64,000 bases of DNA from Nitrososphaerales archaeon (GTDB taxonomy: Archaea; Thermoproteota; Nitrososphaeria; Nitrososphaerales; Gagatemarchaeaceae). The DNA is taken from assembly GCA_032906765.1 (NCBI GenBank), contig JAJTZB010000003.1, positions 77,072-141,071 of the forward strand, given 5' to 3'. Both the position numbers and the translations under genes were made by a program. Position 1 is the first letter of the stretch. Each line of letters begins with the position of its first letter. Below are positions 1 to 64,000 of this stretch, piece after piece. The notes beneath the pieces were generated by a model, which searched no databases, was not told the DNA's origin, and saw only the letters and a program-made list of their open reading frames with translations.

Positions 1-188
1 CTCCTTCCGATGGCGAGGCCCGGCCTGGCGACGTACACCTTGAGCGTCGTCCCGACAGGCGACTTTTGGACCTCGAGGCCACCGTAGCCGGCGTCGCGCA
101 GCTCCTTCTCGAAGAACTCGTCCAGCTCTGCGAAGGCCCTGCTCTGGAGGAGAATCGACTTTGCAGAACTTCGCTGCTGGACCGACAA
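1..188 (-). CDS. rps3: 30S ribosomal protein S3 (uS3), N-terminal part; runs off the window
   Basis: The minus-strand frame from TTG at 188 reads LSVQQRSSAKSILLQSRAFAELDEFFEKELRDAGYGGLEVQKSPVGTTLKVYVARPGLAIGR. This matches the N-terminal KH region of archaeal uS3. It starts 2 nt after the L22 stop, as in the conserved L22-S3 order. Confidence 0.8.
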   Translation of the reverse strand, partial: MSVQQRSSAKSILLQSRAFAELDEFFEKELRDAGYGGLEVQKSPVGTTLKVYVARPGLAIGR

Positions 189-190
189 CC

Positions 191-652
191 CTAGACCTCC
201 TTCCCGACTAACTCGATGTGGACGAGCTGGTGGAAGTTAGGCGAGCTGCGCCCGAAGGCCCTGGGGACGAAATCCTTCACAGTCCTTCCGGCGTAAGCAG
301 CTGCGTGGATTATCTGGACGTGTTCCGGGTCGTAACCCTTGAACTCTGAATTACTCTGGAGATTCTTCAATACGTCGACAAAGGCGCCCGCCGCCTTCAC
401 CGGGTAGGAGCCAGTCGGGAAGCCTTGGAGCTCGCTTCTGTGGCCTACCTTGAGCTTGTGCCGTCTGAAGGCCACAGCCATCTTCTTCTCCCTGACAAGC
501 TCCAGATGGTCTATCGCCTTTGTAACAGTCATCCCCTTGATCGTAAGTGCAATCTCCCTTGCAGCTTTCGGTGATACGTTTACCTCTCTTCCGCTAGCCC
601 TTACATGTACCGCTGGGTCGAAGCCCTCGAAACTGTAGCCGTACTGGGGCAA
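191..652 (-). CDS. rpl22: 50S ribosomal protein L22 (uL22)
   Basis: The 153-aa ORF has archaeal uL22-like sequence (VSPKAAREIALTIKGMTV..AIDHLELV, RRHK..VGHR). It is immediately followed by S3. Confidence 0.88.
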   Translation of the reverse strand: MPQYGYSFEGFDPAVHVRASGREVNVSPKAAREIALTIKGMTVTKAIDHLELVREKKMAVAFRRHKLKVGHRSELQGFPTGSYPVKAAGAFVDVLKNLQSNSEFKGYDPEHVQIIHAAAYAGRTVKDFVPRAFGRSSPNFHQLVHIELVGKEV

Positions 653-822
653 CTAATACCTCTCGTGAGCCTTTGGCGCTTAGTGATGCGGTTAAAAGGT
701 TATCCATACTAAACGGACAAGACGCGCGAAAATTCTCGTTTTCATTCGGACGGCTCTCTTTTTCATTTCGCGAAGGCAAAGCCTAAGAGAGCATGAAGGA
801 GACCGAATGAAGCGCGAGAACG

Positions 823-2538
823 ATGGTCGAGAGCCTCAAGCACGACGTCGTAATCGTTGGCTCCGGGATCGCCGGCCTTCGAGCTGCGATAGAGGCGGCA
901 CGGACCGGGGGAGGGAAGCTGGACGTCGCCGTGGTCACGAAGGTCCAGGCCATGCGTTCCCACTCCGTGAGCGCCGAGGGCGGGACTGCAGCAGTGCTCT
1001 ACCCTGAGCTAGGAGATTCCCTCGAGTCGCACGCCTTCGACACCGTGAAGGGCTCCGACTACCTGGCCGACCAGGACGCAGTCGAGAGGTTCGTCGACGA
1101 GATGCCGCATGAAATCTACCAGCTCGAACACTGGGGTATGCCTTGGTCGAGGAGGGAGGACGGCAGGATAGCTCAGAGGTGGTTCGGTGGGTACAGCTAC
1201 CCAAGGGCGACCTTCGCAGAAGACAAGGTCGGCTTCTTCGAGATGCAGACCCTCTACGACACCGCGACCAAGTACGACAACATCACGTTCTACCAGGAAT
1301 GGTTCGCCACATCCCTCATCGCTGAGAACGGCGAGTTCAGGGGTTTCACAGCGATCGAGAAGAAGACGGGCGACTTCGCGGCCATACTGGGCAAGGCTGG
1401 GATAATCGCCACCGGAGGTTCCGGGAGGCTGTACAGCTTCGCGACCTACGGCTACAGCTCGACACCAGACGGGATGTACATCGCACTTAGGGGCGGAGTG
1501 CCGCTCAAGGACATGGAGTTCATACAGTTCCATCCGACCGGGCTCGTACCTTCTGGCATACTGCTTACCGAAGCGGCCAGGGGGGAAGGGGGCATACTCC
1601 TAAACAAGGACGGCGAGCGGTTCATGAAGAAGTATGCGCCAGAGAAGGTCGAACTGGCATCGAGGGACGTCGTCTCGAGGGCAATCATCACGGAGGTGGA
1701 GGAAGGCAGGGGATTCAAGGACGAGGCGAGCGGGCTTGACTACGTTCACCTTGACGTGACGCATCTGGGGGCCGAGAAGGTAAAGCAGAGGCTGTCAGGA
1801 ATCAGGGAGATTGCGATAAAGTTCAGGGGTATAGACATCGTCGACACCCCTGCACCAATCAGCCCCGTCTGCCACTACGTGATGGGTGGGATAGACACGG
1901 ACGTGAACGGAGCGACCAAGGTGAAGGGTCTGTGGTCGGCCGGAGAGGCTGCGTGCGTCAGCATCAACGGCGCCAACAGGTTGGGCGCAAACTCGACAGC
2001 GGAGTGCCTCGTGTGGGGAAAGATAACGGGCGCCGAGGCTGCTAGCTACGCAGCGCGGGTTCAGAGCCGGAGCTCACCGGGCGAACAGGTGATGCTCGAG
2101 GAGCGGAGGGTCTTTGACGACATCTTCCACGGGAAAGGAGGCGCCAACCCGTACGAGATAAGGGACAAAGTCCAGAAGGCGATGGACAAAGGGGCCTTCG
2201 TCTACAGGACCGGCGAGGGGCTCTCGGAGGCGCTGAGGGCGATAAGAGAGCTGAAGAAGACGGACTTTAGACACTGCGACGACAAGAGCAGAGTGTACAA
2301 CACAAACCTGAGCGATGTCTTGGAGGTTGAGTCGATGCTAGAAGTCGCTGAGGTGGTCCTCGCTGGAGCGCTCGCACGGACTGAGTCGAGGGGGGCGCAC
2401 GCCCGGAGGGACTATCCCAAGAGAGACGACGAGAACTGGCTGAAGCACACGCTCGCCTCTTGGACCCCTGACGGCCCCAGGCTCGAATACTCCCCTGTTA
2501 CAATAACGAAGTACCAGCCTGCGGAGAGGCACTACTGA
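823..2538 (+). CDS. sdhA: Succinate dehydrogenase / fumarate reductase flavoprotein subunit
   Basis: 571 aa. It has an N-terminal FAD fold ([14 protein letters not shown]), the covalent-FAD His context ([10 protein letters not shown]), and HPTG, RLGANS and ESRGAHAR motifs typical of SdhA/FrdA. Confidence 0.93.
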
Positions 2539-2573
2539 ATCTGTATTAACGTGGTGGGATTGGTGGTAGAGAG

Positions 2574-3032
2574 TTGAGGGGAGAGGGGCGCGCTACCAAC
2601 AGGCGCGGGCTGGTAGGCTGGCTCAACCCGTATCACTACAACCTGGAGAGGTGGGCCTACGTCTTCCAGCGCCTCACTGGCATAGTGATCTTCCTGTACG
2701 TCATCGGCCATATCGGAGACACGAGCTTCTTCGTCGGCGGCCCATTGGGGGCGGGGCCAAACCAGTCGACCTGGGCCCTCGACCTCTCTGTCACTGAGAA
2801 CGTGGTCGGGCACTTCATTCTCGCTGCGACAGCGACCGTAGTCGTCTTCCACGGTCTCAACGGGATCAGGCTCATCTTGGCCGAGTACGGCATAATATTC
2901 CAGAAGCCGTCGCCGATCGAGTACCCCTACAAGCCCAAGGGGTTGAGGACAATGCAGAAGCATCTCATCTGGCTTGCAATCGTGCTAGCGATTGTCGCAG
3001 GTCTGTGGTCGGGGACGATCCTGTTCGGGTGA
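2574..3032 (+). CDS. Succinate dehydrogenase membrane anchor subunit (SdhC-like)
   Basis: A 152-aa hydrophobic protein with several predicted TM helices, lying between sdhA and sdhB. The call rests on position and hydrophobicity only. Confidence 0.55.
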   Translation: MRGEGRATNRRGLVGWLNPYHYNLERWAYVFQRLTGIVIFLYVIGHIGDTSFFVGGPLGAGPNQSTWALDLSVTENVVGHFILAATATVVVFHGLNGIRLILAEYGIIFQKPSPIEYPYKPKGLRTMQKHLIWLAIVLAIVAGLWSGTILFG

Positions 3033-3388
3033 TTTGCACGAGGGAATCAAGACTGATGCAGCTCCAGTACGCGACAGCCGTCGTGGCCCTCTTCCTTGTC
3101 GGGCTCCACCTCTTGATGCAGGGAGTGCTGGTCCCGTACGGCACTGCTCTCTCCTTCCAGAGGGTTCTCTCGCTCTACAGGGACTGGATAAACGGGAGCC
3201 TCCTGGAGATACTACTCATCGTCGTCCTTGCCCACGGCTTCAACGGCATGAGGGTCGTCCTCGTGGAGTGGAAGCAGACGAGGGGTTGGACCAGGTGGGT
3301 GAACAGAGGAACACTGGTGGCAGCCCTTCTGGTCATGGCGTACGGAACGAGGACGGTGATACTGGCTGTGGTAGGGGGAGTGAGCTGA
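3005..3388 (+). CDS. Succinate dehydrogenase membrane anchor subunit (SdhD-like)
   Basis: A 127-aa hydrophobic protein that overlaps the preceding anchor gene and precedes sdhB. The call rests on position and hydrophobicity. Confidence 0.5.
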   Translation: MVGDDPVRVICTRESRLMQLQYATAVVALFLVGLHLLMQGVLVPYGTALSFQRVLSLYRDWINGSLLEILLIVVLAHGFNGMRVVLVEWKQTRGWTRWVNRGTLVAALLVMAYGTRTVILAVVGGVS

Positions 3389-3413
3389 GACGTCGCCAGA
3401 GCTGAGGCTGAGG

Positions 3414-4166
3414 GTGCAGAGGTTCAACCCTTTCGTGGACTCGAAACCGCGCTTCGAGGAATTCCTTGTCCCGAAGAGGGACGGAATGACCGTGCTGGAC
3501 GCAATCCTCCACGCCAGGGACTACGAAGACCACTCGATCGGAGTGAGGTTCTCGTGCAGGATGGCCTCGTGCGGCTCCTGTGGGATGAAGATCAACGGTG
3601 TCCCAAGGCTGGCCTGCTACACACCGATCAGTGAGCTGAGGACCAAAGCTGTAACTGTGCAGCCGATGGACAACTTCCCCATAATCAAGGACTTGGCCAC
3701 GGACCTCACCGGCTTCTTCCAGAAGCACCGCGAGGTGATCCCCCACATAGTGAGGGGGGACGTGCAGGAGCTCGACAACGCCACGTCGGACTACGTGATG
3801 ACCCCGAAAGAACTGGATTCGATTCTGCAGTTCACTTACTGCATAAAGTGCGGTCTCTGCACTTCGTCCTGCCCCACGGTCGCCACGGACACACTCTACC
3901 CTGGCCCTCAGGCGCTCGCGCAGGCCTACAGGTACCTGATGGACGTCAGGGACGAGGGAGGGGAGGAGAGGCTGAAGATGCTCGACTCTGAACACGGCGT
4001 CTTCAGGTGTCACTACGCCGGGTCGTGCTCTGCAGTCTGCCCGAAAGGGGTGGACCCTGCGCTCGGAATCCAGCTGCTCAAGAGGCACGTGATGGCAGCC
4101 AAGCCCCCGCGGAGGAAGGGGGAGGGGGCGAAGCTCGCGACCAAACCAGAGGCAAGGCCCCAGTAA
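3414..4166 (+). CDS. sdhB: Succinate dehydrogenase iron-sulfur subunit
   Basis: 250 aa. It has a 2Fe-2S motif (CRMASCGSCGMKINGVPRLAC) and ferredoxin-type clusters (CIKCGLCTSSCP, CHYAGSCSAVCPKG). Confidence 0.9.
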   Translation: MQRFNPFVDSKPRFEEFLVPKRDGMTVLDAILHARDYEDHSIGVRFSCRMASCGSCGMKINGVPRLACYTPISELRTKAVTVQPMDNFPIIKDLATDLTGFFQKHREVIPHIVRGDVQELDNATSDYVMTPKELDSILQFTYCIKCGLCTSSCPTVATDTLYPGPQALAQAYRYLMDVRDEGGEERLKMLDSEHGVFRCHYAGSCSAVCPKGVDPALGIQLLKRHVMAAKPPRRKGEGAKLATKPEARPQ

Positions 4167-4574
4167 CTATTCACTAGCGTCTTCGAACTTCGCGCCGAGG
4201 TAGCCGTAGGCCCCTGTTTTCAGCACCTTCATTCCCAGGAGCGCGCATTTTATCCTCGACGGGCCCAGCTCCGGGTTCCCGAGCATCTCGAGTACGTTTT
4301 CCTTCGAGAGCTGCTTGACCCATTCCAGAGGCTTGCCCTTCGCGAGTTCTGTCAGCATCGAGGACGAGGCCAGGCTGATTGCGCACCCCTTGCCAGTGAA
4401 CCTGATCTGTTCTATCTTGTTCCCCTCACCGACCTTGATCTGCATCGTCACCTCGTCTCCGCAGAGCGGGTTGGTGTCGTGCGCCTCGATGTCGTGCGGC
4501 TCGAGGCTGCCGAAGTTCCTGGGATTCCTGTAGTAGTCCAGGATGATCTCCTTGTAGATGTCGGCGCTGCTCAA
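4167..4574 (-). CDS. sufU: SufU/IscU-like Fe-S cluster scaffold protein
   Basis: YYRNPRNFG, NPLCGD, GKGCAIS and RIKCALL motifs of the NifU-N/IscU/SufU family are present. The likely TTG start at 4574 overlaps the sufS TGA. The longer ORF in the track (to 4685) overlaps sufS. Confidence 0.8.
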   Translation of the reverse strand: MSSADIYKEIILDYYRNPRNFGSLEPHDIEAHDTNPLCGDEVTMQIKVGEGNKIEQIRFTGKGCAISLASSSMLTELAKGKPLEWVKQLSKENVLEMLGNPELGPSRIKCALLGMKVLKTGAYGYLGAKFEDASE

Positions 4575-7258
4575 AGCTTGAAGACCTTCCTCGCCTTCTC
4601 CAGCCCGTCCCTGAGGGAGTCCACGTCGTCGTACGAATTGTAGATGTAGAAGCTCGCCCTGCTCGTGGCTGCGACATTGAGCCAACGCATCAGCGGCTGG
4701 GCGCAGTGGTGCCCCGACCTGATTGCAATGCCCTCTTCGTCCAAGATGGTCGCCAGGTCGTGAGGGTGGACGTCCGCAAGGTTGAACGAGACTACGCCGC
4801 CTCTCTGCCTGACATCACTCGGTCCGTACGGTTCGAACCCCTTGACCTTCCCCAGCACATCCAGAGCGTACTTCAGAAGCTTGACCTCGTGCTCCCTCAC
4901 GTTCTTCATCCCTATGGACGAGAGGTAGTCGATCGCTGCGCCCAGTCCGATCGCGTCAGCGATGTTGACTGTCCCGGCCTCGAACTTGTACGGGACGTCG
5001 TTCCAGGTGGCGTGGTCCAGGAACACTTCTCTAATCATCTCCCCGCCTCCGTGGAACGGCTCCATCGCCTGGAGCAACTCCTTTCTGCCGAAGAGCACTC
5101 CTATGCCAGTCGGGCCGAGCATCTTGTGGCCTGAGTTATGAAGTAGAATCGGATAGAAGCCTCCGAAGAATCGCTCGCTGCCAGGAACAGAGACGTCGTA
5201 AACAGTGTGTTCTCCCACGGCCCTTACATCGCGCACCTTGACGACGCCGAAGTCTCCGTTGGCGAACTGTTTGTATCTCGCTAGTATGGTCTGCGCTCGG
5301 TCTTCGATCAGTCCCTTGTGGGTAGATTCAATCCATCGCACGACTTCAAGTATTGCCTTTCGCGAGGCGCGCTTGCGGACACTCCGCAGGGTCGATGAAA
5401 CCTCCGAGTTGTGCCTTGGCTTCGTTAGCCTGTATGCCTCCTTCAGAGCATCGACGCAGAGCGACTTGTCCCGGGACGCATCTCGCTTCAGGAGGGGTCG
5501 ATAGAATTCCCGAAGTTGCACCAATTCGCTTCTCTGAATCACCAGCGAGTACTGACTATTCCATGTTCGACGACGTGATTTTGCGAATCCTAGAGTATTG
5601 GAGATTCCGTGCAGCTTAAGAAGCCAGGACAGCTCGCTGATGAGCCTCTTTGACACGGATTTTGCTACTATCCTGTAGTCCTCGTTCTTAGAACCATCAC
5701 CTCTGAGATATCCTTTCAGGAGTTCGGCCACAAGTTCAGCACGAACCCTCCACACGAAGTCAGGGAGGTGCTTGTTGATGCTCGTTCCACATGATGATTT
5801 GAAGAATTCGAACCATTTCTTGTTGTTGAATGAAATGTTGGTAGTGTGATTGTTGTGGTTGTACCAGAGGTGAGAAGCTATCTTCTCGGAACCTGCGACA
5901 CCCACTGGTTGGGTCCGGCCAGAGTACTTCGTAGCAGTCTTGCGACTGATTCCGGCGGTCGTGGCAATTTGCATCATCGAAGCACCGTGCGCGACCTTCA
6001 CTTTTTCGAATGCGTTCGAGTAGTAATGGATTGGTTCTAGACTTTCTATCAACACGCGCGCATCGTTTACGAATGTGGTTTCGTCCTCGCCGAAGGTGAG
6101 AGAGACCCTGTTGTCTCTGGGGTCGACCGAACCCTCCGCAAGATAATAACCGACGAGCCGCATCAGTTCTCCTGTAATCTCCACATTTTCTCTTGTCAAG
6201 TTGCCATGATGTGTGAACTCCAGTGGAAATTCTCGGGAATCTCCGAGTCCGGTTCTGCTTTGTCTGTTGAGCGTAACCAGAAAGTCCCCCTTCCGCAGCT
6301 TGGAGACCTGCTCGTCCACGATGTCACCGTCGCGCCACACGTAGACCGAATGATACCCGGTAGCACGAACCGGCAAGGCACTGTTCTCGTAGCTTACCTC
6401 GTAGATACGATCAAGATGAGTCAGTGCGCCGTTGACGCGCTCAAATTTCGCCTTCGCATCGGTGCCCAGGGTCAGAATGGACAAGTCTTTGCCGCGATTG
6501 TAGAGTTCGACTGCTTCTTCGATGGGAACTAGTTGAATTTTTCCGGCGGACTCGATTAGTACAGGGGTGTCTCCAGTAACCGAGAAAGCTAGGAAGTCGC
6601 AACCAAGCACCGAGACGTCGACAGGCATGTGGGGGACGGACTGCGCAGCGTCGACGACCGTGACTGCGCCCGCCTTCCTCGCCTTGGAGCAGAGCGCGGC
6701 AACGTCGTTTATCGTTCCCAGGACGTTCGAACACTGCGTCAGCGCGACTACCGCTGGTGAGGACCCCATCAGCTTCTCGAACTCCTCGATGTTCAACGTG
6801 CCGTCTGAGTTCAGGCCGACGAACTTCAGGTTGGCTCCCTTCTTCTTAGCTAGGAGCTGCCAAGGAACGATGTTACTGTGGTGCTCCATGAGTGTTGTGA
6901 CTATTGTGTCGCCGCGCCCCACGCCACTCTCCCCCCACGCGAACCTGACGAGATTGATCGACTCTGTGGTGCCGCGCGTGAAGACGACCTCTGCTGGCTT
7001 GCATCCGACGAACGCTGCTGTCTTCCCTCGCGCCCCCTCGTACGCCTCTGTGGCCTCCTCTCCTAGCGTGTGAACCGAGCGGTGGACGTTCGAGTTGTAT
7101 CGGGAGTAGTAATCGACGAGTGCGTCGATCACCTGCTTCGGCTTCTGGGTTGTGGCTGCGTTGTCGAGGTAGACGAGGCGCTTCCCGTGGACCTTCCGCT
7201 TCAGGATCGGGAAATCGGAACGGACTTTCTCCAGTTCAAGTGTGCCTGATTCGAGCAA
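4571..7258 (-). CDS. sufS: Cysteine desulfurase SufS interrupted by a 483-aa intein (precursor 895 aa)
   Basis: The N-extein (aa 1-225) and C-extein (aa 709-895) join to give DFLAF|SGHKMLGPTGIGVL, the class-V aminotransferase PLP-lysine motif. RSGHHCAQP is in the C-terminal part. The combined extein length is 412 aa. Confidence 0.9.
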   Translation of the reverse strand: MLESGTLELEKVRSDFPILKRKVHGKRLVYLDNAATTQKPKQVIDALVDYYSRYNSNVHRSVHTLGEEATEAYEGARGKTAAFVGCKPAEVVFTRGTTESINLVRFAWGESGVGRGDTIVTTLMEHHSNIVPWQLLAKKKGANLKFVGLNSDGTLNIEEFEKLMGSSPAVVALTQCSNVLGTINDVAALCSKARKAGAVTVVDAAQSVPHMPVDVSVLGCDFLAFSVTGDTPVLIESAGKIQLVPIEEAVELYNRGKDLSILTLGTDAKAKFERVNGALTHLDRIYEVSYENSALPVRATGYHSVYVWRDGDIVDEQVSKLRKGDFLVTLNRQSRTGLGDSREFPLEFTHHGNLTRENVEITGELMRLVGYYLAEGSVDPRDNRVSLTFGEDETTFVNDARVLIESLEPIHYYSNAFEKVKVAHGASMMQIATTAGISRKTATKYSGRTQPVGVAGSEKIASHLWYNHNNHTTNISFNNKKWFEFFKSSCGTSINKHLPDFVWRVRAELVAELLKGYLRGDGSKNEDYRIVAKSVSKRLISELSWLLKLHGISNTLGFAKSRRRTWNSQYSLVIQRSELVQLREFYRPLLKRDASRDKSLCVDALKEAYRLTKPRHNSEVSSTLRSVRKRASRKAILEVVRWIESTHKGLIEDRAQTILARYKQFANGDFGVVKVRDVRAVGEHTVYDVSVPGSERFFGGFYPILLHNSGHKMLGPTGIGVLFGRKELLQAMEPFHGGGEMIREVFLDHATWNDVPYKFEAGTVNIADAIGLGAAIDYLSSIGMKNVREHEVKLLKYALDVLGKVKGFEPYGPSDVRQRGGVVSFNLADVHPHDLATILDEEGIAIRSGHHCAQPLMRWLNVAATSRASFYIYNSYDDVDSLRDGLEKARKVFKL
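5135..6583 (-). mobile_element. Intein with LAGLIDADG homing-endonuclease domain inside sufS
   Basis: It starts SVTGDTPVL (block A, Ser1), has TGYH (block B TxxH), and carries LAGLIDADG motifs (LVGYYLAEGSVD, LLKGYLRGDGSKN). It ends ILLHN and is followed by Ser+1. It looks AT-richer than the flanking extein DNA. Confidence 0.85.
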
Positions 7259-7276
7259 GATTATGAAGCCGCCTGA

Positions 7277-7585
7277 CTAGACCTCGAGGAAAATCGTCCC
7301 GTCCTGTATTTTAACATTGAAGACCTGAAGGGGGACGGTCGCGGGAGGGTTCATGACCTGGCCAGACCTCAGGTCGAACTGCGACAAGTGCAGCGGGCAG
7401 ACGACGCTGCCTTCAAGCATCATTCCCAGGCCGAGGTCTGCCTCCTCGTGCGTGCAGGTTCCGCTGAGTGCGTGCACCTCTCCGCCTATCTTCGAGAGCA
7501 GGACGTGGGTCCCGTTCACGTCCACCGTTGCCATGGAACCTTCGGACAGGTCGTCGAACCTCATCGCTGGGACGAACTCCGCCAA
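7277..7585 (-). CDS. Rieske [2Fe-2S] domain protein
   Basis: 102 aa with the CTHEEADL...CPLHLSQF Rieske cluster-binding motifs. It sits between sufD and sufS. Confidence 0.8.
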   Translation of the reverse strand: MAEFVPAMRFDDLSEGSMATVDVNGTHVLLSKIGGEVHALSGTCTHEEADLGLGMMLEGSVVCPLHLSQFDLRSGQVMNPPATVPLQVFNVKIQDGTIFLEV

Positions 7586-7589
7586 ACGA

Positions 7590-9002
7590 TCACCGGTATT
7601 TGTAGTGGCGCTCGAAGATGTCCTCTGACTGCTTTACCTCAGGGATGGCCTCGCCCGTGAGAGCTATCAGCGTCTCCCTGTCCACCAGCCTCTTCTTCTC
7701 ACCGTTCCACTTTCCTTCTATCATGAACCTCGCCCCCTCCCGAGTCTGCTCGACTGGGACGCGGGACAGGACGGGCTCGAAGAAGCCGAGGACCACCATC
7801 CTCCTAGCCTCGTCGAGAGGAAGACCCCGCGCCATCAGGTAGAAGAGCTGCTCCTCGTCAACCTGCGCCACGGACGCGGAGTGGGTCGCCTTCACCTCGT
7901 TCGTGAGTATCTCCAACCCCGGCACTGCGTCGGACCTCGCCGTCCTTTCGAGTATCATCGCGTGGTGGGCCAAGTACGCGCGGGAGTTCTTCGCCGAAGG
8001 CCCGATCCTTATCATTCCCTTGAATATCGACTGCGACTCGCCCTTCAGGACGCCCCTCGCCTGCGTCGAGCCGCTTGAGTCCGGGGAGTTGTGGACCAGG
8101 TTGGACTCGAAGTCGTACCGCTGTTTCCCGTCAGTGAAGAATATCTCGAATCCCTCGGCTTGCGACCCCCTGCCGTCGAGGAAGAAGTTCATCCTCGACC
8201 GGACCACCGCAGACCCGAGCGAGAGTGCGCTGACCGTGGCCTTCGCATCGTTCATCACCTCTATCGCCCTGTTCGACAGGTGGACGGCTTGGTCGTCAAG
8301 TAGCTGGATGGAGCTGAAGTCCACGTGTGCGCCAGGCCCGGCGTGGACCTCCACAGTGGAGGCGACGAGCGACGGCCCCGACGCGTGGGCCGAGTAGAGC
8401 TCCTCGAGGAATCCAACCTTGGATCCCTCCTCCGCGTAGATGATCGTCTGCTCGAGTACGCTCGTCGAAGGGTCGTTGGTGACGAGCATCTTTCTCAGCG
8501 GGTGCGAGACCTCGACGCCTTTCGGGACATAGACAAAGGTTCCGGAGTTGAAGAACGCGTTGACCAGGGCCGCGAACCTATCATCCTCTGACTTCACCAT
8601 CTTGAGCGAAAAGACGCGCCTCACCAAGGCCTCGTCAAGCACAAGAGCTTCGTGGAGGGGGAGGAGCTTGACGCCCGTGGCCGAGAGGGACTCCGCCAGT
8701 TCTGCGTGTACCTCCGTCTCGTTGCCCTGGAGCAGGATGTTGTTCTCCTTGCCAGTGAGATAGTCCTTGAAGAACGTCCTGAGGTCGACCTCCGACTTTT
8801 GCGGTTTTGCCCCGAACCCGGAACCGTCGAAGCTGGAGATGTTGGCGTACTTCGTGTAGAGCGGGTTCTTCTCCGGGGGCAGGGAGGCGAACGATTGGAA
8901 CGACTTTAGCCTGAACTCCGTCAGCCAAGACGGCTCCTTGAGGTAGGCGGACAGCGCCCTCACGGCTTCCTCGTTGAATTCGCCCATCAGTTGCTGAGCC
9001 AT
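7590..9002 (-). CDS. sufD: Fe-S cluster assembly protein SufD (SufB/SufD family)
   Basis: 470 aa of the SufBD beta-helix family, with a C-terminal EEQLFYLMARGL motif. It lies downstream of sufB in the suf operon. Confidence 0.8.
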   Translation of the reverse strand: MAQQLMGEFNEEAVRALSAYLKEPSWLTEFRLKSFQSFASLPPEKNPLYTKYANISSFDGSGFGAKPQKSEVDLRTFFKDYLTGKENNILLQGNETEVHAELAESLSATGVKLLPLHEALVLDEALVRRVFSLKMVKSEDDRFAALVNAFFNSGTFVYVPKGVEVSHPLRKMLVTNDPSTSVLEQTIIYAEEGSKVGFLEELYSAHASGPSLVASTVEVHAGPGAHVDFSSIQLLDDQAVHLSNRAIEVMNDAKATVSALSLGSAVVRSRMNFFLDGRGSQAEGFEIFFTDGKQRYDFESNLVHNSPDSSGSTQARGVLKGESQSIFKGMIRIGPSAKNSRAYLAHHAMILERTARSDAVPGLEILTNEVKATHSASVAQVDEEQLFYLMARGLPLDEARRMVVLGFFEPVLSRVPVEQTREGARFMIEGKWNGEKKRLVDRETLIALTGEAIPEVKQSEDIFERHYKYR

Positions 9003-9032
9003 CTGCGTTCTCCCCCCGCGTCCTACCTTTGA

Positions 9033-11519
9033 TTAACCCACTGTGTTCGTCATTTCGAGCTGCATCAGCCTGTTGAATTCCACCGCGTAGGCCATCGGAA
9101 GCTCCTTCGTGAACGGCTCGAGGAACCCGTTGACGACCATGCTGAGGGCGTCGTTGTCGGAAATTCCTCTGCTCATCAGGTAGAAGAGCTGTTCCTCCCC
9201 GACCTTCCCAACGCTCGCCTCGTGCGTGACGGTTGCGTCGTCCTCATTTATCTCCATGTAAGGATACGTTGCTGTCGTACTCTTCTCGTCGATGAGTAGG
9301 GCGTCGCACCTTACGCTCGACTTCACGTTCGTCGCGCCCTTCGCTATGTGCAGCAGGCCCCTGTAAGCCGTGTGGCCGCCGTCCTTTGATACCGACCTCG
9401 AGATTATCTTCGACGTCGTGTCCCTCGCGAGATGGATTGCCTTTCCTCCGGTGTCCTGGACCTGGCCGGCGCCTGCGTAGGCCACGGAGATTATGTCTGC
9501 CTTGGCCCTCGGGCCAAGAAGGTAGATCGAAGGGTACTTCCTCGTCAGCCTCGAGCCTCCGTTGAAGTCGACCCAAGAGACCGTCGCATCTTCGTAGGCG
9601 TGCGCTCTCTTGGTGACAAGGTTGAGCACGTCCCTTGACCAGTTCTGCAGCGTCGCATACTTGACCAGCGAACCCTTCTTCGCCACTATCTCGACTATGG
9701 CCGAATGGAGGGACTGCGACGAGTATACGGGCGCTGTGCAGTTGTGCACTGCGAACCCTTTGACCAGGTACGAGTTTTCCCGTTCCACTTCCAAGTTGTA
9801 TACCAGGTCTCTGTAGGGCTCCTTGAGTACCCGCTTTATCGGCACGAAGAAACGATTACCCACCCTGCGCACTTCACTCCACTTGGTGTTCTCGGTGTAC
9901 TGGACGACATACTGGTCGCGCCTCTCGATGTCCCTGCCACCAATCTTGTCCTTCGAACCCTTGCGGACTGCGATGTTCGCGAACAGCCCATCCCTAGCGA
10001 GGAGCTCCTGGAGCTGGAACGCAAGAGTCCGACTCGCGGTCGACGCTCTAACCATGAGCGAGTCGTGCTTCTTCTTGTACCTGTTACCGTCACCCTTGAG
10101 GTAGTAGTTCAGGAGGAGCTTCTGTCTCTCGTTCGGCAATCGCATGATTGCTTCGGAGAGCACCTTGTTCGCAGCACCGGTGCCGCAATGGGCATTGAAC
10201 AAGTCAATCAGCATCTTTGAGTATGTGATGACACAGAAGTACTGGCCTCTGGCCTTGTGCATGCTGGCCTTCTCCCCGAGAGACCTGATGAGAGCTACCA
10301 ACTCGGTTGCGAGATTCTTCTCGGATTCGGACTTGCCGAAGCTGAATTGCGCAACGTCGAGATTGAGCGCGCTATTGAACGACACTGAACCCTCAGCGAG
10401 ATAGAGTCCCAGAATCTTGAGATGTGTGTCTGTAAACGTGGGGTCGTCCTTTGCCTCGGTTGGGGCAACGTACACTATGAAGTCGCCGGCTTCAAGTTGC
10501 CCGGCCTCGATGTACTTTGGCGATGCCTTGGTCAGTTTCTCCGTAGAAGCCTCAGGCAGCCATCCGTTCCTCCCCCTTCTGGTCGCGACCTCGCTCTCCT
10601 TCACAGCGAGCACAGGGTGTTCGGGTGTCAACCTGAACTCATTTCCGCGTGACAGGGGCACGATTGTCAGCATGACGCCCTCGTGAGGATGAATGAATTT
10701 CTTGGTCACTGTGGCCATTCGTCCCGACTCCGCGACGACACTCTCGTTGGTCTCCACTGCAAGAATGGGCTCGAGGGTGTAGCCCTTGCTCACGAGTTCG
10801 TCGGCCGGCAGGCATCCCTCGATGTAGTTAACCTCGCTGTATGGCTCCCCGATTATCAGGGTCCTCTCGAACTGGCCCATGTTCTTCTCGTTGATCCTGA
10901 AGTACGCTTGGAGCGGCATGTTGACCTTCACGCCCTCGGGCACGTGGACGAAGCTGCCGGCGCTCCAGACTGCGGTCTGCAGCGCAGCGATGTAGTTGTC
11001 CTGGTACGGAACCACAGTCCCGAAGTACTTCTTCATGATCTCCGGATACTCCTTCAGCGCCGTGACTGTGTCTGTGAAGACCACTCCCTGCTTGGAAAGC
11101 TCGCCCTGGATGCTGTGGTAGACGGCCTCGCTCTCGTAGATCGCTCCGACGCCGGCGAGGAACTTCTTCTCCGCTTCCGGGATACCCAGCTTGTCGTACG
11201 TGTTCCTGATGTAGTCTGGCAGCTGGTCCCAAGAAGCCGCTGCGCTCTTCGTCGGGCTGGCGTAGTAGTAGAAGTTCTGATAGTCGATGTCGCCGAGCTC
11301 TGGAGCCCAAGCAGGCACCTTCATGTCAAGGAAGTACTTGAGCGCCTTCAGCCTGATCTGTTCCATCCAGGCAGGCTCGTCGTGCAGCCTTGAGATCTCC
11401 TGCACAACCCTCTCGCTCAGGCCCTTGACGCCCTTCACGGCGTAGGCGTCAACCGGGTCGCTGAAGCCGTACTTCTCCTTGTAATCTTCTGTGGCTAGAT
11501 TGACTTTGGTAGATGCCAT
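9033..11519 (-). CDS. sufB: Fe-S cluster assembly protein SufB interrupted by a 358-aa intein (precursor 828 aa)
   Basis: The exteins (aa 1-235 and 594-828) join to give NYIEG|CTAPVYSS, a conserved SufB motif. The C-terminal EEQLFYLMSRGI motif is present. Confidence 0.92.
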   Translation of the reverse strand: MASTKVNLATEDYKEKYGFSDPVDAYAVKGVKGLSERVVQEISRLHDEPAWMEQIRLKALKYFLDMKVPAWAPELGDIDYQNFYYYASPTKSAAASWDQLPDYIRNTYDKLGIPEAEKKFLAGVGAIYESEAVYHSIQGELSKQGVVFTDTVTALKEYPEIMKKYFGTVVPYQDNYIAALQTAVWSAGSFVHVPEGVKVNMPLQAYFRINEKNMGQFERTLIIGEPYSEVNYIEGCLPADELVSKGYTLEPILAVETNESVVAESGRMATVTKKFIHPHEGVMLTIVPLSRGNEFRLTPEHPVLAVKESEVATRRGRNGWLPEASTEKLTKASPKYIEAGQLEAGDFIVYVAPTEAKDDPTFTDTHLKILGLYLAEGSVSFNSALNLDVAQFSFGKSESEKNLATELVALIRSLGEKASMHKARGQYFCVITYSKMLIDLFNAHCGTGAANKVLSEAIMRLPNERQKLLLNYYLKGDGNRYKKKHDSLMVRASTASRTLAFQLQELLARDGLFANIAVRKGSKDKIGGRDIERRDQYVVQYTENTKWSEVRRVGNRFFVPIKRVLKEPYRDLVYNLEVERENSYLVKGFAVHNCTAPVYSSQSLHSAIVEIVAKKGSLVKYATLQNWSRDVLNLVTKRAHAYEDATVSWVDFNGGSRLTRKYPSIYLLGPRAKADIISVAYAGAGQVQDTGGKAIHLARDTTSKIISRSVSKDGGHTAYRGLLHIAKGATNVKSSVRCDALLIDEKSTTATYPYMEINEDDATVTHEASVGKVGEEQLFYLMSRGISDNDALSMVVNGFLEPFTKELPMAYAVEFNRLMQLEMTNTVG
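9741..10814 (-). mobile_element. Intein with LAGLIDADG homing-endonuclease domain inside sufB
   Basis: It starts CLPADELV (Cys1), has TPEH (TxxH block B), and carries LAGLIDADG motifs (ILGLYLAEGSVS, LLNYYLKGDGNRY). It ends FAVHN and is followed by Cys+1. Confidence 0.88.
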
Positions 11520-11533
11520 GCTCTCACTGTCGA

Positions 11534-11548
11534 TATAACATAGGTTAT
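11534..11548. promoter_or_regulatory. Palindromic element TATAACATAGGTTAT (ATAAC-N4-GTTAT) 14 nt upstream of the sufB ATG
   Basis: An exact 15-mer, repeated identically at 12381-12395. It lies in the sufC-sufB intergenic spacer. Confidence 0.5.
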
Positions 11549-11564
11549 TAGCATGATAAAAGCG

Positions 11565-12344
11565 TTATGGGATTGGATGCTGTACCTCCTCCTCTTCCTT
11601 GTACCCAGTGATCCAGTTGTATCCCCTCTCCTCCAGAAGCCTTGACAGGTCTTCGCTCCCTGACTGGATTATCCTCCCCTGGTACATGACGTGAACGAAC
11701 TGGGGCTTCACGTACTTCAGGATCCTCTGGTAGTGCGTAATCAGCAGGATTCCGGTTTCCGGGCCCGCGACCTTGTTGATTCCTTCGGCGACGATCCTGA
11801 GCGCGTCGATGTCTAGGCCCGAATCTGTCTCGTCGAGGACCGCGAACTTCGGCTGCATCAGGGCCATCTGGAGGATTTCCGCCCTCTTCTTCTCGCCTCC
11901 TGAGAAACCTTCGTTCAGATACCTAGTGAGGAACGAATTGTCCATGTCGAGCATCTTCAGCTTCTCCGCCACTGCTTCCCTGAAGTCGAAGATGGTGGGC
12001 GGCTCCTTCGGGTTTGTTGTGTGAGAGGCGTTGAAGGCCGCCCTCAGGAAAGAGAACATGCTTACGCCTTGGACGGAGACGGGGTACTGGAACGCAAGGA
12101 AGAGCCCCCTCTTGACCCTCTTGTCCGTGCTGAGGGCCAGAACGTTTTCGCCGTCAATCAGGACTTGGCCCGACGTCACGTGGTACTTCGGGTGGCCGAG
12201 TAGTGTGTACGCGAGCGTGCTCTTGCCGGAGCCGTTCGGCCCCATGAGTGCGTGGGTCTCGCCCTGCTGAACGGTCAGGTCGACTCCCTTCAGAATCTCC
12301 TTGCCCTCCACGGACGCGTGGAGGTCCTTGATCTCCAGTTTCAT
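11565..12344 (-). CDS. sufC: Fe-S cluster assembly ATPase SufC
   Basis: 259 aa. It has Walker A (GPNGSGKST), the ABC signature (FSGGEKKR) and Walker B (AVLDETDSGLD). Confidence 0.93.
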   Translation of the reverse strand: MKLEIKDLHASVEGKEILKGVDLTVQQGETHALMGPNGSGKSTLAYTLLGHPKYHVTSGQVLIDGENVLALSTDKRVKRGLFLAFQYPVSVQGVSMFSFLRAAFNASHTTNPKEPPTIFDFREAVAEKLKMLDMDNSFLTRYLNEGFSGGEKKRAEILQMALMQPKFAVLDETDSGLDIDALRIVAEGINKVAGPETGILLITHYQRILKYVKPQFVHVMYQGRIIQSGSEDLSRLLEERGYNWITGYKEEEEVQHPIP

Positions 12345-12380
12345 TGGCTAGCTCGAACACCGCCCCAGTGTATTTAAATT

Positions 12381-12395
12381 TATAACATAGGTTAT
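12381..12395. promoter_or_regulatory. Palindromic element TATAACATAGGTTAT upstream of sufC, abutting a TATA-like TTTAAATA
   Basis: The 15-mer is identical to the one at 11534-11548. It lies 36 nt upstream of the sufC ATG and next to the AT-rich box at 12371-12380. Confidence 0.5.
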
Positions 12396-12405
12396 GGAAG
12401 AAGGG

Positions 12406-12888
12406 TCAACCGAGGGCGCGTTCGCTGATCTTCTTCGCGACTGCCTCGAGGAACTCTCTGTCAATGCTGGAGAACGCGTCGAGATACTCGCTGTCGATGT
12501 CAATCTCCCCGATAACCTTGCCAGAATTGAAGATGGGGACGACGATCTCCGCCTTCGTCGAGAGGAAGCACTTGAGGTACCTCGCATCCTTGCTGACGTC
12601 GGAGACGATCTCAGTGTGCCCCGCCTTCGCGGCATAGCCGCAGACGCCCTTGCCAATTGGTATCCGCACATGTTCTGTCGCGGCCGGACCGGACCAAGCG
12701 TCCAAGACCAAGTCCTGACCATCGACGAGGTAGATGCCCACCCAGGAGTATGCGGGAACTGCGCTGTTGAGCAGCTTGACGATCTGGTCGCGCACCGTTC
12801 GACCATTGCTGGAACCCAGATTCGAGTCCAGACGGGCCAGAACCTCCTTGGCCTGCTCCCTGCCCAGTTTCATGGTGGTCGCCTTCAT
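12406..12888 (-). CDS. GAF domain protein (free methionine-R-sulfoxide reductase-like)
   Basis: 160 aa. The pattern WVGIYLVDG..LVL....G...H.RIPIGKGVCG.AA......V.DV.....YL.C....KAEIVVPI is typical of single-domain GAF / fRMsr proteins. Confidence 0.72.
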   Translation of the reverse strand: MKATTMKLGREQAKEVLARLDSNLGSSNGRTVRDQIVKLLNSAVPAYSWVGIYLVDGQDLVLDAWSGPAATEHVRIPIGKGVCGYAAKAGHTEIVSDVSKDARYLKCFLSTKAEIVVPIFNSGKVIGEIDIDSEYLDAFSSIDREFLEAVAKKISERALG

Positions 12889-12921
12889 CGAATCTTTGCG
12901 CCCTACCCCAGTCGTATTTAT

Positions 12922-13629
12922 CTACGCTGCCGAGGTCCAGCCTTTGCCCTCAACAGCGTATCTGTATGCGAGGGCGGCTAAGATGGCACCGGCGATCGGC
13001 CCAACCCAGTAGATGTACCAGTAGCCTGGCAGGAACAAACCAGCGATCATGGGCCCCATCGCTCTTGCCGGGTTCATTGCTGCCCCAGTGAACGGGCCTC
13101 CTGTCAGAACGTCTACCAGGACGGCCAAGCCGATTCCGAGACCGCCAATCTTGGGAGCACGCGAATCGACAGCTGTGCCGAAGATTGCGAAGACGAGGAC
13201 GAAAGTCATTATCAGTTCAATGAGAGTTCCCTGAGCAACCGTGACCGACCCCGCGAGCGTCGGCGCGCCCCAGTGGGCAGCGTTCCCAAAGGCCGCGGGA
13301 AACGAGGCCGTCAGGGCCAGCCCGGCCAGGATGGCGCCGGCCAGCTCCGCGATGACATATGGAAGGACTTCTCTTGCTTGCAGCTTTCTTGCGACGAAAA
13401 GGCACAGCGTCACCGCGGGGTTGAGCGAGCCGCCCGAAACAGCCATTGTGGCGGAGACGGCCATCGCGAGACCGAGGCCGTTTGCGAGCGCAGCGATAAG
13501 GAGGGACGCCGCTGAATCGGTTATCCCGAGGGCACTAGTTGCGACGGCCGAACCCACGCCCACCAGCACGAACACGAAGGTGCCGAGGAACTCGGCTGCA
13601 ACTTTCGTTCGAAGCCCTGCTCCGGACAT
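12922..13629 (-). CDS. aqpM: Aquaporin / MIP family channel
   Basis: 235 aa with six hydrophobic segments and two NPA boxes (SLNPAVTL, AMNPARAMG). Confidence 0.9.
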   Translation of the reverse strand: MSGAGLRTKVAAEFLGTFVFVLVGVGSAVATSALGITDSAASLLIAALANGLGLAMAVSATMAVSGGSLNPAVTLCLFVARKLQAREVLPYVIAELAGAILAGLALTASFPAAFGNAAHWGAPTLAGSVTVAQGTLIELIMTFVLVFAIFGTAVDSRAPKIGGLGIGLAVLVDVLTGGPFTGAAMNPARAMGPMIAGLFLPGYWYIYWVGPIAGAILAALAYRYAVEGKGWTSAA

Positions 13630-13721
13630 TGCCGATTCCGAGCGTCCTGGAAGTCTCTTTAAACTTGCGTGTGGCCGCTCCTCGAAAGGCTTTTCCCAAC
13701 CGCGCCGAGCAATGCTGAATC

Positions 13722-14207
13722 TTGCACGGGAGCAGAGTTTTGGCCGTCGTCCTCTCGGTCGCCTTCATCGCTGCCTTGGCTTCGTACTCTTACCTCGCGC
13801 AGAGCAGATTCAATCCAAACCCCCTAACGACGACGTTCACGGCCGCGACCACCTGCTCTGCCGGGTCTGGAGCCTGCCCCGGGTACGAGATCACCTCAGC
13901 AAGTCTCTCTGTGAAGACCATCACGGAGGCCGACGTGAACAGCCAGGAGCTGACCCTTGGAATCAAGGCGACAGGGAATACCTCGATGGACAGAATCAAG
14001 GTGTTCATCGCAAACGTGTCGCTCGGCAGTGTCGCCGGCCCGTTCGAGCCCGGGGTCGCCAAGGTCGTCGGCGTAGCGGTGCCCACCACTATTGTCCTAA
14101 ACCCTGGCCAGAGATACGAGGTGGTGGTGGAGGGAATCTACGTCAACGCCGCCACGGGCGCCGTCTCGGGTGAATACTGGCAGTCGGTCGTAGTGGCAAC
14201 GGGATAG
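13722..14207 (+). CDS. Hypothetical membrane-anchored / secreted protein
   Basis: 161 aa with a TTG start and an N-terminal hydrophobic helix (VLAVVLSVAFIAALA), followed by a Thr/Ser/Val-rich beta-type region. No family was recognised. Confidence 0.4.
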   Translation: MHGSRVLAVVLSVAFIAALASYSYLAQSRFNPNPLTTTFTAATTCSAGSGACPGYEITSASLSVKTITEADVNSQELTLGIKATGNTSMDRIKVFIANVSLGSVAGPFEPGVAKVVGVAVPTTIVLNPGQRYEVVVEGIYVNAATGAVSGEYWQSVVVATG

Positions 14208-14256
14208 CGAACAATTCTTATATACAACGCAGGGTTGTAGACCCTCAGTAATCTAG

Positions 14257-15903
14257 ATGTCAGCAACAGGACAGCAAGTAATCATACTGAAGGAGGGCGC
14301 GGGCGAGACTCGAGGAAGAGAGGCACAGAGGAACAACATTGCCGCAGCGAAGCTCATCGCCGAGCTCGTGAGGACATCCCTGGGACCGAGGGGGATGGAC
14401 AAGATGCTCGTCGACTCGATGGGCGACGTGACGATAACGAACGACGGGGCGACGATGCTGAAGGAGATAGACGTGCAGCACCCGGCCGCCAAGATGATGG
14501 TCGAGATCAGCAAATCGACGGACAACGAGGTGGGAGACGGCACGACCTCCGCAGTTGTCGTGGCCGGAGCCCTGCTCGAGAAGGCAGAGGAGCTGATAGA
14601 CAAGGAGGTCCACCCAGTGGTGATCGTGGAAGGCTACTCGAGGGCTGTGGAGAAGGCCCTGGAGATACTCGAGAAGATCGCCGAGAGGGTCGACCCGAAG
14701 AGCAGACAGGACCTGCTCAAGATAGCCACGACGAGCATGATGACCAAGCTAGTGAACGAGGACGCGCCTCACCTCGCAGGTGTTGTCGTGGACTCAATCC
14801 TGATGATCTTGGAGGAAGCCGGCAAGGGCTTCAGGGCAGACATAGACAACGTCAAGGTCGAGAAGAAGGCCGGTGGATCAATCACCGACTCGCAGCTGAT
14901 AAAGGGAATGGTGATGGACAAGGAGGTCGTCCATTCGGGAATGCCGAAGAAGGTCGAGGAGGCGAAGATTGCCCTGGTCAACTCGCCACTTGAGATAGAG
15001 AAGACAGAGTTCTCTGCGGAGATCAGGATCAACGACCCGGAACAGATGCAAAAGTTCATGGACGAAGAGACCAGCATGCTGAAGGGCATGGCTGAAAGGG
15101 TCATCTCGGCAGGCGCGAACGTGCTCATCTGCCAGAAGGGCATCGACGACCTGGCTCAGCACTTCCTGGCGAAGGCCGGTGTCCTCGCGGTCAGACGCGT
15201 GAAGGAGAGCGACATGGGCAAGCTGGCGAAGGCGACCGGGGCCAGGATGGTGACCAACCTCGAAGACCTTACGTCCAGGGACCTCGGTTATGCAAAACTC
15301 GTCGAGGAGCGGAAGCTCGAGGAGGACAAGTGGGTCTTCATCGAGGGATGCAAGAACCCGAAGGCGGTGACAATCCTCGTAAGGGGAGGCACACAGCGCA
15401 TAGTCGACGAGGCCGAGAGGGCGCTCCACGATGCCCTGATGGTCACGAAGGACGTTGTTGAGAACCCAGCCATAGTTGCAGGCGGTGGAGCCCCCGAGGA
15501 GGAGGTGGCGTGCCAGATACGGACGTGGGCCCAGAAGCTCTCTGGTAGGGAGCAGCTCGCTGCCCTGAAGTTCGCCGACGCGATGGAGTCGATACCAATG
15601 ACACTCGCCGAGAACGCGGGGATGGACCCCATTGACACGCAGGTTGACCTGAGAGCCAGGCATGCCAAGGAGGGCAAGTGGTTCGGGGTTGACGCGCTCA
15701 GCGGCAGGGTCGCTGACATGTACGCGAAGTCGGTTGTCGAGCCTCTGGCAGTCAAGCTCCAGATTCTGCGCGCCGCAACTGAAGCCGCGTCGATGCTCCT
15801 CAGAATCGACGACGTGATAGCGGCTGGCAAGACGAGGGCACCGCCAATGCCTCCAGGCGGAGGCGGGATGGGTGGCATGGGCGGAATGCCGCCGATGGGC
15901 TAG
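14257..15903 (+). CDS. ths: Thermosome subunit (group II chaperonin)
   Basis: 548 aa. It has the GPRGMDKML, ITNDGATIL-like and VGDGTTS motifs and a C-terminal GGGGMGGMGGMPPMG tail. Confidence 0.95.
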   Translation: MSATGQQVIILKEGAGETRGREAQRNNIAAAKLIAELVRTSLGPRGMDKMLVDSMGDVTITNDGATMLKEIDVQHPAAKMMVEISKSTDNEVGDGTTSAVVVAGALLEKAEELIDKEVHPVVIVEGYSRAVEKALEILEKIAERVDPKSRQDLLKIATTSMMTKLVNEDAPHLAGVVVDSILMILEEAGKGFRADIDNVKVEKKAGGSITDSQLIKGMVMDKEVVHSGMPKKVEEAKIALVNSPLEIEKTEFSAEIRINDPEQMQKFMDEETSMLKGMAERVISAGANVLICQKGIDDLAQHFLAKAGVLAVRRVKESDMGKLAKATGARMVTNLEDLTSRDLGYAKLVEERKLEEDKWVFIEGCKNPKAVTILVRGGTQRIVDEAERALHDALMVTKDVVENPAIVAGGGAPEEEVACQIRTWAQKLSGREQLAALKFADAMESIPMTLAENAGMDPIDTQVDLRARHAKEGKWFGVDALSGRVADMYAKSVVEPLAVKLQILRAATEAASMLLRIDDVIAAGKTRAPPMPPGGGGMGGMGGMPPMG

Positions 15904-15914
15904 AGCGTCGCGAC

Positions 15915-16868
15915 CTATACGCTTCCGAACTCGAACTTGTGGTCTGGGCCTAGACCCGCTTTGACAGCCTTGTCGTAGATGAGACTCGCGACCGCCACGT
16001 CCTCGATGGCGACACCGTTCGACTTGAAGAGGGTGGGTCTCTCCTGTCTTACTCCTCCTGCCACAATGTCCTTCAGCTCCACGACCCTGTCCCAAGTGAG
16101 GAGACCGCTCTGTTCTGCGAGGATCAAGTCGCCGGCTTCGACCCTCGACTGGGCAAGGTCGTCGACGGCCACTGTCTTGAACCAAGACACCGCGTCGGGT
16201 GCAGCCTCGGCTCTTCCTGACGTATTCGAACCGCACAAGTTAACATGAGCCAGATCGCGGACGACCTTTCTCGTGAGGAATGGCCCGCCCGACGTTGTAA
16301 TCGCCGTGGCGACATCCGAGGAGCTGGCCGCTCCTTCGACCGCATCCGCTGAGGTCGCCCGAAAGCCGAGCCTGCCGAGGTCACGGGCGAAGGACTCCCT
16401 GTGCTCGCGCGTCGGGCTCCAGACTCTTACGGCCTCCAGGGAGGCGACCTCAGCCATCGCGAGGACCTGGGTCAGCGCCTGCTTACCGGAGCCGAAGACA
16501 GCGAGCCGGAAACGCTTCGAGCCGAAGAGGAACTTGGTCGCTACTGCCGAGGCAGCACCCGTCCTGTATCTACCTAGGATGTCGGCACCCATCACGGCCA
16601 AGGGCTGCCCGTCGTCCAGCGAGAAGAGGATGAAGAGGAACCTCACGCCCTTCCTAGAGCTTAGGTAGCTCTTCACACCTGCCCTTCCGAGATAAGGCAG
16701 CGAAGCGTGCATAACGTTCAGGACGGCCCCCTGGGCAACCGACCGAGTCCGGGGCGAGTTTACTGCCCGAACGCCCGCCTGCTGCCTGAAGCACTCCTCA
16801 ACAGCCGGGACGACGTCCTTCATCCCGATGTGGTCCTGGACGTCCTTCTCGGACAGAATCAGCGTCAA
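15915..16868 (-). CDS. Ornithine cyclodeaminase / mu-crystallin family protein
   Basis: 317 aa with family-typical sequence (RTGAASAVATKFL, a Rossmann stretch AVFGSGKQA, and G.D..G..E). Confidence 0.78.
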   Translation of the reverse strand: MTLILSEKDVQDHIGMKDVVPAVEECFRQQAGVRAVNSPRTRSVAQGAVLNVMHASLPYLGRAGVKSYLSSRKGVRFLFILFSLDDGQPLAVMGADILGRYRTGAASAVATKFLFGSKRFRLAVFGSGKQALTQVLAMAEVASLEAVRVWSPTREHRESFARDLGRLGFRATSADAVEGAASSSDVATAITTSGGPFLTRKVVRDLAHVNLCGSNTSGRAEAAPDAVSWFKTVAVDDLAQSRVEAGDLILAEQSGLLTWDRVVELKDIVAGGVRQERPTLFKSNGVAIEDVAVASLIYDKAVKAGLGPDHKFEFGSV

Positions 16869-16873
16869 CTGGT

Positions 16874-17116
16874 CTAGTGCTCTTCCTTGTGCCCTTCAGT
16901 CTCGGGCTTGCCCCACCGGCCCACCTTCGGAAGGCCCTTGCTCCTGAACAGGGACATGCCCTGCTGGTACCGCTGGAGCTCTACCTCGAGAAACCTGATG
17001 TCGGACATGACGCCGGCCAGCTCCTTTTCCTTCCCCCTCTTCCCCCTCAACTCTGCGGCCTTGGCCTTCTTCTCCTCGACCATGCCCGAGAGAAGCTGTT
17101 CGTACTCGGTCGTCAT
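16874..17116 (-). CDS. Hypothetical small coiled-coil protein
   Basis: An 80-aa charged helical ORF. It fits the intergenic space, but no family was recognised. Confidence 0.35.
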   Translation of the reverse strand: MTTEYEQLLSGMVEEKKAKAAELRGKRGKEKELAGVMSDIRFLEVELQRYQQGMSLFRSKGLPKVGRWGKPETEGHKEEH

Positions 17117-17180
17117 TCCCGTAACCTCGCCACGGTCGTTCGGCCTAAGCTAAAAAAGGATTCCAAGAGAGCGGGGTGGC

Positions 17181-17453
17181 ATGCGCTCCCAGTTGCTCGT
17201 GGCCGGTATCATGGTCGCGTTGATGGGTGCTGCTTTCTATCTGCTCGAGGTACCGCTCGTATACTTCTGGAGCCTGCCCTTCCTGGTAGGCGGAGGTCTG
17301 ATGGCAGCAGCCAGCCCCTTCCTCCCCGAGCGGGCTGGCCCAATCGAGCCTCCAGAGGGCTACAGGTTCTGCGCATTCTGCTCGACGCCAGTCCCCCTCG
17401 CCTCCGACAGGTGTCCCCGCTGCAATGGTCTCCAGCCAAGAGGGGGACGGTGA
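17181..17453 (+). CDS. Small membrane protein with C-terminal zinc ribbon
   Basis: 90 aa with two hydrophobic helices followed by CAFC...CPRC. Confidence 0.4.
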   Translation: MRSQLLVAGIMVALMGAAFYLLEVPLVYFWSLPFLVGGGLMAAASPFLPERAGPIEPPEGYRFCAFCSTPVPLASDRCPRCNGLQPRGGR

Positions 17454-17454
17454 C

Positions 17455-17913
17455 ATGAAGTCGAGCCGCAGAAGGGAGGCAGGGCAGACACCAAAGCTGG
17501 CGGAGAGGATAGGATTCCGCGGTCACCCGATGGTGCTTGCGCTCCACCCGACGACAATCGAGGTCACGACTGAATCGCACCTGACTAGGAAGGGGGACTG
17601 CATCGTAGGAGTTGGCTCGGACGCAGGGTGCGCGGGCCTGAGCGAAGGGACCAAGGAGGCGCTCAGGAGGGACGGCGCAAGGGTCGTACTCAGGTTCGTG
17701 GTGGCTGGAGAGTCATTCGTCGTCAATGCGGAGGGCGACAGCAGGCTGACGTTCACGCACCCGCACGACATGGTGATACGAAAGAGCGACTTCATCAGCG
17801 ACAGGACTCTGGCCGTGAGGGCGAGCGCAGCCGCAAAGGATATGCCGCGCAGGATGGTGGAGGCGCTCAGGGGAGAAGGGACGACCGGGTATCTCGAAAT
17901 CGGTGTGGTCTGA
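17455..17913 (+). CDS. DUF371-like protein
   Basis: The sequence GFRGHPMVLALHPTTIEVTTESHLTRKGDCIVGV resembles the archaeal DUF371 family, recalled from memory. The ATG at 17455 follows the stop of the preceding gene. Confidence 0.55.
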   Translation: MKSSRRREAGQTPKLAERIGFRGHPMVLALHPTTIEVTTESHLTRKGDCIVGVGSDAGCAGLSEGTKEALRRDGARVVLRFVVAGESFVVNAEGDSRLTFTHPHDMVIRKSDFISDRTLAVRASAAAKDMPRRMVEALRGEGTTGYLEIGVV

Positions 17914-18859
17914 GTTGACGAGATACCGTGCCGAGGCATTCACGATGCAGGCGCTGGTGAAATACCACGGGCTGAAGGACTGGAAGCTCAGACTTCCTTA
18001 CCATGATAGCATATCGGCGAACACAACGTGCATGAAGACAGAGGCGACGATCACAGATGAGAAGAGAGGCGGCGTGTACCTCGGAGGCGTGCAGAACGAA
18101 TCGGCCAACGTGCGTCTGGAGGCTGTGGTCCAGAGGCTAGCGCCCGGCAGGCACGTGAAGGAATTCAGGGTGGACAGCAGGAACCTGCCTGTGGGCAGAG
18201 CGAAGGGAATCGGCTACTCTTCGTCCGCCGGAGCGGCGCTCACGGTCCTGTGCCAGAGGTTGCTTGTGGGCGGCGAACCTGATATGAGGGAGATGTCGAG
18301 GGCGGCTAGGCTCTTCGCCGCCTCGGCGTCCAGGTCCTTGGTCGGAGGTTTCTCGAGGCTCTACGCGGGCAAGGGAGACGATGACACGTATGCAGAAAGG
18401 TTCGCCGATGCGAGGGACATGGACCTGAGGATGGTAATCGTCCCTCTGCCCTCTAGCGTCAGGACGGAGGACGCCCATACGGAGGTGCTGACATCGCCGT
18501 TCTTCGAAGCGAGGATTGCCTCCGCCCAGAAGAGGTGCGACGACATGGAGAAGTCAATCCTTGGGAACGACCTCGATGCCTTGGGAGTTCTCGCAGAGAG
18601 GGACACCCTTGAGCTGCACAGCCTCACAATGACCGGAGAGAACAGGATGATAATCATGACAGAGGATTCGCTTCGCATCATACGGAGGGTGAGGCAGCTG
18701 AGGAACGACGGAGTGCAGGCGTACTTCTCGCTTCAGACCGGACCGTCGGTCTTCGTCAACACCTCGGAGAGGGACGAGAGGAAGGTGTTCTCGGCAGTGA
18801 CGAAGCTCGGTTACAAGGCGTACCTGTCGAAGGTTGGCGGCGAGGCAAGGCTTCTCTAA
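17903..18859 (+). CDS. GHMP-kinase fold, diphosphomevalonate decarboxylase (MDD) family protein
   Basis: ALVKYHGLKD..LRLPYHDSISA matches the MDD N-terminal motif, and GIGYSSSAGAAL is a GHMP motif. The true start may be the ATG at 17945. Substrate specificity cannot be determined from the sequence. Confidence 0.7.
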   Translation: MWSELTRYRAEAFTMQALVKYHGLKDWKLRLPYHDSISANTTCMKTEATITDEKRGGVYLGGVQNESANVRLEAVVQRLAPGRHVKEFRVDSRNLPVGRAKGIGYSSSAGAALTVLCQRLLVGGEPDMREMSRAARLFAASASRSLVGGFSRLYAGKGDDDTYAERFADARDMDLRMVIVPLPSSVRTEDAHTEVLTSPFFEARIASAQKRCDDMEKSILGNDLDALGVLAERDTLELHSLTMTGENRMIIMTEDSLRIIRRVRQLRNDGVQAYFSLQTGPSVFVNTSERDERKVFSAVTKLGYKAYLSKVGGEARLL

Positions 18860-18901
18860 TCCGGGAACGGTTAATACGCCCGCGGCAGCCTTTCGCGTGC
18901 G

Positions 18902-19117
18902 ATGCCTGCGAGGGTCAGGAGCCTGGCAGATTACTTGCACGAACTCGAAAAGACAAAGAAGGAGAAGCCAGAGCAGGTGAAGGAAGCCCTCGAAATCTAT
19001 CTGGACCTCTGGAAGCGCGCCATTGCCAAGGGGATAGTCCTACCGGCCGACGAGATCGAAAGGGCGCTTTCGAAGATCGAGGAGAGTGGCGGCCTGTACA
19101 AGGCAGCTGAGGACTAG
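18902..19117 (+). CDS. Hypothetical small helical protein
   Basis: A 71-aa charged ORF that fits the gap. Its stop overlaps the SDR gene's stop at a CTAG. Confidence 0.4.
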   Translation: MPARVRSLADYLHELEKTKKEKPEQVKEALEIYLDLWKRAIAKGIVLPADEIERALSKIEESGGLYKAAED

Positions 19118-19863
19118 TGCGCGACTTCGCCGCCGTCTATGACGATTGACTGCCCACTGATGTACGAAGACTCGTCGCTCGCCAAGAAGAGAGCCAGGTT
19201 CGCAGCGTCGCGGGGCCTGCCGAACCTCTTGAGAGGTATGCCAGACAAGTAGTACTCCTTCTGCTTCTTGCTGAGCCAGTCAACCCAAGTAGTCTCGAAG
19301 GACCCGAAGAGCATGCAGTTGACCCTAATCCTTGGAGCGAGCATCTTGGAGAGCATCTTCGTCATCGAGACGACCGCCCCCTTGGCAGATGCGTACACAA
19401 GCCCCTCTATGTCACCGACCAGCGCCGGCGTCGATGCGATGTTGACGACGGAGCCGCCCTTCTTCATCAGCCTGACTGCAGCCTTCGTGCACAGGAATGT
19501 TCCGAACGCGTCGACCGCGAAGACGCGTTCCCACATCTTCAGGGTCGTGTTCTCAAGCTTGGGGTTCCACACGGATGGGTCGGCGAGACCCGCGTTGTTG
19601 ACGAGGATGTCCAGCCCGCCGAACCGACCCCGAATCTCCTCGAACATCCGTCTGACGCTCGCCGGGTCTGAGACATCCGCCCCGATTGCAACAGCCTTCC
19701 CTCCGGCCTTCCGGACGGACTTCACGACCTTCTCTGCGTCCAACTTCGACGACCTGTAGTTGACGACGACGGTGGCGCCCTCCCTCGCGAAGAGCTTCGC
19801 GATCTCCGCGCCAATGCCCCTAGACGAGCCTGTGACCAGAGCGCGCCTTCCTGAAAGCCTCAA
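19114..19863 (-). CDS. Short-chain dehydrogenase/reductase (FabG-like)
   Basis: 249 aa with the TGSSRGIG cofactor motif, NNAG, and a YxxxK active site (YASAKGAV). Confidence 0.88.
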   Translation of the reverse strand: MRLSGRRALVTGSSRGIGAEIAKLFAREGATVVVNYRSSKLDAEKVVKSVRKAGGKAVAIGADVSDPASVRRMFEEIRGRFGGLDILVNNAGLADPSVWNPKLENTTLKMWERVFAVDAFGTFLCTKAAVRLMKKGGSVVNIASTPALVGDIEGLVYASAKGAVVSMTKMLSKMLAPRIRVNCMLFGSFETTWVDWLSKKQKEYYLSGIPLKRFGRPRDAANLALFLASDESSYISGQSIVIDGGEVAH

Positions 19864-19903
19864 GAGGTCTGGCAGACTGCTGGGCCAGTCTTAAGTTTTT
19901 GAA

Positions 19904-20485
19904 GTGATGAGTCACGTCGGGAAGGTATTAGGCTGGGACTGTCTAGGCACGGACGTGAAACTCTCCTTCGTAGAGAGGTTGAGGACAGCTCGGGAGGACC
20001 CGTACGCCCTGCTGGGCAGGATTGGGATTGCGAAGGGGATGCGCGTGGCGGATTTAGGAGCGGGAAAGGGTCTGTACACGCTTGTGGCCGCAGAGCTCGT
20101 CGGTGGCGTGGGCTGGGTCTACGCGGTCGAACCTGATACCGCCAGGTCCGCGCTGATTGGTAGGAGGGCAGCGGGCGGGGGGTTCGCTAACATCACTGTC
20201 TTGAAGACACGCGCGGAGGACATGTCTGGAATCCCCGACTCGGGCGTCGACTTCGCCTTCTCGCTCAACGCGCTTCACCACTTCGAGGACAGGGACGCTG
20301 CGCTCTCGGAGGCAAAGAGGATTCTCAAGAAAGACGGGAGGCTCTACGTCAGGGACATGGTTTGGAACATGTGGTTCAGGCACGGGACTCGAAAAGAAGA
20401 TGTAGGATCTATTGCTGCGGGCGTGTTCACCAACGTCAAGGTCAACCTGACTGCAAGGAAAGTAGAGATAACGTTCACGAAGTAG
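19904..20485 (+). CDS. Class I SAM-dependent methyltransferase
   Basis: 193 aa with motif I VADLGAGKG and the post-I/II pattern (DFAFSLNALHH). Confidence 0.8.
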   Translation: MMSHVGKVLGWDCLGTDVKLSFVERLRTAREDPYALLGRIGIAKGMRVADLGAGKGLYTLVAAELVGGVGWVYAVEPDTARSALIGRRAAGGGFANITVLKTRAEDMSGIPDSGVDFAFSLNALHHFEDRDAALSEAKRILKKDGRLYVRDMVWNMWFRHGTRKEDVGSIAAGVFTNVKVNLTARKVEITFTK

Positions 20486-20487
20486 TC

Positions 20488-20997
20488 TCAGGGCCTGGGA
20501 GCCCTGTCCTTCGCTGAGGCACCCACGGAGTACTTCTTCAGGAACTCGATGTTGAACAATGACGCACGAGCCGAGTTGCTGACGATTGCCTCCTTGTCCG
20601 AGAGCGCCTTCCGGAGGGCCTTCTCCGCCGAGGCGTTCCCTATCGAGCCAAGGGCTGCGGCGGCCTCATGCCTCACTATCGGATTGCTGTCGGTCAGCGT
20701 TGCCTTCTCGAGCGCCTCGATTGCAGCGGAGAGTCCCATCTGACCGAGCGAGAAGGCTGCCTCGTGCCTCACGAGCGGGTCAGGGTCGTGGAATAGTACG
20801 TCTGAAAGTGTGGGTATCGACTTCTCGGACCCGACGTCCGCAAGGATGCAGACGGCGTGCACGCGCAGCACAAGGCTCGGCTCCTCCCTCAGGACCTTGA
20901 CGAAGTACGACTCGTCCTTGTGCGAAAAAGCATCCTCCATCCCTCGCATGACTGCCATGCAGTGCGCCTCATCGTCTACTATTGTGCGCGTGTACAT
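20488..20997 (-). CDS. HEAT-repeat (PBS-lyase type) protein
   Basis: 169 aa with repeated D.....VR.EAA.ALG units (DPLVRHEAAFSLGQMG, NPIVRHEAAAALGSIG). Confidence 0.7.
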   Translation of the reverse strand: MYTRTIVDDEAHCMAVMRGMEDAFSHKDESYFVKVLREEPSLVLRVHAVCILADVGSEKSIPTLSDVLFHDPDPLVRHEAAFSLGQMGLSAAIEALEKATLTDSNPIVRHEAAAALGSIGNASAEKALRKALSDKEAIVSNSARASLFNIEFLKKYSVGASAKDRAPRP

Positions 20998-21043
20998 TCG
21001 GAACGGCCATGGCGCTTCTGTCTATAAACAGCACGGCTGCCGG

Positions 21044-22207
21044 CTAGGCCAGGGCATTCCGGAGGTCCGCCACCAGGTCCTCTGGGTCTTCCACGCCCAC
21101 AGAAAGCCTCAACAGGCCGTCTCCGATGCCGAGCCTTCTCCGCTCCTCTAGAGGGACGCTTGCGTGCGTCATCAGCGCCGGGTGGTCGACGAGTGACTCG
21201 ACGCCGCCTAGGCTTTCTGCGAGTGAAAAGACCTTCAGCCTTCGCGAGAACCTCCTGACGCTCGGCAGGCCGCCGCGCAGCTCGAAGGACAGCATGCCTC
21301 CTCCCGACCTCATCTGCCTTGCGGCGAGAGCGTGCTGGGGGTGGCTGCCCAGGCCCGGGTAGTAGACTCGGGCGACCCTCCTGTGCCCCTCCAGGAATCG
21401 AGCCACGCGCTCCGCGTTCGAACTGTGCCTCTCCATGCGGAGGTGGAGTGTCTTTGAACCCCTGAGGGTGAGGAAGCAGTCGAAGGGCGAGGGGACCGCT
21501 CCTACTGCGTTCTGGTTGAACTTGATCTCCTCGAAGATTCTCCTGTCGGACAGCATCACTGCTCCGCCGACTACGTCGCTGTGCCCGCCTATGTACTTCG
21601 TAGTGCTGTGGACGACGATGGTCGCGCCGAGGTCGAGCGGGTTCTGGAGGTAAGGACTGGCGAAAGTGTTGTCCACGACCGCATAGGCATGTCGCTTCCT
21701 CGCCAACCTTGAAATCACTCGTATGTCGCAGATTCTCATCAGAGGGTTCGTCGGGCTCTCGAGCCAGACAAGCCTCGTGTTGGGCCGCAGCGCTGCCCCG
21801 ACCCTCCTGGGCGACCTTGCGTCGACGTACGAGAACTCGACGCCGAACTTCGCGAACGTCTTGTTGAAGATTCTCCTCGTTCCACCGTAGAGGTCGTCGC
21901 AGGCGACCACGTGGTCCCCCTTCTTCAGGAGCGAGAGCAGGATGGTGGATTCTGCAGCCATCCCAGAGGAGAAAGCCAAGGCGTACCTCGCGTTCTCGAG
22001 TGAGGCGAGCCTCCTCTCGAGGGCGTGTCTCGTCGGGTTTCCTGTTCTCGAGTACTCCAGACCCTTAGGGGGTTTGCCAATCGATCTCCTAGCGAAAGTG
22101 GACGAGAGGTGAATCGGCGCAACAACATCGCCCGCAGCTCCAAAGTCAGGCTCCTCGCCATCGTGGACAGTCCTCGTACCGAACCTCAACGGCCTATCTC
22201 TTGGCAA
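21044..22207 (-). CDS. Cystathionine gamma-lyase / gamma-synthase family PLP enzyme
   Basis: 387 aa of the Cys/Met-metabolism PLP family, with the STTKYIGGHSD lysine motif. Confidence 0.88.
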   Translation of the reverse strand: MPRDRPLRFGTRTVHDGEEPDFGAAGDVVAPIHLSSTFARRSIGKPPKGLEYSRTGNPTRHALERRLASLENARYALAFSSGMAAESTILLSLLKKGDHVVACDDLYGGTRRIFNKTFAKFGVEFSYVDARSPRRVGAALRPNTRLVWLESPTNPLMRICDIRVISRLARKRHAYAVVDNTFASPYLQNPLDLGATIVVHSTTKYIGGHSDVVGGAVMLSDRRIFEEIKFNQNAVGAVPSPFDCFLTLRGSKTLHLRMERHSSNAERVARFLEGHRRVARVYYPGLGSHPQHALAARQMRSGGGMLSFELRGGLPSVRRFSRRLKVFSLAESLGGVESLVDHPALMTHASVPLEERRRLGIGDGLLRLSVGVEDPEDLVADLRNALA

Positions 22208-23567
22208 GATAGTTTATCACGTCTATGGTCGTTATTATGCCTACGACCTTCGGGCCGTCGATGACTGCAACCGCATTCTTATCCTTGAGCAGGCTGCCAA
22301 GGTTGAGCATGGTCCCTCCTTTCTCCACTGTCGGGAGAGGTTCGTCCATTATCTCCTCGACTCGCACACTCCCCAGAGCTCGCTTGGACGCGGCCTTCCC
22401 CACTACGGATGCCCCAGAAATGCTCCCCACTTGGACGCCGTTCACCAAGACGGGTAGCTGCGAGATGTCGTGCCTGGTCATCAGCCCTATCGCCGTCATC
22501 AGGCTGTCGCGAGGTCCCACTCCCACGACGCCGCGGAGTTTCACCGGCTTCGACCTGAGCACAGCGTCAACGGGGACCCTGCTCTCTCTTGCCCTCAGGT
22601 ATCCGTGCTCCTTCATCCAGTCGTCGTTGTAGAGCTTGTTCAGGTAGCTCCTCCCTGTATCTGGGAGGATGACGACAACCGTCTTCGACTCGTCGAGGCC
22701 CCTCGCGACCTTCAGCGCGGCGTAGACCGCGGCCCCCGAGGACCCGCCGGCTAGGATGCCCTCCTCGCGGGCCAGGCGCCTGGCGGTCAGGAACGCCTCC
22801 TTGTCGGAGACCGTCACGACCTCGTCGATCACGCTCATGTCGAGAGTCGAAGGGATGAAGTCCTCGCCTATCCCTTCGGTCTTGTAGCGACGCGGGGCGG
22901 CCTCTCTGCCGTAGAATCGGGCAGCGATGAGGGAGCCCTCCGGGTCGGCCGCCACGACCTTCAGTCCCGGCTTCTTCTCTTTCAGGAACCTGCCCGTCCC
23001 GGTGATTGTTCCTCCTGTTCCAACCCCGGCGACTAGGACGTCAACGCTGCCACCAGTCTGCTGCCAGATCTCGGGACCTGTCGTCGCGTAGTGGGCCTTC
23101 GGGTTGGCCATGTTCTCGTACTGGTTCGGCATGAAAGCATGTGGAATCTCCTTCGCGAGCCTCTCAGCCACCTTGACGTGGCTGGCAGGGTGGTCGAAGG
23201 GGACGTTCGAAGGAGTCACCCTGACCTTCGCTCCAAGAGCCCTAAGGAGGTCAATCTTGTCCCGGCTCATCTTGTCGGGCACAGTGAAAACGATCTTGTA
23301 ACCCCTCAAGATCGCTGCGAGCGCGAGGCCCATCCCTGTGTTGCCAGAAGTGGGCTCCACAATCGTGTACCCAGGTCTGATAACGCCGTCCGCCTCCGCC
23401 TCGCGGATCATCGCAATCCCGATCCGGTCCTTCACGCTGCCTCCAGGGTTGAAGAACTCGAGCTTGGCGTACACCTTCGCCTTGATTCCCTTCGTCACCC
23501 TGTTGAGCTTCACGAGGGGAGTGTCGCCGATGAGTTGGACAACGTCGTCCGCCACACCAGACCTCAA
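22194..23567 (-). CDS. Cystathionine beta-synthase (CysK-like catalytic domain plus a C-terminal CBS-domain pair)
   Basis: 457 aa. It has the PLP lysine context (NPGGSVKDR), TSGNTG and GTGGTI, followed by two CBS motifs. Confidence 0.86.
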   Translation of the reverse strand: MRSGVADDVVQLIGDTPLVKLNRVTKGIKAKVYAKLEFFNPGGSVKDRIGIAMIREAEADGVIRPGYTIVEPTSGNTGMGLALAAILRGYKIVFTVPDKMSRDKIDLLRALGAKVRVTPSNVPFDHPASHVKVAERLAKEIPHAFMPNQYENMANPKAHYATTGPEIWQQTGGSVDVLVAGVGTGGTITGTGRFLKEKKPGLKVVAADPEGSLIAARFYGREAAPRRYKTEGIGEDFIPSTLDMSVIDEVVTVSDKEAFLTARRLAREEGILAGGSSGAAVYAALKVARGLDESKTVVVILPDTGRSYLNKLYNDDWMKEHGYLRARESRVPVDAVLRSKPVKLRGVVGVGPRDSLMTAIGLMTRHDISQLPVLVNGVQVGSISGASVVGKAASKRALGSVRVEEIMDEPLPTVEKGGTMLNLGSLLKDKNAVAVIDGPKVVGIITTIDVINYLAKR

Positions 23568-23717
23568 GCTAAACCGTGCAACCTCCAGGTGCAGTGAGAG
23601 ATAAACTGGGTGGTCAATCGGTGACTTCGTGGGATACGGTGGTGAAGTGTCGGATGCGAGGGAGGTGTCTGAATGGACCGAGGAGACTTCCGCGAACTGA
23701 ATGTCAGAATCGGTCTC

Positions 23718-24377
23718 TCATCCGAGCATAGTCATGTCGGACTCGCTCTGAACAGCAATCTGGGCAAGCGAACGGTTGGTCACCGCGGAGAAATCGTAAT
23801 CATTCGCATTGTATCCCCCCTTGGAATACTCATCGCTGTGTTTGATCAACAGCCAAGTCTCCTTATTTCCTCCAAATCCCTTCGTACGGATCAACGCGAA
23901 GGACCCTTGCAGCTTCTTCCCGTAGAGACGGAATTTCATGTTCCCCTCTTCCATGCTCTTGCGGGCGACCCTGTCCGCTTCTTTCCGGTCTGTGATTTCT
24001 TTCCTCACGCCTTTGCCCAGCTCAACTTCAGGGTTGTAGGTCCCCTCGTCCCAGATCATGACAGGCCCTGCCCCGTACCCACCTTTCGAGATGACTCCTT
24101 CGAAGCGACTGTACTCCAGTGCGTGGTCGCCGGTCGGCATCGCTAGCCTCTTCACGCCGCTGTCGAGTGTCGGACCTTTGGGTATGGACCATGATGGCAT
24201 CACGCCTCCTATCTCGAGCCGGAAATCGTAGTGGAGCGACGTTGCTTTGTGCTTCTGAACGACGAAGACGAGTTGGCCTTCCTTCGGACCTGCATTCACG
24301 GCAATCCATGCCTGCGTGACCGAAGGATAAGGGCTTGGCGTGAACCTCTGCACGAGTGCGAGCCTAAAGACCCCCAC
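23718..24377 (-). CDS. Stand-alone DNA ligase D 3'-phosphoesterase (LigD-PE) domain protein
   Basis: FVVQKHKATSLHYDFRLE...WSIPKGP......KRLA..TGDHALEY..FEG.I resembles the LigD phosphoesterase domain. Confidence 0.78.
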   Translation of the reverse strand: MGVFRLALVQRFTPSPYPSVTQAWIAVNAGPKEGQLVFVVQKHKATSLHYDFRLEIGGVMPSWSIPKGPTLDSGVKRLAMPTGDHALEYSRFEGVISKGGYGAGPVMIWDEGTYNPEVELGKGVRKEITDRKEADRVARKSMEEGNMKFRLYGKKLQGSFALIRTKGFGGNKETWLLIKHSDEYSKGGYNANDYDFSAVTNRSLAQIAVQSESDMTMLG

Positions 24378-24448
24378 TCTTTGTGAAAAGCGGGCCTTGT
24401 GAGACTCACCCTAGAATGGGTCCGAAAGTGGATCGAGCGAGCTGCCTG

Positions 24449-24847
24449 TCAAGCCCCGACCCTGGATTCATTTTTCTCCATGATCTCCTGAGGTATTCTT
24501 GTATCGCAGTACACGCTCCATTCCTTTATCCGACCCCGGTGCGTCACTGCTCTCCATGCAGCCGGGATCCGCCAGTGGCTTCTTGGTTTACGGCCAGCGT
24601 ATGTTCCGCTCGCAAAGCCTAGGACTACGAAAGTGTTTCCAAGACTGTATGTTTCTTTGATTTCGATCTTGTAGTCTGGAAACCACTTGAAGTATCCAAT
24701 CCACCCACTTCTCATGGGTTCTCTGCCCGAGACGACCCCACCGACGGCGTCCGTGAACTTGTGATTCTCTGTCATGAGATCAACCATTCCGTCCACATTG
24801 TGATCATTGATAAGTCGGATGAACTTCCGCAGAGCTGTCTCGCTCAC
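24449..24847 (-). CDS. SnoaL-like / NTF2-fold protein
   Basis: 132 aa with a GTG start. The size and pattern (INDHNVDGMVDLMTENHKFTD, a later W-rich beta sheet) fit the NTF2-like superfamily. Confidence 0.55.
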   Translation of the reverse strand: MSETALRKFIRLINDHNVDGMVDLMTENHKFTDAVGGVVSGREPMRSGWIGYFKWFPDYKIEIKETYSLGNTFVVLGFASGTYAGRKPRSHWRIPAAWRAVTHRGRIKEWSVYCDTRIPQEIMEKNESRVGA

Positions 24848-25230
24848 TTCGATTCTACTTCCTCGCTCGTCGCTCTCGTCATGTTCTTCCGAATGGAACC
24901 GTATTTAGCCCTAAGCAGTTCCGCGTCGTCTTGCTCTGTTCTTCCCTTAGTTGCCATTGTCGCACCCGTCTTGTATCCTAGATCTGCAGTTGTCCAGACG
25001 TATTGACTTGCTCAAGACGGCCTAGCTTCTACCGACTATCGCCCCCAAGTGATAGCTGGCCCGGTGGGGTCCGCCCCCAAACAGGTCCAGAAAATGGATT
25101 CCGAGACTACTTGCCCAGCACAGCCCCGACATCATCGTTGGACCGAGGTAAAGTCCGTGAGAATCCAATGACGCCTCCAGGGGCGTCCCGCCGAGGGCGA
25201 AGTGAACCATTACAACTCATTCTTTGTTTC

Positions 25231-25599
25231 CTAAAATGGCAACTTTCCAGCAAGAAATGGTCTTATGACTAGATCCCAAGGGGACGCTATCCTTTCTTCA
25301 TCCACAATTACGGTACAGCTAGGGCTGTTTGCTGCGTGAACCCATCCCTCTGCCACATCATGGTCGCCACTCAGATTCGTGACGGGGCTCAGGAAAGGAG
25401 AGACGAAATGCTCAATAGGCATTTCTAGCAACGCATTAGGATCGTCTCTGAGCAATTGAAAACCATCTGGTGAGAAGAGGGCACGCATGATTTCTCTTTC
25501 AGTGCAGCAGTAGAACCTCTTCCTTCTCTGGATTACTAGCCTCCTCACTCTGTGTCGCATCATGAACCTGAACACTTCAATCAGGAGGTTCTCCTCCAT
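25231..25599 (-). CDS. Hypothetical protein with CBS-domain-like segments
   Basis: A 122-aa ORF in the AT-richer islet. It overlaps the upstream ORF by 23 nt, and the similarity to CBS motifs is weak. Confidence 0.35.
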   Translation of the reverse strand: MEENLLIEVFRFMMRHRVRRLVIQRRKRFYCCTEREIMRALFSPDGFQLLRDDPNALLEMPIEHFVSPFLSPVTNLSGDHDVAEGWVHAANSPSCTVIVDEERIASPWDLVIRPFLAGKLPF

Positions 25600-26122
25600 T
25601 CACTTGCTTCAGCTTCGATGAGACTTCCTTCAGGCTGATTCCAATTGACTTCGTCTTTCCTGCAAGGGACTTGATCATGTCGAGGAGAGAAAGCAGGCCC
25701 ACGGGCTTGTTCTTGTCGTCCAGGAACAGCAAGTTCCCAAACCTGTTGGCGACTATGAGACTGAGGGCCTTCGTGCATTCGTCATCGAACCGAATCGTAG
25801 GAAGCGGTGACGGTGGGCTAAGTCTTGCCGCTCGCCCTACTTGTATCCAAAGCTGACTGTACAATTCCTCCAGTTTCGATTCCAAAATGAGATTCACTAA
25901 CTGATAACCATAAATCGATTCGAACTTGCCTTTTCCACCATTGATGATCGCACATGGTACGCCTCTTGCCGCCAAAAGCGTCCCGATTGAAATCAAGAAG
26001 TCTTTCTCGCTGATGATCACTGGCGGTGGCACGATGGAGTTGCTGAGAAAGTCGCGGCATCTCCAAGACCGACGAGTATCTAACAAATGCGCCTGGCTCC
26101 ACCGTATGAGAACACGAGGCAC
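25577..26122 (-). CDS. CBS-domain pair-like protein
   Basis: 181 aa with two CBS-like units (VIISEKDFLISIGTLLAARGV.., IRFDDECTKALSLIVANRFGNLLFLDDKNKPVGLLSLLDMIKSL). The start is uncertain. Confidence 0.45.
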   Translation of the reverse strand: MPRVLIRWSQAHLLDTRRSWRCRDFLSNSIVPPPVIISEKDFLISIGTLLAARGVPCAIINGGKGKFESIYGYQLVNLILESKLEELYSQLWIQVGRAARLSPPSPLPTIRFDDECTKALSLIVANRFGNLLFLDDKNKPVGLLSLLDMIKSLAGKTKSIGISLKEVSSKLKQVNGGEPPD

Positions 26123-26231
26123 TAAAGCCTTCCAACGACCATGGTGGTCCAGTTGTGCGAGGTGAAACCCAGTAATCGTCTGAATCTGGGCCTCCTTTGA
26201 TAAGAGGGTCCGAATCAGGCTCGCTCTTCAG

Positions 26232-26329
26232 CGGGCCCGGTGGGATTCGAACCCACGACATGCTGGTCACTCCCAGAAGCTAGCTAAGAGCCAGCCGCTT
26301 AGGCCGCTTGCGCTCTAACCTGGCTGAGC
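26232..26329 (-). pseudogene. 5'-truncated tRNA-Lys(CUU)-like copy; it lacks nt 1-9 and carries two short insertions
   Basis: In RNA sense it reads GCUCAGCCAGGUUAGAGC..GCUGGCUCUUA[17 nt]ACCAGCAUGUCGUGGGUUCGAAUCCCACCGGGCCCG. It shares exact blocks of 29, 16 and 13 nt with the tRNA at 27581-27685. No 5' acceptor strand (GGGCCCG) is present upstream. Confidence 0.55.
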
Positions 26330-26339
26330 TCCCAGCAAG

Positions 26340-27566
26340 GTGATTATATCCGTCGTCGACATCTTAGTCTTGGCGTGGTGGGGGATGATCCAGGGAAGCG
26401 CGGCGCGAGGTGCCATCGGCGGATGCTTAATGCTTCTTCGAATCAACCATGAAGGAAGGCTACGCATACCAACGAACACGTTGTCGCATATTGGGACCGA
26501 CGCAAAGGTCAGAGCTTCTAACTCTTCTAGATTCCTATCGATCCGGAGTGACGCCAATTCTCAAACTGTATACAGGCTTTGCAAAGGAGCCGTCCACTGG
26601 AGACCTTCAGTCCCTCAGTTGATTGGAGAGCCTGGAGAGCTTGTCAAGGTGGGTATCTCGGAGCTTGTTCCCCGAGAATTCGTCAGAAATCTAACAAAGC
26701 TTCGTTTCAACAATGAAGTGGGAGCGAGACTCGCGCCCCTGTCGGCGGAAATGAATGATTTTATTGCCGATAACGGAGAATTTCGAGCTAGAGTTCTCCA
26801 GCAGCCCGCCGTTGAGGGAACGAGCCAATTTGGAATTAGGGGCCTGTTATCCGAAGATTTCGCAGTATACAACGGCAAACCCAGGCTAGCGTTCAGACTT
26901 ACAGACAGGTTCAATCAAGCGAGAGAGTTCGCGGTATATCACGACGGCGCAAGTCCCCCCCTTCTTGGTATCAAGGACGGGAGAGAATTCAGGAAGGTCA
27001 AACTGATTTTCCACGATGGGATAAGGCTAAGAGTTGTCTACAAGAAATTCAGAGAGTTCAATAGGTCTACTATCTACACCGGAGATTCCTCTCAACTCTA
27101 TTCCGTTAACATCGGTTCTTCCTTCATCCCTCATCTGAGAAAGGAGAGTACTGCGTTCGCCGTTGACGTAAAACTGAGCCGCAAACTCGAGCACAAAATG
27201 CTTGTCGGCGGTACTGCCTACGATCATGGCAGATTGGGAGCGGAGATAGCGTACACCATAGCAAGACGATTGCTTAAGCTGGAGGAAGTCATTATCGCAG
27301 AACCGTCCATCGGCGGCAAAGACCTCTACACGATTGATTCGCGCATAGCCATGCAAGCCAGGCTCATCTTTGACTTCACGCAATTTCGTCCGCTCAGTAT
27401 GAAAGAGGCCTTATCCACCCAGACTGGTCTACTTCTCCGAAAGCTTTCCCAGGACTTCGCCTACAACGCAAGCATGGCCGAGGGATATGCAATCCTTTCC
27501 TACGTGGATTCGAATCGAGACCTCAAATCAATTGTGATTAAACGGAGCAGATTCGGTCCAAACTAG
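26340..27566 (+). CDS. Orphan protein of unknown function (up to 408 aa)
   Basis: A long ORF fills the space between the two tRNA-Lys copies and looks AT-richer than the surrounding genome. No motif was recognised. Alternative in-frame starts are at 26385 and 26430, downstream of a TATA-like GATTATAT at 26343. Confidence 0.5.
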   Translation: MIISVVDILVLAWWGMIQGSAARGAIGGCLMLLRINHEGRLRIPTNTLSHIGTDAKVRASNSSRFLSIRSDANSQTVYRLCKGAVHWRPSVPQLIGEPGELVKVGISELVPREFVRNLTKLRFNNEVGARLAPLSAEMNDFIADNGEFRARVLQQPAVEGTSQFGIRGLLSEDFAVYNGKPRLAFRLTDRFNQAREFAVYHDGASPPLLGIKDGREFRKVKLIFHDGIRLRVVYKKFREFNRSTIYTGDSSQLYSVNIGSSFIPHLRKESTAFAVDVKLSRKLEHKMLVGGTAYDHGRLGAEIAYTIARRLLKLEEVIIAEPSIGGKDLYTIDSRIAMQARLIFDFTQFRPLSMKEALSTQTGLLLRKLSQDFAYNASMAEGYAILSYVDSNRDLKSIVIKRSRFGPN

Positions 27567-27580
27567 AAGGTTGAAGCGCA

Positions 27581-27685
27581 CGGGCCTGGTGGGATTCGAA
27601 CCCACGACATGCTGGTTAAGAGCCAGCCGCTTTGGTCGATTTCCTCTAACCTGGCTTCTCGCGCATCGCTCTGAGCCACAGGCCC
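27581..27685 (-). tRNA. tRNA-Lys(CUU) with two putative short non-canonical introns (D-loop, and the position 25-27 region)
   Basis: Removing 16 nt (27655-27670) and about 14 nt (27630-27643) leaves a 75-nt cloverleaf: GGGCCUG UG GCUC AGCCAGGUUA GAGC G GCUGG CUCUUAA CCAGC AUGUC GUGGG UUCGAAU CCCAC CAGGCCC G. All stems are Watson-Crick paired and the anticodon is CUU. Confidence 0.6.
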
Positions 27686-27772
27686 GCAGCTTCAGAGCAC
27701 CCGGTAAGGTAGATATTTACTTTCTCGACAGATTCATGCATTTAATAGAGATGAGGAGACCTTCGAGAACCA

Positions 27773-28813
27773 ATGGGCTCTCTGACATTTGTCGGCCTCG
27801 GCCTGGGCCCCAAAGGCGTGAGCCTGGAAGGTCTTGTGGAGCTGAGGACGGCCGACGAGGTGTTTCTGGAGTATTACACCACGCCCCACGACCCTGCGCT
27901 CGTGGGTGAGCTCGAAAGGCAGAGCGGCAGGCACCTCACAATCGTCGACAGGGCGTTCGTGGAGGACGGGAGGTCGCTGCTGGCGGCTGCGAAGTCAAGG
28001 AAGGTCGTGCTCGCTGTCCCTGGCGATCCGATGATAGCCACGACGCACGCCGAGCTGAGGGTCAGGGCAATCAGGGCGGGCATAGAAGCGAGGGTCGTGC
28101 ACGGCGTCACCATCGCCTCGGCAGCGGCGAGCGCATCGGGGCTCCATTCTTACAAGTTCTCGAGGACTGTGACCATCACGCGAGAATCGGTCAAGAGGCT
28201 CTCTCAGGCATATCAGATTCTGCACGAGAACCTTCTCGAGGGGGCGCACACCCTGCTCCTCCTGGAGTTCGATGTGGAGAGGGGCGAAGGAGTCACACCG
28301 AACGAGGCGATTCGGGGGCTCCTCGCTGCCGAGGCGGACTTCAAGCGAGCTGTTGTCAGCACCAGCTGCTTCGCGCTCGTGCTTAGCCGGGTGGGGAGGG
28401 TCGATGCCTCGTCCAGGGCAGGGACCCTTGCGGAGTTGGAAGGTTTCGACTATCTTCAGCCTCCCCACTCAGTGATAATCCCAGGGAAGCTGCACTTCAC
28501 GGAGGTCGAATCGATAGCCGCAATCTTCTCCTTGGACGCTGCGAAGATACACGGGAATTCTGAATCAGTCAAGCGCACGGCTGAGACGCTCGTCCCGCGA
28601 TACGTCGAGAAGACGAAGAAGGCGCTGGCATCCGTCAGGAGCAAGCTCGGACCAGAATACGACTCGGTCGTGGAGAACGCAGAACTCTACATCAAGGACG
28701 CGGAGAGCTTCCTGTTAAAGGGAGACGACGAACTTGCGATGCTCAGTGTTGGCTACGCAGAAGGACTTTTAGACTCGCTGAACTTCGCTGGCGTAGTCAA
28801 GATAGACTGGTAG
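27773..28813 (+). CDS. dph5: Diphthine synthase (Dph5) fused to a C-terminal DUF357-like domain
   Basis: The N-terminal ~255 aa are tetrapyrrole-methylase-type Dph5 (LTFVGLGLG, VLAVPGDPMIATTH, HSYKF). The C-terminal ~85 aa (YIKDAESFLLKGDDELAMLSVGYAEGLLDS) match the DUF357 pattern as I remember it. Confidence 0.82.
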   Translation: MGSLTFVGLGLGPKGVSLEGLVELRTADEVFLEYYTTPHDPALVGELERQSGRHLTIVDRAFVEDGRSLLAAAKSRKVVLAVPGDPMIATTHAELRVRAIRAGIEARVVHGVTIASAAASASGLHSYKFSRTVTITRESVKRLSQAYQILHENLLEGAHTLLLLEFDVERGEGVTPNEAIRGLLAAEADFKRAVVSTSCFALVLSRVGRVDASSRAGTLAELEGFDYLQPPHSVIIPGKLHFTEVESIAAIFSLDAAKIHGNSESVKRTAETLVPRYVEKTKKALASVRSKLGPEYDSVVENAELYIKDAESFLLKGDDELAMLSVGYAEGLLDSLNFAGVVKIDW

Positions 28814-28816
28814 AAA

Positions 28817-29419
28817 TTGAACGAGAAGCGAATCCTGGGGGAAATCTTTGCGCTCAAGGTGGCGGACGGAAGGGCAACGCAGAAGGCGCTCTGCGCCAGG
28901 CTGGGCGAGGACGCAGGCCAGGTAGAGAAGGCTGTCTCAGCCCTGCGCGCTCGGCGGCTGGTTGAAGGGAGCCCCAGAGGCCTGAGACTGACCGACAAGG
29001 GGAGGGCCAAGGTCAAGGTTGTCTTCATCGGGGGCAGCTTCGAGTTGATTCATCCCGGCCATCTTCACACGATCCTGCAGGCGAAGAATCTTGGAGACGT
29101 TCTGGTTGCTGTAGTGGCTAGGGACACTACAATCAGGAGGAGGAAGCACAGGGAGCCCATCACCACCGAGAACGAAAGGCTGAACCTCCTCTCCTCCCTG
29201 CGGGCCGTCGACGCCGCGATGCTCGGCGTCGAGGGGGACATCTACGTGACTCTCGAGAAGGTGAAGCCAGACGTGGTAGCGCTCGGCTACGACCAGTACC
29301 ATGCCGAAGAGGAGATAGCGAAGGAGGCGGCGAGGAGGGGGATGCGGCTGAGGGTATTCAGGCTTCGGCCCGCGACGACAATAATCAAGACGTCCAAAAT
29401 CATCGAAGCGCTGAGCTAG
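28817..29419 (+). CDS. ribL: Winged-helix plus cytidylyltransferase-like FAD synthase (RibL-like)
   Basis: 200 aa. An N-terminal wHTH-like region is followed by GGSFELIHPGHLHTILQAK (the nucleotidyltransferase HxGH motif). Confidence 0.72.
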   Translation: MNEKRILGEIFALKVADGRATQKALCARLGEDAGQVEKAVSALRARRLVEGSPRGLRLTDKGRAKVKVVFIGGSFELIHPGHLHTILQAKNLGDVLVAVVARDTTIRRRKHREPITTENERLNLLSSLRAVDAAMLGVEGDIYVTLEKVKPDVVALGYDQYHAEEEIAKEAARRGMRLRVFRLRPATTIIKTSKIIEALS

Positions 29420-30084
29420 CGCCTTCTGAGCTTCTTGTAGACCCTGTCCATTGAGGAGATGAGCGTCTCCCTTCTCGCCTCTTCAGTAAGGAGACCCCTC
29501 GTGTCTTCGACGAGCATCCTCGCGACGTCAATCTTCCTTCTGCTGCCACCAAGGACGTGGTCGTAGACAGCCAAAGGAGAGCATGTGGAGTAGAGCGTCT
29601 CCATGTGGCCGAAATACTCCTTCGCCTTCACGATCTTCCCGTCCATGATCGAGTCGAGGACGAGCCGCTTCAGCTCGCCCACTGTGTCTAGGAGTCCCAG
29701 GACGTATGCCTCGTGCGAAGAGTCAAGGGAGCTCCTAGACGGCAGACGTTTTCCCCTAGCCAGCGCACAGACGGAAGAGGCCTCGACGAACTCCGCCTCC
29801 GGTGATACGAGGTACCGAGCGAGTTGCCCCGACCCCGCCTTCTTCAGCGCTTTGAGGAGGGAGCGGGCTCTGCCCAGTTCCTTCTCCGCTTCCGCCAGCT
29901 TACCGTTGTGGACGTTGACGATTGCCCTTGAGCAAGAGGATATCACGTCGCGGCTCTCCTTCAGCAGCCTGTCCCTTCGGCCTGACTGGTCGAGCAAGTG
30001 CTTCTCGACCTCCCTCATCGATTCACGGAGTCCTTCCATGTCGTACTGCTCCGCTGCCCATGCTGTCATAAGCTTACCCTTCAC
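29416..30084 (-). CDS. Translin-family-like helical protein
   Basis: A 222-aa all-helical protein. The YVLGLLDTVGELKR motif resembles the archaeal translin family (COG2178), recalled from memory. Confidence 0.55.
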   Translation of the reverse strand: MKGKLMTAWAAEQYDMEGLRESMREVEKHLLDQSGRRDRLLKESRDVISSCSRAIVNVHNGKLAEAEKELGRARSLLKALKKAGSGQLARYLVSPEAEFVEASSVCALARGKRLPSRSSLDSSHEAYVLGLLDTVGELKRLVLDSIMDGKIVKAKEYFGHMETLYSTCSPLAVYDHVLGGSRRKIDVARMLVEDTRGLLTEEARRETLISSMDRVYKKLRRR

Positions 30085-30126
30085 CCCTCAAACGCTTATC
30101 AGAGGAAGGTTGGGCTGCCGGAGAGA

Positions 30127-31038
30127 GTGCGAAGGGACAGGACTGTAGCACTTGCCCAGACGACGGTCACCGCAGTGCTCTGGGGCACCTCCTTCCCTGT
30201 CATTTCCGTGGCGATAAGCTCTGGACTCGACCCGAGGACGTTCGTCTTCCTGAGGTTTGCTATAGCCGCGCCAGTGATGCTGGCAGTCGCCGGACTCTAC
30301 GGCAAGGGGACGAGGAGGCTCCTTCGTTCGAGGGCAGTCTGGGTGATTGGGCTTTTCAACGCGACCGGATTCGTTTGCCAGTTCCTCGGCCAGGCCCTCA
30401 CGACTGCGTCCGTGGCGGCCCTGCTGGTCAACCTGTCCGTCGTCCTGGCTGCGCTCGGGAGCATGCTGTTCCTGCGCGAGAAGATGACCACGGTAAGAGC
30501 GTCGGGTGTTGCGTTCGCCTTCGCCGGGACCGCCCTTCTTACCACCAACGGGGACCTCTCTGGTTTGACTGGCGGGCAGTTGCTCGGTGACGCGCTTTAC
30601 CTGCTCGCAGCCGTCGCTTGGGCGGGATACATAGTGTATGCGAAGAAGAAGACGGACGAGAAAGACTGGGACCCTCTCGCTGTGTCCGCCTGCATCGTGG
30701 CGGTCACCGCCTTCCTCGTCTTCCCTGTGGCGTTGACCGCTGGGCTGAGCTTCGCACTCTCTACCGCGTCATGGGAGGCTGTACTCTACACAGCTGTTTT
30801 CAACACCGCTATCCCGTTCGCTCTGTATCAAGCGGGCCTCAGGTACCTGACAGCAACTTCGTCGGCGATTGTGCTGATGCTCGAGATTGTCACGGCTGTC
30901 GCAATCTCAACTCTCTTTCTCGGCGAGGTGCTGGGTGTGGCCTCCTGGACTGGCGCTGTCCTTGTCTTAGTTTCAGTGCTGCTGGTTTCGGGGTTCGAAA
31001 TCAGCGGAAAGAGCCTATCGGTCTATCAACGTAGGTAA
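30127..31038 (+). CDS. EamA / DMT-superfamily transporter
   Basis: About ten hydrophobic helices forming two EamA-like halves. The GTG start at 30127 avoids overlap with the upstream gene, whereas the ORF in the track starts at 29998. Confidence 0.8.
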   Translation: MRRDRTVALAQTTVTAVLWGTSFPVISVAISSGLDPRTFVFLRFAIAAPVMLAVAGLYGKGTRRLLRSRAVWVIGLFNATGFVCQFLGQALTTASVAALLVNLSVVLAALGSMLFLREKMTTVRASGVAFAFAGTALLTTNGDLSGLTGGQLLGDALYLLAAVAWAGYIVYAKKKTDEKDWDPLAVSACIVAVTAFLVFPVALTAGLSFALSTASWEAVLYTAVFNTAIPFALYQAGLRYLTATSSAIVLMLEIVTAVAISTLFLGEVLGVASWTGAVLVLVSVLLVSGFEISGKSLSVYQRR

Positions 31039-31189
31039 CGGTCAACTTACAATGCTCTCGGGGGCAATTCAATTTCAATCTCCTCCCTGCTCAACCACTT
31101 GAAGGTCAGTCGATAGTTTATCCCCTCATGAAACAAGTGAAGGCGTACCCCTGCATGGCTGAGAATCACGAAGACAGTGACGTCAGCTA

Positions 31190-31741
31190 ATGACGCGACC
31201 CCGATCTGGCTGGAGGACGCTAGAGATCAAGTGCTCTGCGTGTGGTAAGTTCTTCTTGAGAAAGCTCGATTACAGAGAAAGGTTCTGCTCCGATTCTTGT
31301 CGGAGGAAGAAGGCGACAGAACGGCACAGAAAATATACTGAAGCCAACAGAGAGCACATGAGGGAGTACGAGAAATCGCGGAGGCTCCGCCTGTGGGGCG
31401 CTTCGAGCCCGGAGAAAGCGAGAAAAGCGGAGGTTCTTGCTTTTAATACAGTCTTGCCGAAGATTGGATTTGCAGAGATCTATGATGCGACCCGAGTCAG
31501 GAGATTCATCCCATTCGACTTCGCCGCAACATACGAAGGGGAAAGGGTCTTGATTGATGTGACAACGGCGATATCGAAGAGCAATCAATACCACCGATCT
31601 GCTTTGTCCCTGGCCGATGCTCTAAGGATGAGACTTTACATCCTATTCATCAAGCCTGACTTGGCTGCCTATGCTCTTAAGCTAGGCATGCGCCACCCTG
31701 GCCCCACGTGTTCACCCAAGGAATTGATTCCAGTTGGTTAA
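31190..31741 (+). CDS. Zn-ribbon protein with a C-terminal degenerate Hjc/PD-(D/E)xK-like domain
   Basis: 183 aa. The N-terminus has CSAC...CSDSC plus a basic helical region. The C-terminus has KAEVLAF..LPKIGF......PFDFAA....ERVLIDVTT, which aligns to the Hjc E...D...ExK pattern with DVT in place of EVK. Confidence 0.45.
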   Translation: MTRPRSGWRTLEIKCSACGKFFLRKLDYRERFCSDSCRRKKATERHRKYTEANREHMREYEKSRRLRLWGASSPEKARKAEVLAFNTVLPKIGFAEIYDATRVRRFIPFDFAATYEGERVLIDVTTAISKSNQYHRSALSLADALRMRLYILFIKPDLAAYALKLGMRHPGPTCSPKELIPVG

Positions 31742-32042
31742 CCGTCGTTACACTAGGGGCCGCGCGAAAGAGTATCGGAGCATGGAGATACTCAGGAAGG
31801 ACGGCTGGTTGGTTTCTCGAAGCGCCGCGTCGCACGGCGCGGTCGATGTTTTTGCTGCAAAGGACGGCAAGATGCTGCTGATTCAGGTGAAGAGCGGCAA
31901 GGCGAGGGTGAAGAAGGAGGAGCTGGAGGCGCTCGTGGAGTGGGGGAGACAGTCGAGCGGCGATGCCGAAGTGTGGCACTTCAGGGACGGGGGGAAGTTC
32001 GAGCGCAGGAGGGTCTACGCTGCGAAGGTGACCACTAAATGA
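31734..32042 (+). CDS. Holliday-junction-resolvase (Hjc)-like PD-(D/E)xK nuclease, QVK variant
   Basis: 102 aa. RGRAKEYRSMEILRKDGWLVSRSAASHGAVDVFAAKDGKMLLIQVKSGK follows the Hjc pattern (G..ER...L...G..V.R...S.G..D..A......LIEVKS.K), but has Gln where the catalytic Glu is expected. Confidence 0.62.
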   Translation: MVNRRYTRGRAKEYRSMEILRKDGWLVSRSAASHGAVDVFAAKDGKMLLIQVKSGKARVKKEELEALVEWGRQSSGDAEVWHFRDGGKFERRRVYAAKVTTK

Positions 32043-32185
32043 AGGCGAAATGCTACTTCTGCGACACTGAGCTAATCACTGTGGTCCACACGTTCAGGGT
32101 TGGCCCAAAGGACGAACCTGTTTGCGAAGAGTGTCAGGCCAAGACGATGAACCGGCAGAAGGCCGAGGAAGAAGAGAAGGGGTAG
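32039..32185 (+). CDS. Small zinc-ribbon protein (48 aa)
   Basis: Its ATG overlaps the Hjc-like stop (ATGA). It translates to MKAKCYFCDTELITVVHTFRVGPKDEPVCEECQAKTMNRQKAEEEEKG, with CxxC...CxxC. It is not in the ORF track because it is under 60 aa. Confidence 0.4.
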   Translation: MKAKCYFCDTELITVVHTFRVGPKDEPVCEECQAKTMNRQKAEEEEKG

Positions 32186-32194
32186 TAGCTAGAG

Positions 32195-32518
32195 TCATGC
32201 GGAAGCGCAGGTTCTTCTGAGCTGGCGGATCATGCCAGAGATCTCCTCGAAGGCCTCGTCGTTCTCGTCCTTCCGGTAGCACTCGAGCGCCTTTTGGTAG
32301 TCATCAAGCGCGGAGAGAGCCCGAATTTCGGGAGGTGAGCCGGGTTCGGCCATTATCAGCCGCCCGGCGACCTCGTACCAGTCACCCGCGTCGCCATACT
32401 GCTCGAGCTGGTAGAGGCAGCTAGCGACCCATTCGCACGCGTCGACTCTGTGGGGAGAAGTCAAGAACCTCTCGAACTGTTCCTTGAGCAAGTAGACAGC
32501 CGGGTTCCCGCTCCTCAT
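32195..32518 (-). CDS. Hypothetical helical (TPR-like) protein
   Basis: Taken from the internal ATG at 32518 (MRSGNPAVYLL...). The longer 200-aa ORF overlaps the thioesterase gene. It is a helical repeat-like sequence with no confident family. Confidence 0.35.
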   Translation of the reverse strand: MRSGNPAVYLLKEQFERFLTSPHRVDACEWVASCLYQLEQYGDAGDWYEVAGRLIMAEPGSPPEIRALSALDDYQKALECYRKDENDEAFEEISGMIRQLRRTCASA

Positions 32519-32640
32519 CTTATCCAACTTGAACCTGTCTGAAAAGCTGGCCAATCGCAGGTTAGAACCGGCTGCGCCGTAAGAACGGGAGACTCTACAC
32601 TTCTTGAGCTCGTGATGAAACCATGAAACCGCGAAACCGC

Positions 32641-33129
32641 CTATTCCTCTTTGAGTGCAGCGATCTCGGCCTCCCTCAGTTTCTTTCTTGCGACCGCTCG
32701 CTTGAAGCGCTTCTTCTCGTCTGGCGTGACGGGGACGAGCTTCGGTATCGTCGTCGGCCTCCCCTTGGCGTCGATGGCCACGTAGGTGAGGTAGCACGAC
32801 CCTGTGTGCGCGGTCCTGCCCGTCACAGGATCCTGGGTCTCTATCCTGACGCCAATCTCCATCGAGGTGTGGCCGACGTAGTTGACCGAGGCCTTCAGTA
32901 CGAGGACGTTCCCGACGTAGACCGGGGCGTAGAAGTTCATCCTGTCAATCGACGCAGTGACGCAGTTGGTTCCGGCGTGTCTCCAAGCAACTATGGCTGC
33001 GACTTCATCCATGTACCGCATAATCGCGCCTCCGAACACGTTTCCGAGCACGTTCGCGTCCGTCGGCATCATGAGCCTCACGGTTGTCAGGGCTGACTCG
33101 GAAACCTTCTTGGCTTTCGGCTTCGCCAT
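32641..33129 (-). CDS. Acyl-CoA thioesterase (hotdog fold)
   Basis: 162 aa. MMPTDANVLGNVFGGAIMRYMDEVA and the VLKASVNYVGHTSMEIGVRIE pattern are typical of acyl-CoA hydrolases. Confidence 0.85.
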   Translation of the reverse strand: MAKPKAKKVSESALTTVRLMMPTDANVLGNVFGGAIMRYMDEVAAIVAWRHAGTNCVTASIDRMNFYAPVYVGNVLVLKASVNYVGHTSMEIGVRIETQDPVTGRTAHTGSCYLTYVAIDAKGRPTTIPKLVPVTPDEKKRFKRAVARKKLREAEIAALKEE

Positions 33130-33185
33130 CTTGAATCAGACGTGAAGTCAGAGGTTCATAAACATGATACCCCGTCGGTCGACGC

Positions 33186-33797
33186 ATGGGCGGACTGAAA
33201 CCGCTTCAGCTGAGGGTCGGGACGATGGCGAACTTCGTCTATCTTCTCGTGGACGAGGAGAGCAGGGAGGCGCTCGTCGTCGACTCGGGATGGGAGACGC
33301 GCCCGATCGTCCAGGCAGTCAAGGCAGAACGGGCGCGCGTGAAGTACGCCGTCGCGACGCACGAGCACTTCGACCACACTTCGACTCTTCGCGAGCTCGC
33401 AACGGAGATCGGTGCCAAGGTGGTCGCGCACTCTGCCTCGCCTGTGGACCACGACGTCTCGGTTGAAGACGGCGAGGAGCTCATGCTCGGGGGCAGGAGG
33501 GTAAAGGTGCTCCACACTCCCGGCCACACTCAAGACAGCATCTGCCTTTACGACGGCACAGAGGTGTTCACAGGCGACACGCTCTTCGTCGGGACGATAG
33601 GGAGGTTCGATGCGAAAAGCGCGGGGGCCATGTACAACAGCCTCTACAACGTCATTCTGAAGCTGCCCGAGGCGACGGTGGTCTACCCCGGCCACGACTA
33701 CGGGGAGGTCTCAAGCAGGAGTCTCGGTGAAGAGAGACTGAGGAACCCATTCCTCAGGTCGAAGGACGTCAGGAGCTTCCTCTCAGTCTCCGACTGA
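33186..33797 (+). CDS. MBL-fold metallo-hydrolase (glyoxalase II-like)
   Basis: 203 aa with the THEHFDH metal motif, HTPGHT and a later GH..D. Confidence 0.85.
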   Translation: MGGLKPLQLRVGTMANFVYLLVDEESREALVVDSGWETRPIVQAVKAERARVKYAVATHEHFDHTSTLRELATEIGAKVVAHSASPVDHDVSVEDGEELMLGGRRVKVLHTPGHTQDSICLYDGTEVFTGDTLFVGTIGRFDAKSAGAMYNSLYNVILKLPEATVVYPGHDYGEVSSRSLGEERLRNPFLRSKDVRSFLSVSD

Positions 33798-34767
33798 TGA
33801 TGCGCTCTAAAAGGGAGACCGAGATGTTGCCGCCGCTAACAACGAGCACCGTCTTCTCGCCCTTCTCGTCCTTGAGCGGACCTCTGAGCGCCGCTAGAGG
33901 CGACGCCCCTGCCGGCTCGGCGAGGACGCGTGCTCTTGTCAGCATGTCGTAGACCGCATTTTCTATCTGCCTGTCGTCGACTAGGCCAATCCTGTTGACG
34001 TACCTCGTCACAGCCTCGAACGTCAGCTCTCCAGGGATTGCAGCCTGCATGCCGTCTGCTATCGTCTTCTTCGGCTTCACACGCACCATCCTCCCCTCCT
34101 CCACTGATTCGTACATCGACGGGATTGCTCTTGTCTCTGCTCCGTAGACGCGGACCGTTCGCAGGGACTGCTTCAGCGCTATTGCCACACCAGATATCAG
34201 ACCACCGCCGCCGATCGCGACGACTGCAGAGTCCATGTCCGGCGCCTGCCTGGCCATCTCAAGGCCGCATGTCCCTTGGCCGGCTATGACATCCCTGTCG
34301 TTGAATGCGTGGACGAAGGTGAGGTTGCGGCGCCGCGCAGTCCTGACTGCGTTTTCGTACGCCTCGTCGTAGCCCCCTCCGTATCTCACAATCTCCGCTT
34401 CCTGCTCCTCAATCGCTGTTACCTTCTGAGGGTTCGCGTTCTCGGGGACGCAGATCACTGCCCGGATTCCGAACTTGCGGCTGGCGTACGCGATCGCCAG
34501 GCCGTGGTTCCCTGAAGAGGCAGTGATCACACCCCTCTTGAGCGCCGAGTCACTGAGCAGCAGGAGCTTGTTCAGAGCGCCGCGAATCTTGAAGACTCGG
34601 ATTGGCTGGAAGACCTCCAGCTTGAGGAGCACCTCCCGCCCGAGAAAGGAGGAGAGGCCCGGCGAGCGCTCCAGCGGTGTCGGCGGGATGTGCTCTCTTA
34701 TCCTGGCCTCCGCTTGCTCGATCTCGCGCAGTCCAGGGAGGGCCGTTGTGGCCATCAGCCGAACCAT
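33769..34767 (-). CDS. Threonine/serine dehydratase family PLP enzyme
   Basis: 332 aa with the PLP lysine motif (FQPIRVFKIRGA), SSGNHG and a GGGGL loop. Confidence 0.85.
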   Translation of the reverse strand: MVRLMATTALPGLREIEQAEARIREHIPPTPLERSPGLSSFLGREVLLKLEVFQPIRVFKIRGALNKLLLLSDSALKRGVITASSGNHGLAIAYASRKFGIRAVICVPENANPQKVTAIEEQEAEIVRYGGGYDEAYENAVRTARRRNLTFVHAFNDRDVIAGQGTCGLEMARQAPDMDSAVVAIGGGGLISGVAIALKQSLRTVRVYGAETRAIPSMYESVEEGRMVRVKPKKTIADGMQAAIPGELTFEAVTRYVNRIGLVDDRQIENAVYDMLTRARVLAEPAGASPLAALRGPLKDEKGEKTVLVVSGGNISVSLLERIISRRLRGSS

Positions 34768-35780
34768 TTCTCCAGTGTTTCGGACTGCGTTGACCTGGCG
34801 GCCTGAATCCTCGCGAGTGCAGCCTGAACGCGTTCAGGAGAGAAGGAGTGCTCCCCGACGAGGAAGGAGACTATCCTCTCGCCGTCAGGAGGCTTCCACT
34901 CGGGCATTACGCCCTTGGTAGCCGGAGGGTTGAGGTAGAGCTCCCTTATCGCATTGTAGTTTATCCCGGCCAGCTCGTCCTTCAGCTCCACGATCGACTC
35001 CAGCCTTCCGTACCTCTTCAGGTACTTCAGGGCCCTCACCGGGCCGACACCAGGGAATCCTCCTGGGTTGAAGTCAGTCCCGAGGAGAATCGCGAAGTCC
35101 ACGAGCTGCTCTCTCGTGAGCCCGGTCTCCGAGAGGACTGACGAAAGCGTTATCCTCTCGGGTTGGACGTTGATCACTATTCCTTTGCCGGGGAGCCTGC
35201 GCTTTCCCGAGATTGTCACATTCCTGACGAGGACTGGAGACCCGAAGATGAGTGAGTCGTGGTCCTGTGACGCAACGGCATCGACGGTCCCCTCCCCGGC
35301 CATGACCGACGCCTGGGCCTCTCCCTCGGAAGGGGCGTCGACCCAAGGTATCCCCATCGCATCGAGGAGTTGCTTCGCGTCCGCCACCATGTCCTTCCTC
35401 AGGACAGTTGACGCCTCCGCGAACTTCCTGGCCTGGGCCATGTCGCCCGCCTGTAGCGCTTTCAGGTACATGTCCTTGGCCTCGCGCCTCTGCGCAGAAC
35501 GCCTTTCGATCTCCTCGGCCTTCATTTCTGGGGGCTTGCCGTCGAAGACGTACACGAGCTTGATCCCCAGCTCGAGCAGGTTGATGTTCCTGTAGAAGAG
35601 GCCGCTGATGTGGGAGGTAACTCGACCCTTCGAGTCCTTGAGGTGCTCCCCGTTCGCTCCCCTGATTATGGCGAGGAATTGGTAGAGCGTGTTGTACGCG
35701 TCGACCGCGAGCTTCCAGCGGGCAATGTCCGCCAGCTCGATCTTCTCTCTCGGTATCGAGTCGCCCAGGTCAACGCCCAT
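34755..35780 (-). CDS. fen: Flap endonuclease 1
   Basis: 341 aa. It has an N-terminal MGVDLGD motif, XPG-N/I domains (VYVFDGKPP, SEGEAQ, SQDHDSLIFG) and an H3TH (GTDFNPGG). Confidence 0.93.
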   Translation of the reverse strand: MGVDLGDSIPREKIELADIARWKLAVDAYNTLYQFLAIIRGANGEHLKDSKGRVTSHISGLFYRNINLLELGIKLVYVFDGKPPEMKAEEIERRSAQRREAKDMYLKALQAGDMAQARKFAEASTVLRKDMVADAKQLLDAMGIPWVDAPSEGEAQASVMAGEGTVDAVASQDHDSLIFGSPVLVRNVTISGKRRLPGKGIVINVQPERITLSSVLSETGLTREQLVDFAILLGTDFNPGGFPGVGPVRALKYLKRYGRLESIVELKDELAGINYNAIRELYLNPPATKGVMPEWKPPDGERIVSFLVGEHSFSPERVQAALARIQAARSTQSETLEKWFG

Positions 35781-35904
35781 GCCAGACCCGCGCTGGCCGC
35801 GGCGGCATTTATTATTTGGCCAATGGGCAGCCCAGCACGTCTAGGGGTGAGATGAAAGCACGATTGGTGGTTAAGTATGCAAAGAATGCTCTTGCATCTA
35901 GAAT

Positions 35905-37098
35905 ATGCTCTCTGCCTTCAAGTACAGGCTCTACCCCAAGCCCGAGCAGGAGATGCGGCTCAATCGCTCCCTGCTCTTGCTCTGCAACCTCTATAACGAC
36001 TTGAAGGCCCAAGAGATGAGAAGATACAGGGAAGAGAACAAATCGACATCACTGGCGGCATTCAGGAGGCTTGCGCTCGACGCTCGTAAGCAGAGTGAGG
36101 AGCTTCGAGCGGTCCACAGCCAGGTCGTCCAGAACGTAGGCGATAGAATCCATCGGTCGTTCAGGAACTTCTTCGAGGGGAGGGCAAGGTTCCCGATGTG
36201 GAAGCAGCCCCACAGGTACAGCTCACTGACATACCCGCAATCGGGGTTCAAGCTCGATTCCCAACTTGGCCTTTGCCTATCAGGGATCGGTTACGTCAGA
36301 ATCTTCGTCCACCGTCCGCTGCTGGGCAGGGTGAAGCGCCTCACAATCAAGCGAGAAGCAGACGGCTGGTACGCCACTTTCATCGCAGAGCGCGAGGCAC
36401 CAGCTAAGAGACCCATCGCCGGGATACCCGCCAGCAGGGTCAGAGGTGCAGACCTGGGTCTCGATAAGTTCGTGGTGATGGACGACGCAACCTCGACCGA
36501 GTATCCAGAATTCTTGCGACGGTCAGAGGACAAGATCAAGCGCCTGCAGCACCACTTCTCTAGGAAGCACAAGGGCTCGAAGCGTCGCCTCGAGCTCGGG
36601 CGGAGGCTCGCTAGGCTCCACCTGCACGTGCGAAGACAGCGCGAGGACTTCCAGAACAAGCTCGTCCACAAGATTTTCGCAGAGAATGATGCCCTCATAC
36701 TGGAGAAGCTGAATGTTTCCGGCATGCTCCGCAACTACTCGCTAGCCAAATCCATCACGGACGCGTCGTGGGGAAGGTTCGCCCGCAGGGCTATCTTCAA
36801 GGCCGAATCGATGGGCAAGCACACAATCTTCGTCGACCCCTGGGGCACGACCCAGTTCTGTCACAACTGCCTCCAATGGGTTCCGAAGGATCTGGCCGAG
36901 AGGGAGCACAAGTGCCCCAACTGTGGCGAAACCACACCAAGAGACCTCAACTCCGCTCTTCTCATCAAAAGGCTCGGCACCCCCAGAAGCCCGGCCCCGG
37001 ACAGGGGCTCGTCACTCGCAGAGCAAGGGTCTCTGCCCTCCCTCAGGGAATGGGCAAGCTCGAGCAGTGAAGCGGGAAGCTCACGACTTCAGTCGTGA
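35905..37098 (+). CDS. tnpB: TnpB (OrfB_IS605) RNA-guided nuclease family protein
   Basis: 397 aa. It has the N-terminal FKYRLYP motif, RuvC-I D (GADLGLDKF), RuvC-II E (LILEKLN), a Zn finger (CHNC...CPNC) and RuvC-III D (PRDLNSA). The low-complexity C-terminal tail reads into the terminal hairpin. Confidence 0.9.
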   Translation: MLSAFKYRLYPKPEQEMRLNRSLLLLCNLYNDLKAQEMRRYREENKSTSLAAFRRLALDARKQSEELRAVHSQVVQNVGDRIHRSFRNFFEGRARFPMWKQPHRYSSLTYPQSGFKLDSQLGLCLSGIGYVRIFVHRPLLGRVKRLTIKREADGWYATFIAEREAPAKRPIAGIPASRVRGADLGLDKFVVMDDATSTEYPEFLRRSEDKIKRLQHHFSRKHKGSKRRLELGRRLARLHLHVRRQREDFQNKLVHKIFAENDALILEKLNVSGMLRNYSLAKSITDASWGRFARRAIFKAESMGKHTIFVDPWGTTQFCHNCLQWVPKDLAEREHKCPNCGETTPRDLNSALLIKRLGTPRSPAPDRGSSLAEQGSLPSLREWASSSSEAGSSRLQS

Positions 37099-37099
37099 G
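37080..37099 (+). other. Perfect 8-bp stem-loop CTCACGAC-TTCA-GTCGTGAG overlapping the tnpB stop codon
   Basis: The inverted repeat is read directly from the sequence. Its position at the tnpB 3' end fits the right-end / omega-RNA scaffold region of IS605-family elements. Confidence 0.6.
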
Positions 37100-37105
37100 A
37101 GGATG

Positions 37106-37354
37106 TCACTCGTTGATGCGGGGGATGCGCTGCTCCTCTTCCGGCTTCTCTAGGACCTCGAGCCTGCGCTTGTCCTTCCCGACCCAACGGACGCTGATCA
37201 GACCAAGAATCTCGAGCTGCATCAGCACCTTGTTAAGCTCGTCCGGCGAGCACTTCGTTCCGTTCTTGTTCAGCGCCTCCAGTAGGTCACCGTCAGTGGA
37301 GTTCTTCTTCTCCTTCAGCCACTCGAACGCTGCGTATCTGAGAGGGTACTTCAT
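37106..37354 (-). CDS. Small winged-helix-like protein
   Basis: 82 aa. DLLEALNKNGTKCSPDELNKVLMQLEILGLISVRWVGKDKRR looks like a wHTH. It converges on tnpB, and the two stops are 8 nt apart. Confidence 0.4.
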   Translation of the reverse strand: MKYPLRYAAFEWLKEKKNSTDGDLLEALNKNGTKCSPDELNKVLMQLEILGLISVRWVGKDKRRLEVLEKPEEEQRIPRINE

Positions 37355-37424
37355 AGAATCACTTCGGCAGAGGCGGCAGGTACCTCTGTTCCTCGTCTGG
37401 TATAAAAGCTCTGTCGGCGCTCGT

Positions 37425-37721
37425 TCACTGAGGAGGTAGCTTGCTGGACATCCTGCTGACGCCCATGAACTCGCACTGCCCGACGAGGGGAGCGGTGGAG
37501 ACGGCCGCCTCGACCTTGTCGATTATTCCCTCTCCCTCTGGTGCAACTATGTCGAGGATTAGGGCCGACAGGCCGAACGCTATGGGCTCGATCTTCTGGG
37601 CCCTGACCTGTGTCTCGGCCGGAAGTACGCTGGTCACTAAATCAACTATCTTCTTGTGCTCCGTAGTAGTGTCCTGCGGGAGGACCTTGAGCCTGATGAC
37701 GTATGAGCCCATCGTGCCCAC
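37425..37721 (-). CDS. Elongation factor 1-beta (aEF-1beta)
   Basis: 98 aa. IRLKVLPQD......IV..V...LP.......QKIEPIAFGL.AL.L.IV.P....G..D.VE.A matches the aEF-1beta pattern. It lies next to its usual Zn-ribbon partner. Confidence 0.8.
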   Translation of the reverse strand: MGTMGSYVIRLKVLPQDTTTEHKKIVDLVTSVLPAETQVRAQKIEPIAFGLSALILDIVAPEGEGIIDKVEAAVSTAPLVGQCEFMGVSRMSSKLPPQ

Positions 37722-37955
37722 CTAAGGACCTTCGAACCCGCAGCTGACGCACTTGTATCTGCGCGAGAACTTCCTGCACTTCTCGCATCTCCATATCAGC
37801 ACCTCGTGACAGTTGGGGCAGTAGAACTTGGACGCCCTCTCTCCCGGCTTGATTGGCCTGTTGCACGAGCTGCAGAGTGGGAGCGATATGGTGCTCTGGG
37901 ACATGTTCGGATGAAAACCCCCGTGGAGGCTGGCTGATATGCTTTGCTCCGTCAC
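37722..37955 (-). CDS. Zn-ribbon protein (COG2888-like) usually found with aEF-1beta
   Basis: 77 aa with four CxxC pairs (CSSC, CPNC, CEKC, CVSC). Confidence 0.7.
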   Translation of the reverse strand: MTEQSISASLHGGFHPNMSQSTISLPLCSSCNRPIKPGERASKFYCPNCHEVLIWRCEKCRKFSRRYKCVSCGFEGP

Positions 37956-37962
37956 GAGCCGG

Positions 37963-39132
37963 TTACGAGCCCGTCAGGAGCGACCTGGCTCCCGCAGAGG
38001 CGACAACCCTAGCTACCCTGAGAAGGCCCCCCACCCCAACGGCTCCGAGAAGAGCAGTTGCGTGAAAGTCGAAGTCGGACTGTGAGAGCCTGGAGAGGAG
38101 CTTCGGAGTGGCCAAGGCCGTCACGAGCGCGTCGAGGTCCTTGTTGGAAAGATTCTCGAAGACCCTCCTCAGCCTGAGCATACTCCTCATCTCCTTGAGG
38201 AAGCGCGATTCCCAATCTGGTTGGTAGTTGTCCAGTAAGGAGGGGTCGTTGAGCTGGAGCGCATCGTTGACCCACCTCGCACCGGTCACCGCCCCCCCAA
38301 TCGACGTCATTATTCCTCCTGCGGTGGTCGGCTTCACCTGGCCGGCAGACTCGCCCACCAAGACCCTCCTACCCTGAACAAAGGGGCCTACAGGTCCGCC
38401 GACGTAGATGGGAGCGGCCACCCTCCTGAGCAGCTTGTGAGGCCTGGACAGTAGGAAGCCGTCTAAGGCTTTGAATGCGTTGACTCCCCAGCCTGCAGCC
38501 CCGACCTTGGCCCTGCCTGATCCGTAGGGTATCACCCATGCAAAGAACCCCGGGTACTTCGCCGCGTCGACGAATACCTCAACAGTCCTCTCTCTCAGCC
38601 AGTCGGCCTCGATCTCGTACTTCGCTGCTGGAATGATTCCCCGCCTGGGGGCAGAGGCTGGCCCCGTCGCGTCAACGAAATACTTCGCCCGGAGGGTCTC
38701 TCTTCCCACCTTGACGGCTACGCCATCGTCCGTCTCGCGGTGTCCTGAGACCCTGGCGCCAGTCCTCACCACAGCGCCCCACGACTCTGCCTTCTCCTTG
38801 ACGTGCTTGTCGTAGGCGCTCCTGTCGAGCACCACAACGTTCAGGGCAGTAGCGTTGACAGCAAGCTCGTTACCGGCTGGTGAGTGAATGACGCCCGAGG
38901 CTATCTCGTTCTGGATGACGTGCTTCTCCGGGGCGAACCCGAACCTTCGCAACCCGCGGAGACTGACGAGCCCGTCGCACTTCTCCGGTTCGCCTATCTC
39001 CTCGTGCTCCTCCGCCACAAGGACCGTGAGCCCCCTCTTCGCTGCTTCTGCCGCAAAGGCGAGGCCGGCGATGCTTCCTCCTGCCACGATGGCGTCGTAT
39101 TCCCTGCTCAAGAAACGGGGACCTTTGCGCAA
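37963..39132 (-). CDS. Geranylgeranyl reductase family FAD-dependent oxidoreductase
   Basis: 389 aa. It has an N-terminal FAD fold (YDAIVAGGSIAGLAFA..A.RG..VLV.E) and a GESAGQVKPTTAGGI motif typical of GGR. Confidence 0.8.
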   Translation of the reverse strand: MRKGPRFLSREYDAIVAGGSIAGLAFAAEAAKRGLTVLVAEEHEEIGEPEKCDGLVSLRGLRRFGFAPEKHVIQNEIASGVIHSPAGNELAVNATALNVVVLDRSAYDKHVKEKAESWGAVVRTGARVSGHRETDDGVAVKVGRETLRAKYFVDATGPASAPRRGIIPAAKYEIEADWLRERTVEVFVDAAKYPGFFAWVIPYGSGRAKVGAAGWGVNAFKALDGFLLSRPHKLLRRVAAPIYVGGPVGPFVQGRRVLVGESAGQVKPTTAGGIMTSIGGAVTGARWVNDALQLNDPSLLDNYQPDWESRFLKEMRSMLRLRRVFENLSNKDLDALVTALATPKLLSRLSQSDFDFHATALLGAVGVGGLLRVARVVASAGARSLLTGS

Positions 39133-39170
39133 GCCTTAACCCCGCTGGTATAAACCGTTGGGAAGAGAAC

Positions 39171-39518
39171 TTGAAGCAGGCCGTGGTCGTGAGGAACGAC
39201 CTGAAGATGGGGAAGGGGAAGATCGCCGCCCAGGTCGCCCACGCCTCCCTCTCCGCGGCCGAGGAGGCGATGAAGAAGCGCGAGACTTGGTACGATGAAT
39301 GGAAGTCGGGAGGACAGAGGAAGGTCGTGCTCAAGGTGCAATCCGAGGGGGAACTCGGCGAGGTATTCAGGAAAGCGAAGGCCGCGAAACTGCCCGCGGC
39401 CCTGATTGAAGATAGGGGGCTCACCCAGGTCGAGCCGGGGACAGTGACGTGCGTGGGGATCGGCCCCGGGCCAGATGACGCAATCGACTCGATAACCGGG
39501 AAGCTCAAGCTGCTATGA
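39171..39518 (+). CDS. pth2: Peptidyl-tRNA hydrolase Pth2
   Basis: 115 aa. KQAVVVRNDLKMGKGKIAAQVAHAS and VLKV...EL......A......A..I.D.G.T....GT.T are Pth2 hallmarks. Confidence 0.9.
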   Translation: MKQAVVVRNDLKMGKGKIAAQVAHASLSAAEEAMKKRETWYDEWKSGGQRKVVLKVQSEGELGEVFRKAKAAKLPAALIEDRGLTQVEPGTVTCVGIGPGPDDAIDSITGKLKLL

Positions 39519-40783
39519 CCCTGCCGCCCGAGCTGGACAGGGCGGTCGGCATGGAAGTGTACGCCAGCGGTACCAAGCCGTGCAAGGCCACGCTCAGGTC
39601 CACAGACGAGGACTTCAGGGTCGAGGAAGCGCTCGGGGAACTCACGGTGGAGGAGGCGCCCCTGCCTGGCCACCTCCCACTCTACAGGGTTGAGAAGAGC
39701 TCGATAGACACCTTCCACCTCGCGAGAGCCATGGCAGAGGTACTGAAGAGCAGGGTCAGCTACGCAGGCATCAAAGACAAGAGAGCTGCCGCAGTCCAGT
39801 TTGTGACCCCCACTAGCACGAGGTCGATGAGGCCGGAGAGGATCGAACGGGAGAACTTCAGCGCTGTGCTGGTCGGGTACGTGCCGAGGCCTCTGTCGCG
39901 GCAGATGGCGTCGGGCAACAGGTTCAGGATTGTCCTCAGGAACTGCGGCCCGGCCATCCAAGCCTGCATCGACGAGGTGTACGGGCTCGCTGCTTCTCTG
40001 CACCTGCCCAACTTCTACGGTCTGCAGAGGTTCGGGGCAAGGGACGCCATCACGCACAGGGTGGGCAGAGCTCTCGTGAAGAGGCGGTTCGCCGACGCCG
40101 TCGGGACGCTACTGTTCGAGCCGAGGAGCATGGACAACGAGACGACATCCGAGGCGAGGAAACTGATGTCCGATGGGCGATACTCGGAGGGATACAAAAT
40201 GCTCCCGCCGAAGCAGAACGTTGAGAGGATGGCGGCCCACCACCTAACGAGGAAGCCTGATGACGCCGTGGGCGCCATACGGGCGGTCCCGATTGCGCTC
40301 AGGAGGTTCTACACCCAGGCCTACCAGTCCTATCTGTTCAACAGGACACTCAGCCTCGCGCTAAGGGATGGGCTCGACCTCTCGAAGGCGGAGCGGGGCG
40401 ACAACTGGGGCGAGACGACGCGGGATGGGCTCAACCTGGGGAAGGTGCACGGTGTGAAGGAGCCCATGGAGGCTGGCGCAGTGCCCGTCGTCCAGTTCGC
40501 GGGTTACGCGTACAGGAACTACGGCTCAAGGTTCGACCGCTGCCTCGAGGAGGTCATGAAGGAGGAGCAGGTTGCCCCGAAGGACTTCTACATTGAGGAC
40601 ATGCAGGAGGTGAGCGTTGAGGGCGGGTTCAGAAGGCCCCATCTCGCCGTCAGCGGCGCATCGCACGAGCTCTCTGACGGCAACGCTGTGATGACGTTCA
40701 CTCTGCCGAGAGGGGGCTACGCGACAGTCCTCCTGAGGGAAGTGATCAAGCCGTCCGACCCCGTGAGAGCAGGATTCGCGTAG
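39515..40783 (+). CDS. truD: tRNA pseudouridine synthase TruD/Pus7 family
   Basis: 422 aa with the YAGIKDKRA catalytic Asp motif, PNFYGLQRFG and a C-terminal GGYATVLLRE. Confidence 0.88.
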   Translation: MTLPPELDRAVGMEVYASGTKPCKATLRSTDEDFRVEEALGELTVEEAPLPGHLPLYRVEKSSIDTFHLARAMAEVLKSRVSYAGIKDKRAAAVQFVTPTSTRSMRPERIERENFSAVLVGYVPRPLSRQMASGNRFRIVLRNCGPAIQACIDEVYGLAASLHLPNFYGLQRFGARDAITHRVGRALVKRRFADAVGTLLFEPRSMDNETTSEARKLMSDGRYSEGYKMLPPKQNVERMAAHHLTRKPDDAVGAIRAVPIALRRFYTQAYQSYLFNRTLSLALRDGLDLSKAERGDNWGETTRDGLNLGKVHGVKEPMEAGAVPVVQFAGYAYRNYGSRFDRCLEEVMKEEQVAPKDFYIEDMQEVSVEGGFRRPHLAVSGASHELSDGNAVMTFTLPRGGYATVLLREVIKPSDPVRAGFA

Positions 40784-40832
40784 TCTGCGAGAATGCTTAT
40801 ACCACCAACAAGATTGGCCGAACCGAAAGAAG

Positions 40833-41828
40833 ATGTCTCAGGACGTCTACGACATCACAATAATCGGCGCTGGGCCGACTGGGCTTTTCGCAGCTTTCTA
40901 CGCTGGCCTGAGGGTGATGAAGACCAAGTTGATGGACGCACTGGAGCAGCCCGGCGGGCAGGTGGCCGTTCTGTATCCGGAGAAGTACATCTTCGACGCG
41001 CCCGGCTATGCGAAGATACTTGCGAAAGACCTGGTGAAGAATCTTGTCGAACAGGCGTACCAGGCCAACCCGACTGTCGTTCTGGGTGAGAGGATTATTT
41101 CCTTCCGGAAGGAAGACGGCATCTTCGAGATTACGACTGACAAAGGGACGAAACACTATACCAAGACGATTCTCATAGCCGCAGGTGTCGGGGCGTTCGC
41201 ACCGAACAAGCTGGAGGCGGCCGGAGTGCCAGAGTATGAGGGGAGGGGAATCTACTACTTCGTGAAGGAGAAGGTGGCCTTCAAGGGGAAGAAGCTGATG
41301 ATTGTAGGCGGAGGTGACTCGGCCGTGGACTGGGCGCTGAGCATGAGGGACGTCGCTGAGAAGATCACACTGGTGCACAGGAGAGACGTCTTCAGGGCGC
41401 ACGAACAGAGCGTCACTGAGCTGATGCACTCGAACGTGGATGTGAAGCTGTTTTACGAAGTCAGGAAGGTGGTCGGGGACGGGAAGACCGTAAAGCAGGC
41501 TGTGATCTTCGACAACAGGAGCAACGCCGAGACGACGCTGGACGTCGACGCCATCTTGGTGAACATAGGGTTCAGGGCGGACCTCGGACCGATCAAGGAC
41601 TGGGGGCTCGAGATAAACGGCAGGGAGTTGGTCTGCAACGGCAGGATGGAGACGAAGGTGCCCGGAATATACGTCGCGGGCGATATCGCAGGTCCGGCGG
41701 AGGCAGTGAAGCTCAACCTCATCGCCACGGGTTACGCCCAGGCGGCAATCGCAGTGAACGTTGCGAAGTCCTTCGTGGACCCGAACTCCAAGATATTCCC
41801 TGGCCACAGCAGCGAGATGAAGAAGTAG
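40833..41828 (+). CDS. Thioredoxin-reductase-like ferredoxin-NADP+ reductase (no CxxC)
   Basis: 331 aa with ITIIGAGPTGLFAA, GGGDSAVDWA and GDIA motifs. It resembles the YumC-type FNR family and has no redox CxxC. Confidence 0.82.
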   Translation: MSQDVYDITIIGAGPTGLFAAFYAGLRVMKTKLMDALEQPGGQVAVLYPEKYIFDAPGYAKILAKDLVKNLVEQAYQANPTVVLGERIISFRKEDGIFEITTDKGTKHYTKTILIAAGVGAFAPNKLEAAGVPEYEGRGIYYFVKEKVAFKGKKLMIVGGGDSAVDWALSMRDVAEKITLVHRRDVFRAHEQSVTELMHSNVDVKLFYEVRKVVGDGKTVKQAVIFDNRSNAETTLDVDAILVNIGFRADLGPIKDWGLEINGRELVCNGRMETKVPGIYVAGDIAGPAEAVKLNLIATGYAQAAIAVNVAKSFVDPNSKIFPGHSSEMKK

Positions 41829-41830
41829 CC

Positions 41831-42292
41831 CTAGACAGTCAGGCCCAGTACCCTTCGGTAGTTGAAGTCGCTCTTGACTGAAGGATGCAGTGGGTCGACG
41901 AGCACGCATTCGTACCATGCAAACCTTCCGTCCTTCCAGATCAGGTAGGACCCGAGGACCTTCATGTTGGGATAACGCTCCGAGACCCTCCTCTCGGCAA
42001 CGGTCTGCGAAGAGACTGCGGACTTTATTTTGAGGACGCCCATGTGCTTCGGCCTCCTCCCTGACGTAGGCCTCTGATGCCTCATCCCTCCCCTTGAGAC
42101 CCTCGCCCTCACCACGATGACTCCCTCCTTTGCTTTGTAGCCCAAAGACCTCGCCCGGTCGAGCCTGGAGGGACGCTCAATCCTCTTCATGGCAGGCTCC
42201 TTGCGCAACTCTACTGCTCTCGCCCGGATGTTCCCCGCCTTCTCGTGGAAGATACCCTGCCAGGAACGAGAGATTTGCCTGTACATGGCCAT
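41831..42292 (-). CDS. rpl15e: 50S ribosomal protein L15e
   Basis: RIERPSRLDRARSLGYKAKEGVIVVRARVSRGG...RP.SGRRPKHMG is the eL15 signature region. Confidence 0.85.
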   Translation of the reverse strand: MAMYRQISRSWQGIFHEKAGNIRARAVELRKEPAMKRIERPSRLDRARSLGYKAKEGVIVVRARVSRGGMRHQRPTSGRRPKHMGVLKIKSAVSSQTVAERRVSERYPNMKVLGSYLIWKDGRFAWYECVLVDPLHPSVKSDFNYRRVLGLTV

Positions 42293-42332
42293 CGGTCGGC
42301 CCGTTCTCGGTCGGCAAATAAACGTTCTGAGA

Positions 42333-43244
42333 TTAGGAAGCTGAGAAGAAGGCCCTGATCTTTTCGCCGACGACTGCTATTGCGCTGACCTGGGCCTCGG
42401 CTGTCTGGCCGCCGATGTGGGGGGTGATTATGAGGTTGGGGGTCGACAGCAATTCCCCGCTCGGCGGTTCCTTCTCGAAGACGTCAAGCGCCGCACCGGC
42501 TATAACGCTGTTCCTGAGCGCCACTGAGAGGGAGTGTTCGTCCACGACTCCTCCCCTCGACGTATTGATTAGGAAAGCGCTTCTCTTCATGGAAGATAGC
42601 CGGGCCGAGTCGACCATGCGTTTCGTCTGCTCCGTGAGGGGGACGTGAAGCGTGACGTAGTCTGATGACGCGAAGAGCTCGGCGAGGTCCACGACCCGGC
42701 AGCGCAGCTCGTTGATAACTTCGGGCGAAATCGGAATCACGTCGTAGATCAGGATCGACATTCCGAGCACTCTCGCGATCGCCCCTATCCTCTTCCCTAT
42801 CCTGCCCAGGCCCACGATGCCCAGCGTCTTTCCCTTCAGCTCGACACCAATCAGGGAGTTCTTCTCCCACCTCCCTGCCTTCGTTGTCTGGTCCGCCTGG
42901 ACCAGCTTCCTGCTTAGAGCCAACATGAGGAGAACAACGTGCTCTGCGACAGCCTCGACAAGAGATTCCGGGCTGTTGACCACCTCGACCCCTTTGCTCT
43001 TTGCGTAGTCAACGTCGACGTTGTCCAAGCCAGTGCCCGGCCTTGCCACGAGCTTGAGAGCCGCGGCCCTGTCGAGGATATCCCTGTCCACCTTCGTCCT
43101 GCTTCTGACAACGAGAGCCTCGTACCCCCCGACGATTTTGAGGAGCTCGTCCTTGGCGATGTCGGGCCTGTAGTCTACCCTGAAGCTGGGACCAAGCGAG
43201 AGTTGTTCGATCTCTACGTGGTCGCAAACGAGGACCCTGATCAC
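42333..43244 (-). CDS. D-isomer-specific 2-hydroxyacid dehydrogenase (short D-3-phosphoglycerate dehydrogenase type)
   Basis: 303 aa with the NAD motif GIVGLGRIG, and the catalytic region NTSRGGVVD and TPHIGGQT. Confidence 0.85.
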   Translation of the reverse strand: MIRVLVCDHVEIEQLSLGPSFRVDYRPDIAKDELLKIVGGYEALVVRSRTKVDRDILDRAAALKLVARPGTGLDNVDVDYAKSKGVEVVNSPESLVEAVAEHVVLLMLALSRKLVQADQTTKAGRWEKNSLIGVELKGKTLGIVGLGRIGKRIGAIARVLGMSILIYDVIPISPEVINELRCRVVDLAELFASSDYVTLHVPLTEQTKRMVDSARLSSMKRSAFLINTSRGGVVDEHSLSVALRNSVIAGAALDVFEKEPPSGELLSTPNLIITPHIGGQTAEAQVSAIAVVGEKIRAFFSAS

Positions 43245-44488
43245 TGATTCCCCATCTCCTTCCTGAGCGCCTCTCTCGCGGTCTCGACGATGGGCGATAT
43301 ATCGCTTGGGCTCGACGTCTCCGCGTAGGCGAGTTGCTCAAGGTTCAACCCGGCGGAGACTGCCAAGGACAGTGAGTCGGCAAAGAGGTCTGCGTCTCTG
43401 CCCACCAACTGCGCGCCCAGCACTGCAGTTGTTCCTCTCTCCACCACCAGGGAGCATGCTACCCTGCCCTCCCGCATCCATGAGGCCTCAAAGGCAGCCA
43501 GCCCGGCCACCGAAGCTTCCGCAATGGTAAGGCCCGATGATGCGACCCAGAGCCCGAAGACCTTCTTTGTGTAGGAACCGGTGACCTTGGCGGTCTTGTG
43601 GGCTCCTGCAACGTTGGCTCCGGCGACTCGGCCCATGGCCAAGGCAGACGAGTCTGACATCATGGTCATGGTTGTGGACCCAGTTACGACCTCCGCACAG
43701 TCCCCTGCTGCGAAGACGCCGGGCTGACTCGAGTTCATCGAGTCGGCCACTACGACCCCTCCGTAACGCCCCACCTTGGCCAGGGTAGCGGGCGGTGCGG
43801 GCTCGACTCGCGGCAAGACGATAAAGCCGTCGCAGGGGTGCACATCCCCCGAAGCCACGACTGCCTCGACCCTGTCGACGCCCACAACCTTCTGCGGCTT
43901 CGAGTCGAACACCCTAATGCCGAGAGAGTCCGCCGCAGCGAGGAGGAGACTCCTCGGGCCCTCGCTGAGCTGAGACGAGAACAACCCGGAAGGGGAGAGG
44001 AGAAAGACAAGGATGCCGAGGGCGTGGAGCCTTTCCGCAACTTCAGCTGCAGCCACGCCGGACCCATAGACGGCGACAACCTGGTATCCTCTGGCGGATT
44101 CCTTCAGGCGGATGAACCCTTCCTCCGAGTCCAAAACGTGGACTCCGGTCTTCGTGCCTCCCGGTAGCGGTTCAGGCGCCGCCCTGCTGCCGGTGGCAAG
44201 AACAACTGCATCGAACTGTGACGCAGAACCTCGGACCTTTAGCCGGGGGCCTGAGTCCACTCCTGCGACGGACTGACCCAGGCTGACCTCGACACCATTC
44301 CCAGTAAGGACTTCGACCTGTTCCCTGCCTGGCGGGCCGCCACTCGACAGAATCGACGGCCAGCTGCTCCTCCTGCTTGGAATCTGTCGCGACGCTTCGA
44401 ACAGAGTTACGCGCGCCCCCATCCGCGCAGCTTCAAGCGCAGCTGCAACTCCAGCAATCCCGGCGCCTATGACCCCGACCCTTGGCAA
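43241..44488 (-). CDS. FAD-dependent pyridine nucleotide-disulfide oxidoreductase family protein
   Basis: 415 aa with two dinucleotide folds (VGVIGAGIAGVAAA, VAVYGSGVAAAE) and FAAGDCAEV. No N-terminal redox Cys was recognised. Confidence 0.7.
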   Translation of the reverse strand: MPRVGVIGAGIAGVAAALEAARMGARVTLFEASRQIPSRRSSWPSILSSGGPPGREQVEVLTGNGVEVSLGQSVAGVDSGPRLKVRGSASQFDAVVLATGSRAAPEPLPGGTKTGVHVLDSEEGFIRLKESARGYQVVAVYGSGVAAAEVAERLHALGILVFLLSPSGLFSSQLSEGPRSLLLAAADSLGIRVFDSKPQKVVGVDRVEAVVASGDVHPCDGFIVLPRVEPAPPATLAKVGRYGGVVVADSMNSSQPGVFAAGDCAEVVTGSTTMTMMSDSSALAMGRVAGANVAGAHKTAKVTGSYTKKVFGLWVASSGLTIAEASVAGLAAFEASWMREGRVACSLVVERGTTAVLGAQLVGRDADLFADSLSLAVSAGLNLEQLAYAETSSPSDISPIVETAREALRKEMGNQ

Positions 44489-44543
44489 ACCATCAAAGAC
44501 AAGCCGTTAGAGGGTTATAACATCCCGCATAGCGCAGACGGGC

Positions 44544-45749
44544 GTGCTTGTCGGGGTAATCGGAAAGCCGAACGTCGGGAAATCGACATTCTTCTCGGCT
44601 GCCACACTGAAGGATGTCCCAATTGCTGACTACCCATTCACGACGATAAAGCCGAACGTCGGCGTTGCGTATCTCAGGACAAAATGCGTCTGTAGGGAGA
44701 TGGGCGTAGTTGACAAGCCGAGGAACTCGGTCTGCGTAGACGGCACGAGACTGATCCCTGTCAGGCTGGTCGATGTGGCAGGGCTCGTCGAGGGCGCTTC
44801 GCATGGGAGGGGCTTGGGCAATCAGTTCCTCGACGACATCCGTCAGGCAGACGCCCTGATTCACGTCGTGGACGCCTCCGGGTCTACAGACGCCGAAGGG
44901 AGGAAGGTGCCTGCGGGCTCCCACGACCCGACCGGAGACATATCCATGGTGGAGAAGGAGTTCGACCTGTGGGTCTTCGGCCTCCTGAAGAAGGACTGGG
45001 AGAAGGCAGCCAAGCTAACTGAGCAGTCCGCCGGAAAGATAGTCGACCATCTTGCCAACAGGCTTAGCGGCCTCTCAATCACAATCGGGGACGTGGAGCA
45101 AGTAATGCTTCACGCCCATCTGAGGGCGGAGAAGCCGACTAGTTGGACGGACGAACAGCTGATGCAGCTCGTCACCGAGCTCAGGAGACTGACAAAGCCT
45201 AGCCTGATAGCGGCCAACAAGGCTGACCTGCCCGCAGCGAAGGAGAACATTGGTAGGCTCAAGGCGACCGGAAGGTTGGTTGTGCCCTGCGCCTCGGAGG
45301 CCGAACTGCTACTTCGGAAGGCAACGGATCACGGACTCGTCAGGTACACCCCGGGGAACCCTTCGTTCAGCGTCACCTCGCCAGAGAAGCTCACAGCCGC
45401 CCAGGCGGGAGCGATCAAGATGGTGGAGGACATGGTGTTCAAGGCCTACAGCGGGACCGGAGTCCAGGAAGCGATCAACCAGGCGTACTTCTCTCTCCTC
45501 AACGCCGTTGTCGTCTTCCCTGTCGAGGATGAAACGAGGCTCAGTGACAAGGACGGCAACGTGCTGCCAGACGCATTCGTGATGAGGGGAGGCTCGACAT
45601 CCCTTGACCTCGCGAGGACCGTCCACACAGAGCTTGCAGAGGGGTTCCTCTATGCGGTAGACGCCAGGACTAGGAAGAGGCTGGCCGCGGACCACAGGCT
45701 TGCCAACAGGGACATCGTCAAGATAGTCTCAAGCAGCAAGAGGGGCTAG
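44544..45749 (+). CDS. ychF: YchF/OLA1-family GTP/ATP-binding protein with a C-terminal TGS domain
   Basis: 401 aa with G1 (GKPNVGKST), G3 (DVAGLV) and G4 (NKAD). Confidence 0.86.
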   Translation: MLVGVIGKPNVGKSTFFSAATLKDVPIADYPFTTIKPNVGVAYLRTKCVCREMGVVDKPRNSVCVDGTRLIPVRLVDVAGLVEGASHGRGLGNQFLDDIRQADALIHVVDASGSTDAEGRKVPAGSHDPTGDISMVEKEFDLWVFGLLKKDWEKAAKLTEQSAGKIVDHLANRLSGLSITIGDVEQVMLHAHLRAEKPTSWTDEQLMQLVTELRRLTKPSLIAANKADLPAAKENIGRLKATGRLVVPCASEAELLLRKATDHGLVRYTPGNPSFSVTSPEKLTAAQAGAIKMVEDMVFKAYSGTGVQEAINQAYFSLLNAVVVFPVEDETRLSDKDGNVLPDAFVMRGGSTSLDLARTVHTELAEGFLYAVDARTRKRLAADHRLANRDIVKIVSSSKRG

Positions 45750-46367
45750 CGGTTCCACTTTCCTCTGCTCTCCCCTTGAGATGAGTTTGCTCTTCCTGAC
45801 TCCCACATGCCTGAGGTGAGTCACCTTCTTCGCCTCGTTGTAGACGTCTGAGGCCACCTTCTGGAGGACGAGCTCCTGCGCGAACTGCTCGTATGTGAGG
45901 CTGGCCGCCCTTTCCTTGATCACCTTGTCCATAATCAGCCTCAGGTCGTGCTTCTTCGAGCTGTTCATTTTCCCCTGGGAGAGCGCCGTGCAGTAGACCC
46001 TCGCCGTGAATCCGTCCTTCGTGTTGTAGTCCTTTATCAGGTCGGACATGGACGAGCCGCGCCTAATCAGGCTCCGCAGGAACTCCCTGGAGTATTCGTG
46101 GCCCTTGAAGATTGTGTGGGCAATCTCGCCGTCGACCTTGTCAATCTGGAAGAAGAGTCTGAATGCGTAATGCTGCGGGTCCTGCTTGAGGATGTCGTAG
46201 AGTGTAGTCTCAATGACTCTGCCGCCGGGCTTCTCGAGGTCCGTGAGCGGAACCCTGGCAATCGGCGCGCTGCCGAAAGAAGGCGAGGCTAGCACAGTCA
46301 CCCAGGACTTCAGCTTCCACTTGTCCCTCACCTTCGCTACTTTCTTTGGCAATCGAACGCGCCCCAA
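45729..46367 (-). CDS. rps3ae: 30S ribosomal protein S3Ae (eS1)
   Basis: 212 aa. KVRDKWKLKSWVTVLAP..F and the later TALSQ pattern are typical of S3Ae. Confidence 0.86.
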   Translation of the reverse strand: MGRVRLPKKVAKVRDKWKLKSWVTVLASPSFGSAPIARVPLTDLEKPGGRVIETTLYDILKQDPQHYAFRLFFQIDKVDGEIAHTIFKGHEYSREFLRSLIRRGSSMSDLIKDYNTKDGFTARVYCTALSQGKMNSSKKHDLRLIMDKVIKERAASLTYEQFAQELVLQKVASDVYNEAKKVTHLRHVGVRKSKLISRGEQRKVEPLAPLAA

Positions 46368-46386
46368 CTCGAACGGGCTTATAACC

Positions 46387-47688
46387 TCATTGATGTCCGA
46401 GCCGTTCTATTCCGTTCATGTAGGCCACCAGAGGCCTCGGGATCGACACAGACCCATCCTTTCTCTGGAAGTTCTCGACGATCGCAACGAGGGCCCTGGT
46501 CGTCACGGCAGTTGAGTTGAGTGTGTGGACGAGCCTCGTCTGCTCGCTCGTCTTGGCCCTGCACCTGATCTTGAGTCGCCTGGCCTGATAGTCGGTGCAG
46601 TTGCTGCAGGAAACCATCTCCCTGAACTTCTGTTGGACTGGCATCCATGCCTCCAGGTCGTACTTCTTCGCAGCCACAGAGCCCATGTCGCCTGTGCACA
46701 CGTTGACTATCCTGTAGTGAAGCCCGAGGCTCTGGAAGATCTCCTCGGAGTTTCGTATCAGCTCCTCGTGAAGGCCCCAGCTCCGGTCCGGCTCGCTGAA
46801 GGCAATCTGCTCCACTTTGTAGAATTGGTGGGTCCTGAAGATTCCCTTCGTGTCCCTGCCGTGGGCACCTGCCTCCACCCTGAAGCAGGGAGAGAACCCG
46901 CAGTACTTTATGGGCAGGCTGCTTGCGTCGAGGATCTCGTCCATGTGCATTGCAACAAGCGGGTGTTCCGAGGTCGCGATCATGTACAGGTCTTCGCCCT
47001 CCACCTTGTAGATTACAGGACCGAAGTCTCCCAGGTCTGTGACCCCCGAGTATGGCTCCCTCCTCATCATGAAGGGCGGCTCGAGTGGGACGTAGCCCTT
47101 CTTGGACAGGAAGTCGAGCGCGTAACGCATTATCGAGTGCTCGAGTTTCACAGCGTCCCCTTTCAGGAAGAAGAACCTGGCCCCGGATATCTTGCTGGCG
47201 CGCTCCACGTCGACGAACCCGAGGTCTGTGAGTATGTCGATGTGGTCCTTCGGCTTGAAGTCGAACTTCACCGGGACCCCCCAGGTTCGGACTGTGACGT
47301 TCTCGCTGTCGTCCTTGCCTGTCGGCACGCTCTCGTGGAGGATGTTCGGCAAAGACATGAGAATTTCGTTCAGCCTAGCGAGCCTCGTCTCTGCCTCTGC
47401 GTCCAGCTGCTTCGTCCTGACGGGGATCTCCTTTGCCTCTCTCAGTTTTGCATCTGCCGACTTGCCGCTCCGCTTTAGCGTAGCCACTTCCACGGTCAGC
47501 TCGTTCTGTTTGTGCCTCAACTCCTCGACCTGTGTCTTCAACTTCCTCCATTCCACGTCGCACTGTATCGCCTCGTCCACTGAGGGCAGCCTGTCAAGCA
47601 GCCCCCTCCGCCGCAGGTCCTTCCTGATCGTGTCTGGTGTCTCCCTCAGCAACTTGACGTCGAGCAAACTGATCCTCCTCAGCCTCAC
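46387..47688 (-). CDS. serS: Seryl-tRNA synthetase
   Basis: 433 aa with an N-terminal coiled-coil arm (MLDVKLLRE), class II motifs (FRVEAGAHGRDTKGIFRTHQF, GDMGS.AAKKYDLEAW) and NSTAV.T.R. Confidence 0.93.
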   Translation of the reverse strand: MRLRRISLLDVKLLRETPDTIRKDLRRRGLLDRLPSVDEAIQCDVEWRKLKTQVEELRHKQNELTVEVATLKRSGKSADAKLREAKEIPVRTKQLDAEAETRLARLNEILMSLPNILHESVPTGKDDSENVTVRTWGVPVKFDFKPKDHIDILTDLGFVDVERASKISGARFFFLKGDAVKLEHSIMRYALDFLSKKGYVPLEPPFMMRREPYSGVTDLGDFGPVIYKVEGEDLYMIATSEHPLVAMHMDEILDASSLPIKYCGFSPCFRVEAGAHGRDTKGIFRTHQFYKVEQIAFSEPDRSWGLHEELIRNSEEIFQSLGLHYRIVNVCTGDMGSVAAKKYDLEAWMPVQQKFREMVSCSNCTDYQARRLKIRCRAKTSEQTRLVHTLNSTAVTTRALVAIVENFQRKDGSVSIPRPLVAYMNGIERLGHQ

Positions 47689-47939
47689 TCATCCAGAGTC
47701 CGCGATATTAGCCATATCTCTCGGAACAGAGCGACGTCGGCCAAGACCGACTCCAGGGAGGATAAGGGGGACCGAAGGCTCTCCGAGCTTATCACGAACG
47801 AGACGCTCTTCGACCGCCTGCGCATCCTGAACTTCTGGCCGACGGGCACGTTCACGTTGTCCGGTCCTAGCACAGACTCAAGCTTCTCTGCGGTGGCTCC
47901 GCCTGTGCAAGATATTCTCAGGAGGAAGGTCGCTTTCAC
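47685..47939 (-). CDS. pcc1: Pcc1-like KEOPS subunit (tentative)
   Basis: 84 aa. The size and the alternating beta/helix pattern (AEKLESVLGPDN...VSFVISSESLRSPLSSLESVL) resemble Pcc1/CTAG. It is a weak call from memory. Confidence 0.45.
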   Translation of the reverse strand: MKATFLLRISCTGGATAEKLESVLGPDNVNVPVGQKFRMRRRSKSVSFVISSESLRSPLSSLESVLADVALFREIWLISRTLDE

Positions 47940-49342
47940 GTGCCCACCTTTTCCAGGACAAGCTTCGAGAACGCGGCGATAGCGGAGGACGGAATCTTCG
48001 CCCCCGCGGCCATGCTGTGTCCACCTCCGACGCCGTTGACAGCTTCTGCCGCCTCACGCATCACGATGCCCAAGTTGACGGAGCCGACGTATGAGTCTCC
48101 GACCCGCGAGGATACCTTGACCTCAGTTTCGCCGGAGTCCGTCATAGCGACGACGACCTTGTCCTTGAACGCCGGGCTGGAGGTTATGATCGATGTAACC
48201 GGCCCGAGCAGCTTCTCGTCGACGAGCCCGCTCGCTTTGGCCAGCACCAGCGTCCCGTGCTGCTCGACCCTGGAGCTCTCGCCCATCAGCCCCCGGACTG
48301 CGTTGCTGATGCTGAGCCTGTACTCCGAAAGTGTCTTCATCGCGGCCTTGAGGGCCTCCCCCCTGTCGCCCAGGCAAATCGACATCCCGACTCCCGCTGC
48401 GCCCATTCTGCCGCAGGCGTTGAGTAGTGTCCCGAACTCCCTCGCGTCCCTGAGGGGGGTGAAGGAATCCTCATACTCCAGCGAGTAGACTTCGCCCACC
48501 AGGCCGGCGAGTGCGTCTGTCGCACCGCCGCTGGCCCCTATCACTCCAGCTATCACCTCCGTCAATTTCATCTTCTCTTCGCCCGTCAACTCGGAGAGAG
48601 TCCTCCAGCGGGCGCCATCCTTGAGGTTCATACCTGCCTGGAGCAGGGTGGCGAGCACAGCGTCCTTGTTTCCCGAGATTCCAGGGAGGTAAGGTGCGGA
48701 GGTGAGCGCCACAGCTTCGTGGACCGGCCTCGTCTGCCTCCCAGTGAACGTCAGGTCGTTTGAAACTGTGAGTAGGCCAGCGGCCTGCGCCTCCTCGACT
48801 GCCTTCCTGTTGAGTCCTGTCAATGACCTTCCCTGCCCTCCGTCCTGCCTGTCAGCCAACGCGCCGACCACAGCGAGGTAGGAAAGGTCCCTGCATTCCT
48901 GGTCGATAACGGAGGCGAACATGTAAGCCATCGTCGATGAGCATGCCTCCTTACCTCCGTCGTAGCCGTACTGCCACGCGTTCATGACCGACGGCTTGGC
49001 CAGATCCTCCTCGGCCAGCTGATGGTGGTCGATGACTAGGAACCTCCCGTCGAACGCGAGCTCGAGCTCGCTCACGAGAGCTGAAGCGAGGTCGGTGAAG
49101 ATGTAGAAGTCGTACTTCTCCGCCTCAAGCTCCTTGATCCTTCGCGGGTCGAGGTCCGGGACCGACCGCAGGGCGACGTTGGCGCCCCTCCTCATCAGAG
49201 AGGCGAAGACGATGGATCCGCTTGCCAGCCCATCGGCGTCCACGTGTGTGACAACGAGTATCTTCTTCCCTTGCTCGGCAAGCTTGACCGTCTCCCGAGA
49301 GAGAACCTCGCACCTTGCAAGGAGACCTTCGAGGTCGGCCAC
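47936..49342 (-). CDS. DHH-family phosphoesterase, archaeal RecJ/GAN-like
   Basis: 468 aa with DHH motifs (VVTHVDADGLASG, IFTDLA, IDHH) and a DHHA1-type GGGHSMAAGA. It is adjacent to rps15, as in many archaea. Confidence 0.8.
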   Translation of the reverse strand: MADLEGLLARCEVLSRETVKLAEQGKKILVVTHVDADGLASGSIVFASLMRRGANVALRSVPDLDPRRIKELEAEKYDFYIFTDLASALVSELELAFDGRFLVIDHHQLAEEDLAKPSVMNAWQYGYDGGKEACSSTMAYMFASVIDQECRDLSYLAVVGALADRQDGGQGRSLTGLNRKAVEEAQAAGLLTVSNDLTFTGRQTRPVHEAVALTSAPYLPGISGNKDAVLATLLQAGMNLKDGARWRTLSELTGEEKMKLTEVIAGVIGASGGATDALAGLVGEVYSLEYEDSFTPLRDAREFGTLLNACGRMGAAGVGMSICLGDRGEALKAAMKTLSEYRLSISNAVRGLMGESSRVEQHGTLVLAKASGLVDEKLLGPVTSIITSSPAFKDKVVVAMTDSGETEVKVSSRVGDSYVGSVNLGIVMREAAEAVNGVGGGHSMAAGAKIPSSAIAAFSKLVLEKVGT

Positions 49343-49361
49343 TCGCCGGAGTCGCCCCCCA

Positions 49362-49811
49362 CTACGCTAACTGGGCAACGACGGCAGTCCACTTGAAGTC
49401 GGCAGGGAGGAGCCCCTTCGCCCTGTAGTACTTCACAAGCCTGTAGATCTTCGCCTCGATGAGTTCGAGCGAGTGGACGTTCTTCCTGTCGGCCTTGTTA
49501 GCCTGCAGGTGCTTCTGCACGCGAGCCGCTCTCTCGATGAGGTCCCTCAGGTCTTGCGGGATTTGGGGCGCGTTCTTGCCCTCCCTTAGGACCTGGCCGA
49601 TGGACTTCCCGAGCAGAGGCTTGACAAGTGGGACCGCGTAGTCGTCTCGAAGCGCGAGTCCTATCTGGCTGGCCGTCAGACCGTCCTTCGCAAGCTTCGC
49701 AATGGTCGTCTCCACCTCCTCCTTGCCGTAGGTCACCCACGTGGGCGATGTCTTGCTCATGGGTCTCGTCTGGTGCGACTTCCCGTGCCTGTGAGAGTGA
49801 ATCCTGGCCAA
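49362..49811 (-). CDS. rps15: 30S ribosomal protein S15 (uS15)
   Basis: 149 aa. The N-terminal MARIHSHRHGKSHQTRP and C-terminal HL..N..D......L...E.KI.RL.KYY are uS15/S13e patterns. Confidence 0.9.
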   Translation of the reverse strand: MARIHSHRHGKSHQTRPMSKTSPTWVTYGKEEVETTIAKLAKDGLTASQIGLALRDDYAVPLVKPLLGKSIGQVLREGKNAPQIPQDLRDLIERAARVQKHLQANKADRKNVHSLELIEAKIYRLVKYYRAKGLLPADFKWTAVVAQLA

Positions 49812-49835
49812 GCAGTAATCAGCCTGCCCGACTCC

Positions 49836-50414
49836 TCAGCGTTGGGCTGATAAAGATTGCCTGCCTCTTTCGGACGTCAACCATTCTCCGAGCGCCCTCA
49901 ACGCCGACGCCCTGTGCGAAATCTCGCACTTCTCCCGCAAGGAGAGTTCGGCGAGCGTCTTGCTGTATCCCACTGGGATGAAAACAGGGTCGAAGCCGAA
50001 CCCGTGGGAGCCACTCGGTCTGGATGCGAGCCTGCCGCGGAGTCGTCCTACGAAGACCTTCGGCCCGATTCCACTGCTCACGTAGGCCACAGCGCTCACG
50101 AACTCTGCCGACCGGTCTCGTGTCTTGGACGCGAGCTCGAGGAGGCCCTCCAACCCGATGGTGGCGTAGACGAACGAGGCGTACGGGCCAGGGAAGCCGC
50201 GAAGAGAAGTCATGAAGAGCCCTGTGTCCTCGGCGAAGAGGGGGCGGCGGTACCTCCGGAAAGTCTCAGCCGCGGACAGGCGGGCAATCGTCGAGACGTC
50301 TGCAGACTGGACCTCCATCCCCTTACCCCTGAGTCGTCCTGGGGCGAGCCCGAACTCCTTCAACACAACCCTCGCCTCCTCGAACTTGTGGTCGTTCGAG
50401 GTCGCGAACCAGAG
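49836..50414 (-). CDS. Non-canonical purine NTP pyrophosphatase (HAM1/RdgB family); start codon unresolved
   Basis: LWFATSNDHKFEEA (the conserved N-terminal motif), EDTGLF...L.GFPGPYS, and FGFDPVFIP......T.AEL...EK..ISHR are present. The first canonical start (GTG at 50366) would delete the FATSN motif, so the upper boundary is set at the start of the conserved region. Confidence 0.72.
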   Translation of the reverse strand, partial: LWFATSNDHKFEEARVVLKEFGLAPGRLRGKGMEVQSADVSTIARLSAAETFRRYRRPLFAEDTGLFMTSLRGFPGPYASFVYATIGLEGLLELASKTRDRSAEFVSAVAYVSSGIGPKVFVGRLRGRLASRPSGSHGFGFDPVFIPVGYSKTLAELSLREKCEISHRASALRALGEWLTSERGRQSLSAQR

Positions 50415-50415
50415 C

Positions 50416-51090
50416 TCACTCGACCCTGGCGTAGCGCCCCCTCCTTTCGATCTGTCTCAGTTGCCTGACGACCGCCTCCAGGCCCTGTTCCCCCGCGACT
50501 TCGCCGTACCCCTTCAGTAGGGCATCCATCGCCGGAACGGCCACAGAAGAGTGAGCCCCGGTGACTGTCTCCTTGATCAGGCGCAGGTCAACCGCGCGGT
50601 CCTCGAGACGCGTGGAATGGATGGAAAGCCCAAAGTCGATGAAAACGAGCTCGTCGCATCTCATGATCACGTTGGCAGTGGTGACGTCGCCGTGCATCAC
50701 ACCCGCAGCATGGAGCTTCGCCACTTCGCCTCCGAGCTGCTCGAAGAGGCGCACAACGTCCGCCTTTCCGCGCGTGGCTGCGGCGTCCTTCAGCCTCTCT
50801 CCCTCGATGAACTCCATGACAAGCGTCGCGTCCGGCTGGCTCACGAAGTAGAGGAATGGGGCGGCAACGCCCGCAGCCTTGGCGCTGTGTATCATTTCGG
50901 CCTCGTGAACGGTCCTGTGACGCCTGATTTGCTGGTCGAGGGCCTTTAGCCTGTAGGGGAGCGGCCTCCTCACCTTGTACACCGCAGGCCTTCCCGACCA
51001 GCGACCTAGCAGTATGTCAGCCTCCGCCCCCTTGTGGATGAGGCGGCCCGGTGTTGCCTCAGCTTCTCCAGGGAATGTCGACAGAATCAA
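50416..51090 (-). CDS. bud32: Bud32 (KEOPS) protein kinase
   Basis: LIHKGAEADI, a catalytic loop HGDVTTANV and DFGLS are present. The TTG at 51090 gives a 32-nt overlap with kae1, whereas the ORF in the track extends to 51180. Confidence 0.8.
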   Translation of the reverse strand: MILSTFPGEAEATPGRLIHKGAEADILLGRWSGRPAVYKVRRPLPYRLKALDQQIRRHRTVHEAEMIHSAKAAGVAAPFLYFVSQPDATLVMEFIEGERLKDAAATRGKADVVRLFEQLGGEVAKLHAAGVMHGDVTTANVIMRCDELVFIDFGLSIHSTRLEDRAVDLRLIKETVTGAHSSVAVPAMDALLKGYGEVAGEQGLEAVVRQLRQIERRGRYARVE

Positions 51091-52051
51091 GCCTCCACGC
51101 TTGCCTGACAGTGGACTCGCCGACGGGTATCCTGGCGCCGGACCTGAACGCGAGGTAGCCAGTCCATGCAATTTGCGCACCGCAGTCGCCGCTGTACTCG
51201 ATTGGGACGGCGGTGAACCTCGCTGAGTGCCTGGCTGTCATCTCCGTCATCATCCCGGAGAGTCTTCGGTTCGCCGCGACGCCCCCGACGATCATCACCT
51301 CCTTCTTGTCGGTGAAGGCGAGCGCCCTCTCGGTGACCTCGACGACCATGGCGAAAGCTGTCTCCTGTAGAGAGAAGCAGATGTCTTCGAACGGGGTGCC
51401 TTCGTCGTAGAGATTCTTCGCAGCAGTAAGCATCCCGGAGAGGGAAACGTCGTTCCCCTTCACGCTGTACGGCAGCGGCAGATAGCCTTTCGACTTCGAT
51501 GCCTCCGCCTCTATTGCCTTGCCACAGGGAGAGGGGAGACCCGCATGCCTCCCGAACTGGTCGAGCAGCTGTCCGAGTGTAAGGTCGAGAGACTCCCCCA
51601 AGACACGCCACCGTCCGCCGGAGAATGCTATTACCATCGCGTGCCCTCCCGACACAAGGAGGACGAGAGGGTCTGCAGAGCCGGTCAGCATACATCCCAA
51701 CTCGATATGGCCAACGGCATGGTTTACTGGGACGAGTGGTTTCGAGAGAGAGGACGCGAGCGTGCGGGCGACGACTGCGCCGACCCTGAGGCACGGGCCC
51801 AGTCCAGGACCCATAGAATAGCAGACGGCCTTTGGTTCCTCGGGTCCGACGCCGGACTCCTCGAACGCCTTCTTCACTACGGAGGGGGCGGCGTTGAGGT
51901 GGCTCTTCGACGCCTCGAGTGGGTGTATCCCGCTACCTGCCCGCGCCTTGTAGACGTTCTTCGCGTCCGAGAGGATCTCCCCGTCTGACGAGACGACCGA
52001 GACTCCGAACGTGTGCGCTGTGCTCTCTACGCCAATCACGCAATTCTTCAT
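51059..52051 (-). CDS. kae1: tRNA N6-adenosine threonylcarbamoyltransferase Kae1
   Basis: 330 aa with GVESTAHTFG, VNHAVGHIE, LLVSGGH and GGVAAN motifs of the Kae1/TsaD family. Confidence 0.92.
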   Translation of the reverse strand: MKNCVIGVESTAHTFGVSVVSSDGEILSDAKNVYKARAGSGIHPLEASKSHLNAAPSVVKKAFEESGVGPEEPKAVCYSMGPGLGPCLRVGAVVARTLASSLSKPLVPVNHAVGHIELGCMLTGSADPLVLLVSGGHAMVIAFSGGRWRVLGESLDLTLGQLLDQFGRHAGLPSPCGKAIEAEASKSKGYLPLPYSVKGNDVSLSGMLTAAKNLYDEGTPFEDICFSLQETAFAMVVEVTERALAFTDKKEVMIVGGVAANRRLSGMMTEMTARHSARFTAVPIEYSGDCGAQIAWTGYLAFRSGARIPVGESTVRQAWRLDSVDIPWRS

Positions 52052-52059
52052 GGCCGCCC

Positions 52060-52581
52060 CTACATCTTTCTGGACTGCCTGTAGAGGTCTCCCAGCAGGT
52101 TGACGTAGGGCTTTACCTCGACCAAGAAGTCGTCGAACTTCCCTCTTTCGAACGTGGAGGTATGCTTGCCGCCTTCGACTACAATCTTCGCTGCCAGGAC
52201 TATGCCGCCACTCCGTTCGGGTTGCTTCTTCAACTTCGGGAAGTGGATGAGGGCGCCGTATCCCACCTTCTTCTGCCCTTTTGTGAATACGAGGTTGTAG
52301 TACATGCTGAGGGTCTTCGTGAACTGTTCGAGTTGCTTCTTCCTGCTCTCGCTCCTCTTCACGCTGTCAAACTCGGACAAGGCAAGCCCGTCGATCATCT
52401 CTCTCAGAAGCTTCATGTCGCTCACCTTGGATGTGTAGCCAGCGTACTCTATCGGCATCTGGTAGACGTTGTTCATCACAGCGTCCCAGTCGTCCAAGAC
52501 GACGTACGTCTTAGTGTCGAGGTTCATCTCCCTCTTCAGCTCGTCAGAGAGGACGTCCTCGACGGTCAGCTTCTTGGCCAT
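52060..52581 (-). CDS. Hypothetical protein
   Basis: A 173-aa ORF 8 nt upstream of kae1 on the same strand, with ordinary composition. No family was recognised. Confidence 0.4.
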   Translation of the reverse strand: MAKKLTVEDVLSDELKREMNLDTKTYVVLDDWDAVMNNVYQMPIEYAGYTSKVSDMKLLREMIDGLALSEFDSVKRSESRKKQLEQFTKTLSMYYNLVFTKGQKKVGYGALIHFPKLKKQPERSGGIVLAAKIVVEGGKHTSTFERGKFDDFLVEVKPYVNLLGDLYRQSRKM

Positions 52582-52635
52582 GGGAGGTGTGCGCGAAGCG
52601 CATATAGTTATCGCTTGCGGACGCTACGTCATTAG

Positions 52636-53061
52636 TTGAAGGGCCAGATACAATCTGTGGAAGTCTCCTACTTCATACACGCGACCGAGGACAAGGCAAG
52701 GGTCGACTCCGCAGTTGCCGGTCTTCTCGGGACAGACGCGGAGCCTGCCGCGGAGGTATTGGAGGGTCACTTCGGCAACCAAATCGTACTGGTGAAGCGC
52801 CACATCGTGGGAGAAGACGCCTCGCGCGTGTTCGGGAACATCGCTTCGAGGATGCCTGCAGAGATGAAGAGGTCCCTGAAGTCAGAGCTGAGCAAGTACG
52901 TTGACGAGCATTCTGCCCTATACCTCAGGCTGGATAAACAGAAGCTGATGTCGGGCGAAGTCGGCATGGCAGACTCCGACCCGGTGAGGGTAAAGGTCAA
53001 GCCAAGACTCTATTTGGTCAAGGGTTCTGTGTCGCAGTTCTACGGGAGGCTTCTGGGCTGA
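52636..53061 (+). CDS. DUF54 / predicted exosome-associated RNA-binding protein
   Basis: 141 aa. VEVSYFIHATEDKARV...LEGHFGNQI matches the DUF54 (COG1931) pattern as I recall it. It precedes the RNase P Pop5 gene, as in the archaeal exosome superoperon. Confidence 0.68.
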   Translation: MKGQIQSVEVSYFIHATEDKARVDSAVAGLLGTDAEPAAEVLEGHFGNQIVLVKRHIVGEDASRVFGNIASRMPAEMKRSLKSELSKYVDEHSALYLRLDKQKLMSGEVGMADSDPVRVKVKPRLYLVKGSVSQFYGRLLG

Positions 53062-53372
53062 GGCGCAGGAGCAGGAAGAGGTATGTCCTTATCGAGGCGG
53101 ACGGCGAACTCGACAAGACAGACCTGGAGACCCTGGGCCGATACTTCGAGCAGAGGCAGGTGAAGACGACGTTCATCACGCCGAAGGGGAACAGAGCTTC
53201 ATTGATAGTGAAGACAGGGATAGACGGTGCAGATGCAGTCAGGGAATCGTGCTCCGGAATGGAGATAGGCGGAAAGAAGCTCAGGACGACACTCGTCTCC
53301 GGGAGCATAGGTAAGCTCAAAAGGCGAGTAGTGGGAGGCGAGACGACAGAAGATGCCAAAGTTCCAAAGTGA
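53058..53372 (+). CDS. RNase P protein component Pop5-like; start codon unresolved
   Basis: In frame it reads (L)RRRSRKRYVLIEADGE...TTLVSGSIGKLKRR, which matches the Pop5 RYI-type N-terminus and the VSGTIKRLKRK-type C-terminus. The first canonical start (GTG at 53160) would remove the conserved N-terminus. 53058 is a CTG codon overlapping the upstream TGA. Confidence 0.6.
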   Translation: MRRRSRKRYVLIEADGELDKTDLETLGRYFEQRQVKTTFITPKGNRASLIVKTGIDGADAVRESCSGMEIGGKKLRTTLVSGSIGKLKRRVVGGETTEDAKVPK

Positions 53373-53730
53373 CGAGTTCTTCAACGAACTCGTGGCGGCG
53401 CTCTCTGCCGATCCCAAGTGGACCGAGAGCACCAAGGGGATCAAGACATCTATGCTGTTTAACGTGACAGACACGGGTTCGAGCCACCTTCTCACCGTTG
53501 ACCAGGGCGTGACCTCAGTCCAAACTGCGCCGCAAGGTGCGACTGCGGAGTTCTCGTTCGAGGGAACTTACGACGCGTGGACGAAGGTAGCGAAGGGGGA
53601 GGTGGACATACAGTCGGCCGTCTTGAAGGGTCAGCTCAAGTTCAAGGGATCGATTACGAAAATCCTGATGTACAGGGACAGGTTCATGCTGATAGCTGAC
53701 CTGATGAAGAACGTTCAGAAAGAGTACTAG
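53353..53730 (+). CDS. SCP2 sterol-carrier domain protein
   Basis: 125 aa. The pattern F.F.VTD.......L.V..G......GEA...F....D.W.K...G..D...A.L.G.LK.KG......M is typical of SCP2. Confidence 0.75.
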   Translation: MPKFQSDEFFNELVAALSADPKWTESTKGIKTSMLFNVTDTGSSHLLTVDQGVTSVQTAPQGATAEFSFEGTYDAWTKVAKGEVDIQSAVLKGQLKFKGSITKILMYRDRFMLIADLMKNVQKEY

Positions 53731-54158
53731 ACAGGGACAAATACGTAGTAAGGACTTCCTTCCTTGCTAGTCCTTGTATCCACCCTCAGCTTCATTCCAG
53801 GCCTAGCCTTGTCAGGCTGAACACCCTCCAGCCAGGCCAGCACCTTGATGCCGTTAGACAGCTCGCCTATCGCTATGATGTACGGGTCGCTGTCTGCGAA
53901 GCTAGCAGGAGTGATTTGGACATAGGTGTATGTGACCAGGGTTGCGTCCCTTCCGAGTTCCACCCACTCGAGCTTGTCGCCCATACACTTCGGGCAGTCA
54001 GCCTGAGGCGGGAAGCAGACATTCCCGCAGGTCGAGCACTTCGTGGTGACGAATCTCCCCTGCTTGAGCGCGTCCCAGAACTCATGTGTCTTTCCTATCG
54101 GTATGTTGAACCGCAGAGTCAGAGTCCGTCGAGAGTGCAGGACCGGTTCTTCCGCCAT
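53727..54158 (-). CDS. Zn-ribbon / OB-fold protein (DUF35), thiolase partner
   Basis: 143 aa with CSTCGNVCFPPQADCPKC followed by an OB-fold region. It lies directly downstream of the thiolase. Confidence 0.8.
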   Translation of the reverse strand: MAEEPVLHSRRTLTLRFNIPIGKTHEFWDALKQGRFVTTKCSTCGNVCFPPQADCPKCMGDKLEWVELGRDATLVTYTYVQITPASFADSDPYIIAIGELSNGIKVLAWLEGVQPDKARPGMKLRVDTRTSKEGSPYYVFVPV

Positions 54159-54162
54159 GATC

Positions 54163-55323
54163 TCAGTTCCTCGAGAGGACAGTCACGTATGCGTAGTGGC
54201 CAGTCCCGCCGACGTTGTGGACCAGCCCGATGCCGTTCTTGATGCTGGCCTGGTGGCTGCCAGCCTCCTGCCTGAGCTGCTTCGTCACTTCGACCATCAT
54301 GGAGACTCCTGTGGCTCCGATTGGGTGTCCCTTCGCCTTCAGGCCCCCGTCCAAGTTGACTGGTATTCTTCCGCCGACCTCTGTCTGGCCTTCCCTGATC
54401 AGCTTCGCTCCGTCTCCTTTCTTGCAGAACCCGAGGTCCTCGTATGCCATCAGCTCAGCGATCGTGAAACAATCGTGGCACGTGGCCACGTCGACCTGGT
54501 CAGGCCTTATCTTCGCGGATAGGTAGGCGCGCTTCGCAGCTTCGACAGTCGCTTCAAGCCCGACGTAGTCGCTCCTCTTGCTCAGGTTGGCGGAGTCGGA
54601 CGAGTAGCCCACGCCCTTTATCCAGACTGGGGAGTCGGTGAGTTTCCTGGCCACATCCTCGCTCGCCAGCACGACTGCGGCAGAGCCGTCGGTGAGCGGG
54701 CAAGCATCGTAGAGCTTCAAGGGCCATGAGACGACCTGAGAGTTCAGTGCCTTCTCGAGAGTGATCTCCTTCTGGAACTGGGCCATGGGATTCATGGCGC
54801 CGTAATGGTGCGCCTTGACCGCGACACGGGACATGTCCTCCTCGGTGGTCCCGAACTTGTTCATGTGAGCCACAGCGTAGAGGGCGTAGTAAGCGGGAAA
54901 TGTCATTCCGTAGTTCTCGAACTCCCACATGTAGGACCCTGCTCTCCCTATCAGCTCGACAGACGTGAGCGTGTCCACCTCCGTCATCTTCTCTACGCCG
55001 ACCGCCATCGCTACGTCCCCCTCGCCGCTGACTATGCTGTTGTAGGCGGCCTTGACAGCGGCGCTCCCACTCGCGCACGCCGCCTCGACCCTCATTGTGC
55101 CGACCGAGTTCAGCCCCGCGTACTCGTTGACTATGACAGCGGGAAGCGATTCCTCGTACCATCCTCCGGCGCTTCCGACGACCACGTTCTTGATGTCCTT
55201 CTTGTCGACGCCTGCGTCGCTGACGGCCTGCTTGATCGATTCGAACGCTAGCTCAGCCACGTTGACATCTGTCCTCTTGCCGAACTTCGAGTGCCCAATC
55301 CCGACGATTGCGACCCGACTCAT
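54163..55323 (-). CDS. Thiolase (archaeal / SCPx-type acetyl-CoA acyltransferase)
   Basis: 386 aa with active-site Cys contexts (EAACASGSAA; CHDCFTIAE), GGLKAKGHPIGATG and a C-terminal NVGGTG. Confidence 0.9.
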   Translation of the reverse strand: MSRVAIVGIGHSKFGKRTDVNVAELAFESIKQAVSDAGVDKKDIKNVVVGSAGGWYEESLPAVIVNEYAGLNSVGTMRVEAACASGSAAVKAAYNSIVSGEGDVAMAVGVEKMTEVDTLTSVELIGRAGSYMWEFENYGMTFPAYYALYAVAHMNKFGTTEEDMSRVAVKAHHYGAMNPMAQFQKEITLEKALNSQVVSWPLKLYDACPLTDGSAAVVLASEDVARKLTDSPVWIKGVGYSSDSANLSKRSDYVGLEATVEAAKRAYLSAKIRPDQVDVATCHDCFTIAELMAYEDLGFCKKGDGAKLIREGQTEVGGRIPVNLDGGLKAKGHPIGATGVSMMVEVTKQLRQEAGSHQASIKNGIGLVHNVGGTGHYAYVTVLSRN

Positions 55324-55335
55324 TTCACGGGCGCC

Positions 55336-56496
55336 TCACTGAGTGTCGAGGAGCTCCCTCGAGAGAATCCATCTCTGGACCTCGGAGGTCCCTTCGACTA
55401 TATCAAGTATCTTGGCGTCCCTGAGGTACCTCTCCACCGGCAGCAGCTTGCTGACCCCGTAGCCTCCGTGGATTTGAATCGCCCTCTCGCAAACCCAGAC
55501 GGCCGCTTCGCTCGCGAAGTATTTCGCCATCGCCGCCTCCTTCATGAACTCCCCACCGCTGTCACGGAGCGTCGCGGCGTGTAAGGTGAGCAGCCACGCT
55601 GCCCTGGTCCTTGTCGCCATGTCCGCTATCATGAACCTGATGGCCTCGTACTTCGAGAGCGGCCTGTCGAAGATGTTCCTCTTCTTGACGTACGGGAGGA
55701 CCTGCTCCATCGCGGCCTCGGCAATCCCCACGGCAGCCGCTGCGGCTCCGATTCTCGACTCGGCGAGTATCGCCATGGCGATGAGGAAACCGTCGCCCTC
55801 GTGCCCGATCAAGTTCGTTGCTGGAATCTTGCAGTTCTCGAAGACGAGCTCGGCCGTGCCTGTACCCCTCGCCCCCATCACCTCGAGCCTTTGCCCCACC
55901 CTGAAACCCGGGGTCCCCTTTTCGACCACGAAGGCTGTGATGCCTGCGGCGCCGTCCTCAGGTTTGCCCGTCCTCGCGAAGAAGACGAGCACATCTGCCA
56001 CCGCGCCCTGCGTGATGAACATCTTGGAGCCGTTGATGACGTAGGAATCTCCGGCCTTTGTCGCCTTCGTGGTAAGACCCGCGGCGTCCGAGCCGGCACC
56101 AGGCTCCGTGAGGCCGTACGAGCAGATGATCTCTCCCTTGGCAAGCCTGGGCAGGTACTTCGCCTTCTGCTCCTTGCTTCCGAACTTTGTTAGGACGTTG
56201 CCGGCGAGGCCGTTCTGGACTCCCATTATGAAGCTGGCAGAGAGGCTCGCCTTCGCGATTTCCTTGCCCACCACCACTGAGCCCATCAGGTCGAGGCCCA
56301 GGCCGCCGTACTCCTGGGGTGTATTCAGACCGAGGAGACCGTACTCTCCCATCTTTTTGGCGAGCTGCATCGGGTACTCGTCAGACCTGTCAATCTTCTC
56401 TGCGATAGGCAGAATCTCCCTAGCCGCGAAGTCCCGAGCCCATTTCTTGACCTCGGCGTATTCGGGCTTGACGTGGACCTCGGGGAAGTCGGACAT
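55336..56496 (-). CDS. Acyl-CoA dehydrogenase
   Basis: 386 aa with the YGLTEPGAGSD motif, a FITQG-like motif, and C-terminal QIHGGYG plus the catalytic Glu region (IVEGTSEVQR). Confidence 0.92.
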   Translation of the reverse strand: MSDFPEVHVKPEYAEVKKWARDFAAREILPIAEKIDRSDEYPMQLAKKMGEYGLLGLNTPQEYGGLGLDLMGSVVVGKEIAKASLSASFIMGVQNGLAGNVLTKFGSKEQKAKYLPRLAKGEIICSYGLTEPGAGSDAAGLTTKATKAGDSYVINGSKMFITQGAVADVLVFFARTGKPEDGAAGITAFVVEKGTPGFRVGQRLEVMGARGTGTAELVFENCKIPATNLIGHEGDGFLIAMAILAESRIGAAAAAVGIAEAAMEQVLPYVKKRNIFDRPLSKYEAIRFMIADMATRTRAAWLLTLHAATLRDSGGEFMKEAAMAKYFASEAAVWVCERAIQIHGGYGVSKLLPVERYLRDAKILDIVEGTSEVQRWILSRELLDTQ

Positions 56497-56543
56497 GGTA
56501 ACCTTCTTGTTACCACTATTATGCGCTTAAGATAACCCTTCCG

Positions 56544-58532
56544 CTACGTTCCCTTGAAGTCAGGTTCACGCTTCTCCAGCATCGCCGATATACCCTCGGA
56601 GGCGTCCTGCGTGGAGAGGAGGATCCCGAAACTCCCGGCCTCGAAGAGCTGACCGAGGTCCGTGGGGACCTGGGTGGAGAGGTTGAGCGCGTGCTTCGCG
56701 AACTTGAGCGACAAAGGAGGTTGCTTCGCGAGCTTTGTGGCGAAATCCGTGACTCCGGCTTCGAACTCGGACTTCTTGAACACCTTGTTCACTAGGCCGA
56801 TCTTCAGCGCCTCCTCCGCCGGCAGCCTCTGGGCGAAGTAGATCATCTCCCTCGCGCGGGTCAGGCCCACCACCCTCGCAAGCCTTTGAGTGCCCCCGGC
56901 GCCGGGGATCAGTCCGAGCCTTGTCTCTGTCAAGCCGATCTGGGCGTCTTCAGAGGCAAGCCTGAAGTCGCACGCGAGTGCCAGCTCGCATCCTCCGCCG
57001 AAAGCCATCCCGTTGATCGCTGCTAAGACAGGCTTGTTCAGCCTCTCGACAACGGAGAAGGCCTCGAACCAGCCCCTCGCGAAGTCGAATATCTTAGCTG
57101 GAGACGAGACGTCGAAGCTAGTGAGGTCGGCTCCAGCGCTGAATGCCCTGTCCCCCTCTCCACGGAGAATGATCACCCTGACAGCGCCGTCGGCCTCGAG
57201 GTTCTTCAGAGCGGTGACGAGCTCCTGGACCAGCTTCTGCGTTATCGTGTTCAGTCTGTGCGGTCGGTTGAGCATGACCCAAGCGAGTGGTGGTACTTTC
57301 CTAACGACGATCTCCTCCATCTTTGTCTCGCTGGAAGCGTAATCATAGAACCCCTTCCCAGCCTTGCTCCCGAGCTTCCCCTCAGCGACCATGCTCGTCA
57401 GTAGCGTGTCGGGCCTGTAGAACTCCTCGTCAGCCTTCTCCTTCGCCGTCAATGACGCGACCACTCTGTCGACGCCCCAGCCGTCGGCCATCCGCAGGAT
57501 GCCGTCGGGGAAGCCCAGTCCCAGCTTCACAGACCTGTCGAGATCCTCGACCGAGCAGACGCCGTTCCTCACAAGCCACGCTGCAGCGTTGACAGCTGGC
57601 GCGAACACCGTGAGCGGGTCGAGCCCTGCCCCTGCGTCCTTCGCGATGCTCGGCCTCTCCCACTGCCCCTTCCCGTAGACGTAGAATCCCTCACCGCTCT
57701 TCCTGCCGAACTTCTTCTCCTCGTACTTCTGCTTGAAGAGCGGCGCGACAAGGACGTTAGACGGGTCCCTAGACCTTACTGCTTCACCCGCCATGTAGAT
57801 TGTGTCTATACCGCTGTAGTCGGCGAGCTCGAAGAGCCCCATCGGCAGCCCCACCTTGTAGAGCGCCATCGAGTCGACCTGCTCGATTGTAGCCTGCTTC
57901 CTTGAGACAACCCAGGCTGCCTCGTTCAGCAGTGGCCCCAGGATCCTGTTGACTATGAAGCCGGGGACGTCCTTGGCGCAGACGACGACCTCCTTGCCGA
58001 ACCTCTTGGCCAGGGCTACTGCAAGGGAAAGCGACTCGTTGCTCGTCTTGTTCCCCCTGACCACCTCAACCAGAGGCATGAGGGGGGGAGGGTTGAAGAA
58101 GTGAATACCCACGAATTCGGACTCCCTCTTCGTTGACGAGGCAACCTCGCTGATCGGCAGCGTGCTCGTGTTAGAGGCGAAGAGAGCCCCAATCGGGGCC
58201 ATCCTGTCTGCCCTGGAGAACAGGTCGCGCTTGATAGAAATGTCCTCTGGTGCAGCCTCGATGACGACGTCAGCGTGGCTCACTGCCTCGTTCAGGTCGA
58301 TCGTGCCCTTGATTCTGGCGAGGGCCTCCTTTGCCTTGGCCTCGGGAATCGACTTCCTCTCGACGAACTTGGAGACGCTCCACCTTATCTTCTCAAGCGC
58401 CGAGCTGATGAACTCGTCCTTGATATCGTATAGTGTGACCTCGTAGCCTGCAAGGGCTGCAACCTCTGCGATGCCGTGGCCCATGACGCCAGCCCCCAGG
58501 ACTGTGACCCTTCGGATGTCTTCTAGCTTCAT
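56544..58532 (-). CDS. Fused 3-hydroxyacyl-CoA dehydrogenase (N-terminal) / enoyl-CoA hydratase (C-terminal)
   Basis: 662 aa. It has an N-terminal NAD fold (VTVLGAGVMGHGIA) and HFFNPP, and a C-terminal crotonase region (FSAGADL, INGMAFGGGCELALACD). Confidence 0.9.
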   Translation of the reverse strand: MKLEDIRRVTVLGAGVMGHGIAEVAALAGYEVTLYDIKDEFISSALEKIRWSVSKFVERKSIPEAKAKEALARIKGTIDLNEAVSHADVVIEAAPEDISIKRDLFSRADRMAPIGALFASNTSTLPISEVASSTKRESEFVGIHFFNPPPLMPLVEVVRGNKTSNESLSLAVALAKRFGKEVVVCAKDVPGFIVNRILGPLLNEAAWVVSRKQATIEQVDSMALYKVGLPMGLFELADYSGIDTIYMAGEAVRSRDPSNVLVAPLFKQKYEEKKFGRKSGEGFYVYGKGQWERPSIAKDAGAGLDPLTVFAPAVNAAAWLVRNGVCSVEDLDRSVKLGLGFPDGILRMADGWGVDRVVASLTAKEKADEEFYRPDTLLTSMVAEGKLGSKAGKGFYDYASSETKMEEIVVRKVPPLAWVMLNRPHRLNTITQKLVQELVTALKNLEADGAVRVIILRGEGDRAFSAGADLTSFDVSSPAKIFDFARGWFEAFSVVERLNKPVLAAINGMAFGGGCELALACDFRLASEDAQIGLTETRLGLIPGAGGTQRLARVVGLTRAREMIYFAQRLPAEEALKIGLVNKVFKKSEFEAGVTDFATKLAKQPPLSLKFAKHALNLSTQVPTDLGQLFEAGSFGILLSTQDASEGISAMLEKREPDFKGT

Positions 58533-58578
58533 GTCACTCTGAAGACGCGGGCCCTCTGGTGATAAAAGGGTTGGCGCC

Positions 58579-59724
58579 CTACTCGACGGCGCCGGAGTTC
58601 CTAAGCCTCGAGATCTCTGGCTTTGTATAACCCAGCGACTTCATGATCATCTCGGTGTGCTCGCCGAGCGATGGCGCAGGGGTGAATGGCTTCGACCTGA
58701 GCGGCACAGATGTCTTCAGCGGGTGGTTGAGGACTGTGGCTCCTCCCTGCACACCTACGAGCATCGATGCGGCACGTGCCCAATCGCTCTTCAGAGCCTC
58801 CTCAATTGTGAGGACGGGTGTGGCGCACGTCTCCTTCCCCATGAGTGAATTCGCCCATTCGTCGCGGGTCTTCGACGCGAAGATTCTCTTCAGCGCCAGA
58901 GTCAACTGCCTCCTCTCCCCCTTGCTGCCGAACCTCTTCTCCTCAAGATCGGGAGCGCCGAGAGCAGTGACGAGGTTGTGCCAGAACCTCTGCTCTATCG
59001 CAGCGACAGCAACATACTTGCCGTCAGAGGTCCGGAAGAGGTTGTAGTACGGGTCGGAGCCGAAGACGAGGCTGCCCCCTTCCGAAGGCGGTCTGCCCGT
59101 GGCGAGGTACGAGGAGACCGGCACGACCATCCAAGATAGCAATGAGGGAACTATCGGCACGTCGATGTAGACTGCCCCCTTCTTCCTGACCAGGGCTCCG
59201 AGGATCGCGACAGCGGCGAACATCCCGGACGCCATGTCGCCCATCTGCACGAGCGGCACCTCTGGTCTCCTCGAGTAGCCGAGCGAACCTGCCATCGCCT
59301 GGAAGTTGATGTCGTGGCCCGGCATGGAGCTGTACCTGCTCTTCTGACCGAAAGCCGAGATGGAGCAGTAGACTATGTGAGGGTTCAGCCTCCTCACTTG
59401 ATCGAAGGAGAAACCGAGTCTCGCCATCGCGCCAGGCCTGAACCCCTCCACGAAGACGTCCGCGCGCCTGACGAGTCTGCGAAGGACTTCCTTTCCGGCC
59501 GGCTTCTTCAGGTCAATCCCGATGCTCAGCTTGTTCCTGTTGGCCGTGGAGTGGACGGGGCTCCGACCTGCCTTGGTCGGAGGGGTCGCGCGCATGTAGT
59601 CTCCGAGGCCGGGCTGCTCGACCTTGATCACCTCGGCGCCCATGTCGGAGAGGAGCAGGGTGCAGTACCCTCCAGGGAGAAGCCTTGTGACATCGACCAC
59701 CTTGATGCCGTCGAGGAACCCCAC
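58579..59724 (-). CDS. Family III CoA-transferase (CaiB/BaiF)
   Basis: 381 aa. GIKVVDVTRLLPGGYCT..L.DMGAEVIKVE and the later GHDINF motif are typical of the family. Confidence 0.88.
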   Translation of the reverse strand: MGFLDGIKVVDVTRLLPGGYCTLLLSDMGAEVIKVEQPGLGDYMRATPPTKAGRSPVHSTANRNKLSIGIDLKKPAGKEVLRRLVRRADVFVEGFRPGAMARLGFSFDQVRRLNPHIVYCSISAFGQKSRYSSMPGHDINFQAMAGSLGYSRRPEVPLVQMGDMASGMFAAVAILGALVRKKGAVYIDVPIVPSLLSWMVVPVSSYLATGRPPSEGGSLVFGSDPYYNLFRTSDGKYVAVAAIEQRFWHNLVTALGAPDLEEKRFGSKGERRQLTLALKRIFASKTRDEWANSLMGKETCATPVLTIEEALKSDWARAASMLVGVQGGATVLNHPLKTSVPLRSKPFTPAPSLGEHTEMIMKSLGYTKPEISRLRNSGAVE

Positions 59725-59905
59725 GGCGGCTCCTCCAAGTCGGCAAATAAAACCTAAATGAGGGAGCGGAGTCGTCCAATCGACGATGAGGTGAACGCCG
59801 TCCCAGTCATAGCCCGGGTTAGCTCCATGGGCAGATGATGAACTCGCGACGATACCGAGTCAAAACTTGCTACGCTTAATAGAGTCTCGAGGTCTTGGAG
59901 GCCTG

Positions 59906-60091
59906 ATGGCCAAGAGCGTGAAGGTTCACGACGACACGCACAGAGTGCTCAAGCGTATGAAGGAGAGCAGGCGGAGCAAGAGCATGGACGAGGTCATCAG
60001 GGAGATGATCAGGCAATCGACCGGCACTGCGGTCGAGAAGACCCAGGCCAAAGGGAGAGCAGCCGAACTCACCTCCTACATGAATGGATGA
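59906..60091 (+). CDS. Small antitoxin-like protein (archaeal VapB/DUF217-like; tentative)
   Basis: MAKSVKVHDDTHRVLKRMKESRRSKSMDEVIREMI resembles the archaeal putative-antitoxin family (pattern K.I.I.EE.Y..L...K...ESFS.VI..L), recalled from memory. Confidence 0.5.
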   Translation: MAKSVKVHDDTHRVLKRMKESRRSKSMDEVIREMIRQSTGTAVEKTQAKGRAAELTSYMNG

Positions 60092-60284
60092 TCAGGTAAG
60101 ACAGAAATACGCACTTCGAGGGAGCATCGAGATATCCATGGTCAAGTTCGACGGCATAATCGGCAAGGCATTGCTGACTGTCACGGAGAAGGAGAACGAG
60201 CTCACACTCGTGTTCGCCGACAACAGGTTCCTGTTCGTGACGCTCGAGGGCGGCAAGATGAAGTCCGTGAGCGTGCCGGAGTAG
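60084..60284 (+). CDS. Orphan 66-aa protein, translationally coupled to the antitoxin-like gene
   Basis: Its ATG overlaps the upstream 3' end. It looks beta-rich and has no PIN or other toxin motif that I recognise. Confidence 0.35.
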   Translation: MDDQVRQKYALRGSIEISMVKFDGIIGKALLTVTEKENELTLVFADNRFLFVTLEGGKMKSVSVPE

Positions 60285-60288
60285 GAGC

Positions 60289-60942
60289 TTACTCCTTCTC
60301 CAGTATCTCTACGGCGCGCTTCCCTTCGAGTAGCTTCTTGAACCTCTCCGCGTCGGCCCTCGTGCCAACGATTTTGCCGTAGTGCATCGGCACAGCGACC
60401 TTGACCTTCATCGCCTTCGCTGCCTCGGCTGCCTCGTCCGCTGTCATCACGTATGTGCCCGACACCGGCAGCAGCGCAACGTCCACGTCGAGCGCCTTCA
60501 TCTCGGGTGTCGCGTCGCTGTCTCCGGCGTGGTAGAACCTCACTCCGTCCAATGTGACGATGTAGCCGACTCTTCCATCTGCCTTGGGGTGGAAGACCTT
60601 GCCCGGCTCCCTGAACTTGTTCAGGTTGTAGGCGGGGATGGAACCCACGGTCGCTCCTTCTATTTCCAACGTGTCGCCGGGGGCGATGAACTTCTTACTG
60701 CCGCCGAGTTTCTTCAGCGGCTCCTCGCAGATCTTGGGAGCGACGATGGTTGTGGAAGGTGACGAGAACCGCTTGATGTCGTCCTCACTGAGATGGTCGG
60801 AATGCTCGTGCGAGATGAGGAGTATGTCCGCCTTGAAGTTTCCCTGCGCCTTGAAGGGGTCAATCACTATGGTCTTGGAGCCCTGCAGGACGAAAGAGTC
60901 GTGCCCGAGCCAGTGGACCTTGACGCCGCCGTAAGACCACAA
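60289..60942 (-). CDS. MBL-fold metal-dependent hydrolase (UPF0173-like)
   Basis: 217 aa with the LISHEHSDH motif and later HAGD and PMHYG. Confidence 0.8.
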   Translation of the reverse strand: MWSYGGVKVHWLGHDSFVLQGSKTIVIDPFKAQGNFKADILLISHEHSDHLSEDDIKRFSSPSTTIVAPKICEEPLKKLGGSKKFIAPGDTLEIEGATVGSIPAYNLNKFREPGKVFHPKADGRVGYIVTLDGVRFYHAGDSDATPEMKALDVDVALLPVSGTYVMTADEAAEAAKAMKVKVAVPMHYGKIVGTRADAERFKKLLEGKRAVEILEKE

Positions 60943-60955
60943 GTTCTGGCCCTCT

Positions 60956-61555
60956 CTACAGGTTCAGCGATTCCTCTCTGATTCCTGAGCGGTCGAGGAT
61001 GAGTATGTCGACTCCATTTCCGCTCATCGCGTCCCTGGCCACAGCCGCCTTTATCGCCGAGACGGCGAGGTCCCTCGCCTCCTTCTGGGACATGGCCGGG
61101 TTGTAACCAGCCTCAATCACTCCTATGGCCATTTCTTCACCAGTCCCCACCGTGGCGTACTGGTCGGGGATGACGCTCCCAAGTGGGTCTAGGACGTAGA
61201 CGACTGGCTTGTCGCCGTATCCGCCCAGAATGACCTGGGTCAGTAGTGGGGCGAACCTGTTCTCGAACATGAGGGTCGACATCAGCTTCGCCACGGAGTT
61301 CGGCTTCATCGGCCTCCTTGACTCTAGCTCCTTGAGCTTGGCGTACACTGCCACCTGTCTCGCAAGGTTCTGCATATCTGCGACCATTCCAGCGCAGACA
61401 GCTCCGACAGTTTCCGTCAATCTGAAGACCTTCCTGCCAGACTTGCTTACAACGTAGTTGCCGAGCGTGATTCTCCTCTCCGCGCCGAGAATCACCCCAT
61501 CCTTGTAGGCGATGCCGACAGCTGTCGCTCCTGGCATGTAAGCTTCATACGACAC
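60956..61555 (-). CDS. psmB: Proteasome beta subunit paralogue with Ala in place of the catalytic Thr1
   Basis: 199 aa with a GTG start. MPG|ATAVGIAYKDGVILGAERRITLGNYVVSKSGRKVF aligns to the archaeal G|TTTVGI....G....ERR........K consensus. Glu17 and Lys33 are retained, but position 1 is Ala (GCG). Confidence 0.85.
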   Translation of the reverse strand: MSYEAYMPGATAVGIAYKDGVILGAERRITLGNYVVSKSGRKVFRLTETVGAVCAGMVADMQNLARQVAVYAKLKELESRRPMKPNSVAKLMSTLMFENRFAPLLTQVILGGYGDKPVVYVLDPLGSVIPDQYATVGTGEEMAIGVIEAGYNPAMSQKEARDLAVSAIKAAVARDAMSGNGVDILILDRSGIREESLNL

Positions 61556-61621
61556 TATGAGTTCCTCTCATGCCCAGCGGAAAGACCCACCTTTTTAGAG
61601 GTTGTGCTCGGAAATCTTGTT

Positions 61622-62653
61622 TTAGGACGACACCGACAAGATGAAAGAAGACCCTTCCTTGTCGACCCGCCATTCGCACCCTGTGAAGAGCTTCGCCACG
61701 TAGAGGCTCGTCCTGAGATGGAGGCTCGCCTCCGGTATCCTCAGCCTCGACTCCGCCTTCGAGATTGCCAGGATGGGGGCGACCATGTCGGCGAGGTTCG
61801 AATCAACGCAAGCGCCTGACTGATATGCACTGAGGAAACGGCTCGCTGCCTCTGAGCCCACGACCTCTGCCCTCTTCCCCCTCGAGCCAATCGCGTCAGC
61901 CCCGAGCAGCCTGTCAGGGGAAACCTCGTGCACAAGTATTGACGACCCAGGCGAGTCCGATTCCCCTTCTACCACCGAGGATTTTCCCACGCTCACACCA
62001 CTCGCCCTGAGCGCCGAGGTTGCGGAATCGAGTTGCCTCTGAGCGACGTGCCTGGGCAGGCTGCTGCACCTGCTCACCAGAGCGACAGACCTCCCGCCGG
62101 CCGCCTCTGTCATTACCAGCGGCCTCGGCGATGCGCACGGCTCGATGTCGACGCTTACCCTTCCACCCCCCTTGGGGTAGTATCCCCTCTTGTAGGCTTC
62201 CGCTGTGAACCGGATGCCGATTCTGGAGAACGCCTCCCTGACCACCGTGGCAAGGTAGTCATAGGTGGGGCTCCACGGAACGTCCGTCCCGCCGACAAGG
62301 TCGAGTCTGATTCCAGCACCCGAAAGCGAGGCGGCTGGGATTACGGCCTGAAGGACGAGAGTGATGCTCGCCGCTGTCCCAAGGTCGAAGCTGAGAGTTG
62401 CTCCCTCGGCGGTCCCTGGGAAGAAATTCACCTCTGTCGAGCCGACGTGCGCACCCTCCAACCTGCCGCCAGATACGGACCTGAGGATTTCGAGGGAGGC
62501 CGCGTGCTGCCTCCTGAGGCCCGGAACCTCTCTTCCCGACCTGATTTTGGTAACGTGAATCGGTCTGTTCTGGATTATCGAGAAGGCAGCGGCTGTTCTG
62601 AGGATCTGCCCACCTCCTTCGCCGTACGAGCCGTCCACCTCGACTGTTTCCAC
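61622..62653 (-). CDS. rtcA: RNA 3'-terminal phosphate cyclase
   Basis: 343 aa with the GSYGEGGGQILRTA N-terminal motif and a family-typical GG(T/S)D region. Confidence 0.9.
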   Translation of the reverse strand: METVEVDGSYGEGGGQILRTAAAFSIIQNRPIHVTKIRSGREVPGLRRQHAASLEILRSVSGGRLEGAHVGSTEVNFFPGTAEGATLSFDLGTAASITLVLQAVIPAASLSGAGIRLDLVGGTDVPWSPTYDYLATVVREAFSRIGIRFTAEAYKRGYYPKGGGRVSVDIEPCASPRPLVMTEAAGGRSVALVSRCSSLPRHVAQRQLDSATSALRASGVSVGKSSVVEGESDSPGSSILVHEVSPDRLLGADAIGSRGKRAEVVGSEAASRFLSAYQSGACVDSNLADMVAPILAISKAESRLRIPEASLHLRTSLYVAKLFTGCEWRVDKEGSSFILSVSS

Positions 62654-62732
62654 GGGCCGGGTCTGAATCCCTCGGAGGATAAGAAATGCGGCCCATTCTC
62701 TTATATAGCGCCCGCAGGTCGGCCGAAATCGG

Positions 62733-63275
62733 ATGGGCTTGCGGGTCGGACTACTTGTCGGCCGCTTCCAGCCGTTTCATCATGGTCACCTCGCGGCAGT
62801 GAAGTTCGCGATGAAACGCGTGGACTATCTCTACGTCGTCGTCGGCAGCGCGCAAAGGAGCCATGAAAGAGACAACCCATTCACAGCCGGCGAAAGGATC
62901 GAGATGATCAAGAGCGCGCTGGACGGGAACGGGGTCGACCCCTCGAAGTGGATGGCGATTCCAATCGTCGACTCGGATTCGCACTCGGTCTGGGTCTCCT
63001 CCTTAGAATCCATGGTGCCAAAGTTCGACGTTGTGTTCACCAATGACTCGCTGACATTCCTCCTCTTCAAGGAGGAGGGCAGGGAGGTGAAGGCGGTCCC
63101 ATACTTGGACAGGGAGCGGTACTCCGCCACGAACGTCAGGGACAGGATACTCGAGCGGAAGGACTGGGAGAGCCTCGTTCCAGCCCAAGTCGCCAAGCTT
63201 GTCAAGGAGTTCGGAGGGGTGGAGCGCGTGAGAGAGCTGAAGAGGAAGGAACTCTCGGGCGAGAAACATGAGTGA
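62733..63275 (+). CDS. Nicotinamide-nucleotide adenylyltransferase (archaeal NMNAT)
   Basis: 180 aa with GLLVGRFQPFHHGH (the HxGH motif), NPFTAGER and SATNVR. Confidence 0.88.
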   Translation: MGLRVGLLVGRFQPFHHGHLAAVKFAMKRVDYLYVVVGSAQRSHERDNPFTAGERIEMIKSALDGNGVDPSKWMAIPIVDSDSHSVWVSSLESMVPKFDVVFTNDSLTFLLFKEEGREVKAVPYLDRERYSATNVRDRILERKDWESLVPAQVAKLVKEFGGVERVRELKRKELSGEKHE

Positions 63276-64000
63276 CAAGCAGAAGCTGATCATGCTGCCG
63301 GGCCCGACCAACGTCTCGGAGAGGGTGATGCGGTCAATGCTCGGTCCAATCATCAACCACAGAGGGGACACTTTCCGCGAACTCTACAAGGGACTGCTGG
63401 ACAAGACCAAGCATCTCTTTCAGACAGAGCAGGACGTGCTCGTCTTCTCTTCCTCAGGGACGGGAGGGGTGGAGGCCGCAGTTTGGAACATAATCAGGCC
63501 AGGGGACGTGGCGGTCGTACCTGTCTTCGGCGAGTTCAGCTCCAGGCTGGCGAAGACCATAGGGCTTGCGGGCGGCAAGGCTGTCGAGGTGAAGTCGGAG
63601 TTCGGTTCTGTGCCTCCCCTCAAGGAGCTCAAGGAAGCGATGGACAAGCAGGGGAGATTCAAGGCCCTGTTCTTGGTCCACAACGAAACCAGCACGGGCG
63701 CGGCCGTGCCCTATGTCGAAGAGGCATCTAGGCTCGCTAGGGAGCACGGCGCATTCGCGGTCATTGACGCAATATCGAGCCTTGGGGGCTACTCAATCCC
63801 TGTAGACAAGTGGGGCATTGACGTGTGCATCACTGGGAGCCAGAAGTGCATTGCCGCGCCGCCGGGCCTCGCACTTCTTTCCGTGAGCAAGAAGGTGTCC
63901 GAGTACCTCAAAAAATCCCCACCGCTGACGCGATACTTCGACATCCCGCGTTACCTAGAGTGTGGGGTTAGGGGAGAGACGCCCTTCACGCCAGCCCTGC
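63268..64000 (+). CDS. Class-V aminotransferase (serine-pyruvate / alanine-glyoxylate type); 3' end outside the window
   Basis: My translation from the ATG at 63268 is MSDKQKLIMLPGPTNVSERV...HNETSTGA...GSQKCIAAPPG (PLP lysine motif). It overlaps the NMNAT stop by 8 nt and has no stop before the window end. Confidence 0.85.
   Translation, partial: MSDKQKLIMLPGPTNVSERVMRSMLGPIINHRGDTFRELYKGLLDKTKHLFQTEQDVLVFSSSGTGGVEAAVWNIIRPGDVAVVPVFGEFSSRLAKTIGLAGGKAVEVKSEFGSVPPLKELKEAMDKQGRFKALFLVHNETSTGAAVPYVEEASRLAREHGAFAVIDAISSLGGYSIPVDKWGIDVCITGSQKCIAAPPGLALLSVSKKVSEYLKKSPPLTRYFDIPRYLECGVRGETPFTPAL

Follow-up and report, generated by a model that had tools for sequence, protein, structure and literature searches.

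Inteins occur mainly in proteins of replication and recombination and in ATPases. Among archaeal inteins with solved structures, TliVMA/PhoVMA (7qss, 7qst), PI-PkoII (2cw7) and PI-PfuI (1dq3) have V/A-ATPase, DNA polymerase or ribonucleotide reductase as hosts, and their Hint domain is split by a double-motif LAGLIDADG endonuclease. The SufB (Pps1) inteins of mycobacteria and archaea share with the element described here the SUF Fe-S pathway, LAGLIDADG motifs and a conserved-motif insertion site, and further inteins lie in PriS, the catalytic primase subunit, of DPANN and other archaea (e.g., P0002-P0008, loci L010-L032) and on one IMG/VR viral contig (L034). Here we describe an insert in the cysteine desulfurase gene sufS of a 64-kb window (the whole stretch of DNA analyzed) from an uncultured Nitrososphaerales archaeon. 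Judged from its sequence and a structural model, this insert is a genuine class-1 intein, and very probably a canonical one with a double-motif LAGLIDADG homing endonuclease, in frame in the only sufS of the suf operon. SufS is a new host protein for an intein of ordinary mechanism, and this well-conserved insertion at the PLP lysine of a metabolic enzyme lengthens the list of intein host proteins.

To our knowledge, InBase holds no SufS intein. Full-text literature searches returned no paper on an intein in SufS, cysteine desulfurases, PLP enzymes or PriS, and the main text by Novikova et al. (2016) makes no mention of one in SufS. The allele is already present in 21 protein clusters, some of them labeled by JGI, so the novelty is one of description and not of sequence. 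As for current annotation, the JGI pipeline labels relatives “intein/homing endonuclease,” and NCBI names SufS-intein proteins “aminotransferase class V-fold PLP-dependent enzyme” with the intein not flagged.

The suf operon of the window is complete (sufC, sufB, sufD, Rieske, sufS and sufU; Table 1), with no second sufS in the 64 kb. The sufS precursor is identical to GenBank MDV3277642.1 and matches the TIGR01979 sufS profile in two stretches (569.7 bits), its Pfam domains being Aminotran_5, Intein_splicing and LAGLIDADG_3. Insertion lies between Phe225 and the Ser of SGHK, three residues before the cofactor-binding lysine, and the limits proposed by an earlier sequence-only reading of this DNA proved exact, SVTGDTPVL starting at residue 226 and the terminal HN ending at 708. 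Excision of these residues restores DFLAF-SGHKMLGPTG, as that reading had also proposed, in a 412-aa protein that aligns to TIGR01979 end to end (positions 2–403 of 403, one stretch, 593 bits, cut-off 475) and is 83–84% identical to its nearest intein-free SufS orthologues (411–412 aa). The comparison with SufS structures that the reading had called for gave alignments to 8d8s and 5xt5 free of gaps across the junction, in which the PLP lysine and the Cys of RSGHHCAQP match Lys224 and Cys361 of B. subtilis SufS (5xt5), the PLP-binding residue and the nucleophile of that enzyme (PMC4934914). Profile score, SGHK lysine, Cys loop and suf gene context all identify a type II cysteine desulfurase of the SufS/SufU type.

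Table 1. Positions in the window of the suf genes, the sufS precursor and the parts of its intein; (-), reverse strand.
Feature	Position	Strand	Details
sufC	11565-12344		
sufB	9033-11519		holds its own intein
SufB intein	9741..10814		within sufB; 358 aa, Cys1/Cys+1, LAGLIDADG-bearing
sufD	7590-9002		
Rieske gene	7277-7585		
sufS precursor ORF	4571..7258	(-)	895 aa, TTG start, stop codon included; from ORF list
N-extein	6584..7258	(-)	residues 1-225, ends DFLAF; translation checked; sufS model positions 2-218
SufS intein	5135..6583	(-)	483 aa, precursor residues 226-708, Ser1 to His482-Asn483
Hint N-terminal lobe	6209..6583	(-)	intein aa 1-125; beta-rich in AF2 model; aligns to TFIIB mini-intein 5o9i
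Block A		(-)	starts at intein residue 1; S1-VTGDTPVL
Block B	6347..6361	(-)	T75-G-Y-H78
LAGLIDADG homing-endonuclease domain and helical linker	5255..6208	(-)	intein aa 126-443; limits approximate
LAGLIDADG motif 1	6131..6157	(-)	LVGYYLAEG, aa 143-151; catalytic Glu150; Glu in 20/21 alleles
HTH-like three-helix insert	5876..6037	(-)	intein aa 183-236, within endonuclease domain
LAGLIDADG motif 2	5693..5722	(-)	LLKGYLRGDG, aa 288-297; catalytic Asp296; Asp in 19/21 alleles
Hint C-terminal lobe	5135..5254	(-)	intein aa 444-483; block F VYDVSV (Asp463); block G FFGGFYPILLHN
C-extein	4571..5134	(-)	first residue Ser+1 of SGHK; holds the PLP lysine and the catalytic Cys (RSGHHCAQP); stop codon included
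sufU (NifU_N), sulfur acceptor gene	4167-4574		

Every element of the anatomy first read by eye (blocks A and B, both LAGLIDADG motifs and the terminal HN) was located, and the insert passes the Pfam cut-offs for both Intein_splicing (PF14890, 41.9 bits, cut-off 35.8) and LAGLIDADG_3 (PF14528, 43 bits, cut-off 22.5). The residues S1, T75, H78, D463, H482, N483 and Ser+1 are invariant across 21/21 alleles, and this full canonical set, like the restoration of the host protein upon precise removal, is among the marks of a class-1 intein. Hint-fold similarity, on which the sequence-only reading had staked its call, is present: an alignment-based AlphaFold model (pLDDT 93.6, pTM 0.91; a single-sequence run was unusable at pLDDT 38) resembles PDB inteins and mini-inteins, the best Foldseek matches being the TliVMA intein 7qss, PI-PkoII 2cw7 and PI-PfuI 1dq3 (TM up to 0.69/0.76). 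Because it is a natural intein that uses Ser1 and Ser+1, is free of cysteine and has a defined junction (F|SGHK), it could serve protein engineering.

The endonuclease domain finds PI-PkoII, PI-PfuI and I-DmoI in Foldseek, and has the two helices with terminal catalytic acids and the alpha-beta-beta-alpha-beta-beta-alpha fold of double-motif LAGLIDADG enzymes; in the window, both acidic residues (E150 and D296) are intact. Its core is conserved at a mean pairwise identity of 0.52–0.56, similar to the Hint lobes. The HTH-like stretch also proposed from sequence is less certain: three short helices are modeled there (187–197, 203–210 and 214–221), and HTH-family matches below Pfam cut-offs fall at this position in 6/8 orthologous inserts, whereas the Pfam search gave no HTH-family match for the window's own insert, and the segment is the least conserved of the intein (identity 0.32). 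Assignment of this stretch to an HTH fold is tentative.

Compared with the solved archaeal inteins, the SufS intein differs in having Ser rather than Cys at position 1 and the extra HTH-like insert, and shares only 13–16% sequence identity with them; the best endonuclease-bearing archaeal structures superpose at a query-normalized TM of 0.59–0.69 and PI-PkoII is detectable by sequence as well. The SufB intein of the window, in the same operon, also differs: its host is SufB, its nucleophiles are Cys1/Cys+1 and it measures 358 aa vs. 483 aa. The SufS intein thus falls outside the SufB/Pps1 family, the two inteins being 27% identical over only 149 endonuclease-domain residues (E = 5e-7). An intein HMM scan detected no third intein in the ORFs of the window.

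The nearest sequence relatives of the SufS intein are instead the PriS inteins, which align over the full length at 30–41% identity, start and finish almost identically (SVTGDTP... and ...FFGGxYPILLHN) and have a similar junction (F|SG(N/S/H)(K/R) in PriS, F|SGHK in SufS), although the archaeo-eukaryotic primase is not homologous to the PLP enzyme. In neighbor-joining bootstraps, from which the GDP-mannose dehydratase inteins were left out as their extracted N-termini were wrong, Pri and SufS inteins grouped in 169/200 replicates, with SufS monophyletic in 192/200 and the primase inteins alone in 21/200. A SufS clade nested within PriS inteins suggests, on these sequence trees, one jump between unrelated genes, and we lean slightly toward an origin of the SufS intein by such a jump of a PriS intein. 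The SufS/PriS family would then be a fairly clean case of intein movement between non-homologous genes, from primase SGxKGxH to SufS SGHK. The likeness of the F|SG junctions may alternatively reflect residues that splicing needs there. We do not claim a shared endonuclease recognition site, since only 8–15/30 bases of the PriS target DNA match the SufS site, mostly forced by the shared F-S-G-x-K residues. Most PriS inteins lack the HTH-like insert (440–447 aa) and show an alignment gap where the SufS intein has it. Four (P0040, P0044, P0046 and P0048) of eight insert-bearing primase-like relatives had hinted that the insert is a mark of the nearest primase relatives of SufS, but this reading was rejected, the grouping of SufS with the three of them placed in the tree (P0040/P0044/P0048) having a bootstrap of 0/60.

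To evaluate the distribution of the SufS intein, the whole precursor was used as query, which recovered the intein at the same site in 21 protein clusters (90% identity; the 20 besides that of the window drawn from NCBI, JGI, ENA and Logan), all from metagenome assemblies and spanning Nitrososphaerota and Bathyarchaeota (including Bathyarchaeota BA1, KPV63897.1). The extreme rarity implied by an intein-only query (one other SufS host) is thereby ruled out. The best 120 extein homologues are all intein-free (74–84% identity), with intein-bearing alleles scattered among intein-free ones, and one syntenic locus (L003, sufC-sufB-sufD-Rieske-sufS-sufU) has an uninterrupted 411-aa sufS, i.e., an empty site (GACTTTCTCGCCTTCTCGGGTCACAAGATG). 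Such sporadic presence and absence alongside intact empty target sites is the pattern of a homing endonuclease. Intein length is maintained at 476–485 aa down to 42% identity, and this steady length, with an endonuclease core conserved like the Hint lobes, indicates purifying selection on both predicted activities. One catalytic endonuclease acid is lost in 3/21 alleles, pointing to decay of the nuclease in some lineages, and pairwise identities of inteins and exteins correlate (r = 0.74), so that the intein may largely have been inherited vertically, with homing perhaps a rare event. The SufS intein is nonetheless probably still mobile.

Given the anatomy, residues, fold, sporadic distribution and empty syntenic site, we infer that the SufS intein both splices and cleaves DNA. 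Translation of sufS would yield the 895-aa precursor, which is predicted to lack a formed PLP pocket, as 483 residues lie between the end of the DFLAF strand and the Ser-Gly-His-Lys loop. An N-to-O acyl shift by Ser1 at the Phe225-Ser226 bond would give an ester open to attack by Ser+1, cyclization of Asn483, aided by His482, would release the intein, and an O-to-N shift would leave a native peptide bond in the 412-aa SufS. The freed intein could then cut intein-free sufS site-specifically (at ...GCCTTC^TCGGGTCACAAGATG...), and repair from an intein-bearing copy would spread the element (homing).

The window has two inteins in one suf operon, and archaea that need both SufB and SufS splicing offer a system to test whether splicing limits Fe-S cluster biogenesis. 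We consider it improbable that the two inteins form a retained checkpoint of Fe-S assembly, at which both must splice, with the SufS copy recruited by a rare PriS-intein jump to the shared F|SG(H/N)K. By analogy with the M. tuberculosis SufB intein, whose splicing is reported to be stress-sensitive (Topilina et al., 2015, cited in PMC4760082, describe it in their title as sensing oxidative and nitrosative stress), the SufS intein might also be a domesticated, conditionally splicing one which, with the SufB intein, gates Fe-S cluster biogenesis post-translationally and leaves SufS active only under permissive conditions. Insertion at the cofactor-binding motif would make SufS activity strictly dependent on splicing, but the nucleophiles are Ser1/Ser+1 and not Cys, so known redox-trap mechanisms are inapplicable. 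A SufB intein accompanies the SufS intein at two of the five other loci examined, yet the two inteins occur independently among relatives, and the full-length intein has been kept over a long time, though with conserved endonuclease residues that fit mobility. As the sporadic distribution, with nearest relatives that are intein-free and one without both inteins, is what is expected of a selfish element and not of a needed regulator, conditional splicing appears decidedly unlikely. That the insert is a decayed, non-splicing one (sufS being a pseudogene) or an assembly chimera is, even for a metagenome-assembled source genome, highly implausible, since the ORF runs unbroken for 2.7 kb with all splicing residues conserved, this is the only sufS of a complete suf operon, and the same architecture is found independently in a Logan assembly of this organism, in 20 further clusters and in five GTDB species genomes.

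Base composition is consistent with horizontal movement of the intein. The AT-richness of the intein, first judged by eye, was borne out by a GC of 51.9% vs. 59.8% for both exteins and a GC3 of 0.60 vs. 0.77 and 0.82 in the window sufS, and horizontal acquisition, which had been suggested on that ground, fits the finding that intein GC is also lower, mainly at synonymous positions, in five further hosts (intein GC3 0.56–0.63 vs. extein GC3 0.77–0.95 across the six hosts examined). The GC of PriS-intein hosts is ~0.3.

Translation of the sufS precursor reproduced exactly the insert boundaries and length proposed in the sequence-only reading (see table), and deletion of the insert restores the predicted motif (...GCDFLAF followed by SGHKMLGPTG...), leaving 412 residues. 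This spliced product matches the NCBIfam SufS family model (TIGR01979, cut-off 475 bits) in one stretch covering model positions 2-403 of 403 (593 bits), vs. two stretches for the uncut precursor, which break at residues 226 and 709. Aligned to SufS structures from the PDB, a check proposed with the original call, it runs without gaps over the junction to both 8d8s (E = 2e-147) and B. subtilis SufS (5xt5). In the B. subtilis enzyme, Lys224 binds PLP and Cys361 is the nucleophile (PMC4934914), and alignment to it places the intein three residues ahead of the predicted Schiff-base lysine, with Ser+1 opening the S-G/S-H-K loop.

The insert itself is very probably an intein. Pfam Intein_splicing matches residues 17-483 (41.9 bits, cut-off 35.8) and LAGLIDADG_3 scores 43 bits (cut-off 22.5), while a PDB sequence search retrieved the TFIIB mini-inteins 5o9i and 5o9j across both Hint lobes and PI-PkoII (2cw7) across the endonuclease domain. 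An AlphaFold model from a 45-sequence alignment reached pLDDT 93.6 and pTM 0.91 (a single-sequence model, pLDDT 38, was discarded), and its best Foldseek match in the PDB was the TliVMA intein 7qss (TM 0.69/0.76), followed in order by PI-PkoII, PI-PfuI, further VMA inteins, PI-SceI, mini-inteins and I-DmoI; Hint-fold similarity, whose absence would have spoken against the call, is thus present. The splicing and endonuclease motifs named from sequence were recovered and the catalytic inventory is complete (see table), which makes this a standard class-1 intein with serine nucleophiles.

Features of the suf region and of the SufS intein (window coordinates unless marked aa)
Feature	Position	Strand	Remarks
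succinate dehydrogenase genes	823-4166		downstream of suf operon
sufU	4167-4574		probable TTG start overlaps sufS stop codon
sufS precursor ORF	4571..7258	(-)	895 residues
SufS intein	5135..6583	(-)	483 aa; SVTGDTPVL from residue 226, HN up to residue 708
Rieske [2Fe-2S] protein	7277..7585	(-)	102 aa; between sufD and sufS
sufD	7590-9002		
sufB	9033-11519	(-)	contains second intein
SufB intein	9741..10814	(-)	358 aa; LAGLIDADG
sufC	11565-12344		
Ser1	intein aa 1		splicing nucleophile
block B	intein aa 75-78		Thr75-x-x-His78
LAGLIDADG helix 1	intein aa 143-151		LVGYYLAEG; Glu150
LAGLIDADG helix 2	intein aa 288-297		LLKGYLRGDG; Asp296
block F	intein aa 463		Asp463
block G	intein aa 482-483		His482-Asn483
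Ser+1	after Asn483		first C-extein residue

The gene belongs to a complete suf operon, and neither a second sufS nor a third intein was found in the window. Gene order is conserved in the syntenic relative L003, down to the position of the Rieske gene and the 4-base sufU/sufS overlap (TTGA, 4571..4574 in the window); an ATG-less ORF starting at 4685 in the sufU region is probably too long. The SufB intein (junctions YIEG^CLPADE...FAVHN^CTAPVY, ^ marking the splice point) uses Cys1 and Cys+1 and, compared with the SufS intein, is just 27% identical along a 149-residue stretch of the endonuclease domain. Without it SufB measures 470 aa, just as long as its uninterrupted counterpart in L003 (93% identical). 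Among the other GTDB hosts of SufS inteins, L009 carries a SufB intein at the same site (62% identical) and L006 one at a different site, near extein residue 380; none was found in L005, L007 or L008, nor in L003.

A search with the whole precursor yielded 21 clusters of intein-bearing full-length SufS (879-899 aa) from Nitrososphaerota/Thaumarchaeota and Bathyarchaeota (including BA1, KPV63897.1), several of which carry a JGI pipeline label ending in "cysteine desulfurase/intein/homing endonuclease". All alleles share the insertion site F^S...HN^S(G/A)HK, and intein length stays at 476-485 aa despite identities down to 42%. The search with the intein alone listed one other SufS host among its matches. 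When 1.84 billion representative proteins were searched exhaustively with HMMER, P0037 was the only SufS host among the best 150 intein hits, and a pattern scan of 185,579 GTDB species genomes returned about 22 intein loci in primase genes and five in sufS, the latter all from Nitrososphaerota. None of the 120 best matches to the spliced extein (401-423 aa, 74-84% identical) carries an intein; intein-bearing alleles have exteins at most 78% identical to that of the window, i.e., below the closest intein-free homologues, and are interspersed with intein-free ones upon clustering. In L003 both sufS (411 aa, SufS 84% identical) and sufB are uninterrupted, and its empty site (GACTTTCTCGCCTTC^TCGGGTCACAAGATG) agrees with the flanks in the window, once these are rejoined, at 25 of 30 positions. 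Mean pairwise identity across alleles is 0.52-0.56 in the endonuclease core and 0.48-0.65 in the Hint lobes, and 18 of the 21 alleles keep both endonuclease catalytic acids. Together, this presence/absence pattern, the conserved core and the retained acids fit an element that may still be homing, or was until recently. Pairs of alleles that are closer in extein also tend to be closer in intein (r = 0.74), so that vertical descent is probably substantial.

An ordinary selfish intein is the best-supported reading: sufS would be translated into an inactive precursor, four-step splicing via Ser1, Ser+1 and Asn483 would release the 412-aa SufS, and the free LAGLIDADG endonuclease would target empty sufS alleles. 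That this nuclease is still active is less sure than the intein identity. A regulatory role through conditional splicing is unlikely; against it stand the serine nucleophiles, the close relatives lacking the SufS intein, and the independent assortment of SufS and SufB inteins among relatives. A pseudogene or misassembly is contradicted by the intact reading frame and by the same gene in independent assemblies. The precursor is identical to GenBank MDV3277642.1 ([quoted passage not shown]) and present, too, on an independent Logan assembly of SRR15058747.

Beyond the SufS alleles, the nearest relatives of this intein sit in PriS, the catalytic subunit of primase (Pfam DNA_primase_S), in Nanoarchaeota, Woesearchaeota, Pacearchaeota and other archaea, with junctions KF^S...LLHN^SG(N/S/G)KGFH. 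Neighbour-joining trees with RFC inteins as root (200 bootstraps) recovered SufS inteins as monophyletic in 192 replicates and grouped them with primase inteins in 169, while primase inteins were monophyletic without SufS in only 21; nearest to SufS were the primase lineages P0007 and P0005 (130/200). The former (junction YF^S...HN^SGHRGYH) lies on an archaeal contig (GC 56%) and adjoins GINS; the latter sits amid ten short ORFs without Pfam matches on L035 (ENA ERZ27248082 k141_229177), which resembles a virus or plasmid fragment. From these distance trees we infer a single probable transfer from a primase site to sufS. The primase and SufS sites have similar junction peptides (F^SG(H/N/S)(K/R) vs. 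F^SGHK), and because the target DNAs match at only 8-15 of 30 positions, the shared motif may reflect either off-target cleavage or residues that the intein needs for splicing. On a putative viral contig of 175 kb from IMG/VR (UViG_3300027675_000004, L034 4001-5332, GC 0.31), an archaeo-eukaryotic-type primase is likewise interrupted at SGSKGFH by a member of this intein family, which suggests that viruses could ferry this family between hosts. PriS inteins form a large family in DPANN and other archaea, at KF^S...LLHN^SG(N/S/H)KGFH (L010-L032 from GTDB DPANN genomes, L004, L035; P0002-P0008, P0038-P0048), and the L020 primase has an unusually long insert, reported at 648 aa.

The lower GC of the intein, judged by eye in the sequence-only reading, is borne out (51.9% vs. 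59.8% in each extein). The gap is almost wholly third-position, with GC3 at 0.60 vs. 0.77 and 0.82, and GC at positions 1 and 2 at 0.48 vs. 0.50. All five GTDB hosts are alike (GC3 0.56-0.63 intein, 0.79-0.95 extein), and such a synonymous-site deficit, seen over diverged hosts, does not sit easily with an intein long resident in a single genome. A 54-residue segment (aa 183-236) holds the HTH-like stretch; it is less conserved than any other part of the intein and missing from most related primase inteins. The HTH proposal held in part: the model has three short helices there and six of eight orthologous segments have HTH-family matches at the same position, all below Pfam cut-offs, but the window's own segment has none in Pfam. 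The segment is a probable accessory DNA-binding module.

A literature search, run outside the intein catalogues and the supplement of a 2015 genome survey, found no paper on an intein in SufS, any cysteine desulfurase or any PLP enzyme, and none describing archaeal PriS inteins. That survey drew archaeal primase among "critical proteins with no inteins" (PMC4760082), and primase inteins appear undescribed too. SufS-intein sequences are already public and in part machine-labelled as inteins; we rate SufS as a new intein host protein with a new insertion site and an unremarkable mechanism.

Elsewhere in the window, ARAGORN called zero tRNAs across its whole length, and an Rfam tRNA match at 27581..27652 (-) scores 30.4 bits against a gathering score of 29. 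Its anticodon loop, CU-CUU-AA, appears to be that of Lys-CUU, and two pairs of the acceptor stem are non-standard.

Follow-up and report, generated by a model that had tools for sequence, protein, structure and literature searches.

[quoted passage not shown] The TAM of this system, TTGAT, is also the target motif of the transposon, and its nuclease is represented by the structures 8bf8, 8exa and 8h1j. The IS1341-type elements of Halobacterium salinarum are tnpB-only, and their 3′ RNA overlaps the gene in sense (sotRNA or omega-RNA; Gomes-Filho et al. 2015, PMC4615843; PMC12558985). In these haloarchaeal IS1341 sotRNAs, an 8-bp stem closed by a UUCA loop has been described as the 'RE-like tetraloop' (Gomes-Filho et al. 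2015, PMC4615843). IS608 inserts 3′ of a fixed tetranucleotide, TTAC, without duplication, and its right-end cleavage motif is TCAA. In the 'peel and paste' scheme of IS608 and the IS200/IS605 family, subterminal hairpins stand at both ends and the empty site can be reconstructed exactly. A logic of homing and retention is standard for the TnpBs of IS200/IS605 elements.

Here, we describe an element at positions 35813-37109 of a 64,000-nt stretch of a Nitrososphaerales (Thaumarchaeota) genome; this whole stretch is the window referred to below. We assign it with good confidence to the IS200/IS605 family, as a single-copy, non-autonomous element of the tnpB-only (IS1341) type. With ISDra2 it shares the domain order of TnpB, the DED triad, the zinc finger, the fold, a disordered C-terminal tail, the placement of the 3′ RNA and its pseudoknot, and a TAM that coincides with the target motif. 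It differs from ISDra2 in TnpB sequence (identity about 25-27%), in its TAM (TTAT), in being tnpB-only and in its host, a mesophilic soil archaeon; cleavage by the present system is predicted. The H. salinarum elements are likewise archaeal, tnpB-only and equipped with a sense-overlapping 3′ RNA, but they belong to a different phylum, and the RNA described here is a prediction from sequence. As in IS608, insertion occurs 3′ of a fixed tetranucleotide without duplication (TTAT instead of TTAC), with GTCAC in place of TCAA at the right end, and the empty site can again be reconstructed exactly. Of the two subterminal hairpins, the one at the right end is perfect and conserved, while that of the left end (LE) is present in relatives but degraded in this copy. 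Unlike IS608, the element has no tnpA, either of its own or elsewhere in the genome. The element, its gene and its neighbours are laid out as follows.

34755-35780, minus strand: FEN1 gene, neighbour of the element
35808-35812, plus strand: TTTAT (core TTAT), TAM and target motif, directly 5′ of the element, seen at empty sites and at 16 left junctions
35813-35904, plus strand: left end (LE), 92 bp, aligned with the LE of 8 relatives
35831-35839 and 35844-35851, plus strand: decayed subterminal LE hairpin, CCCAGCACG / GGGGTGAG
35871-35878, plus strand: TATA-like box TTAAGTAT, conserved, about 26 nt before the tnpB ATG
35905-37098, plus strand: tnpB, 397 aa, with RuvC residues D183/E267/D347, zinc finger C319/C322/C337/C340 and disordered tail 362-397, encoded by the DNA of the predicted omega-RNA
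37106-37354, minus strand: wHTH gene, 82 aa, neighbour of the element

Comparison of filled and empty sites gives the element a length of 1297 bp and no target duplication. In sister species, FEN1 lies directly against the small wHTH gene, and the empty junction reads ..CATTTAT/TCGTTGATG.., where the slash marks the point of insertion. The empty site CATTTAT/TCGTTG thus contrasts with a filled site CATTTAT/element-GTCAC/TCGTTG. At greater length, the sequence is ..GGCGCCATTTAT/TCGTTGATGCGCGGG.. at the empty site of sister genome G002 and ..GGCGGCATTTAT/TATTTGGCC...GGATGTCAC/TCGTTGATGCGGGGG.. in the present genome. Empty sites occur in 5 or more sister genomes. Among the sister species checked, the site is plainly empty in G002, G005, G015 and G020; G001 and G003 have other sequence there. 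An exact-match metagenome search for the organism's own empty-site junction found nothing, so there is no sign that the insertion is polymorphic. The right boundary is C37109, since homology ends exactly at GTCAC in at least 12 related elements from different genomes and flanks. On the left, TTAT precedes LE at all 16 independent related junctions (7 genomic and 9 metagenomic), and the base before it is T, G or C. By the logic of the IS200/IS605 family, this target motif is also the TAM. The earlier note on this DNA, made from the sequence alone, had looked to other copies in the genome for LE, RE and the target or TAM motif. No second copy was found there, and the ends were therefore taken from the empty sites and from orthologous elements elsewhere; the motif emerged from the left junctions, and homologous ends are common to the relatives. 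The genome (1.77 Mb, 95.6% complete) has 13 TnpB-like matches including the present tnpB. The 12 others are at most 39% identical to it, and at the DNA level they share with the element just the last ~38 nt of RE. The closest known relative of the element is 85% identical, and the closest orthologues lie in MAGs of the same family (Nitrososphaerales or Thaumarchaeota) from soil, peat and groundwater.

The insertion interrupts the wHTH gene between the second and third base of its last codon. The last codon and stop have changed from GAA-TAA to GAG-TGA, which leaves the wHTH protein unchanged; the stop is at present supplied by the GTCAC end of the element, whose TCA at 37106-37108 is read as TGA by this convergent gene. 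On the minus strand, TTTAT also holds the gene's ancestral TAA stop and, lying some 28-32 nt ahead of the FEN1 ATG, a probable FEN1 TATA box. An aEF-1beta gene is a further archaeal neighbour. Within the element, LE accounts for the 92 bp ahead of the tnpB ATG, and no ORF with a Y1 domain is present. Conservation and spacing suggest that the TATA-like box at 35871-35878 is the tnpB promoter. In the LE of relatives, a CCCAC..GTGGG stem folds; two of its five outer pairs are broken in the present copy. The absence of an adjacent tnpA, pointed out in the earlier note, is borne out by the neighbours, FEN1 and the wHTH gene, and extends to the genome as a whole: Y1 TnpA (PF01797) has no match in it or in the five searched genomes of the genus, and among 97 genomes of the family it is matched in 8. 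With no Y1 TnpA in the genome and a decayed LE hairpin, the element is probably immobile.

In contrast to the transposition end, which is decaying, the nuclease-RNA module is conserved. The TnpB protein carries the motifs GADLG (D183), LILEKL (E267), CHNC (319-322), CPNC (337-340) and PRDLNS (D347). Three Pfam domains, HTH_OrfB_IS605, OrfB_IS605 and Cas12f1-like TNB (PF12323, PF01385 and PF07282), score 30.2, 68.4 and 56.6 bits, all above their own cut-offs, and the NCBIfam model NF040570 (guided_TnpB) matches residues 5-356 with 226.9 bits against a cut-off of 100. In a HMMER alignment to ISDra2 TnpB (E 8.5e-40, residues 4-357), followed by residue counting in 8bf8, 8exa and 8h1j, D183, E267 and D347 fall on D191, E278 and D361. 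We also aligned the protein with 9 orthologues (58-85% identity) and 5 paralogues from its own genome (34-39%). In these 15 sequences, the RuvC triad and the four zinc-finger cysteines are invariant, down to 34% identity. The hallmarks that the earlier note had listed for the 397-aa ORF are therefore all in place, and the substitutions of catalytic residues that it had thought a proper alignment might reveal did not appear. An AlphaFold2 model has a mean pLDDT of 82.5. In Foldseek, its best PDB match is the ISDra2 ternary complex 8h1j_A (E 1.1e-25), with a TM-score of 0.73 when normalized to the query and 0.80 when normalized to the target; ISFba1 TnpB, Fanzor2 and Cas12f come next. Pairwise dN/dS of 0.10-0.20 for the protein core indicates purifying selection. 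The terminal branch has a dN/dS of about 0.25, as does the sister copy; this is a branch average that includes time before the insertion. Together, these data suggest that the nuclease-RNA module is probably nuclease-competent, and it looks intact.

The C-terminal tail behaves differently from the core. Residues 362-397 are disordered in the AlphaFold2 model (pLDDT about 30). Synonymous divergence is 0.13-0.40 in the tail (codons 353-397) as compared to 0.34-0.78 in the core (codons 1-352), and within the tail pN approximately equals pS. Because synonymous divergence is low and pN is close to pS, the constraint on the tail acts on the nucleotides, at the level of RNA, and not on the protein. 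This agrees with the earlier description of the tail as reading through structured DNA. The features at this end of the element are these.

36974-37109, plus strand: candidate omega-RNA scaffold, with a firm core at 36992-37109 and a 5′ limit within about 36960-36990
36992-37011, plus strand: pseudoknot hairpin, stem GCCCC/GGGGC, loop GGACA at 36999-37003
37080-37099, plus strand: right-end hairpin, CTCACGAC-TTCA-GTCGTGAG, an 8-bp stem with a UUCA tetraloop ('RE-like tetraloop')
37101-37109, plus strand: terminal motif GGAUGUCAC, encoded by the transposon, with UGUC at 37104-37107 as the 3′ strand of the pseudoknot
37110-37129, plus strand: predicted guide TCGTTGATGCGGGGGATGCG, the flank directly 3′ of RE, antisense to the last wHTH codons

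In the 15-sequence alignment, the coding sequence is variable at third positions up to the last ~150 nt, where conservation extends to every codon position. This nucleotide-level conservation runs from about 36960-36985 to 37109, which gives a scaffold of about 125-150 nt; RE and the scaffold both end at C37109. The earlier note had predicted a scaffold of 150-200 nt reaching to the right end, a length that was roughly right but somewhat too long. A consensus structure of 40 pairs leaves 95.5% of the cells paired, a share that drops to 36-45% if the partners are shifted by 1-3 columns; covariation scores 0.247 for this structure and 0.117 +/- 0.011 for shuffles. The conserved 3′ structure on which the earlier reading depended is thus seen both in consensus pairing and in covariation. 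Folded as a single sequence, 36950-37109 is no more stable than shuffles (z -1.17); one-sequence thermodynamics is uninformative here, and the evidence for the RNA is comparative. As to covariance models, which the earlier note had suggested for a scan, those of Rfam find nothing, whereas a model built here (R1) does match relatives, 77 of them in soil and sediment metagenomes. With all Rfam families, positions 35000-38000 and E up to 10, no omega-RNA, sotRNA or HgcC family was found, and the four matches obtained in all are at chance level. Specifically, the sotRNA families RF02656 and RF02657 and HgcC RF00062 have no match at E 10 in 35000-38000; the motif shared with the sotRNA families is the RE-like tetraloop only. 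The predicted 3′ RNA is of standard omega-RNA architecture, overlapping the 3′ end of tnpB and ending at RE.

The right-end hairpin is the best-supported helix, with compensatory changes at six of its eight pairs. As the earlier note had remarked, it is perfect over 8 bp and overlaps the tnpB stop; the TGA at 37096-37098 falls inside it, and GGATGTCAC follows at 37101-37109. Perfect hairpins with 8 bp and a 4-nt loop are not rare in themselves, three occurring in the window as compared to about 0.85 in shuffles. It is because the hairpin is conserved and covaries in relatives that we regard it as real. Several of its pairs are G-U, on the plus strand only, and such pairs make sense solely in plus-strand RNA. 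One change at its foot, from C-G to U-A, is unique to the present copy and is compensated. This same change creates the TGA stop of tnpB; the genes of relatives read on into the flank.

A second helix of interest links the pseudoknot hairpin to the end of the element. Two stem pairs of the hairpin at 36992-37011 covary (CG/GC/AU/UA). Its loop, GGACR, is almost invariant and pairs with YGUC at 37104-37107; in the present copy, GGACA (36999-37003) pairs with UGUC two bases short of the element end, just before the guide. The one variable pair of this pseudoknot, between R of the loop and Y at 37104, is AU in 8, GC in 6 and GU in 1 of the 15 sequences, and the metagenomic copies have (A,U) 23 times, (G,C) 34 times, (G,U) twice and (A,C) once. 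Two paralogue families of the same genome combine a GGAAC loop with a GUUCAC terminus, a double compensation (GAAC/GUUC). RNAalifold proposes a different, mutually exclusive closing stem, in which UUGGCAUCC (36974-36982) pairs with GGAUGUCA in the terminal motif. We rejected this stem, which never covaries and places a variable terminal U/C opposite an invariant A, and prefer the pseudoknot because it explains the variation of the terminal motif. In the present copy, every scaffold helix is intact, as is the pseudoknot. Two T-to-C changes, at 36974 and 36979, are found in this copy alone, in the otherwise invariant UUGGCAUCC, which adjoins the firm scaffold upstream. If the long-range helix at 36974-36982 were real, they would amount to two C.A mismatches.

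Our best reading is that the element is probably immobile and nuclease-competent. Against it count the single copy, with its best relative at 85% identity, the degraded LE hairpin, the changes at 36974 and 36979, and the lack of an Rfam model. Alternatively, the locus could be a stranded, decaying relic, in which the ORF is still open while the TnpB-omega-RNA pair is dead, a fossil awaiting deletion. In favour of a relic are the absence of TnpA from the genome and from five genomes of the genus, the loss of two of five outer pairs in the LE hairpin, the two unique substitutions in an invariant stretch and the single copy. But the 397-codon frame is intact with 7 of 7 catalytic and zinc residues kept, dN/dS on the terminal branch matches that of the sister copy, and the scaffold helices and the pseudoknot are preserved, with the unique change in the RE stem compensated; we consider a dead relic unlikely. 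Another possibility is that the terminal hairpin functions as DNA only, as the hairpin by which TnpA recognizes the right end, and that there is no functional RNA. Right ends of the IS200/IS605 family do carry TnpA-recognized DNA hairpins, as discussed in PMC4615843, and Watson-Crick covariation is also expected of a DNA hairpin. A DNA hairpin does not explain why G-U and U-G pairs, tolerated solely in plus-strand RNA, occur in several stems, why ~120 nt upstream are also structured and conserved, or why a covarying long-range pseudoknot reaches to the last bases, which is a hallmark of omega-RNA and not of a TnpA site. We can lend this idea hardly any credence. The roles as DNA hairpin and as RNA are not mutually exclusive.

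It could also be that the TnpB has been domesticated, the host keeping the nuclease-RNA pair, for example to regulate or protect the FEN1/wHTH locus. Domestication would explain why RE, the RNA and the protein are conserved while LE decays, and it fits both the orientation of the guide, antisense to the wHTH gene at its 3′ end, and the insertion itself, which gave the probable FEN1 TATA box a new upstream sequence. However, the sister species that were checked lack the insertion at this site (four have the plain empty site and two other sequence), so the locus is not conserved, and relatives of the element are surrounded by unrelated sequence, as ordinary mobile copies are. Nuclease-dead regulators derived from TnpB are known as TldR-type proteins. 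Unlike in these, the catalytic triad is intact here, and with the locus not conserved in sister species we do not place the present TnpB among them. Domestication thus strikes us as very unlikely. A more general proposal is that, in a lineage from which all Y1 TnpAs have been lost, selection keeps the stranded TnpB-omega-RNA module while the transposition end decays. We think this quite unlikely. If true, it would mean that an RNA-guided nuclease can persist alone, either as a device for homing or against loss, or in an early stage of domestication by the host.

How might an immobile but nuclease-competent element operate? By analogy with ISDra2 and other characterized TnpBs, we infer the following mechanism. 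The TATA-like box in the left end would drive a near-leaderless tnpB mRNA, and the omega-RNA would be processed from the 3′ 125-150 nt of a transcript that reads on into the flank. Self-processing by TnpB has been reported (Nety et al. 2023, as cited in PMC12558985). The scaffold, composed of the pseudoknot hairpin, a nested multi-helix core, the RE hairpin with its UUCA loop and the pseudoknot from loop to UGUC, would bind TnpB and offer ~16-20 nt of flank as the guide, a role that would fall to 37110-37129 if ISDra2 is a valid model. The complex would then cut DNA in which TTAT is followed by a match to the guide. TTTAT joined to the guide, TCGTTGATGCGGGGGA.., recreates the element-free junction. 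The predicted target is therefore exactly the element-free allele, and we propose that cutting it would cause the element to be retained or homed. Sister genome G002 carries this target and departs from the guide at one base only, guide position 12; the element's own genome has no other site that matches the guide with up to one mismatch.

No concept is changed by this locus: its gene and RNA, like the hairpin and the logic of homing, have been described for other IS200/IS605 elements. The mildly unusual point is the combination of a decaying transposition end with a conserved nuclease-RNA module in a genome without TnpA. The analysis adds a thaumarchaeal TnpB with exact ends, a TTAT TAM and a covariation-supported omega-RNA structure of 125-150 nt with a pseudoknot, and hence a further compact candidate nuclease (core of ~360 aa) from archaea of soil and groundwater. 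The covariance model, by recovering relatives that Rfam misses, is useful for the annotation of Nitrososphaerales MAGs, in which orphan pieces of the RNA and the 3′ tail would otherwise be misread. Orphan RE/omega-RNA pieces are present in this genome too, and recall the intergenic RE-like tetraloops and the PATEs of the H. salinarum reports. A different kind of insertion is seen in sister genome G001. Its insert of ~800 bp, at the same site as the present element, had been suspected to be another IS; the RNA model built here gave no match to it, and it instead encodes a 171-aa HTH protein, which by eye is Tfx-like.

The archaeon's own genome (all 13 contigs, 1.77 Mb) contains 13 TnpB-like matches, of which at least six span nearly the entire query, and the set comprises at least four omega-RNA families. 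No Y1 TnpA was detectable in these 13 contigs (1.77 Mb). The final 12 nt (GGAGGATGTCAC) are common to several of the families, whose proteins are just 35–39% identical to the window's TnpB. The following pieces of this genome lie on contigs C2 and C4:

L019:1288–1538 (locus handle; C4:1474–1724), plus strand, outside the window: mini-element without a protein gene
L016:1485–1539 (locus handle; C2:6823–6877), plus strand: solo piece, ~55 nt, with right-end hairpin and terminal motif
C2:240426–240480, minus strand: solo piece, ~55 nt, with right-end hairpin and terminal motif
C4, ~82990–83070, minus strand, outside the window: cluster of four (G)ATGTCACCCT-like words lying close together within ~80 nt

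The mini-element consists of a segment resembling the left end (GCGAGAAAGCCCGC..GTGGGATGAATCGC), plus a TATA-like box, fused directly to a complete omega-RNA scaffold; this scaffold belongs to the C1/C6 paralogue family and terminates in GGAGGATGTCAC. Because tnpB is absent between the left-end-like/TATA-like part and the scaffold, this locus looks like a stand-alone omega-RNA akin to PATE, the element type reported alongside haloarchaeal IS1341 right-end-like tetraloops. The two solo pieces on C2 have only the right-end hairpin and the terminal GGAGGATGTCAC motif in common, and neither scaffold nor tnpB lies upstream of either; they may be right-end remnants or minimal hairpin elements. The word cluster on C4 surfaced during the search for the right-end motif, and no hairpin is associated with its four words.

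Further features concern the window's element and the corresponding site, TTTAT|TCGTTG between FEN1 and the wHTH gene, in the congeners G001 and G003:

36974–36982 of the window: stretch UUGGCAUCC, codons for ..RLGI..
35781–35830 of the window: left junction, FEN1 upstream region
L026:700–1497 (G001): stretch of ~800 bp containing an HTH gene (171 aa, minus strand)
L021:1083–1129 (G003): 47-bp filler

Synonymous positions within UUGGCAUCC are invariant in 13 of 15 relatives. This stretch is complementary to the terminal GGAUGUCA, but that pairing and the pseudoknot supported by covariation exclude each other. The stretch may mark an alternative conformer, the 5′ processing site or something else.

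At the left junction, the probable FEN1 TATA box (TTTAT on the minus strand) was kept after insertion; the sequence just upstream of it, at the would-be BRE position, is now the element's left end. An effect of this replacement on FEN1 transcription is possible. In the two congeners the site is occupied by other sequence. Judged by eye, the HTH protein encoded in the G001 stretch looks Tfx-like. Both the G001 stretch and the G003 filler begin with CGCTTTGGTGG immediately 3′ of TTTAT, and these sequences may be either ancestral or scars that mark a hot spot where other insertions took place.
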